Assembly: GCF_056746865.1 (NCBI RefSeq)
Contig: NZ_CM163382.1
Direction: 5' to 3' (one strand)
DNA length: 64,000 nucleotides
Shown here: piece after piece, positions 1-64,000 of the stretch
Numbering within the stretch: the stretch's first letter is position 1
Layout: the number at the start of each line of letters is the position of its first letter
Program-made: the position numbers and the translations under genes
The notes under the pieces: model-generated
What the model saw: the letters and a program-made list of their open reading frames with translations, nothing else
Database searches by the model: none
What the model was told of the DNA's origin: nothing

Positions 1-553
1 CTACTGCCGACGCCATACAGTGACGCGCGTTCGGGTCGATGTTGTTCGAACGGAAGCCCGCTTTGAACAGCTTGGACGCGGCATAACCTTCCCAGATAGT
101 CCACTGACCAGAACCGAACATACCGATCGATTCCGGCCCTTTTTCTTTCAGGGCGGTTTTGAATTTCTCTTCCATCACATCGAAGGCCTGATCCCAGGTG
201 ATTGGGGTAAATTCGCCTTCTTTGTCATATTTACCGTTTTTCATACGCAGAAGCGGCTGCGTCAAACGGTCTTTACCGTACATGATTTTGGGCAGGAAAT
301 AGCCCTTAATGCAGTTCAGACCACGGTTAACCGGTGCGTCCGGGTCGCCCTGACAGGCCACCACACGCCCCTGCTGCGTTCCGACCAGAACGCCGCAACC
401 AGTACCGCAGAAACGGCACGGCGCTTTATCCCATTTAATGGCTTCCTGCTGACCAACAACGGCGCGGGCAACGCCCGGCACGCTGAGACCGGCAGCCGCC
501 GCAGCGGCCGCAACGGCGTTAGCTTTCATAAAGCTACGACGACTGAGTTTCAT
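1..553 (-). CDS. napA: Periplasmic nitrate reductase catalytic subunit NapA, N-terminal ~184 codons; gene runs off the window start
   Basis: Reverse strand from ATG at 551-553 reads [19 protein letters not shown] (twin-arginine signal); sits downstream of napF/napD in operon order; no stop inside window. Confidence 0.85.
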
Positions 554-813
554 GGTGTTTCCTCACCTTGCTCTTCCTGCTGGTGATAAACCAGCGACAC
601 CGCCAGCACGCCCTCTACGTTGCGTACTGACTCAATGGTTTGAATCAGCGTTTCGCTGTCTTCTGCTTCCACCACCACAATCAACTGACCGCTCGGCGCG
701 TCGCTGACAGCAACTTCACAGCCGGGAAAGGCGTTCAGTTGGGTGCTGATGTCTGAAATTCGTTCGCTTTTGGCCTGCACGACCAGGCTGCAAACTTGCC
801 AGTTAGTGTGCAT
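550..813 (-). CDS. napD: NapD, chaperone for NapA maturation (87 aa)
   Basis: ORF track protein [17 protein letters not shown]...; stop overlaps napA start; position between napF and napA. Confidence 0.9.
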
Positions 814-1297
814 GGAGATACTCCGCAGTTATGGCTGATACCGGACAGCTGGCTGCACATGCTCCACATCCGTTGCAAAGTTGGCTATTAAGTTGCGGCT
901 GGTAGATCCCGGAGAGCGTCGGGCGAAAGATAATTGCCATTGGCTCACAGCTATCCTGACAGCGGCGGCATTCAACTGTTTGATACGCCAGGCACGCCTC
1001 CCCGATGGTGAACAGCAAATCCCAGGCCCTGGTGTGGCGCGGAGAAAATAGCGATTCGGGGCAAGCCTGCGCGCAGGCGTAACAGAAGCTGCACTCGTTA
1101 TTTTTGAAATTAACGCTCGGATAGCCACCCGCGCCGCGTTGCAGAATGTTGTTTTCACAAGCATTAATACAGGCGTCGCAGCGAGTGCAATGGGTCAGAA
1201 AATGAGATTCATCACCGGACCAGGGCGGACGGATACCGTTACTGGCTTTGCGCCAGCGACCAGTGAGTATGCCCCGACGGGATGCATCAATCTTCAC
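803..1297 (-). CDS. napF: NapF, ferredoxin-type iron-sulfur protein (164 aa)
   Basis: Several CxxCxxCxxxCP 4Fe-4S motifs in translation; first gene of nap operon; overlaps napD start. Confidence 0.9.
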   Translation of the reverse strand: MKIDASRRGILTGRWRKASNGIRPPWSGDESHFLTHCTRCDACINACENNILQRGAGGYPSVNFKNNECSFCYACAQACPESLFSPRHTRAWDLLFTIGEACLAYQTVECRRCQDSCEPMAIIFRPTLSGIYQPQLNSQLCNGCGACAASCPVSAITAEYLHAH

Positions 1298-1410
1298 ATT
1301 GACCTTCCATCATTAACGCGCTCTGAAAATTGAGAGCGACCAAATAAACCGCATAATTAATAAGCCATTTTTATAGCCGCTAAGATATTAAAGGATGTGT
1401 CAAAGATGCA

Positions 1411-1426
1411 TACCCCGATCGGGGTA
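1411..1426 (-). promoter_or_regulatory. Perfect 16-bp palindrome TACCCCGATCGGGGTA, NarP/NarL 7-2-7 type site in napF promoter
   Basis: Palindrome read directly; heptamer TACCCCT-like halves; lies about 115 bp upstream of napF start. Confidence 0.6.
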
Positions 1427-1431
1427 AAACC

Positions 1432-1445
1432 TGTAGCAGGATCAA
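1432..1445 (-). promoter_or_regulatory. Candidate FNR half-site pair (TGTAG-N4-ATCAA) about 20 bp upstream of the NarP palindrome
   Basis: One perfect ATCAA half-site; spacing to NarP site fits the -64.5/-44.5 architecture described for napF; other half-site is weak. Confidence 0.4.
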
Positions 1446-1704
1446 AAGAGTGGCGGGAAGCGTGGCAAAAACGGGCTTTTGCTCACATTTCAAATGGTTA
1501 TAAACATACTTATATAGCGATTAATTCACCAGAGATATTTATGTCGGTTTGTTCTCTCACCAGAATTTAACACTAAAAGAGCAGGTAAAATTGTCTGAAT
1601 GTTCTTTAAGTTATTCATAAAGCAAATTAATAAATCTGATGAATATGTTAACCTTCAGCGACATCATCGGTGAAAACCTATAAATGAAGAAGGAAAGCAA
1701 AAAA

Positions 1705-2193
1705 ATGAAGACCATTCTACCTGCAGTATTGTTTGCCGCTTTCGCCACCACTTCCGCCTGGGCGGCAGAAAGCGTCCAGCCACTGGAAAAAATCGCGCCT
1801 TATCCACAAGCTGAAAAAGGCATGAAGCGTCAGGTGATTCAGTTAACCCCGCAAGAAGATGAATCTACCCTGAAAGTAGAACTGTTAATCGGCCAGACGC
1901 TGGAAGTCGATTGCAATTTGCATCGTCTCGGCGGGAAGCTGGAAAGCAAAACGCTGGAAGGCTGGGGCTATGATTATTACGTCTTTGATAAAGTTAGCTC
2001 GCCGGTTTCGACGATGATGGCCTGCCCGGATGGCAAGAAAGAGAAGAAATTTGTCACCGCGTATCTGGGCGATGCCGGAATGCTGCGTTACAACAGCAAG
2101 CTGCCGATCGTGGTGTATACGCCAGACAATGTGGATGTGAAGTACCGCGTCTGGAAGGCGGAAGAGAAAATTGACAACGCGGTTGTTCGCTAA
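1705..2193 (+). CDS. eco: Ecotin, periplasmic serine protease inhibitor (162 aa)
   Basis: Translation [20 protein letters not shown]... with signal peptide; AGGAA Shine-Dalgarno ~10 nt before ATG at 1705; the longer ORF from 1684 is probably not the real start. Confidence 0.9.
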
Positions 2194-2214
2194 ACTACTG
2201 TGAAGTGCTGCAAC

Positions 2215-2340
2215 CCGTAGGCCGAATAAGGCGGTCACGCCGCATCCGATCCAACGCCCGAGCCGGTTGCCTGATGCGACGCTGGCGCGTCTTATCAGCA
2301 TACGCCACATCCGGCATACCATGCCGGATGTGGCACATCA
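2215..2340. repeat. REP/BIME palindromic elements between eco and mqo (convergent gene ends)
   Basis: Motifs GCCGCATCCG, GCCTGATGCGACGCTGGCGCGTCTTATCAG, GCCGGATGTGGC typical of E. coli REP units. Confidence 0.75.
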
Positions 2341-3999
<1,659 letters not shown>

Positions 4000-4165
4000 T
4001 TACTTTTAGTCGCTTTATTGCAGGTGAGATTTGCGCGGCATCAACGGTAACACTTAAGTAACAACATTTAAATAATGTTTATAAATTATATTCTAATTTT
4101 AGAAACATTATGATTTCGTTGATTAATTATAGGGTTATTAGAAATGAAGGGATTTTTAGCATATT

Positions 4166-4192
4166 GACCTGGCGGCAGCAGTCCGCCAGGTC
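4166..4192 (-). terminator. Perfect 10-bp inverted repeat hairpin (GACCTGGCGG-N7-CCGCCAGGTC) just downstream of yojI stop
   Basis: Inverted repeat read directly; no clean U-tract follows on either strand, so function as terminator is uncertain. Confidence 0.35.
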
Positions 4193-4204
4193 AGCGTCGT
4201 AATA

Positions 4205-5848
4205 TTATGCCGTCCGGGCAACGGCATCACGCGAAGCGGCATCGCGCTCTTCGCCCGTCAGCTCGCTAAGTTGCCCGTTGCGCATTTCCAGCAGGCGGTC
4301 GGCGTGGATAAAGTAATGATCATCATGACTGATGGCGAAAATCGTTTTACCCATCTCCTGCATCAGCGGCAGCAACACCTGATAAAACTCACGACGGAAG
4401 TGTGGGTCCTGATCCGCCGCCCATTCATCCAGCAGGATAATATCGCGTTCTTCTGCCAGCGCCAGCAACAGCGCGACGCGTTTTTTCTGCCCTTTCGATA
4501 ACTTCAGGTTAACAATACGCCCGTTGCTTAACTCAAGCTTATGAGCCATTTTCAGTTGCGCCAGCCACTTCTCAATCAGTTGCGGGTTAGCGGGTTGACC
4601 CTCCGGCCCCAGCAGTTGATCGAACAGCCAGACATCGGTAAACACTGCCGAAAACAGTTTGCGATAATCTTCCGGTTGTTCGCCGCTGACAGGTTTGCCA
4701 TCCAGCAAGATTTCGCCGCTTTGTGGCTGATACAAGCCCGTCAGCAACATCGCCAGCGTCGATTTTCCACTACCGTTGCCACCAATCAGAAACAGCAGCT
4801 CGCCACGTTTAATGGTGAGGTTAATCGGCCCAACGGAAAACGCATTATCCTGATAAGCAAACGTCACGTTACGCAGCTCCAGCGTTTGCCAGTTGGGAAA
4901 CGCCTGCGGGCGTGGAAACTCTGCTTTGAAAGGTGCGAGCGCGAATTTGTTCAGCTTGTTAAACGCCACCTGCGCCGTCAGCAGCGTCGGTAATGCGCCA
5001 ACCGCCGAAAGCAGCGGCGTACGCAGGAATAACAGCGTCAACGAATAGGTCGCGGCAACGTTGGTATCAGCCCAACCGAGACTGTTCGCCATCCAGAACA
5101 CCAGGCCGATTGCGCCCAGCATCATGATGTTTGACCAGTTCACGGCACTAAGATGGAAGGTGTCTGCGCGAATAATATGATGGCGATACTCTTGCGCATC
5201 AGGAATGTAGAGGTTGTTAAACACATACTCGGCGCGTTCCCGGTTCAGAGTCAGCTCTTTGCGCCCTTCGAGTACGGTTTGAAAATCCGTGTACAGCTTG
5301 TCTTCGGTTTCACGCAGGGTCGCCATATGTTTGTACACCCGCGCCACCAGCACAAAACCGCCCCAGATGGTGACTGCCATCCAGATAGCCGTTACCAGCA
5401 ACATTTTGCCCGACAGCATCCACAAGTACGCCGCGGAACCGATAGTGAGGATGATCCCCTGCACCAGTTCCGGCAGACGCACAAAAGCAATGGTGATATT
5501 GCGCACATCGCTGGTTAATCCCGCCAGCAACGAAGCGCTACCAAGTTGTTCAATGCGCTCGACGTGGGTATCCAGAATCCGCTTGATAAATTCGCTACGC
5601 AGTCGGTAAACGAAGTGATGGCCCAGCGTAGTAAGCGCCAGTTGCGATCCGAGAGTGACAGCCATCAACAGTAGCAATAATCCCAGAAACTCCGGCAACA
5701 CCAGCAGACTGGTATCTGCCGTTTCGATAAGACGCTGATTGATAAAAGCAATTAAGCCAATGCCTAATGCCGCACTGGCGAGGCTTAGCGCCATCACACT
5801 GATAAATGGCCAGCGATACTGCCGCCAGACAAGTACAAGAAGTTCCAT
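4205..5848 (-). CDS. yojI: ABC transporter, fused permease/ATP-binding (microcin J25 efflux type), 547 aa
   Basis: N-terminal TM domain plus Walker [13 protein letters not shown] signature LSKGQKKR, Walker B ILLDEW in translation. Confidence 0.88.
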
Positions 5849-5923
5849 GCAGAAAACCCGGACAATGAATTACAGCCCGCAGTTTAAACATCTTCGCGCG
5901 CACAGCAATAATAATTCTTATTT

Positions 5924-6574
5924 TTATTCTTTTTTACCTGCCTGACGGAATGTCAGGTTGTAGCGGCAGTCGGTGGTGAGTGGATGAAACCCCGCTTTCA
6001 ACGGTTGAATGCCATGATAAAACAGCCGCGATTCACCGCCCCATACCACCACATCGCCATGTTCCAACAACAAACGTTTTAGCGGATCATTTCGTTTCAG
6101 GCCGCCAAATTGAAAAATCGCGGGTAAGCCCAGAGAAACAGAAACAATCGGCGCGCGCAGATCCGGTTCGTCTTTATCCTGATGCAGCGACAGTTTCGCG
6201 CCAGGAGCGTAGCGGTTGATAAGACAAGCATCTGGCTGGAAATCTGGATAGCCCGCCGCCGTAGCCGCACGTTGACATAAATCATGAAAGCTTTGTGGCA
6301 TGGCGGGCCACGGTTTATTTGTTTGCGGATCAATGGGCGAATAGAGATAACCTTGCCGATGGGTCGTCCAGCCCAGATGCCCACAGTTGGTCATCGCCAC
6401 CGACATGGTATATCCGCCTGGAGTGACCATCTGGCGAAACGGCGACTGGCTGGCAACATCATTAATATCGCGGATCAGTTGCTCCGCAGCGTTAAAAGTA
6501 AAACGCCGTAAAATTACCGCACCAGCCGCCAGAGGCTCTTGCCACGGTTCAGCATCGGCAAACAGATCCAACAT
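5924..6574 (-). CDS. alkB: AlkB, Fe(II)/2-oxoglutarate-dependent DNA/RNA demethylase (216 aa)
   Basis: Translation MLDLFADAEPWQEPLAAGAVILRRF...; start codon overlaps ada stop (TAATG). Confidence 0.92.
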   Translation of the reverse strand: MLDLFADAEPWQEPLAAGAVILRRFTFNAAEQLIRDINDVASQSPFRQMVTPGGYTMSVAMTNCGHLGWTTHRQGYLYSPIDPQTNKPWPAMPQSFHDLCQRAATAAGYPDFQPDACLINRYAPGAKLSLHQDKDEPDLRAPIVSVSLGLPAIFQFGGLKRNDPLKRLLLEHGDVVVWGGESRLFYHGIQPLKAGFHPLTTDCRYNLTFRQAGKKE

Positions 6575-7638
6575 TATCTCTCCTCATTTTCAGCTTCGCG
6601 GCGCAGCAGTTGTGCTTTACGCAACACGCCCCAGCGGTAACCGGAAAGTGTGCCATCACCACGGACCACCCGATGACAAGGTATAACGATAGCGAGCTTG
6701 TTGGCGGCACAGGCGCTGGCAACGGCACGTACCGCTTTCGGTTTGCCGATGGCGTTAGCCAGTTGCTGATAACTGACGGTTTCACCGCAAGGTATCGTGC
6801 GCAATGCCTGCCAGACTTGTTGCTGAAAAGCAGTGCCGCGAATGTCCAGCGGTAACGTCAGCGGCGTATCGCGTTGATTGAGGCTGGCGATCACTTCACG
6901 CACATGTTGCTGAAACGTCAGATCGGCAGGCGCGTTGTCGGCAGCGGGAAACATCTGCTGCAACTCGCTGATTAATGTCGCGTCATCATCGCCCAGCAAT
7001 ATCGCGCAAATCCCCCGCTCGCTTTCTGCCACCAGGCAACGGCCCAGCTCACAATCAGCCAGCGCGTAACGCACCGCCAGATTTTCGCCACCGTGACGGA
7101 ATTGTTTAGCCGTCATGCCCAGCGTTTCGTCGGCTTTGCGGTAGTAACTGCTGCTGTCGGGAAATCCGGCGTTAAGAATAGATGTAGTCACGCTCTCCCC
7201 TTTCGCCAGCGATTCGCGCAAACGGCGAGCGCGCCAGGCCTGTTGCCAGGCTTTCGGCGTCATTCCGGTAGTCGCTTTAAACAACCGATGCAGATGGAAC
7301 GGGCTCATCGCCACCTGGTCGGCTAAGGTTTCCAGCGTTACAGGCGTTTCCTGTTCCAGCAGTCGGCAGGCGTGGGTGATTTTATCCAACCGATGTTGCT
7401 GGGCATTGGCTTTATCGGGTTGGCAGCGTTTGCAGGGGCGAAATCCGGCGGTGAGTGCCTCACTGGCATTTGCGTAGAAGGAGACGTTTTCCCGCAAAGC
7501 ATGTCTGGCGCGGCAAGACGGACGGCAAAAGATGCCTGTGGTGCGCACGGCGAAAACGAATTCGCCGTCGGCATTCGGGTCGCGGGCTAAGACAGATTGC
7601 CAGCGTTGATCGTCAGTTAAGCATGTGGCGTTTTTCAT
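6574..7638 (-). CDS. ada: Ada, O6-methylguanine-DNA methyltransferase / transcriptional activator (354 aa)
   Basis: N-terminal Zn-Cys cluster (CRPSCRAR...CKRC), AraC-type HTH, C-terminal PCHRV active site in translation. Confidence 0.92.
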   Translation of the reverse strand: MKNATCLTDDQRWQSVLARDPNADGEFVFAVRTTGIFCRPSCRARHALRENVSFYANASEALTAGFRPCKRCQPDKANAQQHRLDKITHACRLLEQETPVTLETLADQVAMSPFHLHRLFKATTGMTPKAWQQAWRARRLRESLAKGESVTTSILNAGFPDSSSYYRKADETLGMTAKQFRHGGENLAVRYALADCELGRCLVAESERGICAILLGDDDATLISELQQMFPAADNAPADLTFQQHVREVIASLNQRDTPLTLPLDIRGTAFQQQVWQALRTIPCGETVSYQQLANAIGKPKAVRAVASACAANKLAIVIPCHRVVRGDGTLSGYRWGVLRKAQLLRREAENEER

Positions 7639-7699
7639 AATCAGCTCCCTGGTTAAGGATAGCCTTTAGTCTGCCCGGTCACCATCGCGCAAAAACCAA

Positions 7700-7725
7700 C
7701 AATCTTGCGCTTTAATTTTTTTCGC
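7700..7725 (-). promoter_or_regulatory. ada promoter with Ada box (AAATTAAAGCGCA on reverse strand)
   Basis: Reverse complement of 7706-7713 is AAAGCGCA preceded by AAATT; about 70 bp upstream of ada start; overlaps the 3' end of apbE. Confidence 0.55.
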
Positions 7726-8767
7726 TGATAAGGAAGCTTTTAAACTGCGGCGACATCCAGGTTTTAAAACTATCGCCCTCTTTGGTGATCATATAAACCG
7801 CCAGCCCTTCCCGACGAACAACCTCTTTGGCTTTCTCCGGCCCCAGTACCATCAAGCCAGTATCCCAGGCATCGGCTACCAGCGCCGTCGGGGCAATCAC
7901 CGTCACGGATACCAGATTGTGTTCGATGGGACGCCCGGTTTGCGGATCGATAACATGAGAAAGACGTTTGCCATCCAGTTCGTAATAGTTACGGTAGCTG
8001 CCAGAGGTGCTAATGCCATGACCGTTGATATCCACCACGGCCTGAACCGCATTTTCTTTATCAGTTGGTTTTTGAATCGCTACCCGCCACGGCTGGCCTG
8101 CACCGTTCATACCACGGCTGTTCAGCGCGCCGCCCACCGACACCAGATAGCGGGAAATCCCTTCCTGCTCCATCAAGCGTGCTAGGTGATCCGCCGCATA
8201 ACCTTCACCGACGGTAGAGAGATCGACATATAAATCCGGCAGGTCTTTTTGCAGATATTGCTGGTGGGACTGATTAATCACCGTCAGGTGCTGTAAGCCG
8301 GTTTTGGCTTTCATCGCATCGATCTGTTCCTGGCTCGGAATTTGAACCGGCTGTTGTTCCGGACCGAAACCCCACAGATTCACCAGCGGCCCGACGGTTA
8401 TATCCATCGCGCCATCGGTCTTCGCGCCAATGCGTAGCGAGGTAGTGACGATATCGGCCATCGCTTCACTTACCGGCCACGGCGATAAACTTTGCGAGTC
8501 GTTAAATCGCATCAGCGCGGAATCTTTTTTATAGGTCGAAAGCAGCTGATCGTCGGCGTCCAGCTGGGTCTGAATCTTTTCTTTAAGTTCGGCACTGCGT
8601 TTGGCGTCAATGCCCGGGATGCTGGCACGCCAGAAGGTACCCATAGTTTTGCCTTCAAGAACGGTAACTTCAGTAGCGTGGGTTTTGGCGGGTTGTGGTT
8701 TTTGATCGCAACCAACAAAGAAGAGCGCGGCAGCCAGCAGTGCAACGCGGGTAAAGCTTATTTCCAT
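7712..8767 (-). CDS. apbE: ApbE/Ftp, FAD:protein FMN transferase lipoprotein (351 aa)
   Basis: Translation MEISFTRVALLAAALFFVGC (lipobox) ...; length and context match ApbE. Confidence 0.88.
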   Translation of the reverse strand: MEISFTRVALLAAALFFVGCDQKPQPAKTHATEVTVLEGKTMGTFWRASIPGIDAKRSAELKEKIQTQLDADDQLLSTYKKDSALMRFNDSQSLSPWPVSEAMADIVTTSLRIGAKTDGAMDITVGPLVNLWGFGPEQQPVQIPSQEQIDAMKAKTGLQHLTVINQSHQQYLQKDLPDLYVDLSTVGEGYAADHLARLMEQEGISRYLVSVGGALNSRGMNGAGQPWRVAIQKPTDKENAVQAVVDINGHGISTSGSYRNYYELDGKRLSHVIDPQTGRPIEHNLVSVTVIAPTALVADAWDTGLMVLGPEKAKEVVRREGLAVYMITKEGDSFKTWMSPQFKSFLISEKN

Positions 8768-8837
8768 ACGTGATTATCCTCATGCGAACGGTCGCAAGAG
8801 TACACCAAAAAACTGTGTTTGTACGCTGAAAACAATG

Positions 8838-8860
8838 AAAAAAGGGCCCGCAGGCCCTTT
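8838..8860 (-). terminator. Rho-independent terminator of ompC
   Basis: On reverse strand GGGCC-TGC-GGGCCC stem followed by TTTTTT; about 20 nt after ompC stop. Confidence 0.8.
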
Positions 8861-8878
8861 GTTCGATATCAATCGAGA

Positions 8879-9997
<1,119 letters not shown>

Positions 9998-10059
9998 TTA
10001 TATGCCTTTATTTGCTTTTTTATGCCACTGCATACTGATTAACCCTCATTAATCAGTCG

Positions 10060-10170
10060 GCAAGTCCATTCTCCCCAAAAATGCAGAATAATCCAACACG
10101 AATATGATACTAAAACTTTTAAGATGTTTCATTTATCGCTATAGATGTTTCAAAATGTAAATGCAAGGGA
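10060..10170 (-). promoter_or_regulatory. ompC promoter region with OmpR-binding boxes (TTTACATTTTGAAACATCTA... repeats on reverse strand)
   Basis: Repeated GAAACATCT-like motifs upstream of ompC on reverse strand; exact box limits not resolved. Confidence 0.55.
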
Positions 10171-10316
10171 ACTTTTTAAGATTATTGTGGAATGGCGAAA
10201 TAAGCACCTAACATCAAGCAATAATAATTCAAGGTTAAAATCAATAACTTATTCTTAAGTATTTGACAGCACTGAATGTCAAAACAAAACCTTCACTCGC
10301 AACTAGAATAACTCCC

Positions 10317-10409
10317 GCTATCATCATTAACTTTATTTATTACCGTCATTCATTTCTGAATGTCTGTTTACCCCTATTTCAACCGGATGCCTCGCATCCG
10401 GTTTTTTTT
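10317..10409 (+). ncRNA. micF: MicF antisense small RNA (regulator of ompF), ~93 nt
   Basis: Sequence GCTATCATCATTAACTTTATTTATTACCGTCATTCATTTCTGAATGTCTGTTTACCCCTATTTCAACCGGATGCCTCGCATCCGGTTTTTTTT, ending in a hairpin plus U-run; divergent from ompC. Confidence 0.85.
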
Positions 10410-10720
10410 ACCCTTCTTTACACACTTTTCATTATTCTGTGCTACCACAGAAAAACTATAACGCTTGTTAACTATTTCACAAATAATTAACATCAGCATA
10501 ATTTCCAGCAATCTTCGTTTATTTGCAATTAATTTCGTTGGGCTTTTTGTAGGTTATTTGTACAGCGAAATGGCGCTTGTACATCTATTTCCCCCAATGC
10601 AGGATGATAAATATCACGGGAGAATAGAAAATCATCAATCAGGTAAGAGTCTGGAATTTCACACTGTACCCTTTATACTGCCCTATCACTTCGCGAAGTT
10701 TTAACAGGTCATAAACACGA

Positions 10721-13393
10721 ATGCGTCAGAAAGAGACAACGGCCACGACCCGCTTTTCACTCCTACCGGGGAGCATTACCCGCTTCTTTTTACTGTTGAT
10801 CATTGTGTTACTGGTGACGATGGGGGTAATGGTACAAAGTGCCGTTAACGCCTGGCTGAAAGATAAAAGTTACCAGATTGTCGACATTACCCACGCAATC
10901 CAAAAGCGCGTCGATACCTGGCGTTACGTGACCTGGCAGATTTACGACAACATTGCCGCGACGACCTCCCCCTCCTCCGGCGAAGGTTTACAAGAGACGC
11001 GCCTGAAACAGGATGTCTACTATCTGGAAAAACCACGCCGCAAAACGGAAGCGTTAATCTTTGGCTCTCACGACAACTCAACGCTTGAGATGACTCAACG
11101 GATGTCCACCTATCTGGACACATTGTGGGGCGCAGAAAATGTACCGTGGTCGATGTATTACCTGAATGGTCAGGATAACAGTCTGGTGCTGATCTCAACC
11201 CTGCCCCTCAAAGATCTCACCTCCGGATTTAAAGAATCGACCGTCAGCGACATTGTTGATTCACGTCGTGCAGAGATGTTGCAACAGGCCAACGCCCTCG
11301 ATGAACGCGAAAGTTTTTCTAACATGCGCCGCCTGGCCTGGCAGAACGGTCATTACTTTACCTTGCGTACCACGTTCAACCAGCCAGGACATCTGGCAAC
11401 GGTCGTGGCTTTTGATCTGCCGATTAATGATTTGATCCCGCCGGGTATGCCGCTGGACAGTTTCCGCCTTGAGCCAGACGCGACGGCAACGGGAAACAAT
11501 GATAATGAGAAAGAAGGGACGGATAGCGTCAGTATCCACTTTAACAGTACGAAGATTGAAATCTCCTCGGCACTCAACTCTACCGATATGCGACTGGTCT
11601 GGCAGGTTCCTTATGGCACCTTATTGCTGGATACGTTGCAAAACATTCTGCTGCCACTGCTGCTGAACATCGGTTTGCTGGCGCTGGCGTTATTTGGCTA
11701 TACCACATTCCGCCATTTCTCCAGCCGCAGTACAGAAAGCGTCCCCAGCACGGCGGTCAATAACGAATTGCGCATTTTACGGGCAATTAATGAAGAGATA
11801 GTCTCACTGCTGCCGCTCGGCCTGCTGGTTCACGATCAGGAATCGAACCGCACTGTCATAAGTAACAAAATTGCCGATCATTTGCTGCCGCATTTGAATC
11901 TGCAAAACATCACCACCATGGCGGAACAACATCAGGGGATTATTCAGGCGACGATCAATAACGAGCTGTATGAGATCCGCATGTTCCGCAGCCAGGTCGC
12001 GCCGCGCACACAAATTTTCATTATTCGCGATCAGGATCGCGAAGTGCTGGTAAACAAGAAACTCAAGCAGGCGCAGCGTCTGTATGAGAAAAACCAGCAG
12101 GGGCGGATGACCTTTATGAAAAACATTGGCGATGCGCTGAAAGAACCTGCACAGTCCCTGGCGGAGAGCGCAGCTAAACTCAACGCCCCGGAAAGCAAAC
12201 AACTGGCGAATCAGGCAGATGTGCTGGTGCGGCTGGTCGATGAAATACAGTTAGCGAACATGCTTGCGGACGATAGCTGGAAAAGTGAGACGGTGCTGTT
12301 CTCTGTGCAGGATTTGATTGATGAAGTTGTGCCTTCAGTGTTGCCTGCCATCAAGCGTAAAGGTCTGCAACTGCTGATTAACAATCATCTGAAAGCACAC
12401 GATATGCGCCGCGGCGATCGCGATGCCTTACGACGCATTTTGCTGCTACTGATGCAATATGCCGTGACCTCAACACAATTGGGAAAAATCACCCTTGAGG
12501 TTGATCAGGATGAGTCCTCCGAAGACCGCCTGACGTTCCGCATTCTGGACACCGGAGAAGGCGTAAGTATTCATGAAATGGATAATTTGCACTTCCCGTT
12601 TATCAACCAGACCCAAAACGATCGCTATGGCAAGGCGGACCCGCTGGCATTCTGGCTGAGCGATCAACTGGCACGTAAACTGGGCGGCCATTTAAACATT
12701 AAAACGCGGGATGGGCTTGGTACACGCTACTCTGTGCATATCAAAATGCTCGCAGCTGACCCGGAAGTTGAAGAGGAAGAAGAGCGTTTACTGGATGATG
12801 TCTGCGTAATGGTGGATGTTACTTCGGCAGAAATTCGGAATATTGTCACTCGCCAGTTAGAAAATTGGGGTGCAACCTGTATCACACCCGATGAAAGATT
12901 AATTAGTCAAGATTATGATATCTTTTTAACGGATAATCCGTCTAATCTTACTGCCTCTGGCTTGCTTTTAAGCGATGATGAGTCTGGCGTACGGGAAATT
13001 GGGCCTGGTCAATTGTGCGTCAACTTCAATATGAGCAACGCTATGCAGGAAGCGGTCTTACAATTAATTGAAGTGCAACTGGCGCAGGAAGAGGTGACAG
13101 AATCGCCTCTGGGCGGAGATGAAAATGCGCAACTCCATGCCAGCGGCTATTATGCGCTCTTTGTAGACACAGTACCGGATGATGTTAAGAGGCTGTATAC
13201 TGAAGCAGCAACCAGTGACTTTGCTGCGTTAGCCCAAACGGCTCATCGTCTTAAAGGCGTATTTGCCATGCTAAATCTGGTACCCGGCAAGCAGTTATGT
13301 GAAACGCTGGAACATCTGATTCGTGAGAAGGATGTTCCAGGAATAGAAAAATACATCAGCGACATTGACAGTTATGTCAAGAGCTTGCTGTAG
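10721..13393 (+). CDS. rcsD: RcsD, phosphotransfer intermediate of the Rcs phosphorelay (890 aa)
   Basis: Translation MRQKETTATTRFSLLPGSITRFFLLLIIVLLVTMG...; C-terminal HPt-like region; directly precedes rcsB. Confidence 0.9.
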   Translation: MRQKETTATTRFSLLPGSITRFFLLLIIVLLVTMGVMVQSAVNAWLKDKSYQIVDITHAIQKRVDTWRYVTWQIYDNIAATTSPSSGEGLQETRLKQDVYYLEKPRRKTEALIFGSHDNSTLEMTQRMSTYLDTLWGAENVPWSMYYLNGQDNSLVLISTLPLKDLTSGFKESTVSDIVDSRRAEMLQQANALDERESFSNMRRLAWQNGHYFTLRTTFNQPGHLATVVAFDLPINDLIPPGMPLDSFRLEPDATATGNNDNEKEGTDSVSIHFNSTKIEISSALNSTDMRLVWQVPYGTLLLDTLQNILLPLLLNIGLLALALFGYTTFRHFSSRSTESVPSTAVNNELRILRAINEEIVSLLPLGLLVHDQESNRTVISNKIADHLLPHLNLQNITTMAEQHQGIIQATINNELYEIRMFRSQVAPRTQIFIIRDQDREVLVNKKLKQAQRLYEKNQQGRMTFMKNIGDALKEPAQSLAESAAKLNAPESKQLANQADVLVRLVDEIQLANMLADDSWKSETVLFSVQDLIDEVVPSVLPAIKRKGLQLLINNHLKAHDMRRGDRDALRRILLLLMQYAVTSTQLGKITLEVDQDESSEDRLTFRILDTGEGVSIHEMDNLHFPFINQTQNDRYGKADPLAFWLSDQLARKLGGHLNIKTRDGLGTRYSVHIKMLAADPEVEEEEERLLDDVCVMVDVTSAEIRNIVTRQLENWGATCITPDERLISQDYDIFLTDNPSNLTASGLLLSDDESGVREIGPGQLCVNFNMSNAMQEAVLQLIEVQLAQEEVTESPLGGDENAQLHASGYYALFVDTVPDDVKRLYTEAATSDFAALAQTAHRLKGVFAMLNLVPGKQLCETLEHLIREKDVPGIEKYISDIDSYVKSLL

Positions 13394-13409
13394 CAAGGTA
13401 GCCTATTAC

Positions 13410-14060
13410 ATGAACAATATGAACGTAATTATTGCCGATGACCATCCGATAGTCTTGTTCGGTATTCGCAAATCACTTGAGCAAATTGAGTGGGTGAATG
13501 TTGTCGGCGAATTTGAAGACTCTACAGCACTGATCAACAACCTGCCGAAACTGGATGCGCATGTGTTGATTACCGATCTCTCCATGCCTGGCGATAAGTA
13601 CGGCGATGGCATTACCTTAATCAAGTACATCAAGCGCCATTTCCCAAGCCTGTCGATCATTGTTCTGACTATGAACAACAACCCGGCGATTCTTAGTGCG
13701 GTATTGGATCTGGATATCGAAGGGATCGTGCTGAAACAAGGTGCACCGACCGATCTGCCGAAAGCTCTCGCCGCGCTGCAGAAAGGGAAGAAATTTACCC
13801 CGGAAAGCGTTTCTCGCCTGTTGGAAAAAATCAGTGCTGGTGGTTACGGTGACAAGCGTCTCTCGCCAAAAGAGAGTGAAGTTCTGCGCCTGTTTGCGGA
13901 AGGTTTCCTGGTGACTGAGATCGCTAAAAAGCTGAACCGCAGTATCAAAACCATCAGTAGCCAGAAGAAATCTGCGATGATGAAGCTGGGTGTCGAGAAC
14001 GATATTGCTCTGCTGAATTATCTCTCTTCTGTGACCTTAAGTCCGGCAGATAAAGACTAA
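13410..14060 (+). CDS. rcsB: RcsB, LuxR/FixJ-family response regulator (216 aa)
   Basis: Translation from ATG at 13410 MNNMNVIIADDHPIVLFGIRKSL...; AAGG Shine-Dalgarno upstream; receiver plus LuxR HTH. Confidence 0.93.
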   Translation: MNNMNVIIADDHPIVLFGIRKSLEQIEWVNVVGEFEDSTALINNLPKLDAHVLITDLSMPGDKYGDGITLIKYIKRHFPSLSIIVLTMNNNPAILSAVLDLDIEGIVLKQGAPTDLPKALAALQKGKKFTPESVSRLLEKISAGGYGDKRLSPKESEVLRLFAEGFLVTEIAKKLNRSIKTISSQKKSAMMKLGVENDIALLNYLSSVTLSPADKD

Positions 14061-14065
14061 TCACC

Positions 14066-14259
<194 letters not shown>

Positions 14260-14265
<6 letters not shown>

Positions 14266-17109
14266 TTCCCGCGATTTCCTGACCCTCTCGGCATATACCG
14301 TCAGCGTCTGTTTTATCACATCCAGCGTTACCGGCTTCGACAGGCAGCTGTCCATACCGGACTCCAGACACCGCTGCTTCTCTTCAGCCAACGCATTAGC
14401 AGTTACTCCGATTACCGGCAACGTCAGTCCCAACTGACGAATGCGTTGCGTCAAGCGGTAACCATCCATATTTGGCATGTTGACGTCGCTAAGCACGATA
14501 TCAATATGATTCTTGCTAAGTACATTAAGCGCATCGACGCCATCATTCGCGGTTTTACATTGATAGCCCAACGATCCCAACTGATCTGCCAGCAGACGTC
14601 GGTTAATCGGATGATCATCCACGACCAGAATCATCATATCGTCATTATCGCTGACCGCTTTGTCCGTCGACGGCAGAGCGTTAGCAGGATCGTCGCTCTC
14701 CATCTCGATCAAATAAATACGCGCCAACAATGCCGGTAGCTCATGCGGAGCAGCCACACTGTGTACCCACTCTCCTGGCGCTTTCTCCAGCGGAATACCA
14801 ATATGTCGACGACAGAAGGTCACTACCGCTCTGCCCTGCCATTTTTTACTCACTACCTCGTCAGTGATTAACACATCTTCGGGAGTCGGTTCCTGCCCTT
14901 CGTATGTTGTTACGACGATGCCGCTGCGCTGCAAACTGTTTTCCAGGAACTGACAGAGCGACGCATTGCGGACCGCCAGCCAGCAGCGTTTACCACTCAA
15001 CCCTTCCACGCCTTTTTTCTGCGGGTACTGAGCGCCGTACAACGGAATACGCACGGTAAACTGGCTGCCCATTCCCGGTTCTGAATCTACCGAGATATCG
15101 CCGTCCATCATGCTGATCAGTTTTTCACAAATCGCCAGACCCAGACCGGTCCCCTGGAAGTTTCGCTGTACGCCCGTTCCGACCTGGAAGAAGGGATCAA
15201 ACAAGCGCACCACTTCTTTCGCCGGAATCCCCACGCCGGTATCGCGAACACGGATAGAGAGATAATCGCCATCAGCGCGAACATGTAGAACTATACAGCC
15301 GGTATCGGTGAATTTTATGGCGTTACTCAACAGATTGGAGATGACCTGCTGTAAACGCATCGGGTCGCCATTTAAGGCCACTGGCACATCCGGTTCAATA
15401 AAGCAGTACAAGCCTAGCTGCTTGCGTACCACCAGCGGTAAATAGTTGGCGGTGATGTGGTTCATCACTTCACGCGGTGAAAACTCACGCGGTTCGATCT
15501 TCAACTGTTCCGATTCAATCTTCGAGAAATCGAGAATATCGCTGATAATTTTCAACAACAGGCTGGAAGAGTTGTTCATTGCCGTCACCAGACGATCGAC
15601 GCCTTTCGGTAACTCTTTGGTTTGCAAAAGATCCAGGTTACCGATAATGCCATACAGCGGCGTTCGCAGCTCATGACTGACGGTGGCAAGGAACATCGAT
15701 TTTGACTGGCTCGCCTGTTCCGCTGCTTGTGCCATCTCCTGCAACGACTCTTCCATCTTCACGCGCGAAGAAACATCCACCAGCACACAAATGGCCACGT
15801 TTTCATTACGATAGCGCGAATGGACGAAGCTGATTTGCAGATTGGTATTGTTGCTGGTCAGGACATCAACAAAATTGACCTGCTGCCCACAGATAATTTG
15901 TGTCAGCCGTTGGCGATCCTCATGCGTAAGCATATTGAGATAGGTATGCGCCAGTTCGTTACTTAAAATATTGACGCCATCAGCGGTACGCAAAATGCAG
16001 ATACCCACGGGCGCGGAGGCGACAATCTTGCGATTAAACTGCTCATGTTCTTCCAGTCGCAGGGCGTCGCTTTCCGCCGGAATGAAAATACGTCGCTCGT
16101 ACATCCGCGCGAGAGTAAACAATGCAGCTCCGGCAAGCACATTCAGCAAAATTGCGTTAAGGATCAACATGCGAATGCGTTCCAGCACCTTATCAACTGG
16201 CACCGAATAAACGATGCTTAGCGATGAGGGTGGCAGATTTTTCTTCAGCACCAGCTCCCGGAACCCTTCCGTATAGCCAAACCAGGAGCGTTCCTGCATC
16301 CAGCGAGGATCGCCCTTAATTTTGCTTTCTGGTCCGGTAAGCGAAATCAGGGTATGACCATTTTCATCAAGAATGGTAACCCCCATCGGCAACGTACCAG
16401 GTAAGAAAAAGTTCTCCATCCGGATGGTCTGCTCGACACCCAAAAGCGCCTGCAACCGGTTCGCCAGATAAACTGGCGTCAACGCGTAAAAATACCCGAC
16501 GCCAGGGCGCGGACCTTCGCTGATCCAGTAGAGGTTACTGCCGCTATCGTCTTGTGGTGCATTTCGATATTTATTGATGCGTTCATGCAAAGCTTTCAAC
16601 GCGGTATCGCGTTCCACTGGCATATCACGCAGACCGAAATTGGCCATGCAAAGGTTATCGCTGCCGATTAAAAATACCCGGTTGAGATCGTAAGCCGCAG
16701 AAAAATTATCGCGCCAGTAGCGCATAAACCACGCCAATGACTCCAGAGAGCCTCGCCAGGTGTTACTCATTGCGGAACAATCAGAGTCAGCAAACAGCGG
16801 TTCAAACGCAGGCACATCCGTCTGCGTTTCTCGTCCACGCGGGGAAAGCACACCGTTTTCTGCCGATAAGCGATTTTCAGCTATGTACTTCAGCTCTTTC
16901 ATCACATCAGAGGTGCGTTGAATAAAGCGCTGAGCCTGATCGGAACTCAGATTAAATTCCTGACGAATTTCCGATTCTCGCTGATGTAACGCATTAACGA
17001 TGTAAAAAACGGATGAAAAAGCAATCAACAGCCAGAGCACTAACGCCAATGCTCTGAACATGTAGCGCGAGGCTTTCAGGGTTGTACGAAAAGAAGCAAG
17101 GTATTTCAA
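14260..17109 (-). CDS. rcsC: RcsC, hybrid sensor histidine kinase (949 aa)
   Basis: Translation MKYLASFRTTLKASRYMFRALALVLWLL...; H-box SHELRTPL, ATPase G-boxes, C-terminal receiver. Confidence 0.92.
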
Positions 17110-17275
17110 AGGGGCGAAGCTCCGCCTCAGGTGACCGATGGAGTGTGGTTAAGGTAGCGGTAAAAGCGTGTTACCGCAATGTTCTCTCTTCTCTGGAATA
17201 TGATACACCGCCGAGAAATCATCACCTTAACCTCTGATAATCGTCATATACCGGACAAGACTAGTGGATTTCAGC

Positions 17276-19102
17276 ATGCATTATATGAAGTGGATTTATC
17301 CACGCCGCTTACGCAATCAAATGATCCTGATGGCAATCCTGATGGTCATTGTCCCAACGCTTACTATTGGTTATATCGTTGAAACGGAAGGACGTTCAGC
17401 AGTCTTATCTGAAAAAGAGAAAAAACTTTCTGCCGTGGTCAACCTGCTTAATCAGGCACTAGGCAATCGCTACGATCTCTACATCGACTTACCGCGTGAG
17501 GAGCGTATCCGCGCATTAAATGCAGAACTTGCCCCCATTACCGAAAATATCACTCACGCCTTCCCTGGCATCGGCGCTGGTTATTACAACAAAACGCTGG
17601 ATGCGATAATCACCTACGCACCTTCAGCGCTATATCAGAATAATGTGGGCGTTACCATTGCCGCAGATCACCCTGGTCGCGAAGTCATGCGTACAAATAC
17701 CCCTTTGGTTTATTCAGGCAGGCAGGTGCGCGGCGATATTTTGAATTCAATGATCCCCATTGAGCGTAATGGTGAAATCCTCGGCTATATCTGGGCCAAT
17801 GAATTAACCGAAGATATTCGCCGCCAGGCCTGGAAAATGGATGTGAGGATTATCATTGTGCTCACCGCCGGTTTGCTGATAAGCCTGCTGTTGATTGTCC
17901 TTTTCTCCCGTCGCCTGAGCGCCAATATTGATATCATCACCGATGGCCTCTCGACTCTGGCGCAAAATATTCCCACTCGATTACCACAATTGCCCGGTGA
18001 AATGGGGCAAATCAGTCAGAGTGTTAACAACCTCGCCCAGGCACTGCGTGAAACGCGGACACTTAACGATCTGATTATTGAAAACGCTGCCGATGGCGTC
18101 ATTGCCATTGACCGCCAGGGTGATGTAACCACCATGAACCCGGCAGCAGAAGTCATCACTGGCTATCAACGTCATGAACTGGTAGGGCAGCCTTACTCCA
18201 TGTTGTTCGACAATACTCAGTTCTACAGTCCAGTACTGGATACGCTGGAACATGGCACCGAACATGTAGCGCTGGAGATCAGTTTTCCAGGCCGTGACCG
18301 CACCATTGAACTCAGTGTCACTACCAGTCGTATTCATAACACGCATGGTGAAATGATAGGTGCTTTGGTGATTTTCTCTGATTTAACTGCCCGCAAAGAA
18401 ACCCAGCGCCGCATGGCGCAAGCAGAACGCCTCGCCACACTGGGTGAGCTGATGGCTGGCGTCGCGCATGAAGTACGTAATCCGCTAACGGCTATTCGTG
18501 GTTATGTACAGATCTTGCGCCAACAAACCAGCGACCTAATACATCAGGAATATCTGTCCGTAGTACTCAAAGAAATCGATTCAATTAACAAAGTTATTCA
18601 GCAATTGCTCGAATTTTCACGTCCACGCCACAGTCAATGGCAACAAGTCAGTCTCAATGCATTGGTTGAAGAAACTCTGGTACTGGTACAAACCGCCGGC
18701 GTACAAGCTCGGGTCGACTTCATAAGCGAACTGGATAATGAATTAAACCCGATTAACGCCGATCGTGAACTGCTCAAACAGGTACTACTGAATATCCTGA
18801 TCAATGCCGTCCAGGCTATCAGCGCACGAGGGAAAATTCGCATTCAAACCTGGCAATACAGCGACTCACAACAGGCCATTTCGATAGAGGACAACGGCTG
18901 TGGCATTGATCTCTCGCTGCAAAAAAAGATCTTCGATCCCTTTTTCACCACCAAAGCCTCAGGAACCGGGCTTGGTCTGGCGTTAAGTCAACGCATCATT
19001 AATGCCCATCAGGGTGATATTCGCGTCGCCAGTTTGCCGGGCTACGGCGCAACCTTCACGCTTATTTTACCGATCAATCCGCAGGGAAATCAGACTGTAT
19101 GA
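17276..19102 (+). CDS. atoS: AtoS, sensor histidine kinase (608 aa)
   Basis: Translation MHYMKWIYPRRLRNQMILMAILMVIV...; HAMP/PAS, H-box AHEVRNPL; ATG at 17276 preferred over upstream GTG. Confidence 0.9.
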   Translation: MHYMKWIYPRRLRNQMILMAILMVIVPTLTIGYIVETEGRSAVLSEKEKKLSAVVNLLNQALGNRYDLYIDLPREERIRALNAELAPITENITHAFPGIGAGYYNKTLDAIITYAPSALYQNNVGVTIAADHPGREVMRTNTPLVYSGRQVRGDILNSMIPIERNGEILGYIWANELTEDIRRQAWKMDVRIIIVLTAGLLISLLLIVLFSRRLSANIDIITDGLSTLAQNIPTRLPQLPGEMGQISQSVNNLAQALRETRTLNDLIIENAADGVIAIDRQGDVTTMNPAAEVITGYQRHELVGQPYSMLFDNTQFYSPVLDTLEHGTEHVALEISFPGRDRTIELSVTTSRIHNTHGEMIGALVIFSDLTARKETQRRMAQAERLATLGELMAGVAHEVRNPLTAIRGYVQILRQQTSDLIHQEYLSVVLKEIDSINKVIQQLLEFSRPRHSQWQQVSLNALVEETLVLVQTAGVQARVDFISELDNELNPINADRELLKQVLLNILINAVQAISARGKIRIQTWQYSDSQQAISIEDNGCGIDLSLQKKIFDPFFTTKASGTGLGLALSQRIINAHQGDIRVASLPGYGATFTLILPINPQGNQTV

Positions 19103-20484
19103 CTGCTATTAATCGCATCCTTATTGTGGATGATGAAGATAATGTTCGCCGTATGCTGAGCACCGCTTTTGCACTACAAGGATTCGAAACACATTGTGCG
19201 AACAACGGACGCACAGCATTACACCTGTTTGCCGATATTCACCCTGACGTGGTGTTGATGGATATCCGCATGCCAGAGATGGACGGCATCAAGGCACTCA
19301 AGGAGATGCGCAGCCATGAGACACGGACCCCCGTTATTCTGATGACGGCCTATGCTGAAGTGGAAACCGCCGTCGAAGCGCTACGCTGCGGGGCCTTCGA
19401 CTATGTTATCAAACCGTTTGATCTCGATGAGTTGAATTTAATCGTTCAGCGCGCTTTACAACTCCAGTCAATGAAAAAAGAGATCCGCCATCTGCACCAG
19501 GCACTGAGCACTAGCTGGCAATGGGGGCACATTCTCACCAACAGCCCGGCGATGATGGACATCTGCAAAGACACCGCCAAAATTGCCCTTTCTCAGGCCA
19601 GCGTCTTGATTAGCGGTGAAAGCGGCACCGGGAAAGAGCTGATTGCCAGAGCGATTCACTACAATTCGCGGCGGGCAAAGGGGCCGTTCATTAAAGTCAA
19701 CTGCGCGGCGCTGCCGGAATCGTTGCTCGAAAGTGAACTGTTTGGTCATGAAAAAGGTGCATTTACTGGTGCACAAACCTTGCGTCAGGGATTATTTGAA
19801 CGTGCCAACGAAGGTACTCTGCTCCTCGACGAAATTGGCGAAATGCCGCTCGTACTGCAAGCCAAATTACTACGCATTCTGCAGGAACGGGAATTTGAAC
19901 GGATTGGCGGCCATCAGACCATAAAAGTTGATATCCGCATCATTGCTGCCACCAACCGTGACTTGCAGGCAATGGTAAAAGAAGGCACCTTCCGTGAAGA
20001 TCTCTTTTATCGCCTTAACGTTATTCATTTAATACTGCCGCCTCTGCGCGATCGCCGGGAAGATATTTCCCTGTTAGCTAATCACTTTTTGCAAAAATTC
20101 AGTAGTGAGAATCAGCGCGATATTATCGACATCGATCCGATGGCAATGTCACTGCTTACCGCCTGGTCATGGCCGGGAAATATTCGAGAGCTTTCCAACG
20201 TTATTGAACGCGCCGTCGTGATGAACTCAGGCCCGATCATTTTTTCTGAGGATCTTCCGCCGCAGATTCGTCAGCCAGTCTGTAATGCTGGCGAGGTAAA
20301 AACATCCCCTGTCGGAGAGCGTAATTTAAAAGAGGAAATTAAACGCGTCGAAAAATGCATCATTATGGAAGTGCTGGAACAACAAGAAGGAAACCGAACC
20401 CGCACTGCTTTAATGCTGGGCATCAGTCGCCGTGCATTGATGTATAAACTCCAGGAATACGGTATCGATCCGGCGGATGTATAA
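19099..20484 (+). CDS. atoC: AtoC, sigma-54-dependent NtrC-family response regulator (461 aa)
   Basis: Receiver domain, AAA+ sigma-54 interaction domain (GESGTGKE, GAFTGA), C-terminal HTH; overlaps atoS stop. Confidence 0.92.
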   Translation: MTAINRILIVDDEDNVRRMLSTAFALQGFETHCANNGRTALHLFADIHPDVVLMDIRMPEMDGIKALKEMRSHETRTPVILMTAYAEVETAVEALRCGAFDYVIKPFDLDELNLIVQRALQLQSMKKEIRHLHQALSTSWQWGHILTNSPAMMDICKDTAKIALSQASVLISGESGTGKELIARAIHYNSRRAKGPFIKVNCAALPESLLESELFGHEKGAFTGAQTLRQGLFERANEGTLLLDEIGEMPLVLQAKLLRILQEREFERIGGHQTIKVDIRIIAATNRDLQAMVKEGTFREDLFYRLNVIHLILPPLRDRREDISLLANHFLQKFSSENQRDIIDIDPMAMSLLTAWSWPGNIRELSNVIERAVVMNSGPIIFSEDLPPQIRQPVCNAGEVKTSPVGERNLKEEIKRVEKCIIMEVLEQQEGNRTRTALMLGISRRALMYKLQEYGIDPADV

Positions 20485-20495
20485 CGCCAAAACTT

Positions 20496-20536
20496 GCTAT
20501 GCAGAAATTTGCACAGTGCGCAATTTTCTGCATAGC
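20496..20536 (+). promoter_or_regulatory. AtoC-binding inverted repeat (GCTATGCAGAAATTTGCACAGTGCGCAATTTTCTGCATAGC)
   Basis: 41-bp near-perfect palindrome about 85 bp upstream of the sigma-54 promoter; typical enhancer position. Confidence 0.7.
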
Positions 20537-20618
20537 CGCTCATTCTTCTTATAAATCCCCATCCAATTTATCCCTTCATATTCAATTAGTTAAATAACAA
20601 AATCCAATAATCTCATTC

Positions 20619-20634
20619 TGGCACTCCCCTTGCT
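20619..20634 (+). promoter_or_regulatory. Sigma-54 (-24/-12) promoter of atoDAEB: TGGCAC-N5-TTGCT
   Basis: TGGCACTCCCCTTGCT matches the GG-N10-GC consensus; about 45 bp upstream of atoD ATG. Confidence 0.8.
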
Positions 20635-20679
20635 ATTCCCTGACTGTACCCACAACGGTGTATGCAAGAGGGATAAAAA

Positions 20680-21342
20680 ATGAAAACAAAATTGATGACA
20701 TTACAAGATGCCACCGGCTTCTTTCGTGACGGCATGACCATCATGGTGGGCGGATTTATGGGGATTGGCACTCCATCCCGCCTGGTTGAAGCATTACTGG
20801 AATCTGGTGTTCGCGACCTGACATTGATAGCCAATGATACCGCGTTTGTTGATACTGGCATCGGTCCGCTCATCGTCAATGGTCGAGTCCGCAAAGTGAT
20901 TGCTTCACATATCGGCACCAACCCGGAAACAGGTCGGCGCATGATATCTGGTGAGATGGACGTCGTTCTGGTGCCGCAAGGTACGCTAATCGAGCAAATT
21001 CGCTGTGGCGGAGCTGGACTTGGTGGTTTTCTCACCCCAACGGGTGTCGGCACCGTCGTAGAGGAAGGCAAACAGACACTGACACTCGACGGTAAAATCT
21101 GGCTGCTCGAACGCCCACTGCGCGCCGACCTGGCGCTAATTCGCGCTCATCGTTGCGACACACTTGGCAACCTGACCTATCAACTTAGCGCCCGCAACTT
21201 TAACCCCCTGATAGCCCTTGCGGCTGATATCACGCTGGTAGAGCCAGATGAACTGGTCGAAACCGGCGAGCTGCAACCTGACCATATTGTCACCCCTGGT
21301 GCCGTTATCGACCACATCATCGTTTCACAGGAGAGCAAATAA
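20680..21342 (+). CDS. atoD: Acetate/acetoacetate CoA-transferase alpha subunit (220 aa)
   Basis: Translation [30 protein letters not shown]...; operon position. Confidence 0.92.
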
Positions 21343-21992
21343 TGGATGCGAAACAACGTATTGCGCGCCGTGTGGCGCAAGAGCTTCGTGATGGTGACAT
21401 CGTTAACTTAGGGATCGGTTTACCCACAATGGTCGCCAATTATTTACCGGAGGGTATTCATATCACTCTGCAATCGGAAAACGGCTTCCTCGGTTTAGGC
21501 CCGGTCACGACAGCGCATCCAGATCTGGTGAACGCTGGCGGACAACCGTGCGGTGTTTTACCCGGTGCAGCCATGTTTGATAGCGCCATGTCATTTGCGC
21601 TAATCCGCGGCGGTCATATTGATGCCTGCGTGCTCGGCGGTTTGCAAGTAGACGAAGAAGCAAACCTCGCGAACTGGGTAGTGCCTGGGAAAATGGTGCC
21701 CGGTATGGGTGGCGCGATGGATCTGGTGACCGGGTCGCGCAAAGTGATCATCGCCATGGAACATTGTGCCAAAGATGGTTCAGCAAAAATTTTGCGCCGC
21801 TGCACCATGCCACTCACTGCGCAACATGCGGTGCATATGCTGGTTACTGAACTGGCTGTCTTTCGTTTTATTGACGGCAAAATGTGGCTCACCGAAATTG
21901 CCGACGGGTGTGATTTAGCCACCGTGTGTGCCAAAACAGAAGCTCGGTTTGAAGTTGCCGCCGATCTGAATACGCAACGGGGTGATTTATGA
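21342..21992 (+). CDS. atoA: Acetate/acetoacetate CoA-transferase beta subunit (216 aa)
   Basis: Translation [29 protein letters not shown]...; overlaps atoD stop. Confidence 0.92.
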   Translation: MDAKQRIARRVAQELRDGDIVNLGIGLPTMVANYLPEGIHITLQSENGFLGLGPVTTAHPDLVNAGGQPCGVLPGAAMFDSAMSFALIRGGHIDACVLGGLQVDEEANLANWVVPGKMVPGMGGAMDLVTGSRKVIIAMEHCAKDGSAKILRRCTMPLTAQHAVHMLVTELAVFRFIDGKMWLTEIADGCDLATVCAKTEARFEVAADLNTQRGDL

Positions 21993-40500: not shown

Positions 40501-41296
40501 CGTTCTGGCTGTAGCTGTCATCAATCGAAATATCAATAAGATAGGGAGCCGACACGCTATTGGTATAAATTGCCCCACCATAACCTTCGGCAGTGTTATT
40601 TGTAAATGCGGTGTTATTTATTATTGTGAAACCTGACGGATGCGTGATATCGCTATTATTATCGGTGACATCGATTGCCCCCCCATCGCCATCACTGTAA
40701 CTTGTTGATGTATATGCCTGGTTGTTATCAAAAATAACTTTACTTAAATAGACGTCATTGTTGATGGTATAAATTCCACCACCTTTGCCGTCATTAGCGA
40801 TGTTATTGCGAAACACGGCGTTAGTGACACTTAAATCGACGACACCGGTATCGTTAGTACCAGAAGAATAGATTGCGCCACCATAGCCACCTGCAACGTT
40901 ATCGGAAAAAATAACATTAGTAAGATTCAGCGTTGAGTTTTCTTTAGCAAATATTGCCCCGCCGTTATTATATTCTCCTGAGACAGTATTATTGGCAAAC
41001 AGAGTCATTCCAGTTTCATTTTCTGGCGATAGAGAAAACTCCGCTCCTTGTTGCAAAAATACGGCCCCACCGCTGGCGTTATTGGTCATATCCGAAAAAA
41101 CCAGCCATTGCCCATCGGCGATGCTCCAGTCCTGCGTAATGCCTGAAAGGCTTTGCCTGCTGGCGTGACAACTCGCTTTGATATCATATCCCTGACATGA
41201 ATCAATGACCGCCGCGACACCGTTAGCAGAGAAAAGAGATGCAATCATTGACGGGAGTAAAGATAAATACTCCTTGCGTAGAAAAATAATCCGCAT
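37583..41296 (-). CDS. yfaL: YfaL, AIDA-type autotransporter adhesin (1237 aa)
   Basis: Signal peptide MRIIFLRKEYLSLLPSMIASLFSANGVAA, pectate-lyase-like passenger repeats, proline-rich linker, C-terminal beta-barrel ending KW. Confidence 0.9.
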   Translation of the reverse strand: MRIIFLRKEYLSLLPSMIASLFSANGVAAVIDSCQGYDIKASCHASRQSLSGITQDWSIADGQWLVFSDMTNNASGGAVFLQQGAEFSLSPENETGMTLFANNTVSGEYNNGGAIFAKENSTLNLTNVIFSDNVAGGYGGAIYSSGTNDTGVVDLSVTNAVFRNNIANDGKGGGIYTINNDVYLSKVIFDNNQAYTSTSYSDGDGGAIDVTDNNSDITHPSGFTIINNTAFTNNTAEGYGGAIYTNSVSAPYLIDISIDDSYSQNGGVLIDENNSAAGYGDGPSTAAGGFMYLGLSEVTFDIADGKTLVIGNTENDGAVDSIAGTGVITKTGSGDLVLNADNNDFTGEMQIENGEVTLGRSNSLMNVGDTHCQDDPQDCYGLTIGSIDQYQNQAELNVGSTQQTFVHALTGFQNGTLNIDAGGNVTVNQGSFAGTIEGAGQLTIAQNGSYVLAGAQSMALTGDIVVDDGAVLTLEGDAADLAALQDDPQSIVLNGGVLDLSDFATWQSCTSYNDGLAVSGSGGTVIGSQDVVDLAGGDNLHIGGDGLVSLANNNSYLGTTQIASGTLVVSDNSQLGDTHYNRQVIFTDNQQESVMEITANVDTRSTTTEHGRDIEMRADGEVAVDAGVDTQWGGLMADSSGQHQDEGSTLTKTGAGTLELTASGTTQSAVRVEEGTLKGDVADIFPYASSLWVGDGATFKTGADQDIQSIDATSSGTIDISDGTVLRLTGQDTSVALNASLFNGDGTLVNATDGVTLTGELNTNLETDSLTYLSNVTVNGNLTNTSGAVSLQNGVAGDTLTVNGDYTGGGTLLLDSELNGDDSASDQLVLNGNTAGNTTVVINPITGIGEPTSTGIKVVDFAADPTQFQNNAQFSLAGSGYVNMGAYDYTLVEDNNDWYLRSQEVTPPSPPDPDPTPDPDPTPDPDPTPDPDPTPAYQPVLNAKVGGYFNNLRAANQAFVMERHDHAGGNGQTLNLRVIGGDYHYTAAGQLAQHEDTSTVQLSGDLFSGRWGTDGEWMLGAVGGYSDNQGDSRSNMTGTCADNQNHGYAVGLTSSWFQHGNQKQGAWLDSWLQYAWFNNDVSEHEDGADHYHSSGIIASLEAGYQWLPGRGVVIEPQAQVIYQGVQQDDFTAANHARVSQSQGDDIQTRLGLHSEWRTAVGVTPTLDLNYYHDPHATEIEEDGSTISDDAVKQRGEIKVGVTGNISQRVSLRGNVAWQKGSDDFAQTAGFLSMTVKW
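38494..38573 (-). repeat. In-frame tandem repeat in yfaL encoding (PDPDPT)x4 linker
   Basis: Four 18-bp units GGATC(G/A)GG(A/G)TC(C/G)GG(T/A)GT... on the plus strand; translation PPSPPDPDPTPDPDPTPDPDPTPDPDPTP. Confidence 0.8.
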
Positions 41297-41829
41297 ATTA
41301 ATCTGACCATCATTTTCTATAAGACGGCATATTTAATCGCATTATACGATATGGGTTATTTTTCTTTTGTAAATTGTTCAACCCGGTGCAATGGCTATTT
41401 TGTTATTATTTCATGAATAATATCAGTGCGTCATAATTCAAGTTAATCACCTTAAGGGATATTAGTTATATTTAAACTGAATTAAAGTAATGAATAATTT
41501 TCTTATAATATAAGGTAAATTAACAAAATGGCTTCGCATTTAACAATAACCGAAGAGAAAACAACCATTTCGATATCAACAATCGCTTACATTCGCTTAT
41601 ATATTGACCAGAACTGATACATCAGATTATGTGATGACTCGTGCTTAGATCAATTTTTGCAATCATTAGCCAAAAGATTAATAAACCATCTATATCAATT
41701 TATCTAACCTATTCTTCCGTTCAAGAAATCGCCGAACAGTTATTTTTAACAAATTTTTCTCTTCCCATTGACTTTCCCGGACACCTTGTCTGACCTAAGG
41801 TGCGCGAAAGCCACTTTTTCCTTCCTGAG

Positions 41830-41838
41830 TTATCCACA
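41830..41838 (+). promoter_or_regulatory. Consensus DnaA box TTATCCACA in nrdAB promoter region
   Basis: Exact 9-mer match to TTATNCACA about 160 bp upstream of nrdA ATG. Confidence 0.6.
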
Positions 41839-41868
41839 AAGTTATGCACTTGCAAGAGGGCCATTTTC

Positions 41869-41915
41869 ACACTATCTTGCAGTGAATCCCAAACATACCC
41901 CCTATATATAGTGTT
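41869..41915 (+). promoter_or_regulatory. Candidate NrdR boxes / nrdAB core promoter (ACACTATCTTGCAGTG ... CCCTATATATAGTGTT)
   Basis: Two 16-bp partially palindromic boxes spaced about 30 bp apart; resembles the tandem NrdR operator arrangement; not compared to a database. Confidence 0.4.
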
Positions 41916-41991
41916 CTAAGCAGCTTCCCTCACTACAGGTAGTCTGCATGAAACTATTGCGGAAAGAATTCCAAAAACAGGTACGACATAC

Positions 41992-44277
41992 ATGAATCAG
42001 AATCTGCTGGTGACAAAGCGCGACGGTAGCACAGAGCGCATCAATCTCGACAAAATCCATCGCGTTCTGGATTGGGCGGCAGAAGGACTGCATAACGTTT
42101 CGATTTCCCAGGTCGAACTGCGCTCCCACATTCAGTTTTATGACGGTATCAAGACCTCTGACATCCACGAAACCATTATCAAGGCTGCCGCAGACCTGAT
42201 CTCCCGTGATGCGCCGGATTATCAGTATCTCGCCGCGCGCCTGGCAATCTTCCACCTGCGTAAAAAAGCCTACGGCCAGTTTGAGCCGCCTGCGCTGTAC
42301 GACCACGTGGTGAAAATGGTCGAGATGGGCAAATACGATAATCATCTGCTGGAAGACTACACGGAAGAAGAGTTCAAGCAGATGGACACGTTTATCGATC
42401 ACGACCGTGATATGACCTTCTCTTATGCTGCCGTTAAGCAGCTGGAAGGCAAATATCTGGTACAGAACCGCGTGACCGGCGAAATCTACGAAAGCGCCCA
42501 GTTCCTTTATATTCTGGTTGCCGCGTGCCTGTTCTCGAACTACCCGCGTGAAACGCGCCTGCAATACGTGAAGCGTTTTTACGACGCGGTTTCCACATTT
42601 AAAATTTCGCTGCCGACGCCAATCATGTCCGGCGTGCGTACCCCGACTCGTCAGTTCAGCTCCTGCGTACTGATCGAGTGCGGCGACAGCCTGGATTCCA
42701 TCAACGCCACCTCCAGCGCGATTGTGAAATATGTTTCCCAGCGTGCCGGGATCGGCATCAATGCCGGGCGTATTCGTGCGCTGGGTAGCCCGATTCGCGG
42801 TGGCGAAGCGTTCCATACCGGTTGTATTCCGTTCTATAAGCATTTCCAGACAGCGGTGAAATCCTGCTCTCAGGGCGGTGTGCGTGGCGGTGCGGCTACG
42901 CTGTTCTACCCGATGTGGCATCTGGAAGTGGAAAGCCTGTTGGTGTTGAAAAACAACCGTGGGGTGGAAGGCAACCGCGTGCGTCATATGGACTACGGGG
43001 TACAAATCAACAAACTGATGTATACCCGTCTGCTGAAAGGTGAAGATATCACCCTGTTCAGCCCGTCCGACGTACCGGGGCTGTACGACGCGTTCTTCGC
43101 CGATCAGGAAGAGTTTGAACGCCTGTACACCAAATATGAGAAAGACGACAGCATCCGCAAGCAGCGTGTGAAAGCCGTTGAGCTGTTCTCGCTGATGATG
43201 CAGGAACGTGCGTCTACCGGTCGAATCTATATTCAGAACGTTGACCACTGCAATACCCATAGCCCGTTTGATCCGGCCATCGCGCCAGTGCGCCAGTCTA
43301 ACCTGTGCCTGGAAATCGCCCTGCCGACCAAACCGCTGAATGATGTCAACGACGAGAACGGTGAAATCGCGCTGTGTACGTTGTCTGCTTTCAACCTGGG
43401 CGCAATTAATAGCCTGGATGAACTGGAAGAGCTGGCGATTCTGGCAGTACGCGCACTCGACGCGCTGCTGGATTATCAGGATTACCCGATCCCGGCCGCC
43501 AAACGTGGAGCGATGGGTCGTCGTACGCTGGGTATTGGTGTGATCAACTTCGCTTACTACCTGGCGAAGCACGGTAAACGCTACTCCGACGGCAGCGCCA
43601 ACAACCTGACACATAAAACCTTCGAAGCTATTCAGTATTACCTGCTGAAAGCCTCTAATGAGCTGGCGAAAGAGCAAGGCGCGTGCCCGTGGTTTAACGA
43701 AACCACTTACGCGAAAGGGATCCTGCCGATCGATACCTATAAGAAAGATCTGGATGCCATCGCTAATGAGCCGCTGCATTACGACTGGGAAGCACTGCGT
43801 GAGTCAATCAAAACGCACGGCCTGCGTAACTCCACGCTTTCTGCTCTGATGCCGTCAGAGACTTCTTCGCAGATCTCTAACGCCACTAACGGTATTGAAC
43901 CGCCGCGCGGTTACGTCAGCATCAAAGCGTCGAAAGACGGTATTCTCCGCCAGGTGGTGCCGGACTACGAGCATCTGCACGACGCCTATGAGCTGCTGTG
44001 GGAAATGCCGGGTAACGATGGCTACCTGCAACTGGTGGGTATCATGCAGAAATTTATCGATCAGTCGATCTCTGCTAACACCAACTACGATCCGTCACGC
44101 TTCCCGTCAGGAAAAGTGCCGATGCAGCAACTGCTGAAAGACCTGCTCACCGCCTACAAATTCGGGGTCAAAACGCTGTATTATCAGAACACCCGTGACG
44201 GCGCTGAAGACGCACAAGACGATCTGGTGCCGTCAATCCAGGACGATGGCTGCGAAAGCGGCGCATGTAAGATCTGA
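41992..44277 (+). CDS. nrdA: Ribonucleoside-diphosphate reductase 1 alpha subunit (761 aa)
   Basis: Translation [33 protein letters not shown]... (ATP-cone), active-site region NLCLEIALP. Confidence 0.96.
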
Positions 44278-44284
44278 TATTGAG

Positions 44285-44490
<206 letters not shown>

Positions 44491-44510
44491 ACTCCCAACA
44501 GGACACATTC

Positions 44511-45641
44511 ATGGCATATACCACCTTTTCACAGACGAAAAATGATCAGCTGAAAGAACCGATGTTCTTTGGTCAGCCGGTTAACGTGGCTCGCTACGAT
44601 CAGCAAAAATATGACATCTTCGAAAAGCTGATCGAAAAGCAGCTCTCTTTCTTCTGGCGTCCGGAAGAAGTTGACGTTTCTCGTGACCGTATCGATTACC
44701 AGGCACTGCCTGAACACGAAAAACACATCTTTATCAGCAACCTGAAATATCAGACGCTGCTGGACTCCATTCAGGGTCGCAGCCCGAACGTGGCACTGCT
44801 GCCGCTGATCTCGATCCCTGAACTGGAAACCTGGGTCGAAACCTGGGCGTTCTCAGAAACCATTCACTCTCGTTCTTATACCCATATCATTCGTAATATC
44901 GTTAACGATCCGTCCGTTGTGTTTGATGATATCGTCACCAACGAGCAGATCCAGAAACGTGCGGAAGGGATCTCCAGCTATTACGATGAGCTGATCGAAA
45001 TGACCAGCTACTGGCATCTGCTGGGCGAAGGTACCCACACCGTTAACGGTAAAACCGTAACCGTTAGCCTGCGCGAGCTGAAGAAAAAACTGTATCTCTG
45101 CCTGATGAGCGTTAACGCGCTGGAAGCGATCCGCTTCTACGTCAGCTTTGCTTGTTCCTTTGCCTTTGCAGAACGCGAACTGATGGAAGGTAACGCCAAA
45201 ATTATTCGTCTGATTGCCCGCGACGAAGCCCTGCACCTGACCGGTACTCAGCATATGCTGAATCTGCTGCGCAGCGGTGCGGATGATCCGGAGATGGCGG
45301 AAATTGCCGAAGAATGTAAGCAGGAATGCTATGACCTGTTTGTCCAGGCGGCACAGCAAGAGAAAGACTGGGCGGATTATCTGTTCCGTGACGGTTCGAT
45401 GATTGGTCTGAATAAAGACATTCTCTGCCAGTACGTTGAATACATCACCAATATCCGCATGCAGGCAGTCGGTTTGGATCTGCCGTTCCAGACACGCTCC
45501 AACCCGATCCCGTGGATCAATACCTGGCTGGTGTCTGATAACGTGCAGGTTGCTCCGCAGGAAGTGGAAGTCAGTTCTTATCTGGTCGGGCAGATTGACT
45601 CGGAAGTGGACACCGACGATTTGAGTAACTTCCAGCTCTGA
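44511..45641 (+). CDS. nrdB: Ribonucleoside-diphosphate reductase 1 beta subunit (376 aa)
   Basis: Translation from ATG at 44511 [35 protein letters not shown]...; AGGA Shine-Dalgarno; the upstream part of the long ORF is REP sequence. Confidence 0.95.
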
Positions 45642-45895
45642 TGGCTCGCGTTACCCTGCGCATCACTGGCACACAACTGCTGTGCCAGGATGAACACCCT
45701 TCCCTTCTGGCGGCGCTGGAATCCCACAATGTGGCGGTTGAGTACCAGTGCCGCGAAGGTTACTGCGGTTCCTGTCGCACGCGCCTTGTTGCAGGCCAGG
45801 TGGACTGGATTGCCGAACCGTTAGCCTTTATTCAGCCGGGGGAAATTTTGCCCTGTTGTTGCCGGGCAAAAGGCGATATTGAAATCGAGTTGTGA
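45641..45895 (+). CDS. yfaE: YfaE, 2Fe-2S ferredoxin associated with NrdB cofactor maintenance (84 aa)
   Basis: Translation [54 protein letters not shown]...; overlaps nrdB stop. Confidence 0.9.
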   Translation: MARVTLRITGTQLLCQDEHPSLLAALESHNVAVEYQCREGYCGSCRTRLVAGQVDWIAEPLAFIQPGEILPCCCRAKGDIEIEL

Positions 45896-45899
45896 TCGG

Positions 45900-45945
45900 G
45901 TACTAGCGCCAGATACGACGCTTACGCGTATTATCTGGCCTACAA
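45900..45945. repeat. REP-like palindrome between convergent yfaE and inaA (likely bidirectional terminator)
   Basis: GCCAGATACGACGCTTACGCGTATTATCTGGCCTAC inverted repeat. Confidence 0.45.
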
Positions 45946-45948
45946 CGA

Positions 45949-46599
45949 TTACATGGCGTAGTAATACGCTTTCACCTGCTCCCAGTCCGCTTTAGGGATC
46001 GGCTCCAGATATTTTTCCAGCTGGCGGAAGTCATGATTAATCGCTTTATCGCGACGCAAGCGGCGACGACTTTTCTCCAGATCAAGAAAACCAGCTTCTG
46101 CCTTACCTTCTGTTTTCACATAGATATGGCGAACATAACAACAGCCATGCTGACGATTAACGCTATGCATTTTCTTAAACGCCAGCGCCACTGCTTTCAA
46201 CATGGCTTGCCGTACTTCGTCAGAATAGGGCGTTACTGCATGCTGGGCATACCAGTCAGCAATGCTGATGAACCCCGCCATATCTTCAGTCACCAGCAAC
46301 GCGCGCCATTCCCCCTCAATTTTCACCGCTTCACCAAAAACGATCTTCGGCACGATGACACCGGCCCGTTCCAGTTCTTTAATTACCGCAACCTCACGGA
46401 CAATCGTTGGTCGGCCGAAAGGATAACGTACGGAATGAAACAGATGATGCGTCATGCGCTTTACATATAGCTTTTTGCCGTTGCGCTCGACGCATTGCAC
46501 CCCGCTCATACCATTACGGCGATAGTTAGGCTCTTCAACCCAGTCGCCCTCTGTTGCCCACCAGTGATTAAATTCGTCGTGCTTTGCTGAAACTGCCAT
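45949..46599 (-). CDS. inaA: InaA, pH-inducible Kdo-kinase/WaaP-like protein (216 aa)
   Basis: Translation MAVSAKHDEFNHWWATEGDWVEEPNYRRNGMSGVQCVERNGKKLYVKR... Confidence 0.9.
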   Translation of the reverse strand: MAVSAKHDEFNHWWATEGDWVEEPNYRRNGMSGVQCVERNGKKLYVKRMTHHLFHSVRYPFGRPTIVREVAVIKELERAGVIVPKIVFGEAVKIEGEWRALLVTEDMAGFISIADWYAQHAVTPYSDEVRQAMLKAVALAFKKMHSVNRQHGCCYVRHIYVKTEGKAEAGFLDLEKSRRRLRRDKAINHDFRQLEKYLEPIPKADWEQVKAYYYAM

Positions 46600-46679
46600 A
46601 CCCTATCGCCTGTCATTTTTTATTAACGACAATGACTATAGGTGGTTACCTGCGAAAAATCTTAATGAAACGTGTCGTA

Positions 46680-47870
46680 TTAATGAATTTCTTTTGCCAC
46701 TACTAGCGCGACACCGCTTTTACCCTTCATTTGCAGCGCATAGACTCCACCAGCCACTACCACTAATAGTGCACCCAGCAGATAAATCATTCGGTAGCCA
46801 GTATGTGCAACCATCATCCCCATCACACAGGCTCCCAGCGCCAGGCCTGCATCCATCGCATTGAAGAATAGGGAGTTTGCGACACCGATTTTATGCGGTT
46901 CCACTGAACTGATAATCTGCGTCTGAAAAACTGGCGTCACGGAACCATACCCGATACCAATCAACGCGCCAGAAACAACCATCATTATGCTTCCCTGGGT
47001 GTAGCCGAGAACCACCAGTCCAACCGTAAAGAACACAAGGCAAGGGTAAACCACATATTTCGGTCCTTTTTTGTCGCAGACATTGCCGGTAAAGGTACGG
47101 CAGATCATCAGGAAGATAGCGTAGCAAAGCAGGAAATTACTGGCTGCCGACATCAGGTTAAGTTCGCGTGCATAAAGCGCCAGAAAAGCAGAAACCCCGG
47201 CATACGAAAAGGTCATAAAAAAGGTGACCATCGCAAATGGCAACGCCGCGCGATCGAACATGGCGGCGAAGCCCATTTTCGGCTTTGAACCATCAGCATG
47301 GCTGATAACCGGCGGCACTGTCATAATCAGCGACAGAATAATCCCCACCGCTGCCACGCCGGTGCATAACCAGAAAGCCATATTAAAGGCCTCCCAGCGC
47401 GCCATATTCAGGCCAATCCACGGCCCGACCACCATTGCCAGCCCCATTGCCAGAGAGAAAAAACTGATGCCCTCCCCACGTCGGGAGGCCGGGATCAGCC
47501 GCGCGGAAATCGTTCCTTTTACCGTAGTAATAACCCCGAAGGTAATACCATGAAGCACCCGAATAAAAAGCAGTGATTCAATTGAGTGGCAAAAAGGATA
47601 CAACGCAGTGACCAACAAAAAGGCCAGAGAAGAGAGCACCAGAATAGTTTTATTCGAATATTTACCCACCCATTGCCCGGCAAAGGGGCGAATAACAATG
47701 GCGGCAATTAAAAATAAAGTCACCAATAAACCGGCTTTATCAGGAGAGGCATGCAAGCGGTCAGAGATATAAATTGGCAACAATGTTAGTAAAACATAAA
47801 AGACGAAGAAAATAATAAAGCTGATGATGGTTATTGCCCAAAAATCCTTCGTCCATAACTTCTCTTTCAT
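46680..47870 (-). CDS. MFS-family transporter, 12 TM predicted (396 aa), substrate unknown
   Basis: Highly hydrophobic translation with MFS-like loop motif RLIPASRRGEG; divergent from a LysR regulator. Confidence 0.8.
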   Translation of the reverse strand: MKEKLWTKDFWAITIISFIIFFVFYVLLTLLPIYISDRLHASPDKAGLLVTLFLIAAIVIRPFAGQWVGKYSNKTILVLSSLAFLLVTALYPFCHSIESLLFIRVLHGITFGVITTVKGTISARLIPASRRGEGISFFSLAMGLAMVVGPWIGLNMARWEAFNMAFWLCTGVAAVGIILSLIMTVPPVISHADGSKPKMGFAAMFDRAALPFAMVTFFMTFSYAGVSAFLALYARELNLMSAASNFLLCYAIFLMICRTFTGNVCDKKGPKYVVYPCLVFFTVGLVVLGYTQGSIMMVVSGALIGIGYGSVTPVFQTQIISSVEPHKIGVANSLFFNAMDAGLALGACVMGMMVAHTGYRMIYLLGALLVVVAGGVYALQMKGKSGVALVVAKEIH

Positions 47871-48021
47871 ACCCTACCGCCTGTCAGGATGACGCACGCA
47901 GACAACACTCCCGTTACTGCGGTTGCGTCAAATTGTGATGTACTTTGCAGAACAGAAGTATAAATGGCGGCATGCTATTAGAGAAATTAATCGTTTTAAT
48001 ATTATTGATTAGCAAACTCTA

Positions 48022-48900
48022 ATGACTCTTACCCAAATAAATTCTTTACTCGCCGTGCTGGATTACGGTGGCTTTACTGAAGCCAGCAAGCGATTGTTCA
48101 TGACGCAGTCGGCGGTAAGTCAGGCAATTGCTGCCCTCGAACAAGAACTTGGTGTGAATATACTGTTACGCGATCGCCGTAAAGCTATACAACTGACCAC
48201 AGCAGGTCATCGCATTGTGCATCATCTGCGCGCCATTAATCGGGAAGTTAACGCAGTAAAAGAGATAGCCGAGCAGGAAAAGCAGAACCCTCAAAGAACG
48301 CTGAGACTTGGTTGTTTCCCCAGCGTCTGCGCCTGTATCTTACCGGCTGTGATTCGCTACTTTGAAATTCATCATCCGAATATAAAAATTATTCCTTTTG
48401 AGGAAAATAGCACAGCGATTATTGATTCCCTTCAGAATGAATCCATTGATGCCGGTTTTGTTCATTTTCCGGTGAGCGGAATGTACTCCGTGCCCATTTA
48501 TCAGGATAAATTCACCGTAGTGTTACCGCCCAACCATGCTCTGGCAAAAAACAGCACTATTACAGTGGAAGAGTTAATGGGTGAACCATTAATTATTAGT
48601 AAAGGACGCTATGAATTAAGCATTATGGCACTATTTAAAGAAAAGAATATTACCCCACAGATAAAATATGAATTTAATCACCCGGATACAGCGATCAGTT
48701 TTATTCGACAGGGATTAGGCATCGCCTTATTACCAGAGTTAACGCTGAAAACCATTGCAGATGAATTGTGTTCCGTTCCTCTCGAACCAACCTTCTATCG
48801 ACAGATTTCGTTGCTGGCTAAAGAAAAGCCGGTAGAAGGCAGTCCACTGTTTTTACTACAAATGTGTACGGAACAACTCGTGGTGAGTGGAAAAATTTGA
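48022..48900 (+). CDS. LysR-family transcriptional regulator (292 aa); position of the K-12 yfaH pseudogene
   Basis: N-terminal HTH FMTQSAVSQAIAALEQELGVNILLRDRR plus substrate-binding domain; weak Shine-Dalgarno. Confidence 0.8.
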   Translation: MTLTQINSLLAVLDYGGFTEASKRLFMTQSAVSQAIAALEQELGVNILLRDRRKAIQLTTAGHRIVHHLRAINREVNAVKEIAEQEKQNPQRTLRLGCFPSVCACILPAVIRYFEIHHPNIKIIPFEENSTAIIDSLQNESIDAGFVHFPVSGMYSVPIYQDKFTVVLPPNHALAKNSTITVEELMGEPLIISKGRYELSIMALFKEKNITPQIKYEFNHPDTAISFIRQGLGIALLPELTLKTIADELCSVPLEPTFYRQISLLAKEKPVEGSPLFLLQMCTEQLVVSGKI

Positions 48901-49045
48901 TGTAAGACATGAGATTGATGACAAATGCAAGACTGCCTGATTCGCCACACTTAGTTGTACTATAGCCTTTACCAGGCGTAATAATTCGTTTTCACCTGAT
49001 TTTGGCCCACTTTGTGAATTGGCGATATATATTTATCCAGTTGGG

Positions 49046-49177
49046 AGAAGTGACAATGACTCCAGGTAGAAACCGGTATGAAGCGCCCGACTCACTGTCA
49101 AAACCGATTGTTGAGAGTAATGACACTCCGGCGAACAGTACACAGTTTACTCTGGAGCCATTCTCAATCTTCAAGTG
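49046..49177 (+). CDS. Candidate small protein (43 aa) MTPGRNRYEAPDSLSKPIVESNDTPANSTQFTLEPFSIFKWDT
   Basis: GGGAGAA Shine-Dalgarno 6-8 nt before ATG; internal to the 61-aa track ORF 49002..49187; no homology evidence. Confidence 0.25.
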
Positions 49178-49365
49178 GGATACCTAATAACTTGTCAGGG
49201 AAGTTATCAATATCTGTTTGTTACTTATTACCGTATTTATTAACAATAATGATACTTTCTAACATGCGTAAAGGTCTTCGTAATAAAATGAGCTAAATTT
49301 GATAGTGAATATATTTTGCAAAGATTAGATTGTATCTTGTTAACTCACACTACAAGGAATCATTT

Positions 49366-50436
49366 ATGCCAAATACATCTATTCACTTATCTCGCTGTAA
49401 TATTTTACAAAATAATAAATTGCAACCAGCAGAAGTTTACAAAGAATCACAACAAACCGCGAAACTTGAGATTTTTTGCGATGAGTTTCTAAAAATATCT
49501 CAAAGTAGATACGGGTTATCAACCTCAGCAGACAGCATAGCTAATTTATTGGCTTTTTTCACGAAAGCCTCAGATGCAATTGATAGTATCAAGACCCAAA
49601 AAATTGACGTTCACAGTTATGGTTTCGTACCAATAAGACATTTTGTCGAACATGTCATAACGTATAAAAATGAATTTGCAGCGGATTATGAACCCTATAC
49701 CCTTACCTTTACCCGAGGTGAAAACAACGAAGGTATTTTGAGTGTCGAAAGCAAAGAAGGGTTTATTTCACAAAGAACAATAAACTTAAATGAATATGAA
49801 ACTGCAATTAACATCATCAATGAACATGTTATAAAAGAAAATATCCACAACACGGTCCAGTCACCGACAGAAAAAGACATTTCAAAAATAAACAGCTCTG
49901 ATAAACCTTATAAAACCAGCAGTGAGGAAAGTATTAAAAGTCAACTTTACAGCGATCAAAAAAAATATACAGACCTGCTACTACATTCTGAGAAAAATAC
50001 AGAATGGTACAAATACGCATCCTCCGTGGAACGCTATGATAAATTCAAGAATTCTTCTAAGGAAATTAAAAATACCTACAAGCAAATTGTACAAGCGCAG
50101 AAAAAATTGAACCAAATGAAATACATAAATAAATTAAGTGGTGAGCTTATCGATATCGCCGACAAAAAGTTAGCACCATTAATAAATGATAGTTTCAGCT
50201 ATACACGAGATTTCTTTGCTTACTCAAAACAGGAAAATAACATCTTCACGTTTGATAATTCTAAGTTTGAAGATCCAAAGGAAAAAAAAGGTTTAATGGT
50301 ACAACACAGCAATGGACAACTGGTTATTACTGGTGAATATTGTCCTGAAGGTGTGCAAACAGCATTCACTCAAGACCAATATGATAAATTAATAAGATAC
50401 ATTAATATTTTCTTTACTTTTCCGAAATGCGAATAA
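49366..50436 (+). CDS. Hypothetical protein, A+T-rich ORFan (~356 aa), no signal peptide or TM
   Basis: Long ORF in visibly A+T-rich DNA; AAGGA Shine-Dalgarno 8 nt before ATG at 49366; Lys/Asn/Ser-rich; no recognisable motif. Confidence 0.7.
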   Translation: MPNTSIHLSRCNILQNNKLQPAEVYKESQQTAKLEIFCDEFLKISQSRYGLSTSADSIANLLAFFTKASDAIDSIKTQKIDVHSYGFVPIRHFVEHVITYKNEFAADYEPYTLTFTRGENNEGILSVESKEGFISQRTINLNEYETAINIINEHVIKENIHNTVQSPTEKDISKINSSDKPYKTSSEESIKSQLYSDQKKYTDLLLHSEKNTEWYKYASSVERYDKFKNSSKEIKNTYKQIVQAQKKLNQMKYINKLSGELIDIADKKLAPLINDSFSYTRDFFAYSKQENNIFTFDNSKFEDPKEKKGLMVQHSNGQLVITGEYCPEGVQTAFTQDQYDKLIRYINIFFTFPKCE

Positions 50437-50656
50437 TACTTTACAGTATAAACTGCAATACAATTTATTATTGAACCCAATTCATACTATTTAAGGAATA
50501 ACAATGCCCAGTGTTAGCTTTCTTAACGAATGAGTTTTACGCAAATATGTTGGCATCTTTTTTAACAGGATGCACCGGTTAATGAATAGAACAACCGGGA
50601 GTAACATTATTTCTCTTTAGCAGAGGATGGCGCATGAACGCCATCCTGCAATAGCA

Positions 50657-51733
50657 TTACTCTTTATTAAGGAATTTTACTGCCTTATCAGGGAAATCAG
50701 TAAACAGCCCATTTACACCCGCTTTGTTATACAGAGCATCATATAACTGATTCACATCAGTAGTGTATTCAGGCAGTTTATCTGACCGCACGGTATAAGG
50801 ATGCACTACCAGCTTGTTCTGCTGAGCATCTTGCACCATGCCAGTGAGTTTGATATTACCCGGCTGCGATGTCTCCTCAATCAACATATGGTAATCCGGA
50901 CCAATACCATCTGCATATTCCGCCACCTGTTTCATGGCTCCCGGCTTAAACATCCAGTCGTAGTTGTAATTAACCCAGCTTCCGTCCGGCTGTTTCTGCT
51001 GAGTTTCGTTCCAGTCGGTATAGGCAATCAGCTGTACCAGATTGAGGTCCATGCCCATTTTAGGTTCCAGCTCATTCTTAATACGCTTCAGTTCATCGGC
51101 ATCAAAACATTGCAAATAAACTTTGTCGTCCTTACCGGTGTAACCATATTTCTTCAGCACTTCCAGCGTTTTTGCCGCAATATCCTTCCCTTCCTGATGA
51201 TGGAACCACGGCGCTTTAATTTCTGGATAGATACCGATATTTTTCCCGGTAGAGTGATTTAACCCCTGAACAAATTCAATCTCTTCTTCGAAAGTGTGTA
51301 CCCGGAAGTCAGATTTACCCATCGGGAAACGGCCCGGATAAGTCTGTACTTTCTTACCGTTTTCAATATCGAAACCTTCGGTAAATTTCAGTGACTTAAT
51401 TTCATCGAGCGTGAAATCTATCGCGTAGTAACGACCGTCTTTGCGCGCCCGATCCGGGAAACGATCGGCAACATCAGTAACACGATCGAGATAATGGTCA
51501 TGCAGGACAACCAGATGGTCGTCTTTGGTCATCACCAAATCTTGTTCCAGATAATCCGCTCCCTGCGCATACGCCATCGCTTTTGCTGGCAGCGTATGCT
51601 CCGGCAAATATCCACTGGCACCGCGATGGGCGATGACTATTTTTTCGTTGTTATCCGCCGCCATTGCACCGCTTCCCATGACCATAGTGCTCATCATGAT
51701 CGCCATGCTAAGGTTTTTCAGCGTCAATTTCAT
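50657..51733 (-). CDS. glpQ: Periplasmic glycerophosphodiester phosphodiesterase (358 aa)
   Basis: Translation MKLTLKNLSMAIMMSTMVMGSGAMAADNNEKIVIAHRGASGYLPEHT... Confidence 0.93.
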   Translation of the reverse strand: MKLTLKNLSMAIMMSTMVMGSGAMAADNNEKIVIAHRGASGYLPEHTLPAKAMAYAQGADYLEQDLVMTKDDHLVVLHDHYLDRVTDVADRFPDRARKDGRYYAIDFTLDEIKSLKFTEGFDIENGKKVQTYPGRFPMGKSDFRVHTFEEEIEFVQGLNHSTGKNIGIYPEIKAPWFHHQEGKDIAAKTLEVLKKYGYTGKDDKVYLQCFDADELKRIKNELEPKMGMDLNLVQLIAYTDWNETQQKQPDGSWVNYNYDWMFKPGAMKQVAEYADGIGPDYHMLIEETSQPGNIKLTGMVQDAQQNKLVVHPYTVRSDKLPEYTTDVNQLYDALYNKAGVNGLFTDFPDKAVKFLNKE

Positions 51734-51737
51734 GCCA

Positions 51738-53096
51738 TTAGCCTCCGTTGCGTTTTTGCAGTAATTCCTGATGGCGACGTTTTTCGCCAATCATCACAAC
51801 AATCAACAAGATAACCGCCAGAATGCTGCCGCCAATCATTACCATAAAGCCGCCATCCCAGCCGAAGAAGTCCACGGTGTAGCCAACAATCGCGCTCGCC
51901 GCCACCGAACCGCCCAGGTAACCAAACAGCCCGGTAAAGCCCGCTGCCGTACCTGCCGCTTTTTTCGGTGCCAGTTCCAGCGCATGCAGACCGATCAACA
52001 TCACAGGACCGTAAATCAGGAAGCCGATAACAATCATACAGATCATATCGACGTTCGGATTGCCCGCCGGGTTCATCCAGTAAACGATAGTCGCGATGGT
52101 CACCAGTGTCATAAAGAAGACGCCGGTGGCCCCACGGTTACCGCGGAAGACTTTGTCCGACATCCAGCCGCACAGCAGGGTGCCCGGAATGCCCGCATAC
52201 TCATAGAAGAAGTAGGCCCAGGAGGATTTATCCAGCGCGAAGTGTTTCACCTCTTTCAGATAAGTCGGTGACCAGTCGAGGATGCCGTAACGCAGCAGAT
52301 AAACGAACACGTTGGCGATAGCGATGTACCACAGCAGTTTGTTCGGCAGCACGTACTGCATGAAGATTTGCTTCGCAGTCAGCTCCTGTTCCGCTTTTTC
52401 GTTATAGTCGTCCGGATAATCATTTTTGTACTCTTCGATCGGCGGCAGGCCACAGGATTGCGGGGTATCGCGCATCATCGCAAAGGCGAACAGTGCCACC
52501 AGAATGGCGCAGAATGCGGGCATATAGAGCGCGGCGTGCCAGTCATTGAACCAGGCCATCCCCAGCAGGAACAGCAGCGGCGGAATACCACCACCGACGT
52601 TGTGCGCACAGTTCCATACTGACACAATGCCGCCACGTTCTTTCTGCGACCACCAGTGCACCATAGTACGACCGCACGGCGGCCATCCCATCCCCTGGAA
52701 CCAACCGCAGAGGAACAGCAGCACAAACATCACCGCAATGCTCGACGTCGCCCAGGGCACAAAGCCCATAAAAAGCATCACCGCCGCCGCCAGAATCAAA
52801 CCTGCGGGCAGGAAAACGCGCGGATTCGAGCGATCCGACACCGAGCCCATGATGAATTTCGAAAATCCATAAGCAATCGAGATCCCCGAAAGGGCAAAAC
52901 CTAAATCACCGCGTGAGAAGCCCTGCTCGACCAGATAAGGCATAGCGAGCGCAAAGTTCTTACGAACCAAATAGTAAGCAGCATAGCCAAAGAATATCCC
53001 CAGGAAAATTTGCCAGCGCAATCGACGATAAGTCGGATCGATCTCCGCGGCAGGTAAGCGCGCTTTGTGTGGCGCTGGTTTAAAAATACTCAACAT
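51738..53096 (-). CDS. glpT: Glycerol-3-phosphate:phosphate antiporter (452 aa)
   Basis: Translation [48 protein letters not shown]... Confidence 0.95.
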
Positions 53097-53368
53097 TGAT
53101 AGCCTCCGTGGCCCGTGGTCTTATTTATGATTAACAGCCTGATTCAGTGGGAGAACCTGCCGTTTCTTGAGTTGCCGCGATGTTAAGAAAACATTCATAA
53201 ATTAAATGTGAATTACCGCACACATTATTAAATACGATGGGTTAAATGTTCAGAATGACGCATGAAATCACGTTTCACTTTCGAATTATGAGCGAATATG
53301 CGCGAAATCAAACAATTCATGTTTTTACTATGGCTAAATGGTAAAAAACGAACTTCAGAGGGATAACA
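53097..53368. promoter_or_regulatory. Divergent glpTQ / glpACB control region with a CRP-like site (AAATGTGAATTACCGCACACATT at 53204-53225)
   Basis: TGTGA-N6-GCACA read directly; A+T-rich divergent intergenic region; GlpR operator half-sites likely but not individually resolved. Confidence 0.6.
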
Positions 53369-57433
<4,065 letters not shown>

Positions 57434-57446
57434 ACTCCTTTCTGAT

Positions 57447-57478
57447 GCCCGGTAAGCATGTTGTTACCGGGCATTTTT
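57447..57478 (+). terminator. Rho-independent terminator after glpC
   Basis: GCCCGGTAA-GCATGTTG-TTACCGGGC stem-loop followed by ATTTTTG. Confidence 0.85.
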
Positions 57479-57625
57479 GCGTACACGATTCCGTGCCCAA
57501 TGTATGCGTTGCAACGCAGTGAAAATTCCTCTGAAAACGTCTCGCAAAGGCTGAAACTGGCAGATGTCAAAGGCCTGGGATAACCGTAATGTCGCGTCAT
57601 CATAAATATCAGGTGACGGACAACC

Positions 57626-58585
57626 ATGACCGAATCAACAACCTCCTCCCCGCATGATGCGGTGTTTAAAACCTTTATGTTCACACCCGAAACCGCTCGG
57701 GATTTTCTGGAAATACATCTACCAGAGCCGCTGCGCAAGCTTTGCAACCTGCAAACTTTACGCCTGGAACCCACCAGCTTTATTGAAAAAAGTTTACGCG
57801 CTTACTACTCGGATGTTTTGTGGTCTGTGGAAACCAGCGACGGTGAAGGCTATATCTACTGCGTGATTGAACATCAAAGCTCTGCAGAAAAGAATATGGC
57901 TTTTCGGCTAATGCGCTATGCCACTGCCGCCATGCAGCGTCACCTGGATAAAGGCTATGACAGAGTTCCGCTGGTGGTGCCATTGCTGTTTTATCATGGC
58001 GAAACCTCGCCCTACCCGTACTCACTCAACTGGCTGGATGAGTTTGACGATCCGCAACTTGCCCGGCAGTTGTACACCGAAGCTTTTCCGTTGGTGGATA
58101 TCACCATCGTACCTGACGATGAGATCATGCAACATCGGCGTATAGCTCTGCTGGAACTGATTCAAAAGCATATTCGCGACCGCGATTTAATCGGTATGGT
58201 CGACAGGATCACCACGCTTTTGGTTAGAGGCTTCACTAATGACAGCCAGCTACAAACGCTGTTTAATTATCTGCTGCAATGCGGCGATACCTCCCGTTTC
58301 ACCCGCTTTATTCAGGAGATTGCCGAACGTTCACCACTACAAAAGGAGAGATTAATGACTATTGCTGAACGGCTGCGGCAGGAAGGACATCAAATTGGCT
58401 GGCAGGAAGGTAAAATTGAAGGTTGGCAGGAGGGGAAATTGGAGGGGTTGCAGAAAGGCAAAGTAGAAGGTATGCATGAACAAGCCATTAAAATTGCCTT
58501 GCGCATGCTGGAACAGGGCTTTGAACGTGAGATTGTGCTGGCGACAACCCAACTCACTGATGCTGATATTCCGAACGGTCATTAA
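57626..58585 (+). CDS. rpnE: RpnE (YfaD), Rpn/YhgA-like recombination-promoting nuclease, PD-(D/E)xK transposase_31 family (319 aa)
   Basis: Translation [28 protein letters not shown]...YCVIEHQSS...; C-terminal repeat region [15 protein letters not shown]. Confidence 0.85.
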
Positions 58586-58597
58586 AAGGAGAGATTA

Positions 58598-58795
58598 ATG
58601 ACTATTGCTGAACGGCTACGGCAGGAAGGACATCAAATTGGCTGGCAGGAGGGTAAATTAGAAGGTTTGCAGGAAGGCATGCATGAACAAGCCATTAAAA
58701 TTGCTTTGCGCATGCTGGAACAGGGCATTGATCGTGACCTGGTGCTCGCGGCCACCCAGCTAAGCGAAGCCGATCTGGCAGCGAATAACCACTAA
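58598..58795 (+). CDS. ypaA: YpaA, small protein (65 aa) that is a tandem duplicate of the RpnE C-terminal module
   Basis: Translation [43 protein letters not shown]... nearly identical to the last ~77 aa of RpnE; own AAGGAGAG Shine-Dalgarno. Confidence 0.8.
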   Translation: MTIAERLRQEGHQIGWQEGKLEGLQEGMHEQAIKIALRMLEQGIDRDLVLAATQLSEADLAANNH

Positions 58796-58835
58796 TTAAC
58801 ACAGGCCCACAGCCGATCCCCATGGGCCTTTGATA

Positions 58836-59639
58836 TCAATAACTACCTTTTATGCGTGGCCCATTTTTGCCTGATTTAAACATCGCCAGTCGTTGATCCA
58901 GGGCATCGCTGTAGAGCATCGTGTCAACGCCAACAGCGACAAAGTTCGCTCCCCACGCCAGGCATTGCTGCGCCATATCAGGAGCCACAGCCAGAAAACC
59001 AGCCGCTTTACCCGCAGCACGGATCCGCCGAATGCTGGTTTCAATAATTCGCTGCACTTCCGGGTGCCCGGCGTTATCCGGGTAGCCCAACGAGGCAGAA
59101 AGATCCGCAGGTCCAATAAACACGCCGTCAATCCCTTCGACGTCGAGGATTTCGTCCAGGTTATCCAGTGCTGTTTTACTTTCCACCTGCACCAACAGAC
59201 AAAGCGAATCGTTGACTTGCGCCATGTAATTCTCAATGCGTCCCCAGCGCGCAGCCCGTGCCACACTGGCCCCGACACCACGCTCACCGTAGGGAGGATA
59301 GCGCGTGGCAGACACCACCTGACGTGCCTGATCGGCAGTATCGACCATCGGGATCAGTAGAGTTTGCGCGCCAATATCCAGGACTTGTTTAATCAGCGAC
59401 TTACTGCCTTCCACCGGACGGATCACGGGTTGGCTGGCATAGGGCGCTACCGCCTGTAGCTGGTGATAAAGATCCTGAATGGTGTTTGGCGCGTGCTCCC
59501 CGTCAATCAGCAACCAGTCATAACCGGAGGTGGCGGCAATTTCTGCCATATAAGAAGTAGTCGAGCTTAACCACAGACCAATTTGCACTTCGCCCTTGCG
59601 TAAACGTTCTTTAAAGGGATTGGTTAATAATGCGTTCAT
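58836..59639 (-). CDS. rhmA: 2-keto-3-deoxy-L-rhamnonate aldolase (267 aa)
   Basis: Translation [49 protein letters not shown]... (HpcH/HpaI aldolase family). Confidence 0.9.
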
Positions 59640-59655
59640 GGTGTTCCTTAACCTA

Positions 59656-60897
59656 TTAATGATGTGCCACGTCGGTCTGCGCAACAGTGCGATTTACACG
59701 CAGAGTGAAAATAATCAGCGAACCGATGACCGCCACCGCTGCCAGCGTCAGTAATCCCGCCGCATCGCTGGCAAACAACGTTTCTGCTTTCACGCGCAGG
59801 ATCGGGGCAATAAACCCACCCACTGCACCAAACAGGTTTACAAAACCAATCCCCGCCGCCAGCGCCGTACCGGAAAGCAGTTGTGTCGGCATCGTCCAGA
59901 ACACCGGCTGCACGGCAATAAACCCGATGGCTGCAACACACAGCGCTACGATCGCCAGTACTGGAGAAAGCAGCCCGGAGAGACCAATACCAATGCCTGC
60001 CGCCAGTAATGTCAGCGCCGCGACATTACGCCGTTCGCCGGTTTTATCGGAATAGCGCGGAATAAGCCAGGTCCCAAACAAGGCCGCGACCCACGGAATG
60101 GCGGTGACCACCGACGCCGTAAAGCCCACTTTTGTCCCCAACAATGCAGCAACCTGCGTCGGCAGGAAGAAAATTAATCCGTAAACCGCCACCTGAATGG
60201 TCAGGTAGATAATCGCCAGTTGCCAGACTCGCCCATTACGCAGCGCATCGCTCAGTCGAGAAGTCACTTTCTGTTGTTCTTCACTTGCCAGTTGGTTGAT
60301 AAGCAACGTTTTTTCTTCTTTACTCAGAAAACGTGCCTGCTCCGGCGTGTCATCAAGCCAAAAGAATGTGAATACCCCAGCGCCGACTGCCAGCAATCCT
60401 TCAATCACAAACATCCAGAACCAGCCGGGATGCCCCATAAATCCATGCATCTCCAGCAGCGCGCCGGAAAGCGGTGATCCCAGTGTTAACGCCAACGGTG
60501 CGCCCATATAGAACAGCCCCATAATGCTGGCGCGATTACGCTGCGGAAACCATTGCGAGGTGAGATAAATCATACCAGGGAAGAACCCGGCCTCCGCAGC
60601 ACCAAGCAGAGTGCGAACGATCAGAAATTTCGCTTCAGTATCGGCCCATGCCATGGCTGCCGAAAGAAATCCCCACAGCAGTGTTGTCGTACCAATCCAG
60701 GTTCTGGCCCCCAGTTTGCGCATCAAAAGATTCGCCGGAACACCCAGAAACGCATATACCACAAAGAAAATGCCTGCTCCCAGCGCATAAGCTTCATTAC
60801 TCAGCCCGGTATCAATCTGGTAGGTTTGTTTGGCAAAACCGATATTCGAACGGTCGAGAAACGCCAGCACATACAGCGCCAACTTGACATCCTCCAC
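59656..60897 (-). CDS. rhmT: L-rhamnonate MFS transporter RhmT, apparently 5'-truncated; ORF begins at a GTG inside the IS end
   Basis: Translation starts [24 protein letters not shown]..., lacking the usual cytoplasmic N-terminus and part of TM1; frame continues upstream into IS sequence. Confidence 0.75.
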
Positions 60898-62635
60898 GCC
60901 CTGAAGAACGTGGATCCCTGCTACGTTCAGGCTGTCGCCTGAATCATTTCGGTGGGTTCCTGCTTCAACGAGCGGCCTGACTGCACCATCTCTCCACAGG
61001 CAAGAACGGCGTGCCCCGCCGCTAAAATGTTACGAGCGCCATTTACATCGGCGTTCGCTGTATATCCACATACCTGGCATCTGAATTGACTTTGTGACAG
61101 GCGATTTTCTTTCGCAGTATGACCACAGCACGCGCAACGCTGGCTTGTGTACGCTGGCGGAACAGCAAGCAACTGACCGCCACTCCAGAGCTGCTTGTAC
61201 TCAAGCTGGCGGCGCATTTCATACCAGCCCTGATCCAGTATCGAACGGTTTAAACCTGATTTTGCCCGGACATTGCGCCCCGGCTGGCTGAGCGTACCCG
61301 CTGCTGACTTTGACATGTTGCTGACCTTCAAATCCTCAATGACTATCATTGCGTGGTTTTTGCTGACGGTCGTTGTGACTTTGTGAAGGTAGTCCCTGCG
61401 GATATTTGCGATACGGGAATGCAGTCGCTGTATTTTGCGTTTCTGCTTCTGCCAGTTGTTGCTGAATTTGACCCTGCGGCTTAACTGTCGCTGAAGTCTC
61501 GCCAGCTTCTTCTGGTTTTTCTGAAAACTGTTTACAGGCTCAAAGACTGTGCCATCTGACAGCGTGGCGAGTTTAGCCACGCCAGCATCCAGCCCGACCA
61601 TTGATGCTGAAGGGTGAACCGGAGTTGATACTTCACTTTCTGTCTGAATACTGATGTACCACTTACCGCAGGACTGGCTGACAGTGACATTTTTTACAAC
61701 ACCCGTGACCTGACGGCTGTTCCGGTAGCGCATCCAGCCCAGTTTCGGCAGAAAAATACGGCTGTTTTCCTGATCGAGCTTAACGCCCTGCGGATAGCGG
61801 AATGCATCATTCTGTCCCCGCTTTTTGAATCGGGGAAAAGCAGCCCGATTCTGGAAGAAGTTTTTGTAAGCCCGCTCAAGGTCTTTCAGTGACTGTTGCA
61901 ATGGCTGTGAGGGCGAATCTTTAAGCCATTGCGTTTCAGTGGCGTTTTTCCACTCAACCAGCCAGGAAGCCATTTTCCCGTAAGGGATGTATTTATTACC
62001 GGCCTCATGATTCTCATTCTGAAGCGCCAGAGCGCGATTGAAAACGAAACGACATGCGCCTGCGAAGCGCCTCATTTCACACTCCTGTTGACCACCTGGT
62101 CTTAACTGGAATTTAAATGCCTGTAATCGTTTCACAGGTCAAATGATACTTTGGTCTATGAAAAAAGAAACCGATATCCGGCGTGGAAGGCATTGTGTTT
62201 TCCTGATGCATGTTCACCTGGTCTTTGTCACCAAATACCGACGCCAGATTTTTGACCATGACGCGACAGAAAAACTACGCACTTACTTTTCAAATGTATG
62301 TGCTGATTTTGAAGCTGAACTGGTTGAAATGGATGGCGAACCAGATCACGTCCATTTGTTAATTAACTATCCTCCCAAACTGGCGATATCCAGTCTGGTA
62401 AACAGCCTCAAAGGCGTATCGGGTAGGTTACTGCGACGAGATCGACCAGATATTGCAGTCAGGTATTACTACAAAGGCGTTTTGTGGAGTCCTGGCTATT
62501 TTGCCAGTAGCTGCGGAGGTGCGCCAATATCCGTCATCCGCCAATACATTGAACAACAGCAAACACCTGGTCAGGTGGAAAACCGCGCCTTATATCCCCG
62601 CCCTGAAGGACGGGGTTTTACAGCGCACTGGATAA
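60887..62635 (-). mobile_element. IS200/IS605-family insertion sequence (~1.7 kb) with divergent tnpB and tnpA; boundaries approximate
   Basis: TnpB and Y1-transposase ORFs; both ends carry the same-orientation 17-nt motif CGCCCTGAAG(A/G)ACG(T/G)GG (60897-60913 and 62599-62615) embedded in imperfect hairpins. Confidence 0.75.
60927..62135 (-). CDS. tnpB: TnpB (OrfB), RuvC-like RNA-guided nuclease of the IS200/IS605 family (402 aa)
   Basis: Translation [37 protein letters not shown]..., C-terminal zinc-finger CACCGH...CQVCG and [10 protein letters not shown]. Confidence 0.88.
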
Positions 62636-62748
62636 AGTCATGGACTCAACAACCTCAATCCAGCCATGCTCACTGGCGATGTCCTGGCCGTTTAACCAAC
62701 GGCGCAGCATATTCAGTGCCATCATTGCGCACACTTCCTGACGGATAG
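62158..62748 (+). CDS. tnpA: IS200-like Y1 (HuH) transposase TnpA; 3' end uncertain, ORF reads through the element end into yfaY antisense
   Basis: Translation MKKETDIRRGRHCVFLMHVHLVFVTKYRRQ...HVHLL (HuH)...YYYKGVLWSPGYFASSCGGAPISVIRQYIEQQ; ORF is ~50 codons longer than typical TnpA. Confidence 0.65.
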   Translation: MKKETDIRRGRHCVFLMHVHLVFVTKYRRQIFDHDATEKLRTYFSNVCADFEAELVEMDGEPDHVHLLINYPPKLAISSLVNSLKGVSGRLLRRDRPDIAVRYYYKGVLWSPGYFASSCGGAPISVIRQYIEQQQTPGQVENRALYPRPEGRGFTAHWIKSWTQQPQSSHAHWRCPGRLTNGAAYSVPSLRTLPDG

Positions 62749-63826
62749 CCAGGCTGTAGCGCGTAGTGCTGAAACGCACACGCAGAGCGAAAGTGCCGTC
62801 TGGCGTGGCTAGCGCAAAGTTGAGATGTTCGTTCTCGAAACCAGAAACAGCCAGTGCCAGCCCGGCAAAATGGTTGGCCCGCCGTTCTGTAATCCAGTGC
62901 GCAGTTTGCGCCAGGGTTTCCTCCTGTGAAGGAACCACTTCACACGCCAGCAATGGAGCACCTGCGCGAGAAAGTTGCAAAGCCAATAAACCACCGGTGA
63001 ATTGCTCGCTCAACGTCAGGCTGAACTGGCGGTTTTGCAATTCGCGGCTGATCTGCGAGGGCAGTCCTTCGGTACCTTCGAAAATCACGCTCTGTCCGGC
63101 AACACGTTTAACGTCCAGCCACAGTTTTTCCATCGCCTGTTTCTCGCTTGCCGGTCCGGTGAGTTTCAGTTCGATAATCGGCATAGAAGAGCGATAGCCC
63201 ATTGTTACCCCCGGCGGCAGTTGCAGGGTGTCCAGGCTTTGTGCCAGATCGCTTTCCGAACGACCAAATGTAGTCAAACGCAGACAAACCGGCGGCTGCG
63301 GTAAAGAAAAACGCTCGCGCAGGCGCGGCAGGATTTCGTGCTCGACCATCACCTTAAATTCTGACGGTACGCCGGGGGTAAAGAACATCAGGCAACGATT
63401 AAGCTGCACGGCAAAACCACAGGCGGTGCCTACCGGGTTATTGATAAATTCAGCACTGGCAGGTAGCTCCGCTTGTTTACGGTTGCTCGGTGTCATTACT
63501 CGTCCACGTTCGTGGAAATAGCGTTCCATCTCTTTGAGCCAGGCCTCATGCAGCACCAGGCCTTCACCTTTTGCTGTTGCAGCGGCGAGTGCGCTTAAAT
63601 CATCACTGGTCGGCCCCAGCCCGCCGTTAACGATCAGCACATCGGCGTGCTGACTCCGTTCGCGAAGAATGGTCACTAAGTCATCAAGGTTATCTCCCAC
63701 CGTATTGCGGCGAGATAATGGCAACCCCTGATGAAAGAAAAAATCGGCCAGCCAGGCAGCGTTAGTGTCAACGATTTGCCCGTGTAACACTTCATCCCCG
63801 GTGGATAGCATTTCCACTTTTAACAT
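62618..63826 (-). CDS. yfaY: YfaY, CinA-like molybdopterin-binding (MoCF) domain protein (402 aa)
   Basis: Translation MLKVEMLSTGDEVLHGQIVDTNAAWLADFFFHQGLPLSRRNTVGDNLDDL...; stop abuts the right-end IS hairpin. Confidence 0.85.
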   Translation of the reverse strand: MLKVEMLSTGDEVLHGQIVDTNAAWLADFFFHQGLPLSRRNTVGDNLDDLVTILRERSQHADVLIVNGGLGPTSDDLSALAAATAKGEGLVLHEAWLKEMERYFHERGRVMTPSNRKQAELPASAEFINNPVGTACGFAVQLNRCLMFFTPGVPSEFKVMVEHEILPRLRERFSLPQPPVCLRLTTFGRSESDLAQSLDTLQLPPGVTMGYRSSMPIIELKLTGPASEKQAMEKLWLDVKRVAGQSVIFEGTEGLPSQISRELQNRQFSLTLSEQFTGGLLALQLSRAGAPLLACEVVPSQEETLAQTAHWITERRANHFAGLALAVSGFENEHLNFALATPDGTFALRVRFSTTRYSLAIRQEVCAMMALNMLRRWLNGQDIASEHGWIEVVESMTLSSAL

Positions 63827-63896
63827 GGTTATCTCCTGCTTTTGTTATCGAATCACTATAACGCAAAGGAAGATAAGGCGTAGTAAGAAACTGAAT

Positions 63897-63917
63897 GGCG
63901 CGACAGAATGCCGCGCC
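63897..63917 (-). terminator. Hairpin (GGCGCG-N9-CGCGCC) just downstream of yfaZ stop, possible terminator
   Basis: Inverted repeat read directly; moderately T-rich on reverse strand after the stem. Confidence 0.4.
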
Positions 63918-63925
63918 GGAAGGGA

Positions 63926-64000
63926 TCAGAAACTGGCGTTAACCCCAACATACGGGCCGTCAGCCACGGCGTTGTCGCGGTTACCGTCTTTACCAGAAAG
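63926..64000 (-). CDS. yfaZ: Outer membrane protein YfaZ, C-terminal end only (gene begins beyond window)
   Basis: Reverse strand reads ...GPYVGVNASF-stop, a typical beta-barrel C-terminus; expected neighbour of yfaY. Confidence 0.6.
   Translation of the reverse strand, partial: LSGKDGNRDNAVADGPYVGVNASF

Follow-up and report, generated by a model that had tools for sequence, protein, structure and literature searches.

Promoters activated by FNR fall into class II, with the FNR site centred at -41.5, and class I, with the site at -61.5 and beyond, by further integral helical turns. The 7-2-7 sites of the class represented by nirB, nrfA, fdnG and yeaR consist of two inverted TACYYMT-type heptamers placed 2 bp apart, and those of nirB and nrfA lie around -70. 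A NarL/NarP 7-2-7 site has been reported for four genes, napF among them, and the binding of NarP is restricted to this arrangement (PMC2718512). FNR and phospho-NarP activate napF, and phospho-NarL antagonises at the same site by blocking the binding of phospho-NarP; napF expression is maximal at low nitrate (PMC9262595).

The napF site shares the paired inverted heptamers and the 2-bp spacing with the other members of its class. However, position 7 of its heptamers is G, in place of the T of the consensus, and the site lies next to the polymerase, at -44.5, whereas the others lie further upstream. In addition, NarL acts at napF as an antagonist and not as a strong activator. The FNR site likewise resembles those of canonical FNR-activated promoters in its TTGAT half-site, its N4 spacing and its anaerobic activation, but its centre, at -64.5, does not fall in step with the usual positions, and its second half-site is CTACA, which matches only two of the five bases of ATCAA. 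The control region of napF (aeg-46.5) and its promoter P1 were described by Darwin & Stewart 1995, Darwin et al. 1998 and Stewart et al. 2003. The locus considered here has the same flanking genes as the K-12 region and the same sequence through both sites, and positions 1411-1445 are almost certainly the core of that known control region, with FNR and NarP/NarL sites as in K-12.

The napF-eco locus

The window, that is, the whole 64-kb stretch of DNA that was analysed, begins inside napA, which is followed in the list of open reading frames by napD (550-813) and napF (803-1297), on the minus strand. The start codon of napF is GTG, at 1297 on that strand. The gene eco (ecotin) is divergent from napF, on the plus strand, with its start at 1684 or 1705 and its end at 2193, and is followed by mqo, yojI and alkB. 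The RefSeq annotations of strain 118UI and of K-12 MG1655 confirm this gene order. As judged from its sequence, the locus is the napF-eco region of E. coli: a 561-bp query over the napF-eco intergenic region found matches in 5,421 of 5,426 complete E. coli genomes, with 100% identity in E. coli 118UI.

The annotation of the eco start codon differs between the two strains: 118UI uses the upstream ATG (1684), which gives 169 aa, and K-12 uses an ATG 21 nt downstream (1705), which gives 162 aa. REP-like repeats lie between eco and mqo (about 2200-2340). Further along the window, Rfam places MicF next to ompC (10316-10409, plus strand) and gives three intergenic matches to naRNA4, a REP-derived nucleoid-associated RNA, including those at 14070-14260 and 44334-44404. 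MicF and these REP-type elements are consistent with the same chromosomal neighbourhood.

The features discussed below are as follows; positions with a minus sign are relative to the putative P1 start, and the basis of each entry is given in brackets.

803-1297, minus strand: coding sequence of napF (164 aa), with which the regulated operon begins (open reading frame; RefSeq annotation of 118UI and K-12)
1374, minus strand: putative P1 transcription start (A), giving a 77-nt leader to the napF GTG (arithmetic from the -44.5 centre; the A is invariant across species)
1382-1387, minus strand: putative P1 -10 hexamer TATCTT, -13 to -8 (placed from the -44.5 centre; invariant in 8/8 sequences)
1385-1390, minus strand: putative P2 -10 hexamer TAATAT, which overlaps the P1 hexamer and is shifted upstream from it by 3 nt (sequence; the dual promoters reported for napF)
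1393-1400, minus strand: conserved block ACACATCC, -26 to -19, in the spacer that separates the -35 and -10 regions (7/8 columns invariant)
1411-1426, minus strand: NarP/NarL 7-2-7 site TACCCCG-AT-CGGGGTA, centred at -44.5 from the putative P1 start (sequence, K-12 identity, conservation, literature)
1432-1445, minus strand: FNR site TTGAT-CCTG-CTACA, centred at -64.5 (sequence, conservation, published ChIP peak)
1475-1491, minus strand: conserved block GAAATGTGAGCAAAAGC, -117 to -101, with a CRP-type TGTGA half-site (alignment)
1496-1520, minus strand: ModE-type operator-like palindrome TCGCTATATAA-GTATGT-TTATAACC, centred at about -133.5 (half-sites conserved in Escherichia and Citrobacter; spacer variable)

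A sequence-only reading of this DNA had described a perfect 16-bp palindrome and, 20 bp further upstream, an FNR-like site with one consensus half, and both descriptions hold. The palindrome, TACCCCGATCGGGGTA at 1411-1426, is its own reverse complement and is the sole perfect 16-bp palindrome of the window. When compared with the inverted TACYYMT consensus, each of its heptamers matches at 6 of 7 positions, the only misses being at position 7, and the 2-bp spacer is exact. The FNR-like site, TGTAGCAGGATCAA at 1432-1445, reads TTGAT-CCTG-CTACA on the napF strand; its distal half, TTGAT (1441-1445), is a perfect FNR half-site, and the two centres, at 1418.5 and 1438.5, are 20 bp apart. Since napF is on the minus strand, higher window coordinates are indeed further upstream for this gene. 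The same reading had called the left FNR half-site weak. This stands as regards the weakness, the match of CTACA (1432-1436) to ATCAA being two of five, but "left" has to be understood as promoter-proximal relative to napF.

At its centre (CGATCG, 1416-1421), the palindrome includes a Dam GATC. Because Citrobacter has CAATTG or CGATTG at this place, the GATC is not conserved and is probably incidental.

Chance expectation and conservation

Neither motif is distinctive alone. Perfect 16-bp palindromes occurred at a mean of 1.38 per simulated window in a first-order Markov model, and 76% of the simulations contained at least one. Under the strict consensus TACYYMT-NN-AKRRGTA the napF site has 2 mismatches, and the window contains 2 sites this good against 3.0 expected. 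The FNR site has 3 mismatches in all to TTGAT-N4-ATCAA, a chance-level score within the window, where FNR-like sites with 3 mismatches number 354 (254 in shuffles), or about one per 200 bp. The palindrome and the FNR-like motif are each statistically unremarkable within the window, and the case for them therefore rests on context, that is, on their position, the identity with K-12, the conservation and the published ChIP peak.

The alignment with the characterised K-12 napF promoter, which the earlier reading had named as the check on its proposal, gives identity through both sites. Counted upstream from the start codon of napF, K-12 MG1655 is identical base for base over 211 bp; in P1 numbering the identity reaches to about -127, and the differences from K-12 are nine substitutions clustered beyond that point. 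Two of the nine fall in the spacer of the ModE-type palindrome, which is GTATGT here and ATATAT in K-12; this spacer is variable between species too. Of 5,410 E. coli genomes, only 151, strain 042 among them, have the 76-bp upstream allele around the palindrome in identical form.

Of 5,421 E. coli genomes, 4,929 have a 65-bp core (1396-1460) that does not differ from the one here. In a further 443 genomes (O157:H7, O145 and relatives) the core carries one change, which turns the promoter-distal heptamer into TACCTCG; the change breaks the perfect palindrome, yet the heptamer stays within TACYYMT. The divergent E. coli strain MFDS1006657 has TTGATCCGACAACA, with the 7-2-7 site unchanged.

To compare genera, one genome per species was scanned with NapF, and the matches listed contained at least seven orthologous loci (E. 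coli, E. albertii, four Citrobacter and Leclercia). The matches listed also included those to a generic ferredoxin motif, CNGCGACA; Salmonella, Klebsiella and others are outside the recovered set. The footprint alignment built on these loci contains eight sequences, which represent about four independent lineages.

In this alignment, all five columns of TTGAT are invariant in all eight sequences. The proximal FNR half has the form C-W-A-C-W, with C-62, A-60 and C-59 invariant, and ATCAA is never seen in Escherichia, Citrobacter or Leclercia. Of the 16 columns that make up the 7-2-7 site, 13 are invariant; variation is confined to position 5 in the distal heptamer and, in both heptamers, to position 7. 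Position 7 is G, A or C depending on the species and would therefore be unconstrained. Two Citrobacter carry TACCCCAATTGGGGTA, which is also a perfect palindrome. The palindrome is imperfect in O157:H7, E. albertii, one Citrobacter and Leclercia, and its perfection is thus dispensable. TATCTT is invariant in 6/6 columns, and none of the eight sequences has an insertion or deletion between the FNR site and the -10 hexamer. From -93 to -72, identity is only 73%, with 3 invariant columns out of 22. This pattern is what would be expected for protein-binding sites of fixed geometry.

These results bear directly on the idea that the palindrome and the FNR-like match arose by chance and do nothing in this strain. 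The idea has the frequencies in its favour, as chance alone should give a window some 1.4 perfect 16-bp palindromes, and three-mismatch FNR-like sites are plentiful; the identity to the characterised K-12 region, the conservation across genera with fixed spacing and the ChIP peak at the site all contradict it. We give it a negligible probability and consider it effectively refuted by the conservation.

Could the conservation come instead from protein coding? The small open reading frame yojO is annotated on the plus strand at 1406-1570 (54 codons); it starts 5 bp before the palindrome and its frame runs through both sites, and RefSeq annotates it in K-12 and in the majority of E. coli genomes, under the name "protein YojO" or as a "hypothetical protein". 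However, a stop limits the frame to 15-20 codons in E. albertii, three Citrobacter, Leclercia and the E. coli strains SCPM-O-B-8794 and MFDS1006657, where the DNA sites are still conserved, and the conservation stops at the edges of the binding sites and lacks a codon pattern. Since the frame is cut in relatives, coding constraint does not explain the conservation, and we regard this explanation as extremely improbable. Conserved regulatory DNA seems the better description of the sites, and yojO, whose conservation does not extend beyond E. coli, is probably an artefact of annotation on top of it.

A further alternative is that the palindrome forms an RNA hairpin, as a terminator or processing signal, in a transcript that crosses the intergenic region. 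Such a hairpin would have a 6-bp stem and a GAUC loop, and a 51-nt segment on the plus strand folds at -12.8 kcal/mol (z = -2.4), but the z score for the minus strand is only -1.4, neither strand has a T-run after the palindrome, and a terminator scan makes no call. Within the napF leader, a sigma-70-like sequence (1330-1357, plus strand; TTGAGA-16-CATAAT, 10/12) is directed across the palindrome, yet such matches are at about chance level (1 found, 1.6 expected). The palindrome is outside the napF mRNA because it lies upstream of the napF start. Moreover, the innermost positions, -46 and -43, vary: they are G/C in E. coli and A/T in two Citrobacter, where the palindrome is still perfect, but are mismatched in Citrobacter youngae ATCC (G/T) and Leclercia (C/T), and position -48 differs in O157:H7, E. 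albertii and Leclercia. These mismatched versions suit tolerated heptamer positions better than a conserved stem, and we give the hairpin hardly any credence beside a NarP/NarL site.

DNA-pattern scans of metagenomes for the FNR/7-2-7 architecture gave 0 and 4 matches, and none of the four resembles a nap promoter. Two of them (L026, 422-460, and L029, 3576-3614) are one AT-rich sequence, TTGATAATTATATAGTTCTTTACCACCCTCGGGGTATGC, that mimics the FNR/7-2-7 spacing, most likely by chance; an open reading frame scan of L026 found no long frames and no nap genes. The other two (L027 and L028) appear to be matches within unrelated G+C-rich sequence.

Promoter positions, FNR occupancy and other upstream elements

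The napF 7-2-7 site has been placed at -40 to -49 (PMC4549865), a span whose centre is -44.5. We anchored the numbering by setting the palindrome centre at this position, so that agreement with a -44.5/-64.5 architecture is partly circular. The FNR site of napF is reportedly at -64.5, and the 20-bp distance between the centres reproduces this value. The architecture proposed for napF in the sequence-only reading is thus borne out, its -44.5 coming from the published span and its -64.5 from the reported position together with the 20-bp spacing. The arrangement of P1 is present: the 20-bp spacing lies upstream of napF, and TATCTT occupies -13 to -8.

Reportedly, napF has dual overlapping promoters, P1 and P2. 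A second reading of the positions is therefore that both sites act mainly through P2, whose start would be 3 nt upstream, so that FNR would be at the conventional class I position of -61.5 and NarP at -41.5, which are textbook activator positions. The -10-like hexamer TAATAT, which overlaps TATCTT at an offset of 3 nt, is what this reading requires, and the term "proximal promoter" in one account implies two starts (PMC9262595). However, TATCTT is invariant in 8/8 sequences, whereas the first base of TAATAT is replaced by A in Citrobacter and Leclercia. In addition, it is P1 that is said to carry the FNR- and NarP-dependent regulation, and P2 is said to be only weakly activated by FNR and to be inhibited by NarP-P and NarL-P. 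We regard action mainly through P2 as very unlikely and keep P1 as the regulated promoter. From its putative start, the FNR site at -64.5 lies outside the conventional class I and class II geometry, and -61.5 is obtained only from the minor start P2.

The published FNR data place a ChIP peak in the interval from napF to yojO, at positions 2301669-2301675 of the old K-12 numbering (Myers et al., PMC3688515 Table S5). With a shift of +1978, this ChIP-seq (MOSAiCS) / ChIP-chip peak maps to 1447-1453 of the window, at most about 15 bp from the centre of the FNR site. We take +1978 to be the shift from old to current K-12 coordinates; it is consistent with fnr, whose peak then lies 80 bp upstream of fnr. 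The napF/yojO peak was called by only two of four methods, and the table of peaks gives it small values, 0.55 and 0.30, where many other peaks have about 1-2 (PMC3688515). The PatSer ln p of napF is -5.37, compared with -16.5 for nirB, -13.3 for narG and -10.3 for nrfA, which puts napF among the weakest bound sites; napF is classed as requiring co-activation by NarP, and its FNR-dependent expression needs NarP (PMC3688515). A weak peak and a weak motif are what is expected of an FNR target with one half-site in nitrate-free medium.

Since the proximal half departs from the consensus in the same way in all the genera compared, it is conceivable, if rather doubtful, that selection holds it non-consensus, either as a design feature that ties FNR occupancy to NarP-P bound 20 bp away or because its bases are read by another protein.

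Upstream of the two sites, the ModE-type palindrome lies where a napF ModE site is said to be, at -133.5. The block GAAATGTGAGCAAAAGC has a mean column identity of 87%; it hardly varies among Escherichia and Citrobacter and is absent in Leclercia. A Crp site with a role in catabolite control is reported to lie upstream of the napF FNR and NarP sites, and this block may be that site. Activation of nap by ModE has been cited in a review, which also notes an interaction of ArcZ with napF mRNA detected by RIL-seq (PMC8139620). On the napF strand, the leader of this mRNA contains a hairpin and T-run that weakly resemble a terminator (1336-1352, minus strand), a combination that occurs at about chance frequency.

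Between the -35 and -10 regions, the conservation of ACACATCC is explained by neither promoter hexamer. Repression by IscR is a candidate explanation, but the IscR type-2 pattern is at chance level in the window, with 135 matches against 133.9 expected, the nearest of them at 1345-1369.

Proposed mechanism of napF activation

The sequences of the two sites, their spacing, their identity with K-12, their conservation and the agreement with the published ChIP peak are direct observations, and the scheme that follows is built on them. Binding of phospho-NarP and phospho-NarL at 1411-1426 would be as described in the literature on the identical K-12 sequence. What the scheme says about protein binding in general, about where transcription starts, about NarP-NarL competition and about FNR-NarP synergy comes either from that literature or from deduction.

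Under anaerobiosis, an FNR dimer would bind TTGAT-CCTG-CTACA at -64.5, mainly through the TTGAT half. When nitrate or nitrite is low, a phospho-NarP dimer would bind the inverted heptamers TACCCCG-AT-CGGGGTA at -44.5. The two sites being two helical turns apart, the proteins would lie on nearly the same face of the DNA and could jointly recruit or activate RNA polymerase at P1, with TATCTT as the -10 hexamer and a start near 1374. When nitrate is high, phospho-NarL would compete for the 7-2-7 site and activate poorly, and expression would thus peak at low nitrate. ModE, and probably Crp, would act further upstream. A single consensus FNR half fits both a weak occupancy by FNR when NarP is absent and the need for synergy.

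The napF control region is already known, and there is nothing new in its core. The strain has the K-12 sequence unchanged, and the value of the locus for discovery is accordingly small; what mild interest it has lies in the conserved weak FNR half and in the doubt about yojO. In biological terms, the region is a classic case of co-dependent activation, in which the oxygen sensor FNR acts with the nitrate/nitrite response regulator NarP and the homologue NarL competes. Across Escherichia, Citrobacter and Leclercia, the spacing stays fixed and the second FNR half stays weak; these results fit this model of synergy, and their value is modest.

Follow-up and report, generated by a model that had tools for sequence, protein, structure and literature searches.

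In Escherichia coli, transcripts that depend on Rho have their 3' ends directly behind stable stem-loops (Dar & Sorek 2018, Nucleic Acids Res 46:6797, PMC6061677). These stem-loops are terminator-like, with a reduced U content and without an upstream A-tract, and the sequence 3' of the ends is mildly enriched in C over G. In the same study PNPase and RNase II trim longer primary transcripts back to the stem-loops, leaving precise steady-state 3' ends, and Rho dependence is commoner among weakly expressed genes. Intermediate cases, in which a hairpin is followed by a poor U-tract, are discussed there explicitly. Here we describe an inverted repeat behind yojI in a 64,000-nucleotide stretch of E. 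coli DNA (contig NZ_CM163382.1 of RefSeq assembly GCF_056746865.1), which we refer to as the window.

The yojI hairpin resembles the stem-loops of Dar & Sorek in being GC-rich, in standing shortly after the stop codon, in having the size and folding energy of a terminator and in lacking both a U-tail and an A-tract. It differs from them in that the stretch downstream is mainly AT-rich and G-poor, not C-rich. With canonical intrinsic terminators it shares the shape of the stem-loop and the placement behind a coding region, but it has no U-tract of 7–8 nt and no A-tract and fails a consensus scan, whereas genuine intrinsic terminators stand after yojI at the equivalent place in other genera. REP and BIME elements are likewise intergenic GC-rich palindromes 3' of genes with the potential to protect mRNA 3' ends. 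In contrast to these the yojI hairpin is single-copy, does not resemble the REP consensus (GCCGGATG...) and is confined to this locus and to Escherichia. It is an undescribed instance of a well-known kind of gene-end element.

The hairpin lies between two genes on the minus strand, which the first-pass annotation had named yojI and mqo in agreement with the RefSeq annotation of MG1655 (b2211 and b2210, respectively, both minus). yojI encodes the 547-residue microcin J25 efflux ABC transporter (4205–5848, stop codon TAA at 4207–4205). The downstream neighbor mqo encodes malate:quinone oxidoreductase (2341–3987), and the spacer between the two is 217 bp long. The stem-loop occupies 4165–4193 on the minus strand, equivalent to 2,306,932–2,306,960 of NC_000913.3; the MG1655 stretch is collinear, so that window position x converts to NC_000913.3 position x + 2,302,767. 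Read in the sense of yojI, the 5' arm TGACCTGGCGG (4193–4183) is followed by the 7-nt loop ACUGCUG (4182–4176) and the 3' arm CCGCCAGGTCA (4175–4165). Read on the plus strand, TGACCTGGCGG stands at 4165–4175 and CCGCCAGGTCA at 4183–4193, again a perfect match of 11 with 11 bp around a 7-nt loop. The sequence GACCTGGCGG-CAGCAGT-CCGCCAGGTC initially reported for 4166–4192 was found letter for letter and the repeat is indeed perfect, but its length had been given as 10 bp and is one pair greater. Its placement right after the yojI stop also held, as the stem base is separated from the TAA on the sense strand by an 11-nt spacer, UAUUACGACGC (4194–4204, minus strand), which contains no A-tract. The folded RNA has a dG of -22.2 kcal/mol, bearing out the expectation of a very stable hairpin.

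In dinucleotide shuffles of the window, perfect 11-bp stems with loops of 3–10 nt arise 0.21 times on average (maximum 3), while the window itself has four distinct ones. The 86-nt context of the hairpin folds with a z-score of -3.8, and none of 200 shuffles folded equally well. The inverted repeat thus exceeds chance.

Single-copy status was evident at both scales. Of 5426 complete E. coli genomes 5421 have a match to the 217-bp spacer, and in 5421 genomes a 39-nt hairpin query (E ≤ 10) hits a single place each. Within the window no second copy was detected when up to three mismatches were allowed. Because the hairpin is single-copy, membership of REP, BIME or another repeat family is ruled out. 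Rfam 15 gave only chance-level matches at the hairpin (11–23 bits against cut-offs of 45–80 bits). Seven other sites in the window match the arm 11-mer TGACCTGGCGG with one mismatch (10929, 20159, 31240, 36401, 39544, 61706 and 63022), compared with about one expected from dinucleotide shuffles. Every one of them falls within coding sequence, with no common frame or strand, and we therefore rejected a regulon motif; the excess probably reflects an oligomer bias of coding sequence.

Long open reading frames (ORFs) in the window are commonly followed by strong hairpins that lack an adjacent T-run, although the count from our crude survey is unreliable since U residues paired within a stem were not scored as tail. 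The class as such is common. REP-type hairpins follow other genes, among them mqo, where a perfect 14-bp hairpin (GCCACATCCGGCAT / ATGCCGGATGTGGC, 3-nt loop) stands at 2304–2334, a few bases past the stop at 2341. Its extended form folds at -28 kcal/mol, and it has a REP-like CCGGATG core and no adjacent T-run. REP-like hairpins are also found between convergent ORFs at 14204–14242 and 37529–37562. A 20-nt near-palindrome with 90% complementarity (GCTATGCAGAAATTTGCACA / TGCGCAATTTTCTGCATAGC, 20496–20536) stands behind an ORF that ends at 20484. Another ORF, ending at 57433, is followed by a perfect 11-bp hairpin (57445–57474).

We compared 80 enterobacterial loci around yojI, about 75 of them from outside Escherichia. 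Only in Escherichia does mqo stand directly downstream of yojI. In Citrobacter the two are separated by mgtE, a gene for 478 residues with MgtE_N, CBS and MgtE domains, and the same reading frame begins right after yojI in several further genera. Loci that show mgtE in this place include L008 (4645–6230), L007, L021 and L010. Between E. coli and the other genera homology stops at the yojI stop (~4205–4209) and restarts at ~4140–4145 upstream of mqo, which places the hairpin inside an Escherichia-specific junction of ~55 nt. This junction (4146–4204, minus strand) has no counterpart in other genera and occupies the place where other enterobacteria carry mgtE. The comparison indicates that the yojI-mqo spacer of E. 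coli is an mgtE deletion junction. No similarity to the hairpin was found upstream of mqo in other genera, and descent from an mgtE terminator or from the mqo-upstream sequence of other genera was rejected for lack of similarity.

The ~75 loci from other genera nevertheless carry a hairpin at the same place. Each has an unrelated GC-rich hairpin 0–15 nt after yojI, with energies from -12 to -28 kcal/mol. Canonical terminators with a T-run are among them, as in Atlantibacter, Pseudocitrobacter and several Citrobacter and Kosakonia, and other hairpins lack a T-run next to the stem. Hairpins in this position across genera indicate that a 3' hairpin is a conserved positional feature of yojI, the sequence of which turns over. 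Conservation of the palindrome across enterobacteria had been proposed as a check at the outset, and it is seen within Escherichia while other genera have hairpins of unrelated sequence.

The spacers between yojI and mgtE have conserved sequence of their own. About 40–110 nt after the yojI stop, loci L009–L075 show a T-run followed by GTTTATTRTTATTTACA and later by CGCGCTATGCTTA, and this arrangement is conserved across many genera. It is presumably the promoter or leader of mgtE. Rfam returned no match for the yojI-mgtE spacers of three of the loci from other genera.

Two rearranged Escherichia loci separate the hairpin from the mqo side. In Escherichia sp. MOD1-EC7003 (L005) homology ends at 4164, at the edge of the hairpin, and the hairpin is kept. 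There an RHS-repeat fragment and small ORFs (4685–7178 of that locus) replace the mqo side, with the breakpoint at the last base of the stem. E. coli strain E3 carries an IS1 ~20 nt past the intact hairpin, in the DNA that separates yojI from the mqo promoter region (about 170–269 of locus L086).

Within E. coli the hairpin hardly varies and occurs in two main forms. About 2162 genomes have the perfect form, and ~3244 of 5421 differ from it at one position. In all four one-mismatch genomes that were read the difference was the MG1655-type allele, a C to T change in the 3' arm. In the yojI-sense RNA this allele keeps a G·U pair and folds at -19.5 kcal/mol; in RNA of the opposite strand it creates an A·C mismatch and the dG is -14.4 kcal/mol. 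A rare C to G allele in one E. coli genome (L091) places a G-G mismatch in the stem, and a divergent genome (L090) has a shorter stem of 9–10 bp with a different loop. In five other species-level representatives of Escherichia the loop is different in every case, and the loops seen read ACUGCUG, AUCGCUG, CUCGCUG, GCUACUG, ACAGCUG and AUCUAUG. As for the stem, L006 has a double change from G-C to A-U, L004 an additional G·U and L005 two broken apical pairs.

Over 13 distinct Escherichia sequences 98.6% of stem cells are paired. Five of seven loop columns vary, compared with six of 22 in the stem and ~11 of 33 in the flanks, and four of the six variable stem columns keep pairing. The pair-preserving stem changes comprise one G-C to A-U double change and two changes from G-C to G·U, of which the latter two allow pairing only in RNA of the yojI sense. 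This pattern is suggestive of selection on the RNA stem of the yojI-sense strand but does not amount to proof. The covariation is thin, consisting of one double change in one lineage, and its score was matched by 33 of 500 column shuffles.

We favor, with moderate confidence, the reading that the inverted repeat is the 3'-terminal stem-loop of the yojI mRNA, formed by Rho-dependent termination and subsequent trimming. Polymerase would continue beyond the yojI stop codon and traverse the hairpin, as there is no U-tract to release it efficiently. With the ribosomes gone, the RNA beyond the hairpin would be untranslated, unstructured and G-poor, allowing Rho to load. Termination by Rho would follow at scattered sites in the AT-rich spacer, ahead of the mqo promoter or close to it. 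Finally the 3'-to-5' exonucleases PNPase and RNase II would trim the tail to the base of the 11-bp stem, leaving a protected yojI 3' end predicted at ~4164–4158 (NC_000913.3 ~2306931–2306925, minus strand). The role of Rho, the trimming and the site of the 3' end are all inferred. yojI is probably a weakly expressed gene.

The candidate Rho loading region is the untranslated, G-poor stretch directly 3' of the hairpin (4087–4164, minus strand). Its 78 nt include 13 C but only 4 G, and within the window this C/G ratio ranks at the 99.8th percentile. With just 17% C, however, and a C-G difference no higher than the 90th percentile, the stretch is poor in G rather than rich in C; the rut-like signal 3' of the hairpin is weak.

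The breaks in homology, the retention of the hairpin in MOD1-EC7003 and E3 and the distance of the mqo promoter argue that the hairpin is tied to the 3' end of yojI and not to the regulation of mqo. As in the class described by Dar & Sorek, the stem-loop is stable and has neither a U-rich tail nor an upstream A-tract. The first-pass annotation had offered three functions, and an RNase-protective 3' structure is the best supported of them, as the hairpin stays with yojI, its wobble pairs form in the sense RNA only and its anatomy is that of Rho-dependent ends. The data of Adams et al. 2021 contain no curated 3' end and no Rho region within 2,305,000–2,308,999. Their lists are silent across this whole region, including ada and alkB, and therefore carry little weight. 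TERMITe and the supplements on metagenome stem-loops have no entry for yojI or mqo. A search of the literature on yojI together with mqo found only the promoter table of Shimada et al. 2014, and nothing on a yojI-mqo terminator or on Rho dependence of yojI.

A fairly unlikely alternative is that the hairpin acts as a weak, non-canonical intrinsic terminator. The stem-loop and the tail AAUAU(G/U)CU would release part of the polymerases, perhaps aided by NusA or NusG, with Rho and the spacer dealing with the rest. Partial hairpin-driven termination at a poor U-tract is a possible second contribution and compatible with a Rho-dependent end. The geometry (11-bp GC-rich stem 3' of the gene, 7-nt loop, about -22 kcal/mol) equals that of intrinsic terminators, true U-tract terminators follow yojI in other genera, and intermediate cases of this kind are treated in PMC6061677. 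Most other Escherichia lineages have four U in the first eight nt of the tail (AUAUUCUA), the poor U-tract after the stem reading AAUAUUCU in most of them and AAUAUGCU in the window. The window tail, on the other hand, has only three T in eight on the minus strand (ATATGCTA; as RNA AUAUGCUA, three U in eight), interrupted by A, G and C where a U-tract of ~7–8 nt would be expected right after the stem. On the plus strand two of eight are T (GCGTCGTA), and the tail GCGUCGUA (2/8) offers no U-tract on that strand either, in line with the original remark that no T-run follows on either strand. No A-tract precedes the stem, and a consensus terminator scan returned no terminator-like site at the hairpin. 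The suggestion of a Rho-independent-like attenuator is thus weakly supported with 3–4 U in eight and no A-tract, while its milder form, partial release at the hairpin, is possible.

It is unlikely that the hairpin has no selected function. It would then be a by-product of the rearrangement that removed mgtE in the ancestor of Escherichia, kept perfect by short divergence and by template-switch correction. Template-switch mutation at quasi-palindromes can yield paired changes without selection. Inversion of the loop by template switching was ruled out, as the loop variants are not mutual reverse complements. The absence of function would be consistent with the position of the hairpin within the Escherichia-only junction of ~55 nt, with variable columns that are not clearly fewer in the stem than in the flanks, with a covariation signal of one event, with the two pairs lost in MOD1-EC7003 and with a mismatch allele in E. 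coli. Against this, five of seven loop columns vary while four of the six variable stem columns keep pairing, and the wobble changes are strand-specific. Moreover, every other genus examined has a strong, unrelated hairpin after yojI, which argues for a need.

The palindrome could also be the site of a dimeric regulator of mqo (or yojI), with the arms as half-sites and the variable 7 bp as spacer, yet we consider this very unlikely. The perfection of the repeat, its conserved arms and its free spacer would suit such an operator, and the spacer upstream of mqo is listed as H-NS-bound by Shimada et al. 2014. The mqo promoter listed in the same work, TTGATG-16-TGCAAT, lies at 4017–4044 (minus strand). 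The hairpin is placed at about -155 to -183 relative to the predicted mqo start, with the promoter ~150–180 bp downstream of it, and outside the mqo-upstream block that is conserved in other genera; it is thus neither within promoter reach nor conserved together with the promoter. It is kept in MOD1-EC7003, where mqo is no longer downstream. The majority E. coli allele renders the half-sites unequal but keeps the RNA pairing, and the paired change from G-C to A-U is as expected from base pairing. The window contains no other palindrome of this kind, the seven near-matches to the arm all fall in coding sequence and the hairpin is single-copy in every genome. We do not favor the protein-binding palindrome proposed in the first-pass annotation, as the promoter is far away, the site is outside the conserved block and the commonest E. 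coli allele breaks its symmetry.

Two further features were observed upstream of mqo. An AT-rich inverted repeat of 14 nt, 93% complementary with a 12-nt gap (ATAATGTTTATAAA / TTTAGAAACATTAT, 4072–4085 / 4098–4111), lies within the spacer that Shimada et al. 2014 list as H-NS-bound. Directly upstream of the mqo -35 hexamer (4044–4039) stands GTTACTTAAGTGTTA (4062–4048, minus strand). This sequence resembles the direct-repeat box of ArcA (GTTAATTAAATGTTA) and would fit the reported control of mqo by ArcA.

Lastly, a role on the plus strand, in which the hairpin would stop or stabilize an antisense RNA running from the AT-rich mqo-upstream region into yojI, is extremely improbable: there is one promoter-like plus-strand site (4047–4076) and plus-strand RNA of the window allele folds at -21.6 kcal/mol, but the number of promoter-like sites equals the chance expectation, no T-run follows the stem on this strand and, in the commonest allele, the plus-strand hairpin drops to -14.4 kcal/mol whereas its minus-strand counterpart is spared.

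The favored reading of the hairpin as the protected 3' end of the yojI mRNA, if confirmed, would fix where the yojI transcription unit ends on its 3' side and explain how yojI and mqo are separated into distinct units only 217 bp apart. Beyond annotation its significance is slight; it opens no long-standing question, and the evolutionary aspect alone is mildly interesting. Conceivably, although we regard this as quite improbable, the hairpin arose de novo at the mgtE-loss junction in the Escherichia ancestor and replaced an ancestral U-tract terminator, shifting 3'-end formation from intrinsic to Rho-dependent. It might also shield the mqo promoter, its new neighbor, from read-through out of yojI. 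If true, this would be a datable, lineage-specific case of turnover in terminator type. The locus provides a small, clean example of how enterobacterial genes may keep the position of a 3' hairpin while its sequence, and possibly the mode of termination, turn over between genera.

Follow-up and report, generated by a model that had tools for sequence, protein, structure and literature searches.

The atoSC-atoDAEB locus and its products

The window, by which we mean the whole 64-kb stretch of DNA that was analysed, carries rcsC (minus strand), atoS, atoC, a control region, atoD, atoA, atoE, atoB, yfaP and yfaQ in that order, which is also the gene order of E. coli K-12 MG1655. The context expected for the control region, with rcsC and atoS-atoC on one side and atoD-atoA-atoE-atoB on the other, was recovered from the open reading frames, from Pfam and from the annotation of both K-12 and E. 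coli strain 118UI. The latter is 100% identical to the window over the 261 bases around the finding and has atoC and atoD annotated on either side. The spacer between atoC (stop codon at 20482-20484) and atoD (ATG at 20680) measures 195 bp and holds both a palindrome and a sigma-54 element. It differs from K-12 MG1655 by four SNPs (20486 G/A, 20547 T/C, 20599 A/T and 20638 C/G), all of which fall outside the palindrome and the -24/-12 element and leave every recognised element untouched. Because no more than 3,923 of 5,426 complete E. coli genomes have the control region (window 20440-20700), the entire ato switch is accessory, or dispensable, in this species. The locus is absent from about 28% of the complete genomes; one copy of the control region is plasmid-borne, and a few genomes have two copies.

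Both regulators are encoded on the plus strand. The first, atoS (17276..19102), was assigned by identity to K-12 and by Pfam and specifies a sensor histidine kinase of 608 aa with H398 in an AHEVRNP box (nt 18464-18484). It matches the K-12 protein at 603 of 608 residues (five substitutions), without gaps or internal stops, and its PAS, HisKA and HATPase_c domains score above the Pfam cutoff, while HAMP is weak and stays below it. The second, atoC (19099..20484), assigned in the same way and also by its motifs, specifies a sigma-54 enhancer-binding response regulator of 461 aa, 459 of which are identical to K-12, the differences being A403S and R420C. Pfam divides it into Response_reg, Sigma54_activat, AAA_lid_14 and HTH_8 (aa 415-454), and it contains D55, Walker A at aa 173-180, GAFTGA at aa 220-225 (nt 19756-19773) and Walker B at aa 241-248. 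This is the make-up of the cognate activator, namely a receiver with D55, an AAA+ domain with Walker A/B and GAFTGA, and a Fis-type HTH, with the caveat that R420C lies in HTH_8. Downstream on the same strand, atoD, atoA, atoE and atoB (20680..24526) encode proteins of 220, 216, 440 and 394 aa; the ORF lengths equal those of K-12, and full-length Pfam domains were found throughout (CoA_trans twice, SCFA_trans, Thiolase_N/C).

These results bear on two statements of the original prediction, which was made from the letters of the DNA and a list of its open reading frames. It held that atoS and atoC are intact and that the GAFTGA motif is present, and this was borne out, with both genes at full length and the motif at the AtoC residues given above. 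It also held that the switch looks fully functional. The intact genes and cis elements agree with that part of the statement; function, however, does not follow from sequence alone, and AtoC carries R420C.

The substitution raises the alternative that the cis elements are intact but that R420C weakens dimerisation or DNA binding by the C-terminal Fis-type domain of AtoC, so that the switch is impaired in this lineage and the region would be a well-preserved yet poorly used control region. Codon 420 is TGC (window 20356-20358). The change from Arg to Cys is non-conservative, and R420 shows no variation among 20 AtoC orthologues of Escherichia, Citrobacter, Raoultella and Edwardsiella, nor in two distant relatives from the Negativicutes; however, the whole surrounding block of AtoC is invariant as well, which makes the invariance of residue 420 weak evidence of any special importance. 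In Fis the aligned residue is P61, which belongs to helix B and not to the recognition helix, and the top structural match, 1fip, is itself a variant at the corresponding position and was still stable enough to form crystals. The matching position is variable in NtrC and ZraR, and we counted this against an impaired switch. The frequency of the allele can be read in both directions. In a megablast search with a 55-mer centred on the variant, which matched 3,920 genomes whichever allele they carry, the haplotype of the window was identical in at most 158 of the roughly 3,920 E. coli genomes carrying the locus, 158 being the size of the identity band and hence an upper bound. Such a low frequency, in a locus that is dispensable and missing from about 28% of complete genomes, would suit impairment; against it, the allele persists in those 158 complete genomes, and all six ato genes are open in the window. 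On balance we consider an impaired switch quite unlikely, and the R420C allele is presumably active.

Cis elements of the atoC-atoD spacer

The AtoC upstream activating sequence occupies 20496-20536, with no strand assigned, and consists of two inverted 20-bp half-sites around a central G. It was identified as an inverted repeat, by identity to the published sites and by conservation. The 41-bp palindrome reads GCTATGCAGAAATTTGCACA-G-TGCGCAATTTTCTGCATAGC, with arms at 20496-20515 and 20517-20536 and 1 nt between them. The arms are complementary at 18 of 20 positions (90%), the mismatches being at arm positions 13 (T/A) and 18 (A/G). When the whole 64-kb window was scanned for inverted repeats whose 20-nt arms have no more than 2 mismatches and whose loop does not exceed 5, this one alone was returned, and our own back-of-envelope estimate of the chance expectation for such a repeat is about 6e-4. 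In Table 5 of PMC3118216 (Pilalis et al. 2011) both half-sites are positive for AtoC binding in vivo, GCTATGCAGAAATTTGCACA on the plus strand at -184 to -165 and GCTATGCAGAAAATTGCGCA on the minus strand at -163 to -144 from the atoD start codon. The published AtoC sites were verified by ChIP, and the 40-bp palindrome is described there as an experimentally verified AtoC target that governs acetoacetate inducibility (PMC3118216). Both arms in the window are letter-identical to these sites and stand at the same offsets from the atoD ATG (20680 - 184 = 20496). The AtoC palindrome of the original prediction was exact to the base and unique in the window, and the comparison with published AtoC sites that it had proposed as a check ended in identical arms and equal offsets.

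The sigma-54 promoter lies on the plus strand at 20619-20634, where TGGCACTCCCCTTGCT comprises a -24 TGGCAC (GG at 20620-20621) and a -12 TTGCT (GC at 20632-20633); the call draws on the exact consensus, on conservation and on SELEX. The arrangement TGGCAC-N5-TTGCT is the exact sigma-54 consensus, with GG and GC intact and 10 bp apart, and the element is identical to that of K-12. No other exact match to TGGCACNNNNNTTGCW occurs in the 64-kb window, for which shuffles gave an expectation of 0.09. When one mismatch was allowed the pattern occurred 3 times against 3.44 expected in the window, which is not above chance. The weight of the sigma-54 call therefore rests on exactness and context and not on the motif alone. 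Part of that context is a genomic SELEX experiment with sigma-54 holoenzyme (in vitro, K-12), which has a peak in the atoC>atoD spacer (PMC8743547). A promoter scan of 20200-20900 found no sigma-70-like promoter on the plus strand, which is consistent with a promoter that is tightly off and dependent on its activator. The consensus promoter that had been predicted here was accordingly found in its exact form and as the sole such match in the window, and mutation of the GG or GC dinucleotide, which had been named as the observation that would speak against it, was looked for and both dinucleotides are intact.

The gap from the end of the palindrome to TGGCAC is 82 bp. The original prediction had given about 85 bp and had likened the arrangement to an NtrC-type enhancer; the placement and the geometry, a dyad upstream of a -24/-12 promoter, are supported, while the exact figure needed correction. 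Counting about 12 nt beyond the GC, the transcription start would lie at about 20642-20646, and the dyad centre (20516) would then lie near -129.

A candidate IHF-like site, ATTCAATTAGTTA, lies between these two elements at 20580-20592 (plus strand) and was found by a motif scan, with one mismatch to WATCAANNNNTTR, and by its conservation across genera. It sits roughly halfway from the AtoC dyad to the -24 element, at the location to be expected of an IHF bend, and within a conserved ATTCAA-N4-TTA block (20573-20594) that stands out as an island in the diverged spacer. The original prediction did not mention this conserved, IHF-like third cis element between enhancer and promoter. An IHF role at 20580-20592 is suggested by this sequence and its position. 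A search of a limited literature collection for atoDAEB together with IHF or integration host factor found no report. Matta and colleagues are said to have found in 2007 that IHF is required at the atoDAEB promoter, and reportedly placed the AtoC footprint in the same study at -146 to -107, which fits a start at about 20642.

The last part of the spacer, 20636-20679 on the plus strand, is the atoD leader and ribosome-binding region with the Shine-Dalgarno sequence AAGAGGGA, recognised by its conservation and its complementarity to Spot 42. Within it CTGTACCC (20644-20651) is a perfect 8-nt complement of nt 4-11 of Spot 42 (spf). PMC7618054 cites atoD as a Spot 42 target (Beisel et al. 2012), and the complementarity in the leader is consistent with the reported repression of atoD by Spot 42. 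The best pairing of Spot 42 with the atoD leader proposed by RNAduplex was rejected as not credible, as it used the terminator region of Spot 42 itself.

Conservation and alternative readings of the palindrome

Among E. coli genomes, 3,542 have the palindrome 41-mer unchanged and 168 more have it with one base altered. The neighbouring 41-mer of the spacer (20537-20577) is identical in 158 genomes and detectable in only 1,863. The promoter 41-mer, which spans the SNP between window and K-12 at 20638, is identical in 1,793 genomes and different by one base in 2,076.

For the comparison across species, one genome per species was scanned for the core TGCAG-N4-TTGC-N7-GCAA-N4-CTGCA, which gave 38 loci. 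Twenty-two of these come from Citrobacter (16 named species or strains), Escherichia, Raoultella and Edwardsiella, and one of the 22 (L039) was left out as it is cut by a contig end. In all 21 remaining loci TGGCA(C/T)-N5-TTGC(A/T) follows 75-85 bp past the palindrome, with atoD downstream, and atoC stands immediately upstream of the palindrome in 20/20 loci that reach that far (L020 does not). The Ato proteins of the other enterobacterial species are about 80-98% identical to those of the window. Pattern matches outside the enterobacteria, among them a repeat family in an Actinomycetota MAG and matches in Flavipsychrobacter, Prevotella, Novosphingobium and others, lacked a sigma-54 promoter in their vicinity and were discounted as palindromes that are unrelated or due to chance.

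The alignment of the spacer contains 22 sequences, namely 20 other species, the window and K-12, with L020 excluded, and conservation was taken as the fraction of the majority base in each column. As the species were gathered by means of the palindrome core, the 18 palindrome positions fixed by the pattern are conserved partly by ascertainment, and the independent evidence consists of the other 23 positions and everything outside the palindrome; nor is this set informative on how often the dyad has been lost. The 23 columns that were not forced by the search pattern average 0.89. Conservation falls to 0.58 in the stretch that follows (spacer A), rises to 0.75 in the ATTCAA-N4-TTA block, which has four invariant columns, falls again to 0.53 in spacer B, and returns to 0.87 in the -24/-12 element, where CTGGCA(C/T)-N5-TTGC(A/T) is invariant in 22/22 aligned sequences. 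The atoD leader, at 0.90 across the four genera, is level with coding DNA. Four conserved islands are thereby set in an otherwise diverged spacer: the palindrome, the IHF-like block, the -24/-12 element and the leader of atoD. We have shown here that purifying selection acts on exactly the AtoC sites and the -24/-12 element, both within E. coli and across four genera.

The distance between enhancer and promoter is also nearly constant: the window has 82 bp, and of the 20 other species 19 have 81-85 bp. At 75 bp, the gap in Edwardsiella piscicida falls 10 bp, or one helical turn, short of the 85 bp in E. anguillarum (the two Edwardsiella loci, L029 and L033), and this one-turn difference suggests a constraint of helical phasing, or of the face of the helix.

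We also noted that the two half-sites differ from each other at arm position 18 (window 20513 and 20519), where one reads TTGCACA and the other TTGCGCA. The difference is retained in all 22 aligned sequences, of which 21 have it in one orientation and one, Citrobacter amalonaticus S646, in the opposite; at this position the dyad is never perfect.

An inverted repeat close behind a gene invites the question of whether it acts as RNA, either in addition to or instead of its role as a DNA site. The palindrome would then form a 3'-end hairpin that terminates or protects the atoSC mRNA and insulates atoDAEB from read-through, possibly aided by DNA-bound AtoC acting as a roadblock. The plus-strand RNA folds at -23.3 kcal/mol (z = -5.0, with 0/200 shuffles as good), the dyad begins 11 nt past the atoC stop codon, and there is no other terminator-like structure on the plus strand between atoC and atoD. 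However, a palindrome in DNA gives a hairpin automatically, and what is conserved here is the sequence itself, with its identical half-sites, as for a protein site. Of the two parts of an intrinsic terminator, a G+C-rich hairpin and then a U-tract, the hairpin is present, but no T-run comes directly after the stem and the terminator scan makes no call; in the other genera the flank beyond the 3' end of the palindrome shows neither conservation nor richness in T. The A/C mismatch that arm position 18 would leave in the stem is kept in all species and never repaired, and Rfam at a permissive E-value gave no match in 20300-20900. A role as RNA would in any case add to the experimentally documented enhancer role and not replace it. 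We regard such a role as unlikely, and its dual-use form as likewise doubtful, in which the 41-bp dyad would be a DNA enhancer for atoDAEB and at the same time an RNA hairpin or AtoC roadblock that sets the 3' end of atoSC and insulates the sigma-54 operon. The dyad lies directly after atoC in all 21 enterobacterial species, and directly after an analogous activator gene in two Negativicutes loci, which is compatible with dual use and is no demonstration of it.

The palindrome and the sigma-54 match could also have come together by chance, or could belong to a generic repeat of the REP/BIME kind. That one-mismatch sigma-54-like matches are no more frequent than chance speaks in this direction, but the match here is exact, with 0.09 expected. 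The palindrome occurs once in the window and at essentially one site in each E. coli genome, unlike a dispersed repeat; position, spacing and sequence alike have been kept in four genera, and AtoC binding is experimentally documented (PMC3118216). We rejected an origin by chance or from a dispersed repeat on these grounds, and its probability is negligible.

Regulatory model and related systems

We put the probability at roughly 95% that what natively controls the atoDAEB operon of E. coli is this region, made up of a bacterial enhancer and a sigma-54 promoter, and none of our observations contradicts this reading. The half-sites, the -24/-12 element, the genomic context and the cognate activator that define PatoD are all present in the window, and conservation supports a candidate IHF site. 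Compared with the atoDAEB promoter of K-12, the locus is the same, with an identical 41-bp palindrome, identical TGGCACTCCCCTTGCT, and equal distances to the atoD ATG and the same flanking genes; the differences are the four spacer SNPs, A403S and R420C in AtoC, and five substitutions in AtoS. This goes beyond mere similarity: the region is the K-12 atoDAEB control region itself in another E. coli strain, and it is already known. The description of a known system in the original prediction was correct, the locus being atoSC-atoDAEB of E. coli.

For this locus AtoC binding, induction by acetoacetate and sigma-54 dependence are taken from the literature. In PMC7618054 a Pato-GFP reporter needs both atoS and atoC in order to respond to acetoacetate, and induction by acetoacetate is documented in K-12-derived strains and in Nissle 1917. 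The proposed mechanism would begin with acetoacetate being sensed by AtoS, upon which AtoC would be phosphorylated on D55. Phospho-AtoC would bind the pair of inverted 20-bp half-sites at 20496-20536, whose centre is some 129 bp upstream of the presumed start, and form an active AAA+ oligomer there. The sigma-54 holoenzyme would meanwhile wait as a closed complex on TGGCAC-N5-TTGCT (20619-20634), and an IHF-type bend of the A/T-rich spacer at about 20580-20592 may bring AtoC to it. ATP hydrolysis, coupled via the GAFTGA loop, would then open the promoter, and atoDAEB would be transcribed from about 20642-20646. Both rpoN and ihfA/B lie outside the 64-kb window.

The discovery value of the region is low, as this is a textbook-style enhancer with a sigma-54 promoter, for which footprints, mutagenesis and use in acetoacetate biosensors are already on record. 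Its main use is as a positive control, in which a regulatory region was located to the base from an unaided reading of raw sequence. A small addition is the independent phylogenetic footprint, which comprises the palindrome, the IHF-like block, the -24/-12 element and the leader complementary to Spot 42. The minority allele R420C of AtoC may be relevant to those who use the ato system of this lineage, whether in biosensors or in butyrate and PHB engineering.

Close parallels are the NtrC-dependent glnAp2 and further enterobacterial sigma-54 promoters, that of Klebsiella nifH among them, in which enhancers lie upstream and IHF bends the DNA. The ato region resembles this class in having dyad activator sites more than 100 bp upstream of the -24/-12 element, with an A/T-rich IHF-like site between them, and an activator in which a receiver is combined with a GAFTGA-bearing AAA+ domain and a Fis-type HTH. 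It differs in the activator, in the signal (acetoacetate via AtoS) and in the half-site sequence, and it has a single 41-bp dyad right after the stop codon of the activator gene instead of several separated sites.

A more distant likeness was found in two Negativicutes loci, one from Anaerospora hongkongensis (L021) and one from a MAG (L024), in which activator gene, palindrome and sigma-54 promoter follow in the same order as in ato. The palindrome, TCACTGCAG...CTGCAGTGA, is at 8839-8879 in L024 (promoter at 8930-8945) and at about 10387-10427 on the reverse strand in L021, and its core, TGCAG-N4-TTGC...GCAA-N4-CTGCA, is that of the AtoC site. The activators have the architecture PAS-PAS-AAA+-HTH_8, without a receiver, and share only 43-44% identity with AtoC in the AAA+ and HTH regions; from palindrome to promoter the gap is 50 bp, as against 82 bp in the window. 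In L024, the one of the two whose downstream genes were examined, these encode a Leu/Phe/Val-type dehydrogenase and an amino-acid permease. These differences mark the Negativicutes loci as a different regulon, one reminiscent of BkdR, and the core that they have in common with AtoC sites may reflect a shared half-site preference of related Fis-type HTH domains or a coincidence of the search pattern.

Follow-up and report, generated by a model that had tools for sequence, protein, structure and literature searches.

O-island 97 and a separate A+T-rich orphan-gene module make up the inaA-glpQ interval of an Escherichia coli chromosome

Results

Organisation, composition and identity of the locus

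The window analysed here is one stretch of DNA of 64 kb in total. Between inaA and glpQ it carries three open reading frames (ORFs), which a preliminary description of this DNA had already placed correctly, and these are accompanied by the following features:

46680..47870, minus strand: MFS transporter ORF, 396 aa
47871..48021, no strand assigned: divergent MFS/LysR control region, 151 bp, from the alignment of 24 orthologous spacers
48022..48900, plus strand: LysR-type regulator ORF, 292 aa
48910..50624, no strand assigned: ORFan module, ~1.7 kb, 34% GC, lying after the LysR stop and before the glpQ terminator hairpin
49330/49366-50436, plus strand: A+T-rich orphan ORF, 368/356 aa depending on the start codon
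50625..50646, no strand assigned: glpQ terminator, GC-rich hairpin GGATGGCG-CATGAA-CGCCATCC

The spacer between the LysR gene and the orphan ORF measures 465 bp up to the ATG, or 429 bp if the upstream TTG is the start, the latter being the ~430 bp described before. The interval had also been described as lower in GC than its flanks. Against a window mean of 51.0%, this is true of the ORFan segment (34.0%, z = -3.7), which has the lowest GC of any 1 kb in all 64 kb, and weakly of the LysR gene (43.0%, z = -1.7), but not of the MFS gene (48.3%, z = -0.6), which exceeds the core gene glpQ (45.8%). With three such different values, the region is not one compositionally uniform islet. The interval consists of two independent pieces, the MFS/LysR pair (46680-48900) and the ORFan module (48910-50624), which differ in boundaries and in distribution, the module occurring with or without the pair.

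The pair, not identified as such in the preliminary description, is O-island 97 (OI-97) of E. coli O157:H7 EDL933, i.e., z3494 and z3495. The MFS protein differs from its O157:H7 orthologue z3494 by three amino acids and the LysR protein from Z3495 by two (H67Q and A109V). The published primer arms for ΔOI-97, Δz3494 and Δz3495 align with 0-1 mismatch at 46747-46786, 47871-47910 (a z3494 arm), 47984-48024 and 48901-48940 (the z3495 arms, both with 0 mismatches). Over the full 4.25 kb, identity to O157:H7 86-24 is 97.4%, and the human isolates 98232 (urine) and GN05505 match at 100%. OI-97, z3494 (MFS) and z3495 (LysR-type) were described by Wang et al. (2024; PMC10819331), and the finding of this locus is mostly known, being already described and partly characterised. 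In that paper, Z3495 binds the rcsF promoter and activates the LEE via rcsF in O157:H7, with increased LEE expression and colonisation, while deletion of the MFS gene gave no virulence phenotype; the targets tested there for Z3495 are only rcsF and the LEE, and Z3495 is termed laterally acquired.

Ancestry of the MFS/LysR pair

The pair was found at the same nrdB-yfaE/glpQ-glpT junction in 22 syntenic loci from ~10 genera, with the gene order nrdB-yfaE-(inaA)-MFS><LysR-glpQ-glpT. The hosts include Salmonella arizonae, Citrobacter, Kluyvera, Klebsiella spallanzanii, Superficieibacter, Phytobacter and Pluralibacter, together with E. whittamii and other Escherichia species. Identity of the pair to E. 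whittamii is 87.0%, next to 87.6% for inaA and 88.6% for glpQ in the flanks, and to Salmonella arizonae 77%, next to 82.5% for glpQ. Both genes are under strong purifying selection (ω 0.02-0.12; dN/dS of 0.02-0.08 for the MFS gene and 0.05-0.12 for the LysR gene).

The entire 4 kb could instead be a single A+T-rich islet that some E. coli gained horizontally and that K-12 keeps as a fragment. The GC contents of the LysR gene and the ORFan segment below the window mean would fit such an origin, as would the variable presence of the region in E. coli and the lateral acquisition of Z3495 proposed in PMC10819331. We regard it as very unlikely, since it is contradicted by the synteny of the pair across these genera at a divergence like that of the flanks. 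The ordinary GC of the MFS gene and the separate boundaries and distributions of the two halves also argue against it, as do the searches for mobility: no integrase, tRNA site or terminal repeat was found at the interval, and plasmid and phage collections held no copy of the pair or the module. The preliminary description had taken the pair to be horizontally acquired, which is at odds with the shared junction, the matching divergence and the MFS composition; its wider claim, that the whole 4 kb was so acquired, survives only for the 1.7 kb ORFan segment and as a separate event. We propose that the pair would be ancestral to enterobacteria and resident at the nrdAB-yfaE/glpQT junction throughout.

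Loss in K-12 and distribution among E. coli

In K-12 the preliminary description had named only a LysR remnant, yfaH. This remnant was indeed seen and is derived by deletion, and a piece of the MFS gene is present too: what K-12-type genomes keep is 105 bp from the 3' end of the MFS gene and 243 bp from that of the LysR gene (yfaH), and the yfaH family NF007272 (NCBIfam) matches LysR residues 226-292. The ~1.88 kb absent from these genomes lies between 13-bp imperfect direct repeats:

46774..46786, no strand assigned: left repeat copy CCCAGCAGATAAA, at the K-12-type deletion junction
48653..48665, no strand assigned: right repeat copy CCCCACAGATAAA, 11/13 identical to the left copy

The K-12-type junction reads ...CCCAGCAGATAAA joined to ATGTGAAT..., from which K-12 appears to have lost the pair through a ~1.9 kb deletion between the two repeats. 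The K-12-type remnant is 90-95% identical across 3107 genomes, which fits pseudogene drift. Loss by this deletion, leaving yfaH, would account for ~56% of E. coli and loss by a larger deletion for ~22%.

The interval varies across E. coli in the presence and absence of both pieces. Among 5426 complete E. coli genomes, ~13% carry both (710 genomes), 9% the pair alone, 6% the module alone and 71% neither; the pair core is present in 1232 (23%) and the module in 1052, and all copies of either are chromosomal and single.

This distribution bears on a further possibility, namely that the species lost OI-97 early and E. coli regained it laterally in two independent events (Wang et al.). The pair is found in just 23% of genomes, mainly in a few clades (PMC10819331, section 3.5), and cryptic clade I already carries the K-12-type deletion, so the deletion allele is old. 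Furthermore, the E. coli lineage 95-3192 has a very divergent LysR allele (dS 2.4), showing that a foreign allele can recombine in and that lateral replacement by homologous recombination occurs at the OI-97 locus. Against this, the alleles of the window and of O157 share 97-98.5% identity, and identity between the window allele and that of Escherichia sp. MOD1-EC7003 is 95.5%, in step with the flanking inaA. There is no vector signature, and the pattern is accounted for just as well by an old presence/absence polymorphism that segregates via homologous recombination. We therefore hold re-acquisition to be improbable and favour ancestral residence followed by loss.

The transporter, the regulator and their control region

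The MFS protein matches Pfam MFS_1 (PF07690, E=1.3e-45) and has 12 hydropathy peaks (12 TMS, 6+6) with a central loop at 183-213. Motif A is present in the TM2-TM3 loop (GQWVGKYSNK, residues 65-74), while the antiporter motif C in TM5 is only partial (GLAMVVGPWIG, G-x5-GP-x2-G). Of the solved structures among PDB sequences, NorA (E=4e-13) and SotB, a sugar efflux transporter, are the nearest. All NCBIfam matches are to efflux families and every one falls under its curated cut-off, so that no named substrate family was assigned (best match NF003477, 112 bits vs a cut-off of 374). On these features the protein is predicted to be a DHA1-like, proton-coupled exporter.

The LysR protein has an HTH_1 domain (PF00126, residues 3-63, E=1e-17) and a LysR_substrate domain (PF03466, residues 88-267, E=1e-36), and its nearest named regulator families in NCBIfam score well under their cut-offs. 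Alignment of the 24 orthologous spacers revealed an invariant block near the start of the LysR gene and, further upstream, a TGTGA that is likewise invariant:

47977..48012, no strand assigned: conserved block ATTAG-N4-AATTAATCGTTTTAAT-N..-ATTAG, from the alignment of orthologous spacers
47924..47938, no strand assigned: second conserved motif GCGTCAAATTGTGAT, with invariant TGTGA, from the same alignment

The block is near-invariant from Escherichia to Leminorella (24 spacers, ~10 genera), and the remaining spacer is unalignable. It contains the dyad ATTAA-N5-TTAAT (ATTAATCGTTTTAAT, 47986-48000), a LysR-type box of the form T-N11-A that precedes the LysR ATG by 22 bp. Motif GCGTCAAATTGTGAT may be a CRP half-site or an MFS promoter element. 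The divergent regulator/target layout noted previously is real, and the regulator/target reading is supported by the conservation of the dyad box across the 24 spacers together with a Pfam architecture that fits LysR regulators. In the model we propose, the LysR protein would bind the dyad immediately upstream of its own start codon and repress its own gene; with a small-molecule co-inducer it would activate the divergent MFS promoter, and the exporter would pump out the co-inducer or a related compound. As a point against this model, the ChIP-seq peak table of PMC10819331, as far as available, has no entry labelled z3494 or z3495.

The ORFan module

Where the module is missing, the LysR stop is immediately followed by the glpQ hairpin. 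E. whittamii, Escherichia sp. E1V33 and form-B E. coli show this uninterrupted junction, with GTAAGACA running straight into GGATGGCG; the LysR-glpQ gap in sister species is about 42 bp. The module thus appears to be a derived insertion, absent from sister Escherichia species. Neither terminal repeats nor a target duplication came up in a repeat search, and the module contains no mobility gene. It would represent a later insertion of 34% GC DNA, in the Escherichia lineage only, carrying one soluble orphan protein gene of 356 aa. Its composition suggests accessory DNA that is probably silenced by H-NS.

Conservation within the module is best at 49054-49350, with 0-3 differences per 100 nt vs divergent alleles, and this part includes a small ORF:

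49056..49187, plus strand: small ORF of 43 codons, Shine-Dalgarno-like GGGAGAAG, called by gene finders at three loci

Homologues of the small ORF were found only in E. coli and its differences are three non-synonymous and none synonymous; its coding status is doubtful. The insertion would have come to lie between lysR and its terminator. Transcription of the orphan gene may therefore include read-through from lysR, there being no predicted terminator, besides initiation at its own conserved leader.

By locus-tag order the orphan ORF is Z3496/ECs3123. It has AAGGA 8 nt upstream of the ATG and no stop in its own frame, whereas each of the other five has 16-42, and encodes a hydrophilic, mostly helical protein of 356 aa (41 kDa, pI 6.3). 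The protein had no match in Pfam, NCBIfam, PHROG, PADLOC or PDB sequences. Homologues among 5.8e9 clusters came from E. coli sensu lato only, with at least 83% identity, and there was no genuine distant match among 1.84e9 representatives. One candidate distant relative, P0035, a cadherin-repeat protein with ~45 residues aligned, was rejected as spurious. The AlphaFold model is of poor confidence (pLDDT 41.8), and no study mentioning the gene was found in the searchable literature.

The lack of any homologue, as well as the low complexity (K/N/E/S-rich) and low structure confidence of the protein, could point to a gene born de novo from non-coding DNA at the locus. This is extremely unlikely because the ~42 bp in sister species offers no local precursor, and because the 1.7 kb came in as one block and chance would hardly produce an open frame of 356 codons in DNA of 33% GC.

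Evolution of the orphan reading frame

The orphan gene has an ω of about 0.6, close to neutral, vs 0.02-0.06 for its neighbours, and its substitutions by codon position (51/32/43) show no third-position excess. The clade I allele is frameshifted, and the gene is frequently interrupted by IS1, which occurs at several sites and in about a quarter of the sampled module-bearing genomes. These observations, with the lack of a homologue or confident fold, suit decaying foreign DNA in which a long frame has so far stayed unbroken in many lineages. Nonsense changes are nevertheless missing: there were none in 79 substitutions in an unbiased genome sample (P = 0.01-0.04), and none in 134 across all alleles, some of which were chosen via protein search, which favours intact ORFs. 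Among the substitutions observed, ~3-7 nonsense changes would be expected (P = 0.0004-0.04). Furthermore, in O157-type alleles the frame is restored by a pair of -1/+1 indels spaced 33 nt apart, conserved N- and C-terminal blocks flank a hypervariable linker, and the ORF dates back at least to when E. coli and cryptic clade I separated. Decay is consequently possible but the less probable account, and the frame appears, from this substitution and indel pattern, to be kept open by selection while the sequence evolves fast.

More tentatively, and with rather low probability, Z3496 could be a functional Escherichia-restricted protein of undescribed fold and function, maintained since before the clade I split. 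Expressed from the conserved leader and/or through read-through from the virulence regulator gene Z3495, it might then contribute, so far unseen, to the OI-97 phenotype or to a conflict-type function (phage or host interaction), which would fit the fast evolution.

Discussion

Taken as a whole, the interval is best explained by an ancestral OI-97 pair that most E. coli have lost, with a later Escherichia-specific ORFan insertion, to which we give a probability of roughly 0.85. Z3495, published as a laterally acquired virulence regulator, would then be a member of an old resident enterobacterial pair that most E. coli have deleted, and its recruitment to the LEE reads as co-option of a resident regulator rather than import of a virulence module. 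The 1.7 kb segment, in turn, would hold a true taxonomically restricted gene with a maintained frame and a conserved leader, making it a clean small test case for the persistence of orphan genes.

Compared with OI-97 of EDL933, the locus and genes are the same and their proteins nearly so, but the lineage from which the window comes is not O157 and might lack the LEE target pathway. While the OI-97 paper presents the island as laterally acquired, the synteny found here argues for ancestral inheritance and repeated loss. K-12 yfaH corresponds to residues 226-292 of the window LysR protein; the window gene is intact, whereas K-12 is without the ORFan module and retains, of the MFS gene, the 105-bp 3' fragment.

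The transporter resembles NorA of S. aureus and SotB of E. coli in its MFS_1 fold, in having 12 predicted TMS and in carrying motif A between TM2 and TM3, although the similarity is weak (E=4e-13), limited to the N-terminal half, and accompanied by a partial motif C. The module is like the H-NS-silenced xenogeneic orphan genes of enterobacteria in being 34% GC in a 51% GC genome, strain-variable, an IS1 target and the carrier of a gene without homologues; it differs in that neither a mobility signature nor a known source was found. Lastly, the pair shares with divergent LysR/efflux pump pairs the divergent layout around a 151-bp control region, the T-N11-A dyad beside the regulator start and the HTH_1 and LysR_substrate domains, with the difference that its LysR protein stays well under the NCBIfam cut-offs of the nearest named regulator families.

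Gene content and composition

In the window, the E. coli chromosome runs nrdA-nrdB-yfaE-inaA, then the segment considered here, then glpQ-glpT-glpA. The preliminary description placed three reading frames in this segment, and an ORF scan, Pfam domains and stop counts bear these out.

Features between inaA and glpQ, with GC content and z-score against the window
46680-47870, minus: MFS transporter ORF, 396 aa (Pfam MFS_1, E=1e-45); GC 48.3%, GC3 54%, z -0.6
Between 47870 and 48022: MFS/LysR spacer, 151 bp
48022-48900, plus: LysR-type regulator, 292 aa (Pfam HTH_1 and LysR_substrate); GC 43.0%, z -1.7
48913-50623: A+T-rich segment; GC 34.0%, z -3.7
Upstream of the orphan ORF: LysR/orphan-ORF spacer, 465 bp
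49366-50436, plus: A+T-rich orphan ORF, 356 aa, or 368 aa from an upstream TTG
Downstream of the orphan ORF: 220 bp to the glpQ stop

The orphan-ORF frame has no internal stops, against 16-42 in each of the five alternative frames over these 1071 nt; such a long open frame in 33% GC DNA cannot be due to chance, and the coordinates of the preliminary description are therefore right. The whole interval had been described as one A+T-rich islet, which fits the right half only, since the GC content of the MFS gene is ordinary (window mean 51.0%, sd 4.6% over 1-kb windows), exceeding even the 45.8% of the core gene glpQ, and the segment at 48913-50623 contains the lowest 1-kb GC window of all 64 kb. 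Elsewhere in the window, 1-kb GC falls below 42% only at 9501-10101, which covers the start of a 367-aa ORF and the DNA preceding it, beside an 890-aa ORF (these look like ompC and rcsD by ORF sizes), and at 40501-41401, in the first part of a 1237-aa ORF that lies upstream of nrdA (yfaL-like by size).

Origin of the MFS-LysR pair

Scanning one genome per species, we found MFS orthologues with 79-92% identity in Escherichia whittamii, two other Escherichia species, Salmonella enterica subsp. arizonae and diarizonae, eight Citrobacter, Kluyvera, Klebsiella spallanzanii, Superficieibacter, Phytobacter, Pluralibacter, Pseudocitrobacter and Leminorella. Almost all of these genomes have the order glpT-glpQ-LysR><MFS-(inaA)-yfaE-nrdB at the same junction.

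Nucleotide identity of the pair and flanking genes to those of related genomes
E. whittamii: pair 87.0%; inaA 87.6%, glpQ 88.6%
Escherichia sp. E1V33: pair 86.8%; inaA 86.3%, glpQ 89.1%
Escherichia sp. MOD1-EC7003: pair 95.5%; inaA 94.8%
S. arizonae: pair 77%; glpQ 82.5%

Purifying selection on both genes is strong (ω, i.e., dN/dS, 0.02-0.12), and genome, phage, plasmid and repeat searches found no integrase, tRNA, terminal repeat, plasmid copy or phage copy of the pair. Judged from sequence comparison, the simplest history is that Enterobacteriaceae inherited the pair vertically and that lineages of E. coli lost it repeatedly. Wang et al. (2024, PMC10819331) conclude that the regulator, Z3495, is laterally acquired, and the preliminary description likewise proposed horizontal acquisition. 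For the pair this label is unsupported by the genomes compared, given its synteny and an identity in step with its flanks; acquisition fits the right-hand 1.7 kb only.

In most other genera (loci L015-L035: Salmonella, Citrobacter, Kluyvera and others) inaA does not lie between yfaE and the MFS gene. It is inaA, and not the pair, that looks like a lineage-specific addition at this junction, in Escherichia and Pseudocitrobacter.

More distant relatives of the MFS protein (55-57% identity) occur in Desulfosporosinus sp. FKB and Bacillus sp. EB600, Neobacillus species retain a divergent LysR (35%) / MFS (34%) pair, and the best NCBIfam matches of the LysR protein are the Gram-positive regulators GltC, CidR and AlsR. 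There are thus hints of a possible old inter-phylum link for the pair.

Within E. coli, the 95-3192 lineage (~98 genomes, 80-90% identity) carries a LysR allele at dS 2.4 beside an ordinary MFS allele. At the 95-3192 locus (L006, 5181-7414) LysR has 46 aa differences from the window and MFS only 7, with flanks 99% O157-like. A recombination breakpoint must therefore lie near the control region; no donor was found among the sampled species. Cryptic clade I, too, already has the deletion typical of K-12, described below. Both cases are caveats to the vertical history, and alleles here therefore do move by homologous recombination. Independent LysR nonsense alleles in Br_167 (L008) and XJ5.2 (L055), at codons 25 and 127, with the MFS gene still kept, indicate that decay of the regulator is continuing in some lineages.

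Loss and distribution of the pair

In K-12-type genomes, window position 46786 is joined to ~48666 at an imperfect 13-bp direct repeat, CCCAGCAGATAAA (46774-46786) and CCCCACAGATAAA (48653-48665), so that only the last 105 bp of the MFS gene and the last 243 bp of the LysR gene remain, each annotated as a partial pseudogene. LysR residues 226-292 match NCBIfam NF007272 (a 68-aa model), which we take to be yfaH, with a score above the cut-off. The proposal that K-12 holds only a LysR pseudogene remnant, yfaH, is correct, and so, for the pair half of the interval, is that of loss in K-12. Identity of the remnant to the window is no more than 90-95% in 3107 genomes, as expected of a drifting pseudogene.

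Among 5426 complete E. coli genomes, the whole 4.25 kb was covered to at least 80% in 710, the MFS-LysR core (46787-48653) in 1232, the A+T-rich segment (48913-50623) in 1052 and the LysR 3' end (48654-48912) in 4251; every copy lies on a chromosome, usually one per genome. Subtracting these query counts gave approximate shares of each locus state, and examples of each were fetched.

Approximate shares of locus states
Both pieces: 13%
Pair only: 9%
A+T-rich module with K-12-type deletion: 6%
K-12-type remnant only: 50%
Nothing recognisable: 22%

Genomes in the last state have, between inaA and glpQ, 71 bp unrelated in sequence and a glpQ terminator hairpin that has diverged, as at the locus of strain FP4 (L003, 1699-1771). 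This state reflects another loss, older and larger than the first, or possibly a replacement.

Control region and transporter

Alignment of 24 orthologous MFS/LysR spacers, which are mostly unalignable between genera, revealed one near-invariant block adjoining the LysR start and a second motif.

Conserved elements of the MFS/LysR spacer
47924-47938: second motif GCGTCAAATTGTGAT, TGTGA invariant
47977-48012: conserved block ATTAG-N4-AATTAATCGTTTTAAT-N-ATTAG
47986-48000: dyad ATTAA-N5-TTAAT, a T-N11-A LysR-type box, inside the conserved block

The proposed regulator/target layout accordingly holds in the divergent genes and in this footprint, to which LysR is predicted to bind; the block supports both autoregulation and divergent control, and the MFS gene is probably the regulator's local target. 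Neobacillus species were ruled out as carriers of the same box, as their LysR/MFS spacers are without it. The MFS protein has 12 hydropathy segments and motif A, its closest solved structures are NorA and SotB, and its NCBIfam matches are of efflux type only, all far below cut-offs; on balance, we lean towards it being an exporter.

The A+T-rich module

Pair-only genomes read ...TTTGATGTGAGACA|GGATGGCGCATGAACGCCATCC..., with the glpQ terminator hairpin directly 3' of the LysR stop. The same uninterrupted LysR/glpQ junction occurs in E. whittamii and Escherichia sp. E1V33, while other genera have 42-127 bp of unrelated sequence there. The 1.7 kb at 48910-50624 is thus derived within the E. coli/clade I lineage, and from these junctions we infer that the module is an insertion separate from, and later than, the pair. 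It has no target duplication and no terminal inverted or direct repeats, the repeat search yielding chance-level short matches only.

The module is an IS1 hot spot, with insertions at four different positions in different strains and in ~8 of 30 evenly sampled module-bearing genomes. Across loci L007, L052, L055 and L056, IS1 is found within the orphan ORF (~50128-50139), in the stretch that separates this ORF from glpQ, and in the spacer between LysR and the ORF; in one strain, a deletion bounded by IS1 starts in the MFS gene and reaches into the orphan ORF.

The best conserved part of the module is the spacer stretch 49054-49350, and not the orphan ORF: alleles that differ by 25-28 per 100 nt at the ORF centre differ by 0-4 per 100 here. 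Against clade I, the conservation of this stretch exceeds even that of the core genes on either side. Its role might be that of a small RNA or of a regulatory leader. The stretch includes the following:

49056-49187: small ORF, 43 codons, with a strong Shine-Dalgarno sequence; called by gene finders

Changes in this small ORF are few and all non-synonymous, with no synonymous-biased pattern, and its relatives are in E. coli only. One protein hit (P0041), a 74%-identical "divergent" homologue, proved to be a near-identical allele in which a 1-nt spacer indel shifts the small-ORF frame. At a permissive threshold, Rfam gave only a spurious eukaryotic lncRNA match (E=0.06) over 46500-50800. A promoter/terminator scan found fewer sites than in shuffled controls and none between LysR and the orphan ORF; since no terminator-like hairpin is predicted there either, read-through from lysR is possible.

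The orphan reading frame

The orphan ORF has no match in Pfam, NCBIfam, PHROG or PADLOC, or in a profile search of PDB sequences. Its homologues among 5.8 billion clusters are E. coli sensu lato proteins only, at least 83% identical, and 1.84 billion representatives held no genuine distant homologue, only E. coli fragments and one false positive, the cadherin-repeat protein P0035. The sole tblastn match in phages and plasmids is a mislabelled chromosome. The predicted protein is 41 kDa, hydrophilic (GRAVY -0.67), without a TM segment and mostly helical; AlphaFold2, from a 10-sequence alignment, reached pLDDT 41.8, and fold matches from such a model would be meaningless.

A hypervariable stretch at ~residues 156-210 separates conserved N- and C-terminal blocks, and ω is ~0.6, compared with 0.02-0.06 when inaA and glpQ are taken from the same pairs of genomes. 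This weak constraint, together with a truly frameshifted clade I allele, would be compatible with dead DNA. However, no nonsense substitution occurs among the 79 changes inferred for DNA-sampled alleles (P = 0.01-0.04 under neutrality), or among 134 when all alleles are included, a set biased towards intact ORFs (P = 0.0004-0.005). Furthermore, O157-type alleles carry -1 and +1 indels in two A-runs 33 nt apart, which restore the frame and recode 11 residues. We therefore favour a real but weakly constrained protein gene, at a probability of roughly 65%, and consider dead DNA less likely. PGAP flags a strain identical to the window as "frameshifted", but this is artefactual: the reference is the O157 allele, and it is there that the compensated indel pair lies.

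Relation to O-island 97

OI-97 was described by Wang et al. (2024, PMC10819331) as an O-island of 2006 bp that carries z3494 (MFS) and z3495 (LysR-type regulator). The λ-Red homology arms from their Table S3 map to 46747-46786, 47871-47910, 47984-48024 and 48901-48940 with 0-1 mismatch, and the window and O157 proteins differ at 3 (MFS) and 2 (LysR) residues. The deletion in the published ΔOI-97 strain stops 9 bp before the A+T-rich module begins. By locus-tag order (glpQ = Z3497; glpT = ECs3125) the orphan ORF is Z3496/ECs3123; our literature search found no mention of Z3496, ECs3121-3123 or OI-98. The locus is thus already known as OI-97 and its regulator already characterised: in that study, ΔOI-97 and Δz3495 both lowered LEE expression, HeLa adherence and mouse colonisation, Z3495 bound the rcsF promoter, and Δz3494 is reported with none of the LEE, adherence or colonisation phenotypes. 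Our analysis extends this known system by tracing the pair to an ancestral, syntenic origin, by describing the mechanism of its deletion, and by defining a conserved predicted operator and the limits of an orphan gene that is restricted to Escherichia and unstudied.

Follow-up and report, generated by a model that had tools for sequence, protein, structure and literature searches.

Species-restricted genes of Escherichia coli (ORFans) were reportedly characterised by Daubin and Ochman (Genome Res 2004), and the open reading frame (ORF) described here, which lies in a 64,000-nt stretch of E. coli chromosome referred to below as the window, is best seen as an ordinary orphan accessory gene of this familiar, A+T-rich class and not as a new system. 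The features that define an ORFan, namely species-only homologues, a maintained frame, and A+T-rich composition combined with accelerated protein evolution, are all found at this locus; the patchy distribution is shared as well, and so is the presumed source, an unsampled pool of mobile or phage genes. The ORF departs from the class in four respects. It is long (356 aa) for a class whose members are typically short; it lies outside prophages and outside islands with mobility genes; it is old instead of recent, its diversity being close to that seen in the flanking core genes; and its omega (0.5-0.9) is at the upper end of what ORFans display.

The second point of reference is O-island 97 (OI-97) of EHEC O157:H7 EDL933, which corresponds to z3494 and z3495, the MFS gene and the LysR-family regulator gene next to the ORF (PMC10819331). 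Z3495 reportedly activates the LEE genes through rcsF and promotes colonisation, and OI-97, as it was defined and deleted in that study, comprises 2,006 bp with z3494 and z3495 only (PMC10819331), which places the ORF outside the island. The two are immediate neighbours in the same inaA-glpQ interval and both are missing from K-12, but the ORF belongs to a separate insertion downstream of the sequence that survives in K-12 as the yfaH remnant, whereas the OI-97 genes are ancestral.

The gene order in the window is nrdA-nrdB-yfaE-inaA / MFS / LysR / ORF / glpQ-glpT-glpABC, and the features of the interval are as follows.

46680-47870, minus strand: MFS gene (z3494)
48022..48900, plus strand: LysR-family regulator gene, orthologue of Z3495, an ancestral neighbour
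48910..50624, no strand assigned: A+T-rich insertion of ~1,715 bp with 34% GC, delimited by alignment to K-12 and E. albertii, where the site is empty
48910..49365, plus strand: non-coding leader of the insertion, 456 nt, with no sigma-70 consensus promoter
49056..49187, plus strand: small ORF of 43 codons, open in 12 of 12 alleles and annotated as a CDS in PE164
49354..49358, plus strand: Shine-Dalgarno sequence AAGGA, 7 nt 5' of the ATG, read directly
49366..50436, plus strand: orphan ORF, ATG start, 356 codons plus stop, read directly
49831..50073, plus strand: hypervariable central segment, aa 156-236
49958..49965, plus strand: slippage-prone A8 tract, A7 (-1) in the O157:H7/O55:H7/Combat11I9 allele
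49993..49997, plus strand: A5 tract, A6 (+1) in the O157-type allele
50282..50289, plus strand: second A8 tract, at or near which the truncated alleles P0009 and P0011 end
50625..50646, minus strand: glpQ terminator hairpin GGATGGCG-CATGAA-CGCCATCC, right border of the insertion, also found at the K-12 and E. albertii empty sites
50657-51733, minus strand: glpQ

K-12 and E. albertii, which lack the insertion, match the window up to 48909 and again from 50624, with nothing between and a junction ambiguity of 1 nt; the site is also empty in Salmonella, Citrobacter and many further E. coli, among them CLSC36, O169:H41 and DSM 103246. The left end lies 9 nt past the LysR stop codon, and the right end falls directly before the glpQ terminator hairpin, which is part of the ancestral backbone and lies outside the insert. 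Its 34% GC stands against ~51% for the whole window, and the ORF region is the lowest-GC block of all 64 kb; this bears out the foreign-looking character that a reading of the sequence alone had attributed to this DNA. The hallmarks of a transposable or integrative element are absent: comparison of the junctions with the empty sites (overlap at most 1 nt) revealed no target-site duplication and no terminal inverted or direct repeats, and the insert carries no transposase, integrase or other mobility gene. All 16 aligned carrier alleles are collinear through both junctions, which points to a single ancestral insertion event. The donor was probably an unsampled A+T-rich element; a search for it among phages, plasmids and viral contigs gave, besides one mislabelled chromosome, only 50-nt A+T-rich chance matches to elements of C. 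difficile.

The ORF is the sole conserved long gene on the insert. The 43-codon small ORF stops 178 nt upstream of it and has no recognised features, and two further reading frames of the leader were rejected as conserved genes, one of 72 aa being broken in L007 and one of 60 aa on the minus strand being broken in several alleles. A promoter and terminator scan of the insert returned nothing in relevant places, including any promoter-like site 5' of the ORF; an Rfam scan gave zero matches at E up to 1, and no repeats or structured elements were detected in the region. Silencing of the insert by H-NS is putative, its sole basis being the A+T content; no high-affinity H-NS motif (TCGATAAATT-type, up to 1 mismatch) occurs inside the insert, which counts only as weak negative evidence.

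The history of the neighbouring pair is different. Orthologues of the LysR protein are present in E. albertii (90% identity), Salmonella enterica (81%), Citrobacter (~77%) and Klebsiella (69%), and contigs of E. albertii, Salmonella and Citrobacter display the order nrdAB-yfaE-MFS-LysR-glpQ-glpT, with the stop codons of LysR and glpQ 42-115 bp apart and no ORF between them. In K-12, yfaH corresponds to the last 207 nt of the LysR gene and abuts glpQ as at the other empty sites. The MFS-LysR pair is thus a set of ancestral enterobacterial genes that was deleted from K-12, and the insert is a separate event that segregates independently of it, since the four combinations all occur in E. coli: pair and insert together (the window and O157:H7), pair without insert (CLSC36, O169:H41 and DSM 103246), yfaH remnant with insert (L005, L006, L008, L016, L018, L025-L028 and L030) and yfaH remnant without insert (K-12). 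The pair is carried by ~1,216 genomes and the ORF by 1,052. The suggestion, made from the sequence alone, that the adjoining regulator and transporter mark a co-acquired island does not hold in view of the ancestral pair, the separate 1.7-kb insertion and these four combinations.

Out of 5,426 complete E. coli genomes, the 1,052 that carry the ORF always have it on the chromosome, at this site and essentially in single copy, and it is missing from the remaining 81%. Beyond the species, the searches found no credible relative. A protein search of 5.8e9 clusters returned E. coli sequences only, at 83-100% identity, and, apart from E. coli-type fragments, the only match in an exhaustive HMMER scan of 1.84e9 cluster representatives was a repeat protein of 1,001 aa (E 1.4e-4), which was dismissed as spurious. 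One genome per species, across 100,044 species, yielded a single match, a 3.5-kb contig of a "Collinsella" MAG that maps exactly to window positions 47287-50760 and is therefore E. coli contamination. No copies were found in phage, plasmid or viral-contig collections (tblastn, blastn and a viral-contig scan), the lone "plasmid" match being a 4.9-Mb chromosome mislabelled as a plasmid. The protein has no match in Pfam, NCBIfam, PADLOC, PHROGs, PDB sequences or PDB profiles; at E up to 10, Pfam gave a coiled-coil match alone, judged to be due to chance, and PADLOC-DB gave 0 families at E up to 1. The earlier description of an ORFan lacking a recognisable domain is therefore borne out, the remote-homology search having revealed no homology to any characterised family.

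From gene order and numbering (nrdA = ECs3117, glpT = ECs3125), the ORF is ECs3123 of O157:H7 Sakai, where ECs3121 is annotated as "putative antibiotic efflux protein"; in EDL933 it is presumably Z3496, and its O157 allele is RefSeq WP_001301786.1. The protein was already present in databases as a "hypothetical protein." Literature searches under the names Z3496 or ECs3123 found no mention of the gene, and no expression, proteomic or phenotype data on it were found in the literature.

Direct reading confirmed the reading frame of about 356 aa at 49366-50436 and its well-placed AAGGA, which is invariant in the 12 of 12 alleles inspected, as is the ATG. The DNA of the ORF has 32.9% GC and a GC3 of 0.30, compared with 0.50-0.66 in glpQ, glpT and nrdA. 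The predicted product has a mass of 41.2 kDa, a pI of 6.3 and a GRAVY of -0.67, corresponding to a hydrophilic protein rich in K (10.4%), S (9.6%), I (9.0%), E (8.1%) and N (7.3%). Its Kyte-Doolittle maximum in a 19-residue window is only 0.86, which implies that the protein has neither a transmembrane segment nor a signal-peptide-like h-region; in both this respect and the Lys/Asn/Ser/Glu-rich composition, the sequence-only reading proved accurate. Structure prediction, also proposed at that stage, was carried out and gave no informative fold. AlphaFold2 reached a pLDDT of 41.9 with the 9-allele alignment and of 39.5 for the N-terminal 166 aa, values (pLDDT ~40) at which the models are uninformative and unusable; Foldseek searches of the PDB with the pLDDT-42 model returned nothing at E up to 0.001, and the top match (E 0.13) was to a small SRP9/14 alpha-beta fold with a TMq of 0.15. 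An apparent internal duplication (aa ~131-152 versus 328-347), noticed by eye, was rejected, as BLASTP gave no alignment at E up to 100.

The alleles show how the frame behaves in nature. In the O157-type allele, a -1 slip in the A8 tract is put right by a +1 slip located 34 nt further on, a double event that recodes 11 residues (KKYTDLLLHSE to RNIQTCYYILR), and this compensated allele has spread through the O157:H7/O55:H7 lineage. The divergent allele classes all read the frame of the window, QK[KE]Y[TAI]DLL[LQ]HSEK, which indicates that the window frame is ancestral and the O157 form derived. With A9 (+1) at 49958-49965, the protein ends early, after 208 aa (cluster P0016, with 541 member sequences); this truncation was rejected as a common state, given that it occurs in 2 of ~1,048 complete genomes. 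We surveyed the frame in a sample of 25 carrier genomes, taken at even spacing and irrespective of protein length. All 10 loci translated from this sample were intact, 5 of the 25 carriers have the ORF interrupted by IS1 around codon 254, and 1 more has a remnant of an IS1 deletion. Among 8 further loci chosen across identity classes, 6 were intact; strain N96 has the nonsense change Y286* (TAC to TAA), and strain 6EVA has two +1 homopolymer insertions that are possibly sequencing errors. Thus, 16 of the 18 non-IS alleles sampled without length bias have an open frame, which agrees with the expectation of a conserved frame in related strains, and in the most divergent allele class, picked by DNA similarity, 18 of 18 complete genomes span exactly 1,071 bp. 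The IS1 insertions, the nonsense allele and the 81% of genomes without the ORF establish that it is dispensable.

The selective regime was assessed in several ways. Nei-Gojobori omega for diverged pairs of ORF alleles is 0.44-0.74 (~0.55), against 0.01-0.15 for glpQ and inaA; YN00 and maximum likelihood (ML) give 0.5-0.9, compared with 0.02-0.22 for glpQ, and close pairs exceed 1. A claim of clear purifying selection, drawn from Nei-Gojobori values with several pairwise Fisher tests at P <0.05, was consequently downgraded, because a simulation preserving the mutation spectrum, together with YN00/ML, indicates that transition bias and A+T-rich codons led that method to overstate constraint. Neutral tests were then based on 16 alleles without length bias, with 141 substitution events in the ORF; the substitution expectation came from a simulation that scattered the observed mutation spectrum randomly over the frame, and the indel expectation came from the non-coding DNA of the insert itself. 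The outcomes are listed here.

Substitution events per site: 0.138 in the ORF versus 0.129 in the non-coding flanks of the insert
Synonymous to non-synonymous changes in the ORF: 42 : 96 observed versus 34.7 : 99.3 under neutrality, P = 0.09
Real nonsense mutations in the ORF: 1 observed versus 7.1 expected, P = 0.005
Indel events in the ORF: 4 observed versus 10 expected, Poisson P = 0.03, binomial P = 0.13

The synonymous enrichment (P = 0.09) is not significant, and the depletion of indels, 2 of the 4 being the compensating O157 pair, is only marginal by the binomial test (P = 0.13). The evidence for an unbroken frame having been favoured is moderate, and little suggests that the identities of the residues matter. 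Because the substitution rate is close to that of the flanks and the other signals are marginal, the shortage of nonsense mutations and the single compensated frameshift carry most of the case for current function.

Variation is concentrated in the centre of the protein. In aa 156-236, pi is 0.081, versus 0.024 and 0.034 in the flanking parts of the ORF, and substitution events per site are 0.298, versus 0.088 and 0.114. Synonymous divergence (pS 0.21-0.29) and non-synonymous divergence are both ~3-fold above the flanking parts, and the non-synonymous to synonymous ratio of 42:12 is not clearly above the neutral value of ~2.9. Since synonymous sites are raised as much as non-synonymous ones, this pattern suggests mosaic ancestry or a local mutational effect and not positive selection. 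Among ORF alleles, ML dS reaches ~0.10, comparable to the 0.04-0.13 of glpQ; the insert is therefore roughly as old as the sampled diversity of E. coli.

Taken together, and with modest confidence, we read the ORF as a genuine protein-coding, E. coli-restricted and dispensable orphan gene whose product is an accessory protein, non-enzymatic and of use under certain conditions. The insert entered an E. coli ancestor once, as a small A+T-rich foreign fragment with no signature of transposition, between the ancestral LysR stop codon and the glpQ terminator, with the ORF as its only cargo. After entry, the insert has persisted as a presence/absence polymorphism, its frame being kept open (stops depleted, indels tending the same way, one compensated slip) while the residues drift nearly freely. 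The product may be a 41-kDa hydrophilic, mainly alpha-helical cytoplasmic protein, with helices predicted from models of pLDDT ~40, and probably has two better-conserved blocks (~aa 24-155 and 237-356) on either side of the hypervariable centre. It would most likely act as a stand-alone, non-enzymatic factor of a binding or scaffold type, a proposal that derives from the absence of evidence for catalysis. We suggest that the gene is useful under particular conditions only, poorly expressed in the laboratory and cheaply lost.

The main rival of this reading holds that the ORF is a functionless relic, which worked in its donor and now drifts neutrally in E. coli, its frame being open only for want of mutations. 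We regard this as possible, albeit rather unlikely. An omega of 0.5-0.9 that exceeds 1 in close pairs, a substitution rate in the ORF as high as that of the non-coding flanks, the lack of a promoter consensus, the repeated inactivation by IS1, nonsense mutation and homopolymer slips, and the absence of the gene from 81% of genomes are all in its favour. A frame surviving by default should nevertheless have accumulated far more than a single nonsense mutation against 7.1 expected among 141 events (P = 0.005); indels also tend to be rarer than in the flanks, and a compensated frameshift allele has spread in O157:H7/O55:H7, observations that speak against the relic.

A more distant possibility, which we consider improbable, is that the ORF is a stand-alone factor, directed against phages or competitors or interacting with the host, on which purifying and diversifying selection act together. 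Like the single-gene defence genes of PADLOC-DB, it is accessory, patchy, fast-evolving and stand-alone, and its A+T-rich foreign DNA, its omega near 1 with an open frame and its hypervariable centre would fit such a role. Unlike those genes, it has no HMM match in PADLOC, no recognisable effector domain and no defence-island or mobile-element context; PHROGs gave no match either, the chromosomal site is fixed and has no integrase, and the 42:12 ratio in aa 156-236 provides no signal of positive selection. No toxin-antitoxin partner adjoins the ORF in an operon, the insert having one long ORF.

In its strongest form, to which we assign a similarly low probability, this idea would make the ORF a new protein family for inter-genomic conflict (phage exclusion, competitor or host interaction), perhaps a metal-dependent enzyme. 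The basis for the latter is an HxxEH motif (H92-F-V-E-H96), invariant in 9 alleles and located in a predicted helix of the low-confidence model. This recalls the HxxEH metalloproteins, the M16 "inverzincin" peptidases and LuxS; however, Pfam and PDB searches showed no similarity of the protein to these two families, and from residue frequencies, the estimated chance of such a five-residue motif is ~1.4% per protein of this size and composition. As the sole catalytic-type signature in the protein, unsupported by domain similarity, the motif may serve as a lead only. Were the ORF such a conflict family, its near-neutral omega could arise from a combination of purifying selection in the two terminal domains with diversifying selection in the centre, and the compensation of the slip in the O157:H7 lineage could indicate a real selective value.

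It is very unlikely that the ORF encodes a secreted virulence effector or a Z3495-regulated virulence gene of EHEC. It adjoins, on the same strand, the gene of a LysR regulator that promotes LEE expression, and lies outside OI-97 as deleted (2,006 bp; PMC10819331). As with the non-LEE type III effectors of EHEC, it is an A+T-rich orphan present in O157:H7, and the first 22 residues of its product contain zero acidic residues, reminiscent of type III secretion signals. Those effectors are prophage-borne, whereas the ORF is not in prophage or effector loci and its product has no likeness to known effectors or other known sequence relative; moreover, it is found both with and without a Z3495-type regulator and is carried by other pathotypes and non-EHEC isolates, such as 042 and urinary and bloodstream isolates. 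The effector, defence and addiction roles that had been floated on first inspection are unsupported, with no PADLOC match, partner gene, mobile-element link or T3SS link.

The remaining alternatives concern the annotation. PGAP labels a sequence in 118UI identical to that of the window, as well as many other alleles, as "frameshifted," which would make the ORF a pseudogene in the window strain. Direct translation and allele comparison refute this, leaving it scarcely any probability: the window-type alleles so labelled are open over all 356 codons in a frame common to divergent classes, and the label is an artefact of the reference WP_001301786.1, which is itself the derived, doubly slipped O157 allele. 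A chance ORF or a non-coding element (an RNA gene or regulatory DNA) is effectively excluded, for although the ORF is no more conserved at the nucleotide level than its flanks, the probability of 356 stop-free codons at its base composition is P ~4.6e-13, the remaining five frames contain 16-42 stops across it, and the region is empty of Rfam matches, repeats and structure.

The elements that are new here are the anatomy of the insertion, the recognition of OI-97 as an ancestral gene pair instead of an acquired one, and the origin of a systematic mis-annotation as a pseudogene; they are of practical use mostly for annotation and for the reading of nearby work. PGAP mislabels the ancestral, intact allele as a pseudogene in several hundred genomes, with the result that the ORF is missing from the protein sets of those strains. 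OI-97, studied as an acquired virulence island of EHEC, is an ancestral pair lost from K-12, and the only foreign DNA in the inaA-glpQ interval is the 1.7-kb insert. If its role were conflict-related or enzymatic, the ORF would define a new family, and the present findings require neither. The locus represents a clean natural case of a lone orphan gene of long standing that keeps its frame open as its residues drift, and its four natural presence/absence states could make it a tractable test case for selection on orphan genes.

Despite being labeled "frameshifted" pseudogenes by NCBI PGAP, many alleles of the 356-codon orphan ORF are intact and retain the ancestral frame; these include the window copy and, among the loci compared with it, L001, L003, L011, L012, L016, L018, L025-L028, L030 and L031. 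They receive this label because the PGAP reference protein, WP_001301786.1 from O157:H7, itself carries two compensating 1-nt slips; as a result, a large share of the genomes that carry the ORF lack it in their proteomes. GTDB uses as a species-representative genome a "Collinsella sp." MAG whose 3,474-bp contig JAIJJM010000334.1 (L010) matches window positions 47287-50760 at 100% identity; this contig is E. coli contamination of the bin. The PLSDB plasmid collection includes the 4.94-Mb E. coli replicon NZ_CP141089.1, which is evidently a chromosome, though filed as a plasmid.

Three features of the A+T-rich insert and its ORF were considered (window coordinates, plus strand):
49056-49187, plus strand: 43-codon small ORF in the leader of the insert
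49639-49653, plus strand: H-F-V-E-H, amino acids 92-96 of the ORF
49831-50073, plus strand: central third of the ORF

The leader ORF is open in all 12 of 12 alleles, with substitutions too few to judge selection, and in strain PE164 it is annotated as a CDS (WP_259394523.1). Within the orphan protein, the H-F-V-E-H residues form an invariant HxxEH that is predicted to lie in a helix. In M16 peptidases and LuxS, HxxEH serves as the inverted zinc-binding motif. The ORF protein has this motif in common with both families, although no domain-level similarity to either was found. Divergence in the central third is about threefold higher, at synonymous and non-synonymous sites alike; because synonymous divergence is raised like non-synonymous divergence, this pattern suggests mosaic ancestry, through recombination between old allele classes, rather than selection at the protein level.

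IS elements have repeatedly targeted the inaA-glpQ interval. Roughly one carrier in five has IS1 within the ORF, and in GDSC2227PM LysR was lost along with most of the ORF through an IS1-mediated deletion. Cases include:
L024 (DSM 103246) 4749-5957: ISVsa5 between MFS and LysR
L017 1387-2084: IS1 case
L004 4248-4945: IS1 case

The annotation of glpQ in O157:H7 strain FRIK944 (L015 1895-2271) shows an internal stop. The window also contains a second low-GC block:
40501-42000: 39% GC, taking in the DNA upstream of nrdA and the 5' end of the minus-strand ORF at 37583-41296 (1,237 codons)

In E. coli, yfaE and the MFS gene flank inaA (about 45950-46600 in the window). The inaA gene is absent at this position in E. 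albertii (L019 4442-4659), Salmonella (L020 4647-4649) and Citrobacter (L021 4589-4593), and E. coli may have gained it here by insertion or relocation.

LysR is annotated with 299 aa, seven additional codons, in the empty-site strains (L022, L023), and this Z3495 orthologue carries an internal stop (L003 2657-3535, L012) in the lineage with the 98.8% allele (WP5-S18-ESBL-07, JCH8249).

The literature describes the O-island 97 genes, MFS z3494 and LysR z3495 (PMC10819331), as laterally acquired. We reject an acquired island, since E. albertii, Salmonella and Citrobacter all carry the same pair (window 46680-48900) in syntenic position between yfaE and glpQ. The yfaH gene of K-12 is a 3' remnant of LysR. 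Both z3494 and z3495 are ancestral genes that were deleted in K-12.

Follow-up and report, generated by a model that had tools for sequence, protein, structure and literature searches.

The 3' end of the gene rpnE is repeated directly behind its stop codon in the stretch of DNA analysed here (the window; 64,000 nucleotides of contig NZ_CM163382.1, RefSeq assembly GCF_056746865.1), where it forms the stand-alone small gene ypaA. Such an arrangement raises the question of whether the second copy serves as a spare antitoxin for RpnE and of how the two copies came to lie side by side. The repeat is very probably the published Escherichia coli rpnE-ypaA locus in the allele of a non-K-12 strain, encoding RpnE_L, the in-frame RpnE_S and a second module copy, YpaA (RpnE_Ss), with YpaA as a non-cognate protein and a mosaic history behind the whole; the locus is 100% identical to that of strain 118UI. 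The duplication of the module itself is already known from published work. The internal start of rpnE was mapped by Meydan et al. (2019), and pairs of an RpnL toxin and an RpnS intragenic antitoxin were described by Zhong et al. (2023, PNAS; PMC10400941), who gave ypaA the name "rpnE_Ss" and described it as a second RpnE_S copy with expression in K-12. The first-pass annotation had described this work correctly, and as first written its finding of a repeat duplicates the published one, in which ypaA is also called a second RpnE_S copy, and adds nothing by itself. What the present analysis adds is that the repeat number of the second copy never equals that of the first in the loci read. In K-12, the rpnE (yfaD)-ypaA pair lies in the same glpC-yfaU interval and shares with the locus of the window the internal Shine-Dalgarno (SD) sequence and ATG, the junction and the small gene that follows; the K-12 allele differs in having 0 tetrads in the rpnE tail (299 aa) and 1 in YpaA (61 aa), compared to 5 (319 aa) and 2 (65 aa) in the window.

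Direct-repeat search and MAFFT alignment place the upstream copy of the SD-to-stop module, which forms the 3' end of rpnE, at 58341..58585 and the downstream copy at 58584..58795, both on the plus strand, the start of the latter overlapping the rpnE stop codon (TAA, 58583-58585). In the repeat search, 58341-58434 and 58584-58677 share 94% identity and 58466-58567 and 58673-58774 share 84%, whereas MAFFT aligns the two copies with a single 36-column gap and homology from AAAAGGAGAG through the stop codons. An identical 17-mer, AAAAGGAGAGATTAATG, opens both copies and constitutes their shared translation signal. The tandem repeat of the module is thus real, and its earlier coordinates were off by about 2 nt only, the second copy starting at 58584 and not, as first given for 58586-58795, at 58586. 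The in-frame indel noted between the copies was confirmed as well and measures 36 bp, but its units are not heptad-like: it corresponds to three 4-aa units in a tract of 12-bp units and, together with the 24-bp period detected by Tandem Repeats Finder at 58400-58471, identifies the units as tetrads (or octads). A chance match is excluded, since the same structure is present in 3133 of 5426 complete E. coli genomes. Antisense ORFs that mirror the repeat, such as one of 76 aa at 58352-58582 of the minus strand, were taken as by-products of the periodic sequence. An Rfam E-value scan of 57000-59200 gave no match, so nothing points to a structured RNA on either strand of the repeat.

The upstream gene, rpnE (yfaD; 57626..58585, plus strand; annotated as rpnE in RefSeq), is an ORF of 319 aa in this strain and represents the full-length RpnE_L. 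The protein matches Pfam Transposase_31 (PF04754) over residues 8-209 (E=6e-88) and NCBIfam NF007418 with 707 bits (cut-off 583), and it keeps, at the same positions, all six residues listed as important in RpnA (PMC5350276), namely D11, D63, E82, Q84, R94 and D165 (PDDEI motif). Both the N-terminal domain and the key residues are those of the Rpn / YhgA-like PD-(D/E)XK nucleases (PF04754, COG5464), and by homology rpnE would encode the PD-(D/E)XK nuclease RpnE_L. Its tail carries a tract of 5 tetrad units (20 residues; 58412..58471, plus strand; Tandem Repeats Finder and unit count) and ends in a 3' half (58525..58585, plus strand) that is divergent when compared with ypaA and with single-copy tails.

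Inside rpnE, the SD sequence AAGGAGAG (58343..58350, plus strand, read from the sequence) precedes an in-frame ATG at 58355, and the complete signal AAGGAGAG-ATTA-ATG occupies 58343-58357; the spacer, previously counted as 5 nt, has 4 nt. This internal SD is invariant across the E. coli loci read, bar one G-to-A variant, and in 68 of 74 Rpn homologues a conserved in-frame ATG has an SD core at positions -16 to -4, versus 5% of control positions. The ORF that opens at this ATG, rpnE_S (58355..58585, plus strand, 76 aa; NCBIfam and Pfam HTH_Rpn_C (PF27070) matches), is by homology a putative intragenic antitoxin, having, as RpnS proteins do, an in-frame internal start with its own ribosome-binding site before the C-terminal domain. 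Initiation at 58355 behind this SD would yield a 76-aa RpnE_S with exactly the sequence of the three-helix domain at the C-terminus of RpnE_L. In K-12, both RpnE_S and YpaA were detected by Ribo-RET/Onc112 profiling and SPA-tag immunoblots (PMC10400941; bioRxiv 10.1101/520783). The internal start and the 76-aa isoform predicted in the first-pass annotation are supported by these K-12 data and by the conservation in 68/74 homologues.

The characterised pairs RpnA_L/RpnA_S, RpnB, RpnC and the plasmid-borne RpnP2 have in common with rpnE the N-terminal PD-(D/E)XK domain and the conserved in-frame internal start. A further likeness is the three-helix C-terminal domain with a variable number of 4-aa repeats in helix 1 (RpnA_S: PDB 7TH0). 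Where pairs have been characterised, S attaches to the C-terminal domain of L through the long first helix and blocks the nuclease; S blocks L for RpnA, RpnB and RpnP2, and the complex is L2S2 (PMC10400941). RpnE differs from RpnA, RpnB, RpnC and RpnP2, for which toxicity and neutralisation by the respective S protein have been demonstrated, in that RpnE of K-12 showed no activity when assayed in 2017 for toxicity, SOS induction and recombination (PMC5350276). These are the only published activity assays, and in them the internal start was intact and the chromosomal ypaA present (PMC5350276). No experiment was found in the literature that shows RpnE_L to be toxic or to be inhibited by RpnE_S or YpaA, and given the inactivity in the 2017 assays the toxin role first proposed for RpnE was overstated.

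The downstream copy contains ypaA (rpnE_Ss; 58598..58795, plus strand), an ORF for a stand-alone RpnS-type protein of 65 aa that is assigned by NCBIfam, PDB and fold matches. Its SD, again AAGGAGAG (58586..58593, plus strand, read from the sequence), stands directly after the rpnE TAA, and its tetrad tract counts 2 units, KLEG LQEG (58655..58678, plus strand). The C-terminal part of YpaA matches NCBIfam NF007418 (E=5e-36), phmmer retrieves PDB 7th0 (RpnA-S) with a sequence E=5e-4, and a precomputed PF27070 (HTH_Rpn_C) match is on record. An AlphaFold2 model (pLDDT 77.7) has helices at residues 3-41, 46-53 and 57-61, and Foldseek returns 7th0 as its top match (probability 1.0, TM 0.73 normalised to the target). 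Sequence match and predicted model agree on the three-helix RpnS fold, the first helix being long, as it is in RpnA_S. Across the paralogues, YpaA clusters with the tails of rpnE rather than with those of other rpn genes. A stand-alone ORF right behind an rpn gene, and homologous to the tail of that gene, ypaA is of the RpnSs type. Matches to designed pentatricopeptide (PPR) proteins were dismissed as an artefact, each stretch contributing about 5 bits and the total accruing only over the repeats; matches to FliH and Yae1_N, located on the low-complexity QEGK tract, are artefacts too.

The repeat starts just 14 nt before the ATG of ypaA, which leaves the gene without a promoter of its own. Since ypaA also begins 12 nt past the rpnE stop, it most likely shares a transcript with rpnE and rpnE_S. 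This transcript would end at a GC-rich hairpin (58803..58829, no strand assigned; terminator scan and sequence) between the convergent genes ypaA and yfaU/rhmA, which is likely to act as their shared terminator. A simple consensus promoter scan of 57430-58900 found no sigma-70-like site anywhere in this region, and an internal rpnE promoter reported from dRNA-seq in K-12 was neither confirmed nor placed by the scan. RefSeq (PGAP) mostly calls ypaA a pseudogene fragment, a label that hides an expressed small protein.

Is YpaA then a spare antitoxin, as the first-pass annotation proposed? A spare cognate antitoxin would bind the C-terminal domain of RpnE_L as RpnE_S does, enlarge the antitoxin pool and buffer the cell. 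The two proteins agree in every one of their first 19 residues and over most of helix 1, the fold matches, and the same SD directly after rpnE makes co-expression probable. YpaA protein has been detected in K-12 (PMC10400941), where RpnE is the sole paralogue with an extra S gene and also the sole one that is non-toxic on over-expression (PMC5350276). We nevertheless consider this role unlikely. Helices 2-3 of YpaA carry 10 substitutions and an indel relative to RpnE_S, about 42% of complete E. coli genomes do without ypaA, and helix 1 of YpaA is here three tetrads shorter than helix 1 of RpnE_L and RpnE_S. As in other RpnS proteins, the number of 4-aa repeats in helix 1 varies among strains: the rpnE tail holds 0-8 tetrad units, and ypaA 0-6 in the loci read, with an 8-unit stand-alone variant in the protein database. 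The two numbers were unequal in 68 of 68 two-copy loci read, in 12 combinations (5 versus 2 here, 0 versus 1 in K-12), a set in which many extra loci were picked via certain variants of YpaA and which includes some contigs from short reads or metagenomes, in which the assembly of repeats can go wrong; they were likewise unequal in 22/22 evenly sampled complete genomes. A search for equal numbers via YpaA variants with 5 units, as many as the window's rpnE has, led to neighbouring rpnE genes with 0, 2 or 6 units or to a disrupted rpnE. The absence of equal numbers is not distinguishable from a random pairing of the 12 combinations (P=0.19), and no avoidance of equal repeat numbers is therefore claimed.

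The weight of these numbers comes from RpnC, for which one extra repeat abolished inhibition and a mismatch failed in both directions (PMC10400941), a rule that was generalised in a commentary (PMC10400984). By the RpnC rule, a cognate antitoxin has the tetrad number of the resident RpnE_L, and YpaA does not (5 versus 2 in the window). The analogy makes the spare-antitoxin role doubtful for RpnE, although RpnE may tolerate mismatches, as the rule was shown for RpnC and for a one-unit change. With a helix 1 that is shorter here and lengths that differ in every sampled genome, YpaA is presumably not interchangeable with RpnE_S. By the same analogy, YpaA is more likely to be a non-cognate paralogue that would mainly pair with itself. 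If pairing requires equal repeat numbers, YpaA would be unable to neutralise the adjacent RpnE in any genome sampled. The unequal numbers put the label of a "second antitoxin copy" in doubt and sharpen the question of what stand-alone RpnSs proteins do. A parallel drawn from the literature by Zhong et al. (PMC10400941) concerns the TAEL repeats of HsdS in EcoR124I and EcoR124II, where the number of 4-aa repeats in a helix also sets the specificity of interaction or spacing; there, the repeats set the DNA-target spacing of a restriction enzyme and not toxin-antitoxin pairing.

The second part of the question concerns the origin of the two copies. The first-pass annotation ascribed ypaA to a tandem duplication, but a simple recent event of this kind disagrees with the comparison of tails within the genus. 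The ypaA tail shows 2-3 nt differences in 114 to the single-copy rpnE tails of two Escherichia species and 12-14 in 114 to those of E. albertii and E. whittamii, whereas the tail fused to rpnE shows 23-26 nt differences to single-copy Escherichia tails. Judged from these sequences, it is ypaA and not the fused tail that appears to correspond to the single-copy, presumably ancestral, rpnE tail of E. coli and other Escherichia. Fused tail and ypaA are separated by 20 fixed differences, all in the last ~61 nt, and dS between the copies reaches 0.78-1.65 in the 3' half. The 3' halves of the two copies thus seem to have diverged anciently, the fused one being probably much older or foreign. Its donor could not be traced, no closer tail being found in 80 related loci from 100,044 species genomes or on plasmids, where the top 'plasmid' matches were mislabelled chromosomes. 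A recent import of the fused tail into E. coli alone was rejected, because E. marmotae and two other Escherichia species also have two copies.

If the original tail of rpnE was displaced in this way, ypaA might be a functionless leftover of the rearrangement that is still translated because the SD was retained. This fits the match of ypaA to single-copy rpnE tails, its lack of a promoter, its absence from about 42% of complete genomes, from which recombination would have removed it, the pseudogene label given by PGAP in most cases and the frameshift at the 3' end of the E. marmotae copy. Decay is, however, not what the gene displays elsewhere: none of the 68 E. coli two-copy loci read shows damage to the ORF, SD or ATG of ypaA, dN/dS against outgroup tails is low (0/0.08, 0/0.12, 0.06/0.38 and 0.07/0.27), and its tract changes in-frame only, like those of functional RpnS proteins. 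Moreover, downstream S copies have arisen independently by rpnC and in Rahnella, which suggests that the arrangement is repeatedly favoured. On balance, a functionless remnant appears improbable, and a retained, non-cognate YpaA remains our preferred reading.

The 5' halves of the copies have a different history. Their 71 nt show zero fixed differences and have polymorphic sites in common, which indicates gene conversion, and it is by conversion that the 5' halves (SD, start of helix 1 and repeats) would have been kept similar. Depending on the strain, an identical 5-unit block lies either in rpnE or in ypaA, and hybrid tails exist in L040 and in P0018/P0041; unequal recombination would delete ypaA or yield such hybrids. 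Between species, identity jumps from 82-93% to 95-100% across 58057-58600, and the resulting ~0.55-kb block with the fused tail is nearly identical among Escherichia species. This suggests a spread by recombination, with about 550 nt and three genomes from outside E. coli as its basis, and the fused-tail block appears to have travelled between Escherichia species. The resulting mosaic of converted 5' halves, old 3' divergence and a mobile block would offer a compact natural case of how a defence-type module diversifies by recombination.

Exchange between the copies might itself be the function. The downstream module would then be a donor or acceptor for the rpnE tail, and one event would either give RpnE_L and RpnE_S together a new repeat number, and with it a new specificity, or exchange the whole tail, similar to silent-cassette or hsdS-type variation. 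The 5' 71 nt, with polymorphisms common to both copies, the 5-unit block found upstream or downstream, the hybrid tails and the 12 repeat-number combinations can all be read in this way, and according to a speculation of Zhong et al. (PMC10400941), RpnL itself may help to bring such events about. Tandem repeats exchange, however, without any selected function, the locus has no invertible or site-specific machinery, and repeats also vary in single-copy rpn genes, which have no cassette (PMC10400941). Haplotypes are also lineage-stable, each YpaA variant occurring with the same 1-2 rpnE alleles in up to 10 unrelated assemblies. A recombination cassette is hence a tentative proposal to which we assign a low probability. 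Speculative, and in our judgement very unlikely, is the wider scheme in which ypaA archives the ancestral specificity module of a two-cassette system. A block with a foreign or ancient tail would have been inserted ahead of it and spread between Escherichia species, and conversion or unequal crossing-over would reset repeats and tail of RpnE_L and RpnE_S and so switch toxin-antitoxin specificity, while the mismatched YpaA may act elsewhere, for example on an incoming rpnE allele or a phage factor.

[quoted passage not shown] 2023). Like ypaA, this rpnC_Ss is a stand-alone copy of the gene's own tail located immediately downstream; it differs in the start context, its ORF opening with MDITARRETRQTLAQW..., and in being derived from the tail of another paralogue. 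A downstream copy of the rpnC_Ss type is also present in L094, with 87% identity.

Positions 57500-58900 of the window, which comes from E. coli, are 100% identical to strain 118UI and match 5420 of 5426 complete E. coli genomes. After glpC, which ends at 57433, lies rpnE (yfaD; 57626-58585, plus strand, 319 aa), followed on the same strand by a 65-aa ORF (58598-58795; ypaA in K-12), a hairpin with a 10-bp stem (58803-58829) and the convergent yfaU (rhmA). That the rpnE 3' end is tandemly repeated as ypaA, as proposed in the first-pass annotation, was borne out by repeat search, MAFFT and Tandem Repeats Finder. The repeat search of the window paired 58341-58434 with 58584-58677 at 94% identity and 58466-58567 with 58673-58774 at 84%; in the MAFFT alignment the two copies differ by one 36-bp gap inside a tract of 24-bp period (58400-58471) detected by Tandem Repeats Finder. 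Both copies open with the identical 17-mer AAAAGGAGAGATTAATG, and the in-frame internal ATG at 58355 yields a 76-aa product (RpnE_S), so the proposed sharing of the translation signal holds as well. The second copy had been placed at 58586-58795; it begins at 58584, overlapping the rpnE stop codon, and the ypaA ATG lies 12 nt past this stop. The repeated segment starts 14 nt 5' of the ATG and includes the Shine-Dalgarno (SD) sequence, not the upstream promoter region. Its variable units, initially described as heptad-like, are 4-aa tetrads, five in the rpnE tail and two (KLEG LQEG) in ypaA.

The tandem arrangement as originally stated is already known, since it was published by Meydan et al. 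and Zhong et al. (2023). Ribo-RET peaks were found at in-frame internal starts of all five rpn genes and the resemblance of the rpnE internal product to YpaA was pointed out (Meydan et al., bioRxiv 10.1101/520783). The RpnS proteins are made from internal starts, and all five as well as YpaA were seen by SPA tag; ypaA was explicitly named "rpnE_Ss", a second RpnE_S copy derived from rpnE, and deletion or fusion was noted as able to remove such Ss copies (Zhong et al., 2023, PMC10400941). The same study reported that the toxic nucleases RpnA_L, RpnB_L and RpnP2_L are blocked by RpnA_S, RpnB_S and RpnP2_S, respectively, that RpnA_L assembles with RpnA_S into an L2S2 complex, that RpnA_S (PDB 7TH0) is a three-helix dimer and that plasmid-borne RpnP2 protects against T-even phages (PMC10400941). 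Over-expressed K-12 RpnE was the only paralogue without toxicity, SOS induction or recombination stimulation (PMC5350276), and a short rpnE_S transcript has been reported for K-12. A literature search found no paper on YpaA function later than Zhong et al. (2023). In K-12 (strain J53; locus L001, 2056-2424) the internal RpnE product has 56 aa and YpaA 61 aa; a tetrad, a single further residue and 10 substitutions set them apart, leaving ~82% identity, whereas 98% identity was stated in the 2019 preprint (bioRxiv 10.1101/520783).

Family membership of the two proteins is supported by several comparisons. RpnE matches Pfam Transposase_31 (E=6e-88), scores above the cut-off of the NCBIfam RpnE model and keeps all six positions important in RpnA (D11, D63, E82, Q84, R94, D165). 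YpaA matches the RpnA_S chain of 7th0 in sequence (E=5e-4), and its AlphaFold2 model (pLDDT 77.7), with predicted helices at 3-41, 46-53 and 57-61, has the same entry as top PDB fold match (probability 1.0). Of 74 Rpn homologues (Enterobacterales plus a small number of other bacteria), 68 have a 4-mer SD core between -16 and -4 of the conserved in-frame ATG (M-T-I-A...), compared with 5% at control in-frame positions of the same genes.

Of 5426 complete genomes, 3133 have the two-copy arrangement (rpnE plus ypaA), scored by the sequence of fused tail (the tail now attached to rpnE) and junction. Repeat numbers were read from 19 complete genomes spaced evenly along the similarity ranking for 57500-58900, from 8 further genomes taken likewise from a junction-specific search, and from ~60 loci reached via particular YpaA variants, the last being non-random and including some short-read or metagenome contigs. 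Tetrad numbers of rpnE tail and ypaA are unequal in 22/22 two-copy complete genomes (window included) and in 68/68 two-copy loci overall. Twelve combinations (rpnE/ypaA) occur: 0/1 (K-12), 5/2 (window), 5/0, 5/1, 3/1, 6/2, 8/6, 8/4, 1/4, 0/5, 2/5 and 6/5. Mismatch is thus the rule; avoidance of equal numbers is not claimed, because random pairing of the 12 combinations gives no match with P=0.19. The number of helix 1 repeats is known to vary between strains, and one extra repeat in RpnC_S abolishes its counteraction of RpnC_L, the reverse also being true (PMC10400941). Under this result and the commentary on it, a mismatched YpaA would not pair with the adjacent RpnE_L. Mainly for this reason the "spare antitoxin copy" of the first-pass annotation is not accepted, and a true spare-antitoxin role of YpaA appears doubtful; bar this step and the heptad wording, the toxin/antitoxin-like interpretation was largely right and is found in the literature. 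ypaA is probably transcribed together with rpnE and the short rpnE_S transcript; RpnE_S, which matches the C-terminal domain of RpnE_L exactly, would be the cognate partner, and YpaA, with a helix 1 shorter by three tetrads and diverged helices 2-3, would mainly pair with itself. The repeat mismatch and the mosaic history of the copies are modest additions to published knowledge, and the role of YpaA is now directly testable. Nor is length variation confined to the tetrad tract: a 76-aa E. coli YpaA variant (P0108) has an 11-aa stretch duplicated in helix 1/2.

Over the post-repeat 111-114 nt, ypaA lies 2-3 nt from the single-copy rpnE tails of two other Escherichia species (L038, L039) and 12-14 nt from those of E. 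albertii and E. whittamii, and the fused tail lies 23-26 nt from all these tails and from ypaA. The 20 fixed differences between the copies in 60 two-copy loci all fall in the last ~61 nt. Between copies, overall dS is 0.78, rising to 1.65 from codon 15 onward (dN 0.16); for ypaA versus outgroup tails it is 0.08-0.38. A closer relative of the fused tail was found neither among related loci from species genomes nor in a plasmid search. From these short sequence stretches and few non-E. coli genomes we infer that ypaA may be the counterpart of the original rpnE tail and the 3' half of the fused tail old or foreign. That ypaA is a functionless leftover, still translated, is improbable, as the maintained ORF and SD and the low dN/dS speak against pure decay.

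The opposite is seen in the 5' 71 nt (SD to first repeat), where fixed differences are absent and the two copies are polymorphic at the same sites, which is the signature of gene conversion. An identical five-unit block is found in the rpnE tail of some strains and in ypaA of others. It is conceivable, if unlikely, that ypaA is a recombination cassette for specificity switching. Single-copy E. coli (O157:H7 and others) carry rpnE with a ypaA-type tail, and hybrid tails, seen in one genome of E. coli (L040) and in some proteins of the database, show loss through crossing-over of the two copies. E. marmotae and two more Escherichia species share this two-copy structure and junction, and their fused tails are 0-2 nt in 98 from E. 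coli. The ypaA tails are 8-13 nt from E. coli in the two cryptic-clade genomes, the E. marmotae copy being frameshifted and not comparable. Flanking DNA of these loci is only 82-93% identical to E. coli, and identity rises to 95-100% across 58057-58600 (window versus L168, L172, L174). This jump suggests that homologous recombination has transferred a ~0.55-kb block from one Escherichia species to another; the block takes in the last third of rpnE together with fused tail and junction.

In most genomes PGAP annotates ypaA as a pseudogene ('incomplete; missing N-terminus') starting directly after the rpnE stop (RefSeq E. coli loci L003-L012, L017 and L160-L167, equivalent to window 58586-58795), and only a handful of records have it as a hypothetical protein of 61 aa (WP_000150333.1). 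Despite the pseudogene label, all loci read contain an intact ORF, complete with an SD of its own and an ATG. The usual pseudogene annotation, together with the absence of ypaA from ~42% of genomes, argues against an essential role. In E. marmotae (L168-L171, 1501-1728) a 1-nt insertion replaces the last two helices by ...DRDLAARSHPAKRSRSGSE (75 aa); as 50 or more contigs carry this form, it is fixed in a lineage and not a sequencing error.

In E. coli UTME-10 (L019, 2259-3584) IS2 interrupts rpnE after ~codon 211, and the tail and ypaA region resume past it. The downstream rhamnonate operon is itself polymorphic, since yfaU is annotated as a truncated pseudogene in some strains and a MoCF_biosynth-domain gene follows ypaA in others, replacing yfaU-yfaV (loci L014 and L015, single-copy; L025, L149, L172). 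The rpnE of Escherichia whittamii (L036, 2477-3439) has a premature stop at codon 185 without an indel and retains an intact 77-aa internal S ORF with SD, which looks like a toxin-dead, antitoxin-kept state. In Rahnella bruchi (L074, 2501-3900) a stand-alone S-type ORF of 82 aa lies ~210 nt downstream of a 312-aa rpn gene; its post-repeat part is 56% identical to the tail of that gene and its repeat number differs, an independent case of the rpnE-ypaA arrangement in a distant genus. Finally, E. coli SCPM-O-B-8794 (L094, 2429-3701) has, downstream of an rpnC-like gene, a second copy of that gene's tail, a 75-aa ORF at 87% identity; this is the rpnC_Ss arrangement mentioned by Zhong et al.

Follow-up and report, generated by a model that had tools for sequence, protein, structure and literature searches.

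An IS609 element in place of rhmD and rhmR in Escherichia coli, with both deletion endpoints on a TTTAT motif

Introduction

The models in which single-strand 'peel and paste' transposition has been studied are IS608 of Helicobacter pylori and ISDra2 of Deinococcus radiodurans. Both carry a Y1 HUH transposase (TnpA), a TnpB protein and subterminal hairpins instead of inverted repeats, and both insert on the 3' side of a short, fixed motif that is not duplicated, TTAC in the case of IS608, whose right end finishes TCAA, and TTGAT in the case of ISDra2. For the TnpB2 protein of ISGst2, from Geobacillus stearothermophilus, the TAM/target motif is TTTAT (Meers et al., bioRxiv 10.1101/2023.03.14.532601), and the guide derives from the DNA beside the right end, which makes the IS-free allele the one that the nuclease cuts. 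DDE elements such as IS1, IS5 and IS26 can also end up, through IS-IS recombination or intramolecular transposition, as a lone IS copy linking two originally separate stretches of DNA, the genes once lying between them being lost.

Here we describe an E. coli allele in which IS609 takes the place of two genes of the rhmRDTA operon. The locus lies in a 64,000-nucleotide stretch of contig NZ_CM163382.1 (RefSeq assembly GCF_056746865.1), hereafter the window. IS609 itself is no new element, and the gene loss is of an ordinary, lineage-specific kind; what sets it apart is that both endpoints lie on a TTTAT motif. Literature searches on IS609 and on TnpB proteins with TTTAT turned up neither this allele nor any biochemical work on the element.

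A complete IS609 between rhmT and yfaY

The element and its parts are as follows.

60884..62631, minus strand: IS609, full-length, 1748 bp, IS200/IS605 family (whole-length identity to other copies; filled and empty sites)
60927..62135, minus strand: tnpB (insQ), 402 aa, intact ORF (NCBIfam NF040570 guided_TnpB)
62143..62748, plus strand: tnpA, Y1 HUH transposase ORF, 201 aa (NCBIfam NF033573 transpos_IS200)
62596..62615, minus strand: left-end (LE) subterminal hairpin, CCCCGTCC-TTCA-GGGCGGGG, 16 nt inside the left end, present in all copies
60893..60914, minus strand: right-end (RE) subterminal hairpin, TCCACGT...GCGTGGA, 9 nt inside the right end, present in all copies

Judged by its sequence, the segment 60884-62631 is a complete copy of IS609, a known E. 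coli insertion sequence. Its top strand (the sense strand of tnpB) is the minus strand of the window and reads 5'-CCAGTGCGC...GGATGTCAA-3', with both ends intact. The ends were set by comparing filled with empty sites, and membership in IS609 was taken as more than 95% nucleotide identity over the full length to copies so named by PGAP. Against seven other copies at five other loci, two of which bear the PGAP name, the element is 97.3-98.5% identical over its whole length, with identical ends, and the IS609 coordinates listed in PMC6963479 give the same length of 1748 bp. The K-12 copy (insQ/tnpA, between ydcO and ydcL) is 97.9% identical over 1753 aligned bases and has the same ends, the same divergent tnpA/tnpB pair and a TTTAT 5' of its left end. 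It differs in its location and in an internal tnpA stop that the window copy lacks. It differs also in its flanks, since those of the window copy come from sites 2348 bp apart and mark a deletion rather than a simple insertion.

A sequence-only reading of the window had placed an IS200/IS605-family element at 60887-62635, with a TnpB ORF on the minus strand and a divergent Y1 ORF on the plus strand about 20 bp away. The family assignment holds and can be narrowed to IS609 by NCBIfam and by identity to other copies; the coordinates fall within 4 bp of the true ends, and the two genes lie as described, their annotated start codons 7 bp apart, or 22 bp if tnpA is counted from its second Met. This divergent arrangement is that of IS605 and not a tandem one.

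The element shares the architecture of IS608 and ISDra2. Its ends, CCAGTG... and ...TGTCAA, form no inverted repeat of one another, and the right end terminates ...GTCAA, as in IS608. Folded as top-strand DNA, the LE hairpin reaches -12.2 kcal/mol with a modest z of -2.3, and the RE hairpin has a 7-bp stem with a weak z of -1.2; the loop motif TTCAGGGCG is common to the two.

TnpA scores 146.8 bits against NF033573 (cut-off 55) over positions 2-126 of the 126 in the profile, and a PDB search matches IS608 TnpA (2a6m, 2vjv) and ISDra2 TnpA (2xm3). Its HUH motif and catalytic Tyr align with those of solved TnpA structures, and alignment to the Sulfolobus-type transposases 2f4f and 2ec2 pairs HVHLL with HIHLF and sets RQYIEQQ against KKYIEEQ. 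The catalytic core is intact. At codon 144 (62572-62574) CAG replaces the native stop TAG, and the ORF continues across the left end into antisense yfaY, with a product of 201 aa versus 143. In an alignment of eight copies, codon 144 is TAG in two and CAG in six, and the stop-less variant is present at no fewer than four different loci, which suggests past mobility. In strain 042, PGAP calls tnpA a pseudogene.

Loss of the rhm genes

The flanking features are these.

58836..59639, minus strand: rhmA (yfaU), intact ORF, now without rhmD, rhmR and the upstream intergenic region (K-12 comparison)
59656..60883, minus strand: rhmT (yfaV) remnant without its first 62 nt, or 21 codons (BLAST to K-12)
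60868..60883, minus strand: rhmT sequence GTTGGCGCTGTATGTG, adjoining the right end (junction alignment)
62618..63826, minus strand: yfaY, 402 aa versus 400, its last 14 nt (62618-62631), stop included, being the IS609 left end
62632..62636, minus strand: TTTAT target motif (the expected TAM), adjoining the left end and part of yfaY, codons ACT TTA TC. (IS-free genomes)

BLAST against K-12 gives rhmT homology up to 60883, IS609 homology at 60884-62636 and yfaY homology from 62631, and with the element ends at 60884 and 62631 the order is rhmT up to 60883, IS609 at 60884-62631 and yfaY beyond. Exactly 2348 bp are missing relative to K-12 (positions 6092-8439 of its locus, L002); the rhmT match at 60883 corresponds to position 6091, and K-12 rhmT extends to 6153. 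The deleted segment comprises the first 62 nt of rhmT, the complete rhmD and rhmR genes with the intergenic region between rhmR and yfaY, and the final codon of yfaY together with its stop.

The view that the element sits where rhmD and rhmR normally lie, and that the operon is reduced to rhmA and a damaged rhmT cut off from regulator and promoter, is borne out. The two missing genes occupy this position in K-12 and in 3825 other complete E. coli genomes, and BLAST against K-12 finds no rhmD or rhmR sequence in the interval. Counted as four genes plus the upstream intergenic region, rhmRDTA survives as rhmA and a 5'-truncated rhmT, and the operon promoter region, expected upstream of rhmR in the rhmR-yfaY intergenic region, is absent. 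The remaining rhmA differs from that of K-12 by 11 synonymous and 4 non-synonymous changes, with no stops. Three details go beyond the earlier reading: the deleted last codon and stop of yfaY, the lost tnpA stop, and a PGAP start for rhmT that lies inside the IS. The only in-frame starts for rhmT are GTG at 60897 and CTG at 60930, both within the element, and PGAP calls the gene (as yfaV) intact only by way of the CTG in the right end. YfaY ends in ...TLSSAL, from IS sequence, in place of ...TLSV.

Distribution of the allele

In a survey of 5426 complete E. coli genomes, the allele with both junctions was found in 189, strain 042 among them, and all 30 of the matches listed span both junctions in a single contiguous alignment. 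A yfaY-yfaZ region at least 99% identical to that of the window occurs in 180 genomes, all within the 189. These data show that the allele arose once and is fixed in a clade that numbers about 189 genomes sequenced so far. Its closest IS-free relative, 18KM2445, has flanks 98.5% identical and an intact rhmRDTA, and the same arrangement without an IS, which could have been ancestral, was found in no genome. That rhmD and rhmR were never present in this lineage, through an ancestral arrangement or block import, is practically inconceivable. Nothing was found in favour of that history beyond a divergence of at least 1.5% between the yfaY-yfaZ allele of the clade and all others. Against it, both rhmT and yfaY are interrupted within the gene where the IS begins and ends, and the full operon is present in the nearest relative and the 3825 genomes.

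Alleles that could be intermediates were sought with synthetic junction queries. An insertion at the yfaY site only, with rhmR intact, was defined by the right end joined to CTGTCTGATTCC, and one at the rhmT site only, with rhmD intact, by GCGTTTAATTCCGTTTAT joined to the left end; for each, 0 of 5426 genomes matched across the junction. The IS-free deletion joint, GACTTTAT joined to GTTGGCGCTG, likewise had no precise match among the 5426. In 80 genomes this last query was covered to 80%, and these carry another deletion, between 12-bp repeats GCCTGCTCCCAG. A further IS-free deletion of the rhm operon measures 3863 bp, and altogether the operon has been lost independently, with no IS, in about 1400 other genomes. 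With the IS609 event included, this dispensable operon has been lost independently at least three times.

Target specificity and the deletion endpoints

The insertion rule of IS609 can be read from three other loci. At yfeD/gltX (TTTAT) and yeaQ/yoaG (CTTAT), the 1748-bp element is the sole difference between filled sites and the empty sites of K-12; the yajI locus shows the same pattern with one motif base differing (TTTAT when filled, TTGAT in K-12). These loci show that IS609 inserts 3' of (T/C)TTAT, with its left end beside the motif and without target duplication, in the manner of IS608 and ISDra2. That TTTAT might belong to the element was considered, given that K-12 has CTTAT at yfaY and TTGAT at yajI, and rejected: the empty K-12 sites at yfeD/gltX and yeaQ/yoaG retain the motif, and IS-free genomes have TTTAT in yfaY.

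Both junctions of the window element fall on such a motif. At the yfaY site the nearest IS-free relative and one more genome read GAC TTTAT followed directly by CTGTCTGA. At the right end the element abuts rhmT sequence GTTGGCGCTG, which in K-12 and the nearest IS-free relative comes directly after CCGTTTAT. The two TTTAT motifs, in the 3' end of yfaY and 62 nt into rhmT, lie on one DNA strand. With 16 (T/C)TTAT sites in 4397 downstream positions, a random endpoint would match in about 0.36% of cases (roughly 0.4%). The target rule at three loci together with TTTAT at both junctions indicates that transposase specificity set the endpoints, and the replacement was almost certainly IS609-dependent and defined by target sites. 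DDE-element deletions leave mismatched target-site duplications, whereas this allele has none and is marked instead by a pair of target motifs on the same strand.

Two explanations dispense with this role for the transposase at one or both ends. Deletions adjacent to an insertion are common beside many IS types, and an unrelated illegitimate deletion might have followed one canonical insertion, its far end beside TTTAT by chance; this is scarcely credible, as the near end is the element terminus to the base and the far end falls to the base on a motif covering 0.27-0.36% of positions. A deletion without any IS, by slippage between the 5-bp TTTAT repeats, could instead have come first, with a simple IS609 insertion after the remaining TTTAT. 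The yfaY-rhmT joint would then hold a valid target motif, and the IS-free rhm deletions show that such losses exist, but the IS-free joint was found in none of the genomes, five base pairs make a weak microhomology, and the IS would have to pick one TTTAT among tens of thousands (an estimate from the local frequency extrapolated genome-wide). This order of events is most improbable.

Routes to the replacement

Could a single insertion have produced both endpoints? The favoured route, to which we give about even chances, is a one-step TnpA deletion after one canonical insertion. IS609 would first have inserted after the TTTAT of yfaY. At a later stage, acting on single-stranded DNA, TnpA would have cut the right end as usual and made its second cut not at the motif adjoining the left end but at the TTTAT 2.3 kb downstream. 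Strand exchange would then have joined the right end to GTTGGCG..., releasing the rhmR-rhmD segment as a circle. One insertion suffices for this route and its chemistry is that of excision. IS200/IS605 elements are reportedly active on the lagging-strand template, and the GC skew of the window (-0.044) would put the top strand of the element on that template, which also counts for the route. We know of no published demonstration of an IS200/IS605 TnpA deleting flanking DNA in this way. Several observations stand against it: no yfaY-site IS609 with an intact operon occurs in the 5426 genomes; in the window copy the tnpA stop codon is missing, and PGAP treats the gene as a pseudogene; and in K-12 mutation-accumulation lines no movement of IS609 was seen (PMC5009759).

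Recombination between two direct copies would yield an identical product, which also weighs against the one-step route. In that case, same-orientation elements after the yfaY and the rhmT TTTAT would have formed 1.7-kb direct repeats, and RecA-dependent recombination would have removed one copy with the 2348 bp. It predicts exactly the junctions seen, the same-strand orientation is expected for the IS200/IS605 family, and many genomes hold 2-3 IS609 copies (in up to 9 places); IS-IS recombination in E. coli is moreover a frequent event (4.5e-5 per genome per generation; PMC5009759). Yet it requires two rare insertions 2.3 kb apart before the recombination, single-insertion alleles are found at neither site in the 5426 genomes, and strain 042 has IS609 in one place only. 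We regard this history as plausible, if short of probable.

TnpB and its predicted guide

The TnpB of the element scores 388 bits against NF040570 over residues 7-372 (cut-off 100) and matches ISDra2 TnpB (8bf8/8exa) in a PDB search at E 7.8e-55 over residues 3-376. Its translation has sequences fitting the usual RuvC motifs, the presumed catalytic residues, together with a CxxC...CxxC zinc-finger motif. The gene is thus predicted to encode an RNA-guided endonuclease.

60884..61000, minus strand: putative omega RNA scaffold, from the tnpB 3' end through the right end

In this region Rfam gives sub-threshold matches only, to RAGATH-18 (29.5 bits, gathering 44.9) and HgcC (20.1 bits, gathering 50). 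The RNA fold has a z of -1.3, not significant against shuffles, and the copies are too alike for covariation.

The rhmT sequence adjoining the right end, GTTGGCGCTGTATGTG, would be the expected guide segment of an omega RNA from this copy, whose predicted 3' guide is GUUGGCGCUGUAUGUG. An active TnpB would carry a guide RNA that matches the intact alleles of rhmT (TTTAT then GTTGGCGCTG...), and the predicted target there is TTTAT followed by GTTGGCGCTGTATGTGCTGG. A search of the window for TTTAT plus the guide segment has the junction itself as its sole match, with GTCAA replacing TTTAT. ISGst2 TnpB2 and IS609 have the TTTAT motif in common and differ in host and element; applied to IS609, the ISGst2 logic predicts a nuclease that cuts the IS-free allele.

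A tentative and rather doubtful extension of the one-step route combines the two proteins: a TnpA side reaction between the right end and the downstream TTTAT, excising 2.3 kb of flank, with TnpB cutting incoming intact rhmT. To our knowledge, a flank-excising side reaction is not yet described for single-strand transposons. If the extension is true, such cutting would lock in the gene loss.

Implications

For the host, the L-rhamnonate pathway is lost, since the dehydratase, the regulator and the upstream promoter region are all gone. What is left of rhmT has a foreign N-terminus, the orphan rhmA could be transcribed only by read-through from tnpB, and YfaY bears an IS-derived tail. Annotation is affected as well: a working L-rhamnonate pathway is impossible in strain 042 and in about 3.5% of the complete E. 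coli genomes, and rhmA and 'yfaV' are nonetheless annotated as intact. For the family, the allele offers a clean natural example in which IS200/IS605 target specificity almost certainly set both ends of a deletion, and the right end with a downstream TTTAT makes a testable substrate for flank deletion by TnpA.

Identity and coding content of the element

Comparison of filled sites with the empty K-12 sites at yfeD/gltX, yeaQ/yoaG and yajI defines a mobile unit of 1748 bp, CCRGTG...GGATGTCAA, inserted directly 3' of TTTAT or CTTAT without duplication, and the IS609 coordinates tabulated in PMC6963479 give an equal length. The ends are identical in eight copies at six loci, and the element in the window can be identified as the known IS609. 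Searched alone, it finds a match of ~98% in nearly all E. coli genomes, that in K-12 being the copy between ydcO and ydcL, and some of the matching copies carry the PGAP name IS609; no second IS609 copy was found in the window. At yajI, TTTAT stands beside the left end in the filled strain and TTGAT in the K-12 empty site, a difference that is probably a polymorphism.

Features of the window element (top strand, the strand on which tnpB is sense; ends named on it)
60884-62631, top strand on window minus strand: IS609, bounded by comparison of filled and empty sites
60893-60914: right-end hairpin, 9 nt inside the right end, conserved among copies
60927-62135, minus: tnpB, 402-aa ORF (NCBIfam NF040570, RNA-guided endonuclease TnpB, 388 bits, cut-off 100)
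from 62143, plus, divergent from tnpB: tnpA (NCBIfam NF033573, IS200/IS605 Y1 transposase, 146.8 bits, cut-off 55, full profile)
62596-62615: left-end hairpin, 16 nt inside the left end, conserved among copies

The ORF list and the NCBIfam assignments confirm the minus-strand TnpB and the divergent plus-strand Y1 transposase of the sequence-only reading. TnpB is full length, contains sequences fitting the usual RuvC and zinc-finger motifs, and matches solved ISDra2 TnpB structures (E 7.8e-55). TnpA matches solved structures of IS608 TnpA and ISDra2 TnpA, with HVHLL (HUH motif) and RQYIEQQ (catalytic tyrosine) aligned in the structure alignments shown. It is called a pseudogene by PGAP; the window copy has no internal stop, whereas the K-12 copy has one. 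Where the TAG stop of native tnpA would stand (codon 144, 62572-62574), the window copy has CAG, as do five others of the eight copies compared (L003, L004, L005, L008 and L009, versus L006 and L007, L003-L009 being other IS609 copies with their flanks), and the ORF therefore reads across the left end, gaining 58 codons. TnpA thus acquires, in these six copies, a tail that depends on the insertion site; three of them (K-12, strain 755 and RIVM_C036569) carry internal stops as well. Because the stop-less variant is present at several loci, it would have been mobile, or mobilised in trans. The omega RNA is expected at the tnpB 3' end; over this region and the right end (60871-61000, minus strand) Rfam gave sub-threshold matches to HgcC (20.1 bits) and RAGATH-18 (29.5 bits), and the RNA fold was not significant.

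DNA lost and state of the flanking genes

BLAST of the window against the K-12 rhm/yfaY region (L002) and the K-12 element resolves three segments, the rhm side up to 60883, IS609 at 60884-62636 and yfaY from 62631, so that an IS200/IS605-family element does lie between the rhm-side and yfaY homology, where rhmD-rhmR had been expected. Mapping of the junctions by alignment sets its ends at 60884 and 62631. Absent relative to K-12 are 2348 bp (L002 6092-8439), which bears out the reported lack of rhmD and rhmR:

first 62 nt of rhmT
rhmT-rhmD spacer
rhmD
rhmR
rhmR-yfaY intergenic region, 219 bp, upstream of the operon's first gene
last codon and stop of yfaY

The operon is thereby cut to rhmA and a damaged rhmT, as had been read, and is parted from its regulator and, as we would expect it to lie in the lost intergenic region, from its promoter. 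Next to the element lie rhmA, yfaY and an MFS transporter ORF, the counterpart of rhmT. RhmT lacks MSTALLDAVVKKNRVRLIPFM, and the "intact" rhmT of PGAP relies on a CTG start overlapping the tnpB stop, with 16 IS-encoded residues; neither rhmA nor the body of rhmT contains a stop or a frameshift, and most of the changes that set them apart from relatives are synonymous. YfaY ends in ...TLSSAL instead of ...TLSV, 14 nt of its frame coming from the IS. Elsewhere on the rhm side, across rpnE/yfaD and ypaA (57626-58795), RpnE has 319 aa versus 299 aa in K-12, and several short, internally repeated BLAST matches to K-12 (58341-58428, 58450-58530, 58584-58655 and 58669-58758) suggest that repeats have expanded at the 3' end of rpnE and at ypaA.

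Distribution in E. coli

By megablast, 60500-63000 is 100% identical to strain 042 and many others, with strain 042-type annotation reading insQ/TnpB, tnpA (pseudogene), yfaV, yfaY. The whole arrangement occurs in 189 of 5426 complete E. coli genomes, as a single contiguous alignment in each of the 30 matches listed; the deleted segment is present at a coverage of at least 80% in 3825. The yfaY-yfaZ segment is at least 99% identical in 180 genomes and the next-best genome, at 98.5%, has an intact operon, so that the allele looks like one event, fixed in one clade. Strain 042 matches the IS609-containing query at one place only, where most genomes with the allele show two or three, so its rhm copy may be its sole IS609, with the ydcO/ydcL site empty.

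Origin of the deletion

Read along the top strand, GAC TTTAT of yfaY stands directly before the left end. This site is CTTAT in K-12; in the closest IS-free relative, 18KM2445, and one other genome it is TTTAT followed by CTGTCTGA. After the right end comes GTTGGCGCTG, which in intact rhmT is directly preceded by CCGTTTAT. Both junctions thus look canonical, yet they belong to two target sites, separated by 2348 bp on one strand. In the downstream direction, the 4397 positions after the yfaY site contain 12 TTTAT and 4 CTTAT, so a random endpoint would fall on a (T/C)TTAT site with a probability of only ~0.3-0.4%, and a chance coincidence of the endpoint with the motif is unlikely. The replacement was IS609-dependent, its endpoints defined by the IS609 target rule. 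Deletion first and IS609 insertion later is likewise unlikely: the IS-free yfaY-rhmT joint was absent from the 5426 genomes. The nearest IS-free relative, 18KM2445, has an intact operon, against the same arrangement as an ancestral state without the IS.

The route that we favour, at about even confidence, needs a single insertion and no new chemistry. One canonical IS609 insertion after the yfaY TTTAT would come first. In a later side reaction on single-stranded DNA, TnpA would cut the right end as usual but place the second cut at the TTTAT 2.3 kb downstream, not at the one beside the left end. Strand exchange of the usual kind would then join the right end to GTTGGCG and circularise the flank. 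We know of no precedent for such a flank deletion by TnpA. Given the negative GC skew of the window, the top strand is the lagging-strand template, the orientation in which the family excises and inserts (IS608 and ISDra2). The main rival, recombination between two direct IS609 copies at the two sites, is a serious contender at somewhat below even confidence; its product would be identical, and the sequence does not separate them. None of the 5426 genomes carries IS609 at just the yfaY or just the rhmT site.

Other losses and consequences

An independent, IS-free deletion of 3863 bp starts within rhmA and extends to a point 64 bp upstream of the stop of yfaY (E. coli O111 RM9322, L015 2040-2572; K-12 L002 4505-8367). 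It occurs in ~1300 of the 5426 genomes, as estimated from its share of a ranked match list, and O111, O26 and similar strains make up many of these. Another, of 1728 bp in ~80 genomes, lies between 12-bp direct repeats GCCTGCTCCCAG in rhmT and rhmR (E. coli 2014C-3338, L016 ~1639-1650; K-12 L002 ~5980-5991 and ~7708-7719) and reads as a classic microhomology deletion. With three independent deletions, loss of the rhm operon is therefore common in E. coli.

As the dehydratase is absent, the pathway would be lost here. The rhmT'-rhmA remnant has no upstream region of its own and follows tnpB directly, in the same orientation, so it could be expressed by read-through only. Another element has TTTAT as its TAM, and by the published TnpB logic (bioRxiv 10.1101/2023.03.14.532601) the guide from the window copy would be GTTGGCGCTGTATGTG..., and with it TnpB would be expected to cut intact rhmT alleles, where TTTAT precedes the guide-matching sequence; within the window, no TTTAT with a guide-matching target is left. 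As a gene loss, the event is ordinary, lineage-specific and IS-associated, and public annotation already shows it; some interest attaches to one point, the precise geometry from motif to motif, with its implications for how the deletion formed.

Follow-up and report, generated by a model that had tools for sequence, protein, structure and literature searches.

A complete IS609 element in place of 2,348 bp of the L-rhamnonate operon locus of Escherichia coli

The rhm locus and the IS609 element

The DNA analysed here (the window) is a stretch of 64,000 nucleotides from contig NZ_CM163382.1 of NCBI RefSeq assembly GCF_056746865.1. At the locus described, 2,348 bp of ancestral L-rhamnonate operon DNA have given way to a complete IS609 element (Table 1). 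BLASTN against K-12 MG1655 gives two collinear blocks, window 58794–60883 and 62631–63994, between which K-12 locus positions 2092–4438 are absent. The exact limits of the deletion were taken from the junction analysis, not from the ends of the BLASTN blocks, and the replaced ancestral segment corresponds to K-12 NC_000913.3 2360091–2362438. Lost from the ancestral locus are the last two codons and the stop codon of yfaY, the yfaY-yfaX intergenic region, rhmR (yfaX), rhmD, the rhmD-rhmT spacer, and codons 1–21 of rhmT. The four-gene operon rhmRDTA is therefore incomplete at this locus, with rhmR, rhmD, and both upstream spacers absent. The rhmA gene is intact and is now preceded only by the remainder of rhmT, designated rhmT'. 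At the other end of the element, the YfaY C terminus, ...TLSV* in K-12, has become ...TLSSAL*, its stop codon being supplied by the IS. A preliminary description of this DNA had recognized the truncation of rhmT, which is real, but it missed the 2,348-bp deletion with the loss of rhmD and rhmR.

Table 1. Features of the locus, in window coordinates
Feature	Position	Strand	Remarks
rhmA (yfaU), 2-keto-3-deoxy-L-rhamnonate aldolase	58836..59639	-	NF007521, 596 bits, positions 1-267 of 267; RefSeq CDS
rhmT' (yfaV), native part of L-rhamnonate MFS transporter gene	59656..60883	-	K-12 codons 22-429
RE-adjacent flank GTTGGCGCTGTATGTG (rhmT nt 63-78)	60868..60883	-	position from junction comparison
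Candidate omega-RNA (reRNA) region	60871..60994	-	3' end of tnpB across RE into flank; hint only
Fusion zone with three candidate rhmT-frame starts	60880..60930	-	CTG, GTG, TTG
Full-length IS609-type IS200/IS605 element, 1,748 bp	60884..62631	-	top strand on window minus strand
RE subterminal hairpin TCCACGT / GCGTGGA	60893..60914	-	DNA fold; 9 nt before TCAA cleavage site
tnpB (insQ), 402-aa RNA-guided endonuclease	60927..62135	-	NF040570, E=4e-116, 388 bits
tnpA (Y1 HUH transposase)	62143..62748	+	NF033573, E=4e-43
LE subterminal hairpin	62585..62626	-	DNA fold; core CCCCGTCC-TTCA-GGGCGGGG at 62615-62596
yfaY (CinA-family gene)	62618..63826	-	C terminus rewritten by IS609 left end
TTAT target/TAM	62632..62635	-	immediately 5' of LE, within last yfaY codons

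The left end (LE) of the element begins CCAGTGCGC at 62631, and the right end (RE) finishes GATGTCAA at 60884. Over positions 1–1745 of a 1,747-nt query, the element is ~98% identical to copies at five other loci, all with different flanks, and these five copies define the RE as ending in GGAGGATGTCAA. Identity is 97–98% to the K-12-type copy adjacent to ydcO and to a copy annotated as "IS609 family transposase," the comparison in both cases being with genomic copies. The LE and RE hairpins share CGTyC-TTCA-GGGCG, and terminal inverted repeats are absent. TnpB appears intact, with the RuvC motifs GLDAG, IEDL, and NADVNGA as well as a CxxC...CxxC zinc finger when aligned to 8bf8 and 9yyg.

The tnpA gene is flagged as a pseudogene by RefSeq. 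Its normal stop codon (62572–62574) reads CAG here, so that the open reading frame runs across the LE into yfaY antisense, and this loss explains the RefSeq remark "missing C-terminus." The remark could be taken to mean that the IS is a truncated fragment, but this was rejected because the same ends are seen in the five other copies and agree with two empty sites, which together fix the boundaries of the element. The stop codon is also lost in most sampled E. coli IS609 copies; the copy in strain TUM14759 has it. Alignment to solved TnpA structures shows that the HUH motif (HVH) and the catalytic tyrosine (RQYIEQQ) are present; the present-day transposase activity of a tnpA lacking its stop codon is uncertain.

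The frequency of the allele was determined by junction searches in 5,426 complete E. coli genomes. The yfaY-LE junction occurs in 187 of them, the RE-rhmT junction in 189, and the intact yfaY-yfaX junction in 5,217. E. coli 042, the enteroaggregative reference strain, and 184 other genomes are 100% identical to the window over 5.1 kb, and across the region no carrier of the allele falls below 99% identity.

The truncated rhmT and its expression

Homology to K-12 yfaV stops at 60883, and the next base, 60884, is the RE of IS609. The nucleotide identity of window 58794–60883 to the K-12 locus is 97.6%, and the match ends 62 nt short of the K-12 yfaV start. When the pairwise comparison with K-12 RhmT was run, residues M1–M21 (MSTALLDAVVKKNRVRLIPFM) were found to have no counterpart in the window, and the remainder of rhmT' was free of frameshifts and internal stops. 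K-12 RhmT and four of four further intact E. coli orthologues start 21 codons upstream of this point. The proposals that rhmT is 5'-truncated and that its beginning is a junction fusion rather than a native start are borne out, the rhmT homology ending at the last base before the RE. The frame does stay open upstream into the IS, as proposed, to a TAA at 61032–61030, and crosses the RE hairpin (60914–60893) on the way. We consider it highly probable that an IS609-associated deletion removed the 5' end of rhmT in this window and left only a remnant of the gene.

Three codons in the fusion zone could serve as starts in the rhmT frame. A GTG had been described as the only one available; an open reading frame at 60897..59656 on the minus strand does begin with this GTG (60897–60895), which lies inside the 3' arm of the RE hairpin, but a TTG and a CTG are in frame as well. 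The TTG at 60882–60880 corresponds to Leu-22 of K-12 RhmT and has GGAGGA upstream with an 8-nt spacer. The CTG and GTG belong to the IS and are in frame by chance. RefSeq/PGAP places the start at the CTG (60930–60928), overlapping the tnpB TGA, which gives a protein of 424 amino acids at 59656–60930 (WP_042004878.1). CTG is a very rare start codon in bacteria. That this model is right, with the first 16 residues of an MFS transporter encoded by the IS, is hardly credible: the frame is open and PGAP annotates it so, but the CTG overlaps the tnpB stop codon within IS sequence and lacks a Shine-Dalgarno sequence, the same 47 nt are present at every IS609 copy whatever gene adjoins, and the codon appears to have been picked only to approach the usual length of the transporter family. 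The RefSeq entry WP_042004878.1, listed as an intact "MFS transporter," is better described as a truncated remnant.

To assess what has been lost, transmembrane segment 1 (TM1) was placed by family conservation and not by structure; a PDB search for a close RhmT structure returned only distant DgoT and sialin matches. The cytoplasmic N terminus is gone, as first described, but the statement that half of TM1 is missing is somewhat overstated. The first ~5–6 hydrophobic residues are missing, and nine hydrophobic residues before the mid-membrane Asp of TM1 are kept. Among 121 diverse full-length homologues, the N terminus before the conserved TM1 Asp-Arg has a median length of 37 residues. At least 21 residues precede the TM1 Asp in 97.5% of the homologues and 14 or fewer in only 3 of the 121, compared with 9–14 in RhmT'. 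The lost motif K/R-x3-R-L-I-P-F is conserved across the transporter family (K/R in 109 of 118, R in 103 of 118, and P in 109 of 118). RhmT' thus lacks the cationic cytoplasmic N terminus, including all four positive charges, and the R-L-I-P-F start of TM1. It keeps the TM1 Asp-Arg, the membrane-embedded residues from Leu-22 on, and the rest of the 12-TM core. From the sequence comparison, we infer that RhmT' would have lost transport activity.

The same protein still gives MFS/ACS-family HMM matches, and TIGR00893 covers profile positions 2–398 of 399, so that the core defined by the profile is retained. With the membrane-embedded residues kept from Leu-22 on and GGAGGA 8 nt before the in-frame TTG, a shortened but active transporter may be made. 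It is improbable, in our estimate, that RhmT' is a working transporter translated from TTG 60882 or GTG 60897 on tnpB read-through and kept together with rhmA, perhaps for another substrate. The 408–413-codon open reading frame and rhmA are both intact, the Shine-Dalgarno-like GGAGGA in the IS end is ideally spaced, and no terminator follows tnpB. However, the K/R...R-L-I-P-F motif is lost and the N terminus is outside the family range, and the RE hairpin together with TnpB binding to an omega-RNA scaffold would compete with ribosomes. Because the carriers are at least 99% identical, the intact reading frame may simply reflect a recent event; the intact rhmT' and rhmA frames fit either a recent event or continued use.

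Expression of rhmT only by read-out from the IS had been proposed, and by elimination the locus points the same way, as the native upstream regions are deleted and the gene now immediately upstream, in the same orientation, is tnpB. There is no terminator-like site between the tnpB stop and rhmT, and a crude sigma-70 scan revealed no minus-strand promoter reading into rhmT. Because the native promoter and regulator are deleted, rhmT'-rhmA would be transcribed only by read-through from tnpB or its 3' guide RNA. Most likely, rhmT' is a promoterless remnant that can be transcribed only by tnpB read-out. The loss of rhmD and rhmR would by itself break the L-rhamnonate pathway, and without rhmD, L-rhamnonate catabolism is predicted to be lost whether or not the transporter works. 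Strain 042 and the other carriers, about 3.5% of complete E. coli genomes, are predicted natural rhmR/rhmD nulls, a prediction that matters for metabolic models of carrier strains. A literature search for rhamnonate in strain 042 found nothing.

Deletion junctions and the origin of the allele

Both deletion junctions lie exactly 3' of TTAT. On the rhmT side, the base directly after TTAT in intact rhmT now adjoins the RE (...TCAA). In the five intact strains inspected (K-12, 1EC187, isolate 624, Res13-Lact-PER13-34, and JNEC-KY178), the ancestral sequence at the junction points, marked by a slash, is TTAT/CTGTC or TTAT/CCGTC in yfaY and TTTAT/GTTGGCG in rhmT, and the two TTAT sites are exactly 2,348 bp apart in all five. 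On that strand, TTAT is found at 0.67% of positions, and a deletion endpoint would therefore fall there by chance with p ~0.007.

Two empty sites are available for IS609, one at K-12 yeaQ/yoaG and one in a TetR-family gene in strain ST2747. Both show precise insertion 3' of TTAT, without duplication or loss, and a TTAT 5' flank is common to six IS609 copies. Among IS605 elements that carry TnpB, the cleavage motifs seen most often are TTAT at the LE and TCAA at the RE (PMC9956272). Since the two empty sites identify TTAT as the IS609 target, both junctions of the deletion bear the transposase signature. A longer target, TTATC, was considered because K-12 yfaY reads TTATC, and was discarded because the yeaQ/yoaG and TetR-gene empty sites assign the C to the IS. 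Derivation of the T at position -5 of the yfaY junction from the rhmT site was likewise rejected, as intact relatives already have ACTTTAT. The TetR-gene site is a simple insertion and not a second instance of an IS609-adjacent deletion.

Both junctions have the form made by a single-strand "peel-and-paste" transposase, which suggests that the deletion came from transposase chemistry at the two TTAT sites. Two routes could lead to the allele. Either IS609 inserted twice in the same orientation and homologous recombination then took place between the copies, or it inserted once, into the yfaY site, and its RE, still in place, was then joined to the downstream TTAT by intramolecular strand transfer.

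The first route is quite possible, though short of an even chance. IS609 copies in the same orientation would have occupied the yfaY and rhmT TTAT sites, and RecA-dependent recombination of the 1.7-kb direct repeats would have deleted the 2,348 bp. Known reactions suffice for this, both junctions being canonical simple-insertion junctions. The IS top strand and both TTAT sites are on the gene-sense strand, which by K-12 coordinates would be the lagging-strand template of the replichore. Two insertions would therefore naturally share their orientation, and a local hop at the replication fork is one possible source of two such neighbors. Against this route, neither single-insertion junction (rhmT..TTTAT/LE or RE/CTGTCTGA, searched as synthetic junctions) was found in any of the 5,426 complete genomes. 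IS609 is also a low-copy element (median of 2 matching places per genome), mostly at conserved sites, so that two insertions within 2.3 kb would need strongly local transposition.

The second route we regard as a tentative possibility. After one insertion at the yfaY TTAT, TnpA would cut the RE in situ after TCAA as well as the rhmT TTAT and join the RE to GTTGGCG. The guide sequence of the LE would recognize the rhmT TTAT, and the 2,348-nt segment would leave as a single-stranded circle. The product is what the integration chemistry established for IS608 predicts if the RE-flank joint substitutes for the RE-LE circle junction. The event would be intrinsically local, and no single-insertion intermediates were seen among the 5,426 complete genomes. 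On the other hand, 15 other TTAT sites within the segment would have been skipped, the LE must disengage from its own flanking TTAT, and the literature search found no such reaction for IS200/IS605 elements, nor anything on the IS609 mechanism or on adjacent deletions in the IS605 family.

A third origin is very improbable. Here IS609 would have inserted once, at the rhmT TTAT, and replication would then have slipped between two 5-bp TTTAT repeats, one in yfaY and one abutting the LE. TTTAT is present at both sites in close intact relatives and slippage would yield yfaY..TTTAT/LE, but repeats of 5 bp separated by 2.3 kb are very poorly suited to slippage, the segment contains five further TTTAT sites, and a random deletion has no need to end exactly at an IS boundary.

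The RE junction also bears on TnpB. The tnpB gene ends 43 nt before the RE, and a guide RNA leaving the RE would therefore take the flank as its guide. Rfam matches in this region are sub-threshold (HgcC, 20.1 bits against a gathering threshold, GA, of 50; RAGATH-18, 29.5 bits against a GA of 44.9). If the element behaves like the TnpB systems already characterized, GTTGGCGCTGTATGTG would be the 16-nt guide of this putative omega-RNA. If so, a nuclease with the guide GTTGGCGCTGTATGTG would cut an incoming intact rhmT, which carries TTAT followed by GTTGGCGCTGTATGTG, and such cutting would protect the deletion allele from recombinational repair. The combined proposal, that TnpA made the deletion from a single resident copy by joining its RE to a TTAT 2.3 kb away, thereby re-programming the TnpB guide and shielding the allele, is somewhat unlikely. 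If true, it would represent an adjacent-deletion activity so far undescribed for single-strand peel-and-paste (IS200/IS605) transposons. The locus is an ordinary IS-associated deletion scar and does not overturn current understanding. The TTAT-to-TTAT replacement is a clean natural case in which to study a possible capacity of IS200/IS605 transposases for adjacent deletion, and the re-targeting of the TnpB guide that would go with it.

Comparison with known systems

IS1, IS10, and IS26 are classical DDE elements with IS-mediated adjacent deletions. The present allele resembles those deletions in that host DNA beside one IS end is lost and the junction falls at a transposase target. The DDE deletions arise by intramolecular double-strand transposition, whereas a Y1 single-strand equivalent was not found in the literature search.

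IS608 (ISHp608) from Helicobacter pylori is the mechanistic model for peel-and-paste transposition by a Y1 HUH TnpA. The IS609 TnpA aligns to the IS608 TnpA structures 2a6m and 2vhg with E ~5e-20. The two elements share subterminal LE and RE hairpins and an RE that ends in TCAA. Both lack terminal inverted repeats, and both insert 3' of a fixed tetranucleotide without duplicating the target. They differ in the target, which is TTAT here and TTAC for IS608, in the divergent arrangement of tnpA and tnpB, which is that of IS605, and in the loss of the tnpA stop codon.

TnpB aligns over its full length to ISDra2 TnpB (8bf8, E=8e-55), and the RuvC D/E/D motifs and the zinc finger are intact. The TAM would be TTAT in place of TTGAT, and the sequence matched by the proposed guide is that of intact rhmT alleles rather than of an intergenic donor joint. 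ISDra2 TnpB with its omega-RNA is a homing endonuclease, whereas the omega-RNA here is a candidate from sub-threshold Rfam matches.

With respect to K-12 RhmT (YfaV) and the rhmRDTA operon (yfaXWVU), rhmT' and rhmA are orthologous and syntenic (97.6% nucleotide identity). In contrast to K-12, rhmR and rhmD are absent, and rhmT lacks codons 1–21 and its native upstream region.

The closest relative of the element is IS609 of E. coli itself, including the K-12 copy insQ/ydcM next to ydcO, which has the same ends, the same divergent tnpA and tnpB, and about 98% identity. At the two IS609 sites for which an empty allele is known, the insertion is precise, whereas at the rhm locus the element stands in place of 2,348 bp of host DNA.

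IS609 in place of the 5' end of rhmT

Comparison of the window with the K-12 MG1655 locus by BLASTN gives two collinear blocks. The first (58794-60883) stops 62 nt before the yfaV (rhmT) start, and the second (62631-63994) matches the body of yfaY. The 1,747-nt insert shares ~98% identity over positions 1-1745 with copies at other loci (ydcO/ydcL, yeaQ/yoaG, yedK, yfeD/gltX, and a TetR-family gene) and is matched in 5,014 of 5,426 genomes; one copy is annotated as IS609. Its ends were set by alignment of five copies with differing flanks. The top strand of the element, which is the window minus strand, terminates in ...GGAGGATGTCAA, and yTTAT is found 5' of every aligned copy. Two empty alleles, K-12 yeaQ/yoaG and the TetR-family gene of strain ST2747, reveal precise insertion 3' of TTAT without duplication or loss, and place the element start at CC(A/G)GTGCGC. 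The insertion sequence is complete. The subterminal hairpins at the left (LE) and right end (RE) are related to each other, TnpB can be aligned from end to end with ISDra2 TnpB, its RuvC and zinc-finger motifs being intact, and in TnpA both the HUH motif and the catalytic Tyr are retained. A survey of TnpB-carrying elements lists TTAT for LE and TCAA for RE as the most frequent cleavage motifs (PMC9956272).

Features of the locus in window coordinates
Feature	Position	Strand	Remark
yfaY	63826-62618	minus	first in minus-strand order
IS609	60884-62631	minus (top strand)	1,748 bp
tnpA	from 62143	plus	in IS200/IS605 element
tnpB/insQ	62135-60927	minus	in IS200/IS605 element
CTG start candidate	60930-60928	minus	non-canonical; RefSeq choice
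GTG start candidate	60897	minus	within 3' arm of RE hairpin (60914-60893)
TTG start candidate	60882	minus	K-12 Leu22; GGAGGA 8 nt before
MFS transporter ORF (rhmT')	60897-59656	minus
rhmA/yfaU	59639-58836	minus	after rhmT'

The tnpA stop position (62572-62574) is CAG instead of TAG and the ORF continues over LE to 62748, which explains its pseudogene flag in RefSeq. Of the five other sampled IS609 copies, four share the CAG of the window, and the stop is TAG in strain TUM14759 (L003); RefSeq flags the CAG copies as pseudogenes. With this read-out across LE, the C-terminal tail of TnpA differs by locus (also at the IS609 loci L004-L007), and in the window it consists of 58 extra residues antisense to yfaY. 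The divergent starts of tnpB (GTG) and tnpA (ATG) are just 7 nt apart, so that each promoter must lie within the other gene; a sigma-70 scan gave no tnpB promoter candidate. In the convergent genes yedK, ydcO, and yfeD at three further loci (L005, L006, and L007, each at 401-404), the closing TGA comes from the first RE bases (T/TGA...). Read on the opposite strand, the TTAT target is ATAA, with a TAA stop in it. It may therefore be common for surviving IS609 insertions to lie on a stop codon that is replaced in register.

Five intact strains were compared: K-12, 1EC187, isolate 624, and the close relatives Res13-Lact-PER13-34 and JNEC-KY178. In these, yfaY ends in ...GAC(C/T)TTAT/C(T/C)GTCTGA, and rhmT contains ...CCGTTTAT/GTTGGCGCTG exactly 2,348 bp downstream of the yfaY site (slashes mark junctions). 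In the window, these 2,348 bp of the ancestral locus are replaced by IS609, and the junctions read yfaY...TTTAT/LE and RE...TCAA/GTTGGCGCTG. Judged by these sequences, each junction is of the canonical transposase type, at a TTAT site of its own. Because TTAT occurs at 0.67% of minus-strand positions, chance alone is unlikely to put the RE junction directly behind one (p ~0.007); 15 other TTAT sites lie within the deleted segment. Lost are the last two yfaY codons and the stop, the yfaY-yfaX spacer (219 nt), rhmR (yfaX), rhmD, the rhmD-rhmT spacer (56 nt), and rhmT codons 1-21. The C terminus of YfaY is rewritten by LE from ...TLSV-stop to ...TLSSAL-stop (62618-62634), with the new stop inside the IS.

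A 5.1-kb stretch of the window is 100% identical to Escherichia coli 042 (NC_017626.1) and 184 other complete genomes. The IS-associated truncation and deletion are real but of an ordinary kind, and the strain is well known.

Candidate starts and N terminus of the truncated transporter

The preliminary description of rhmT as 5'-truncated, with its frame running into the IS, is borne out: K-12 homology ends at 60883, residues M1-M21 of K-12 RhmT are replaced by IS-encoded residues, and the frame is open upstream as far as a TAA at 61032-61030. The GTG taken there as the sole available start is one of three candidates. The RefSeq record of 042 gives yfaV as a 424-residue "MFS transporter" at window 59656-60930, exactly the span of the preliminary description; this start overlaps the tnpB stop codon, and the sequence there is CTG. 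The label of an intact transporter is a mis-annotation. Farther along, an Rpn-family (YhgA-like) gene (rpnE, 57626-58585) is annotated as "ISNCY family transposase." The 65-residue ORF after it (58598-58795) repeats the C-terminal ~65 residues of rpnE and is a ypaA-like partial duplicate, the K-12 counterpart of which is likewise annotated as a pseudogene.

K-12 RhmT, searched against 1.84 billion representative proteins, yielded 121 full-length-like homologues with a residue aligned to Asp-31, and 116 of these have Asp-Arg at that position. The Asp position is preceded by a median of 37 residues (5th percentile 27), with 14 or fewer in only 3 of the 121. The window protein has 14 such residues when started at GTG, 9 at TTG, and 25, mostly foreign, at CTG. 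Conserved positions in the lost segment are Lys-12 (Lys/Arg in 109/118), Arg-16 (Arg in 103/118), Leu-17, Pro-19 (109/118), and Phe-20. They belong to a strongly conserved motif of the RhmT homologues (P0001-P0150), (R/K)-K-x3-R-L-(I/L)-P-(F/L), at K-12 residues 11-20, just before and at the start of TM1, which the NCBIfam profile TIGR00893 omits. Because homologue N termini are longer and the lost positions are strongly conserved, the start of the window protein is not that of full-length orthologues. The reported loss of the cytoplasmic N terminus stands, whereas that of about half of TM1 is better given as a shortening of the hydrophobic stretch before Asp from ~14 to 9 residues. Four N-terminal positive charges give way to Glu, Asp, and Lys. 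Although the remainder of the core is preserved (TIGR00893 positions 2-398 of 399), comparison with the homologues suggests that a non-functional or badly impaired RhmT' is the likelier outcome. The dehydratase RhmD is part of the L-rhamnonate pathway, and its loss at the locus is predicted to break the pathway as defined in K-12, whatever the state of the transporter.

Transcription of rhmT' and the TnpB guide

The native rhmT control region and the regulator are deleted. The GTG lies 30 nt and the TTG 45 nt beyond the end of tnpB on the same strand, with no terminator-like sites between tnpB and the rhmT' starts. By elimination, this leaves read-out from the IS as the one evident source of rhmT' transcripts. 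In characterized TnpB elements, the guide RNA is transcribed across RE into the flank. An Rfam search of 60871-61000 (minus strand) gave only sub-threshold matches to HgcC (RF00062, 20 bits) and RAGATH-18 (RF03064, 29.5 bits), which reach from ~70 nt before the end of tnpB through RE to 13 nt inside rhmT; a TnpB guide RNA would be expected in this region. The deletion would leave TnpB with a putative guide against intact rhmT alleles, which, together with the exact TTAT-to-TTAT replacement it results from, is of mild interest.

Distribution and origin of the deletion

Of 5,426 genomes, 5,217 have the intact yfaY-yfaX junction, 187 the yfaY-LE junction, and 189 the RE-rhmT junction. All ~187-189 carriers of the deletion allele share 99% identity or more across the region, which fits a single origin, and the intact rhmT' and rhmA ORFs are therefore uninformative about selection. 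The whole 5.1 kb is found in 185 genomes, and the differing counts point to a few carriers with secondary rearrangements on the LE/yfaY side, in which the predicted single-insertion junctions are absent.

Two IS609 insertions in the same orientation, followed by homologous recombination between the copies, give the observed product. Alternatively, one insertion at the yfaY site may have been followed by intramolecular strand transfer by TnpA from the in-situ RE to the downstream TTAT. This would be the integration reaction with the RE-flank junction substituting for the circle junction, and it would free the deleted segment as a single-stranded circle; against it, we found no published description of such a reaction for the IS200/IS605 family. 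Single-insertion intermediates, searched as both synthetic junctions, had no match (0/5,426 genomes). The data are compatible with double insertion and with strand transfer alike and do not separate them. An rhmT insertion followed by slippage between two TTTAT pentamers is unlikely, because a 5-bp repeat at 2.3 kb separation is a poor substrate and a random deletion is under no constraint to end at the IS boundary. The TTAT-to-TTAT replacement may reflect a previously undescribed intramolecular activity of this peel-and-paste transposase. The top strand of the element coincides with the sense strand of the genes and, going by K-12 coordinates, the locus lies in the left replichore; this orientation would fit the lagging-strand-template bias known for IS200/IS605 elements.
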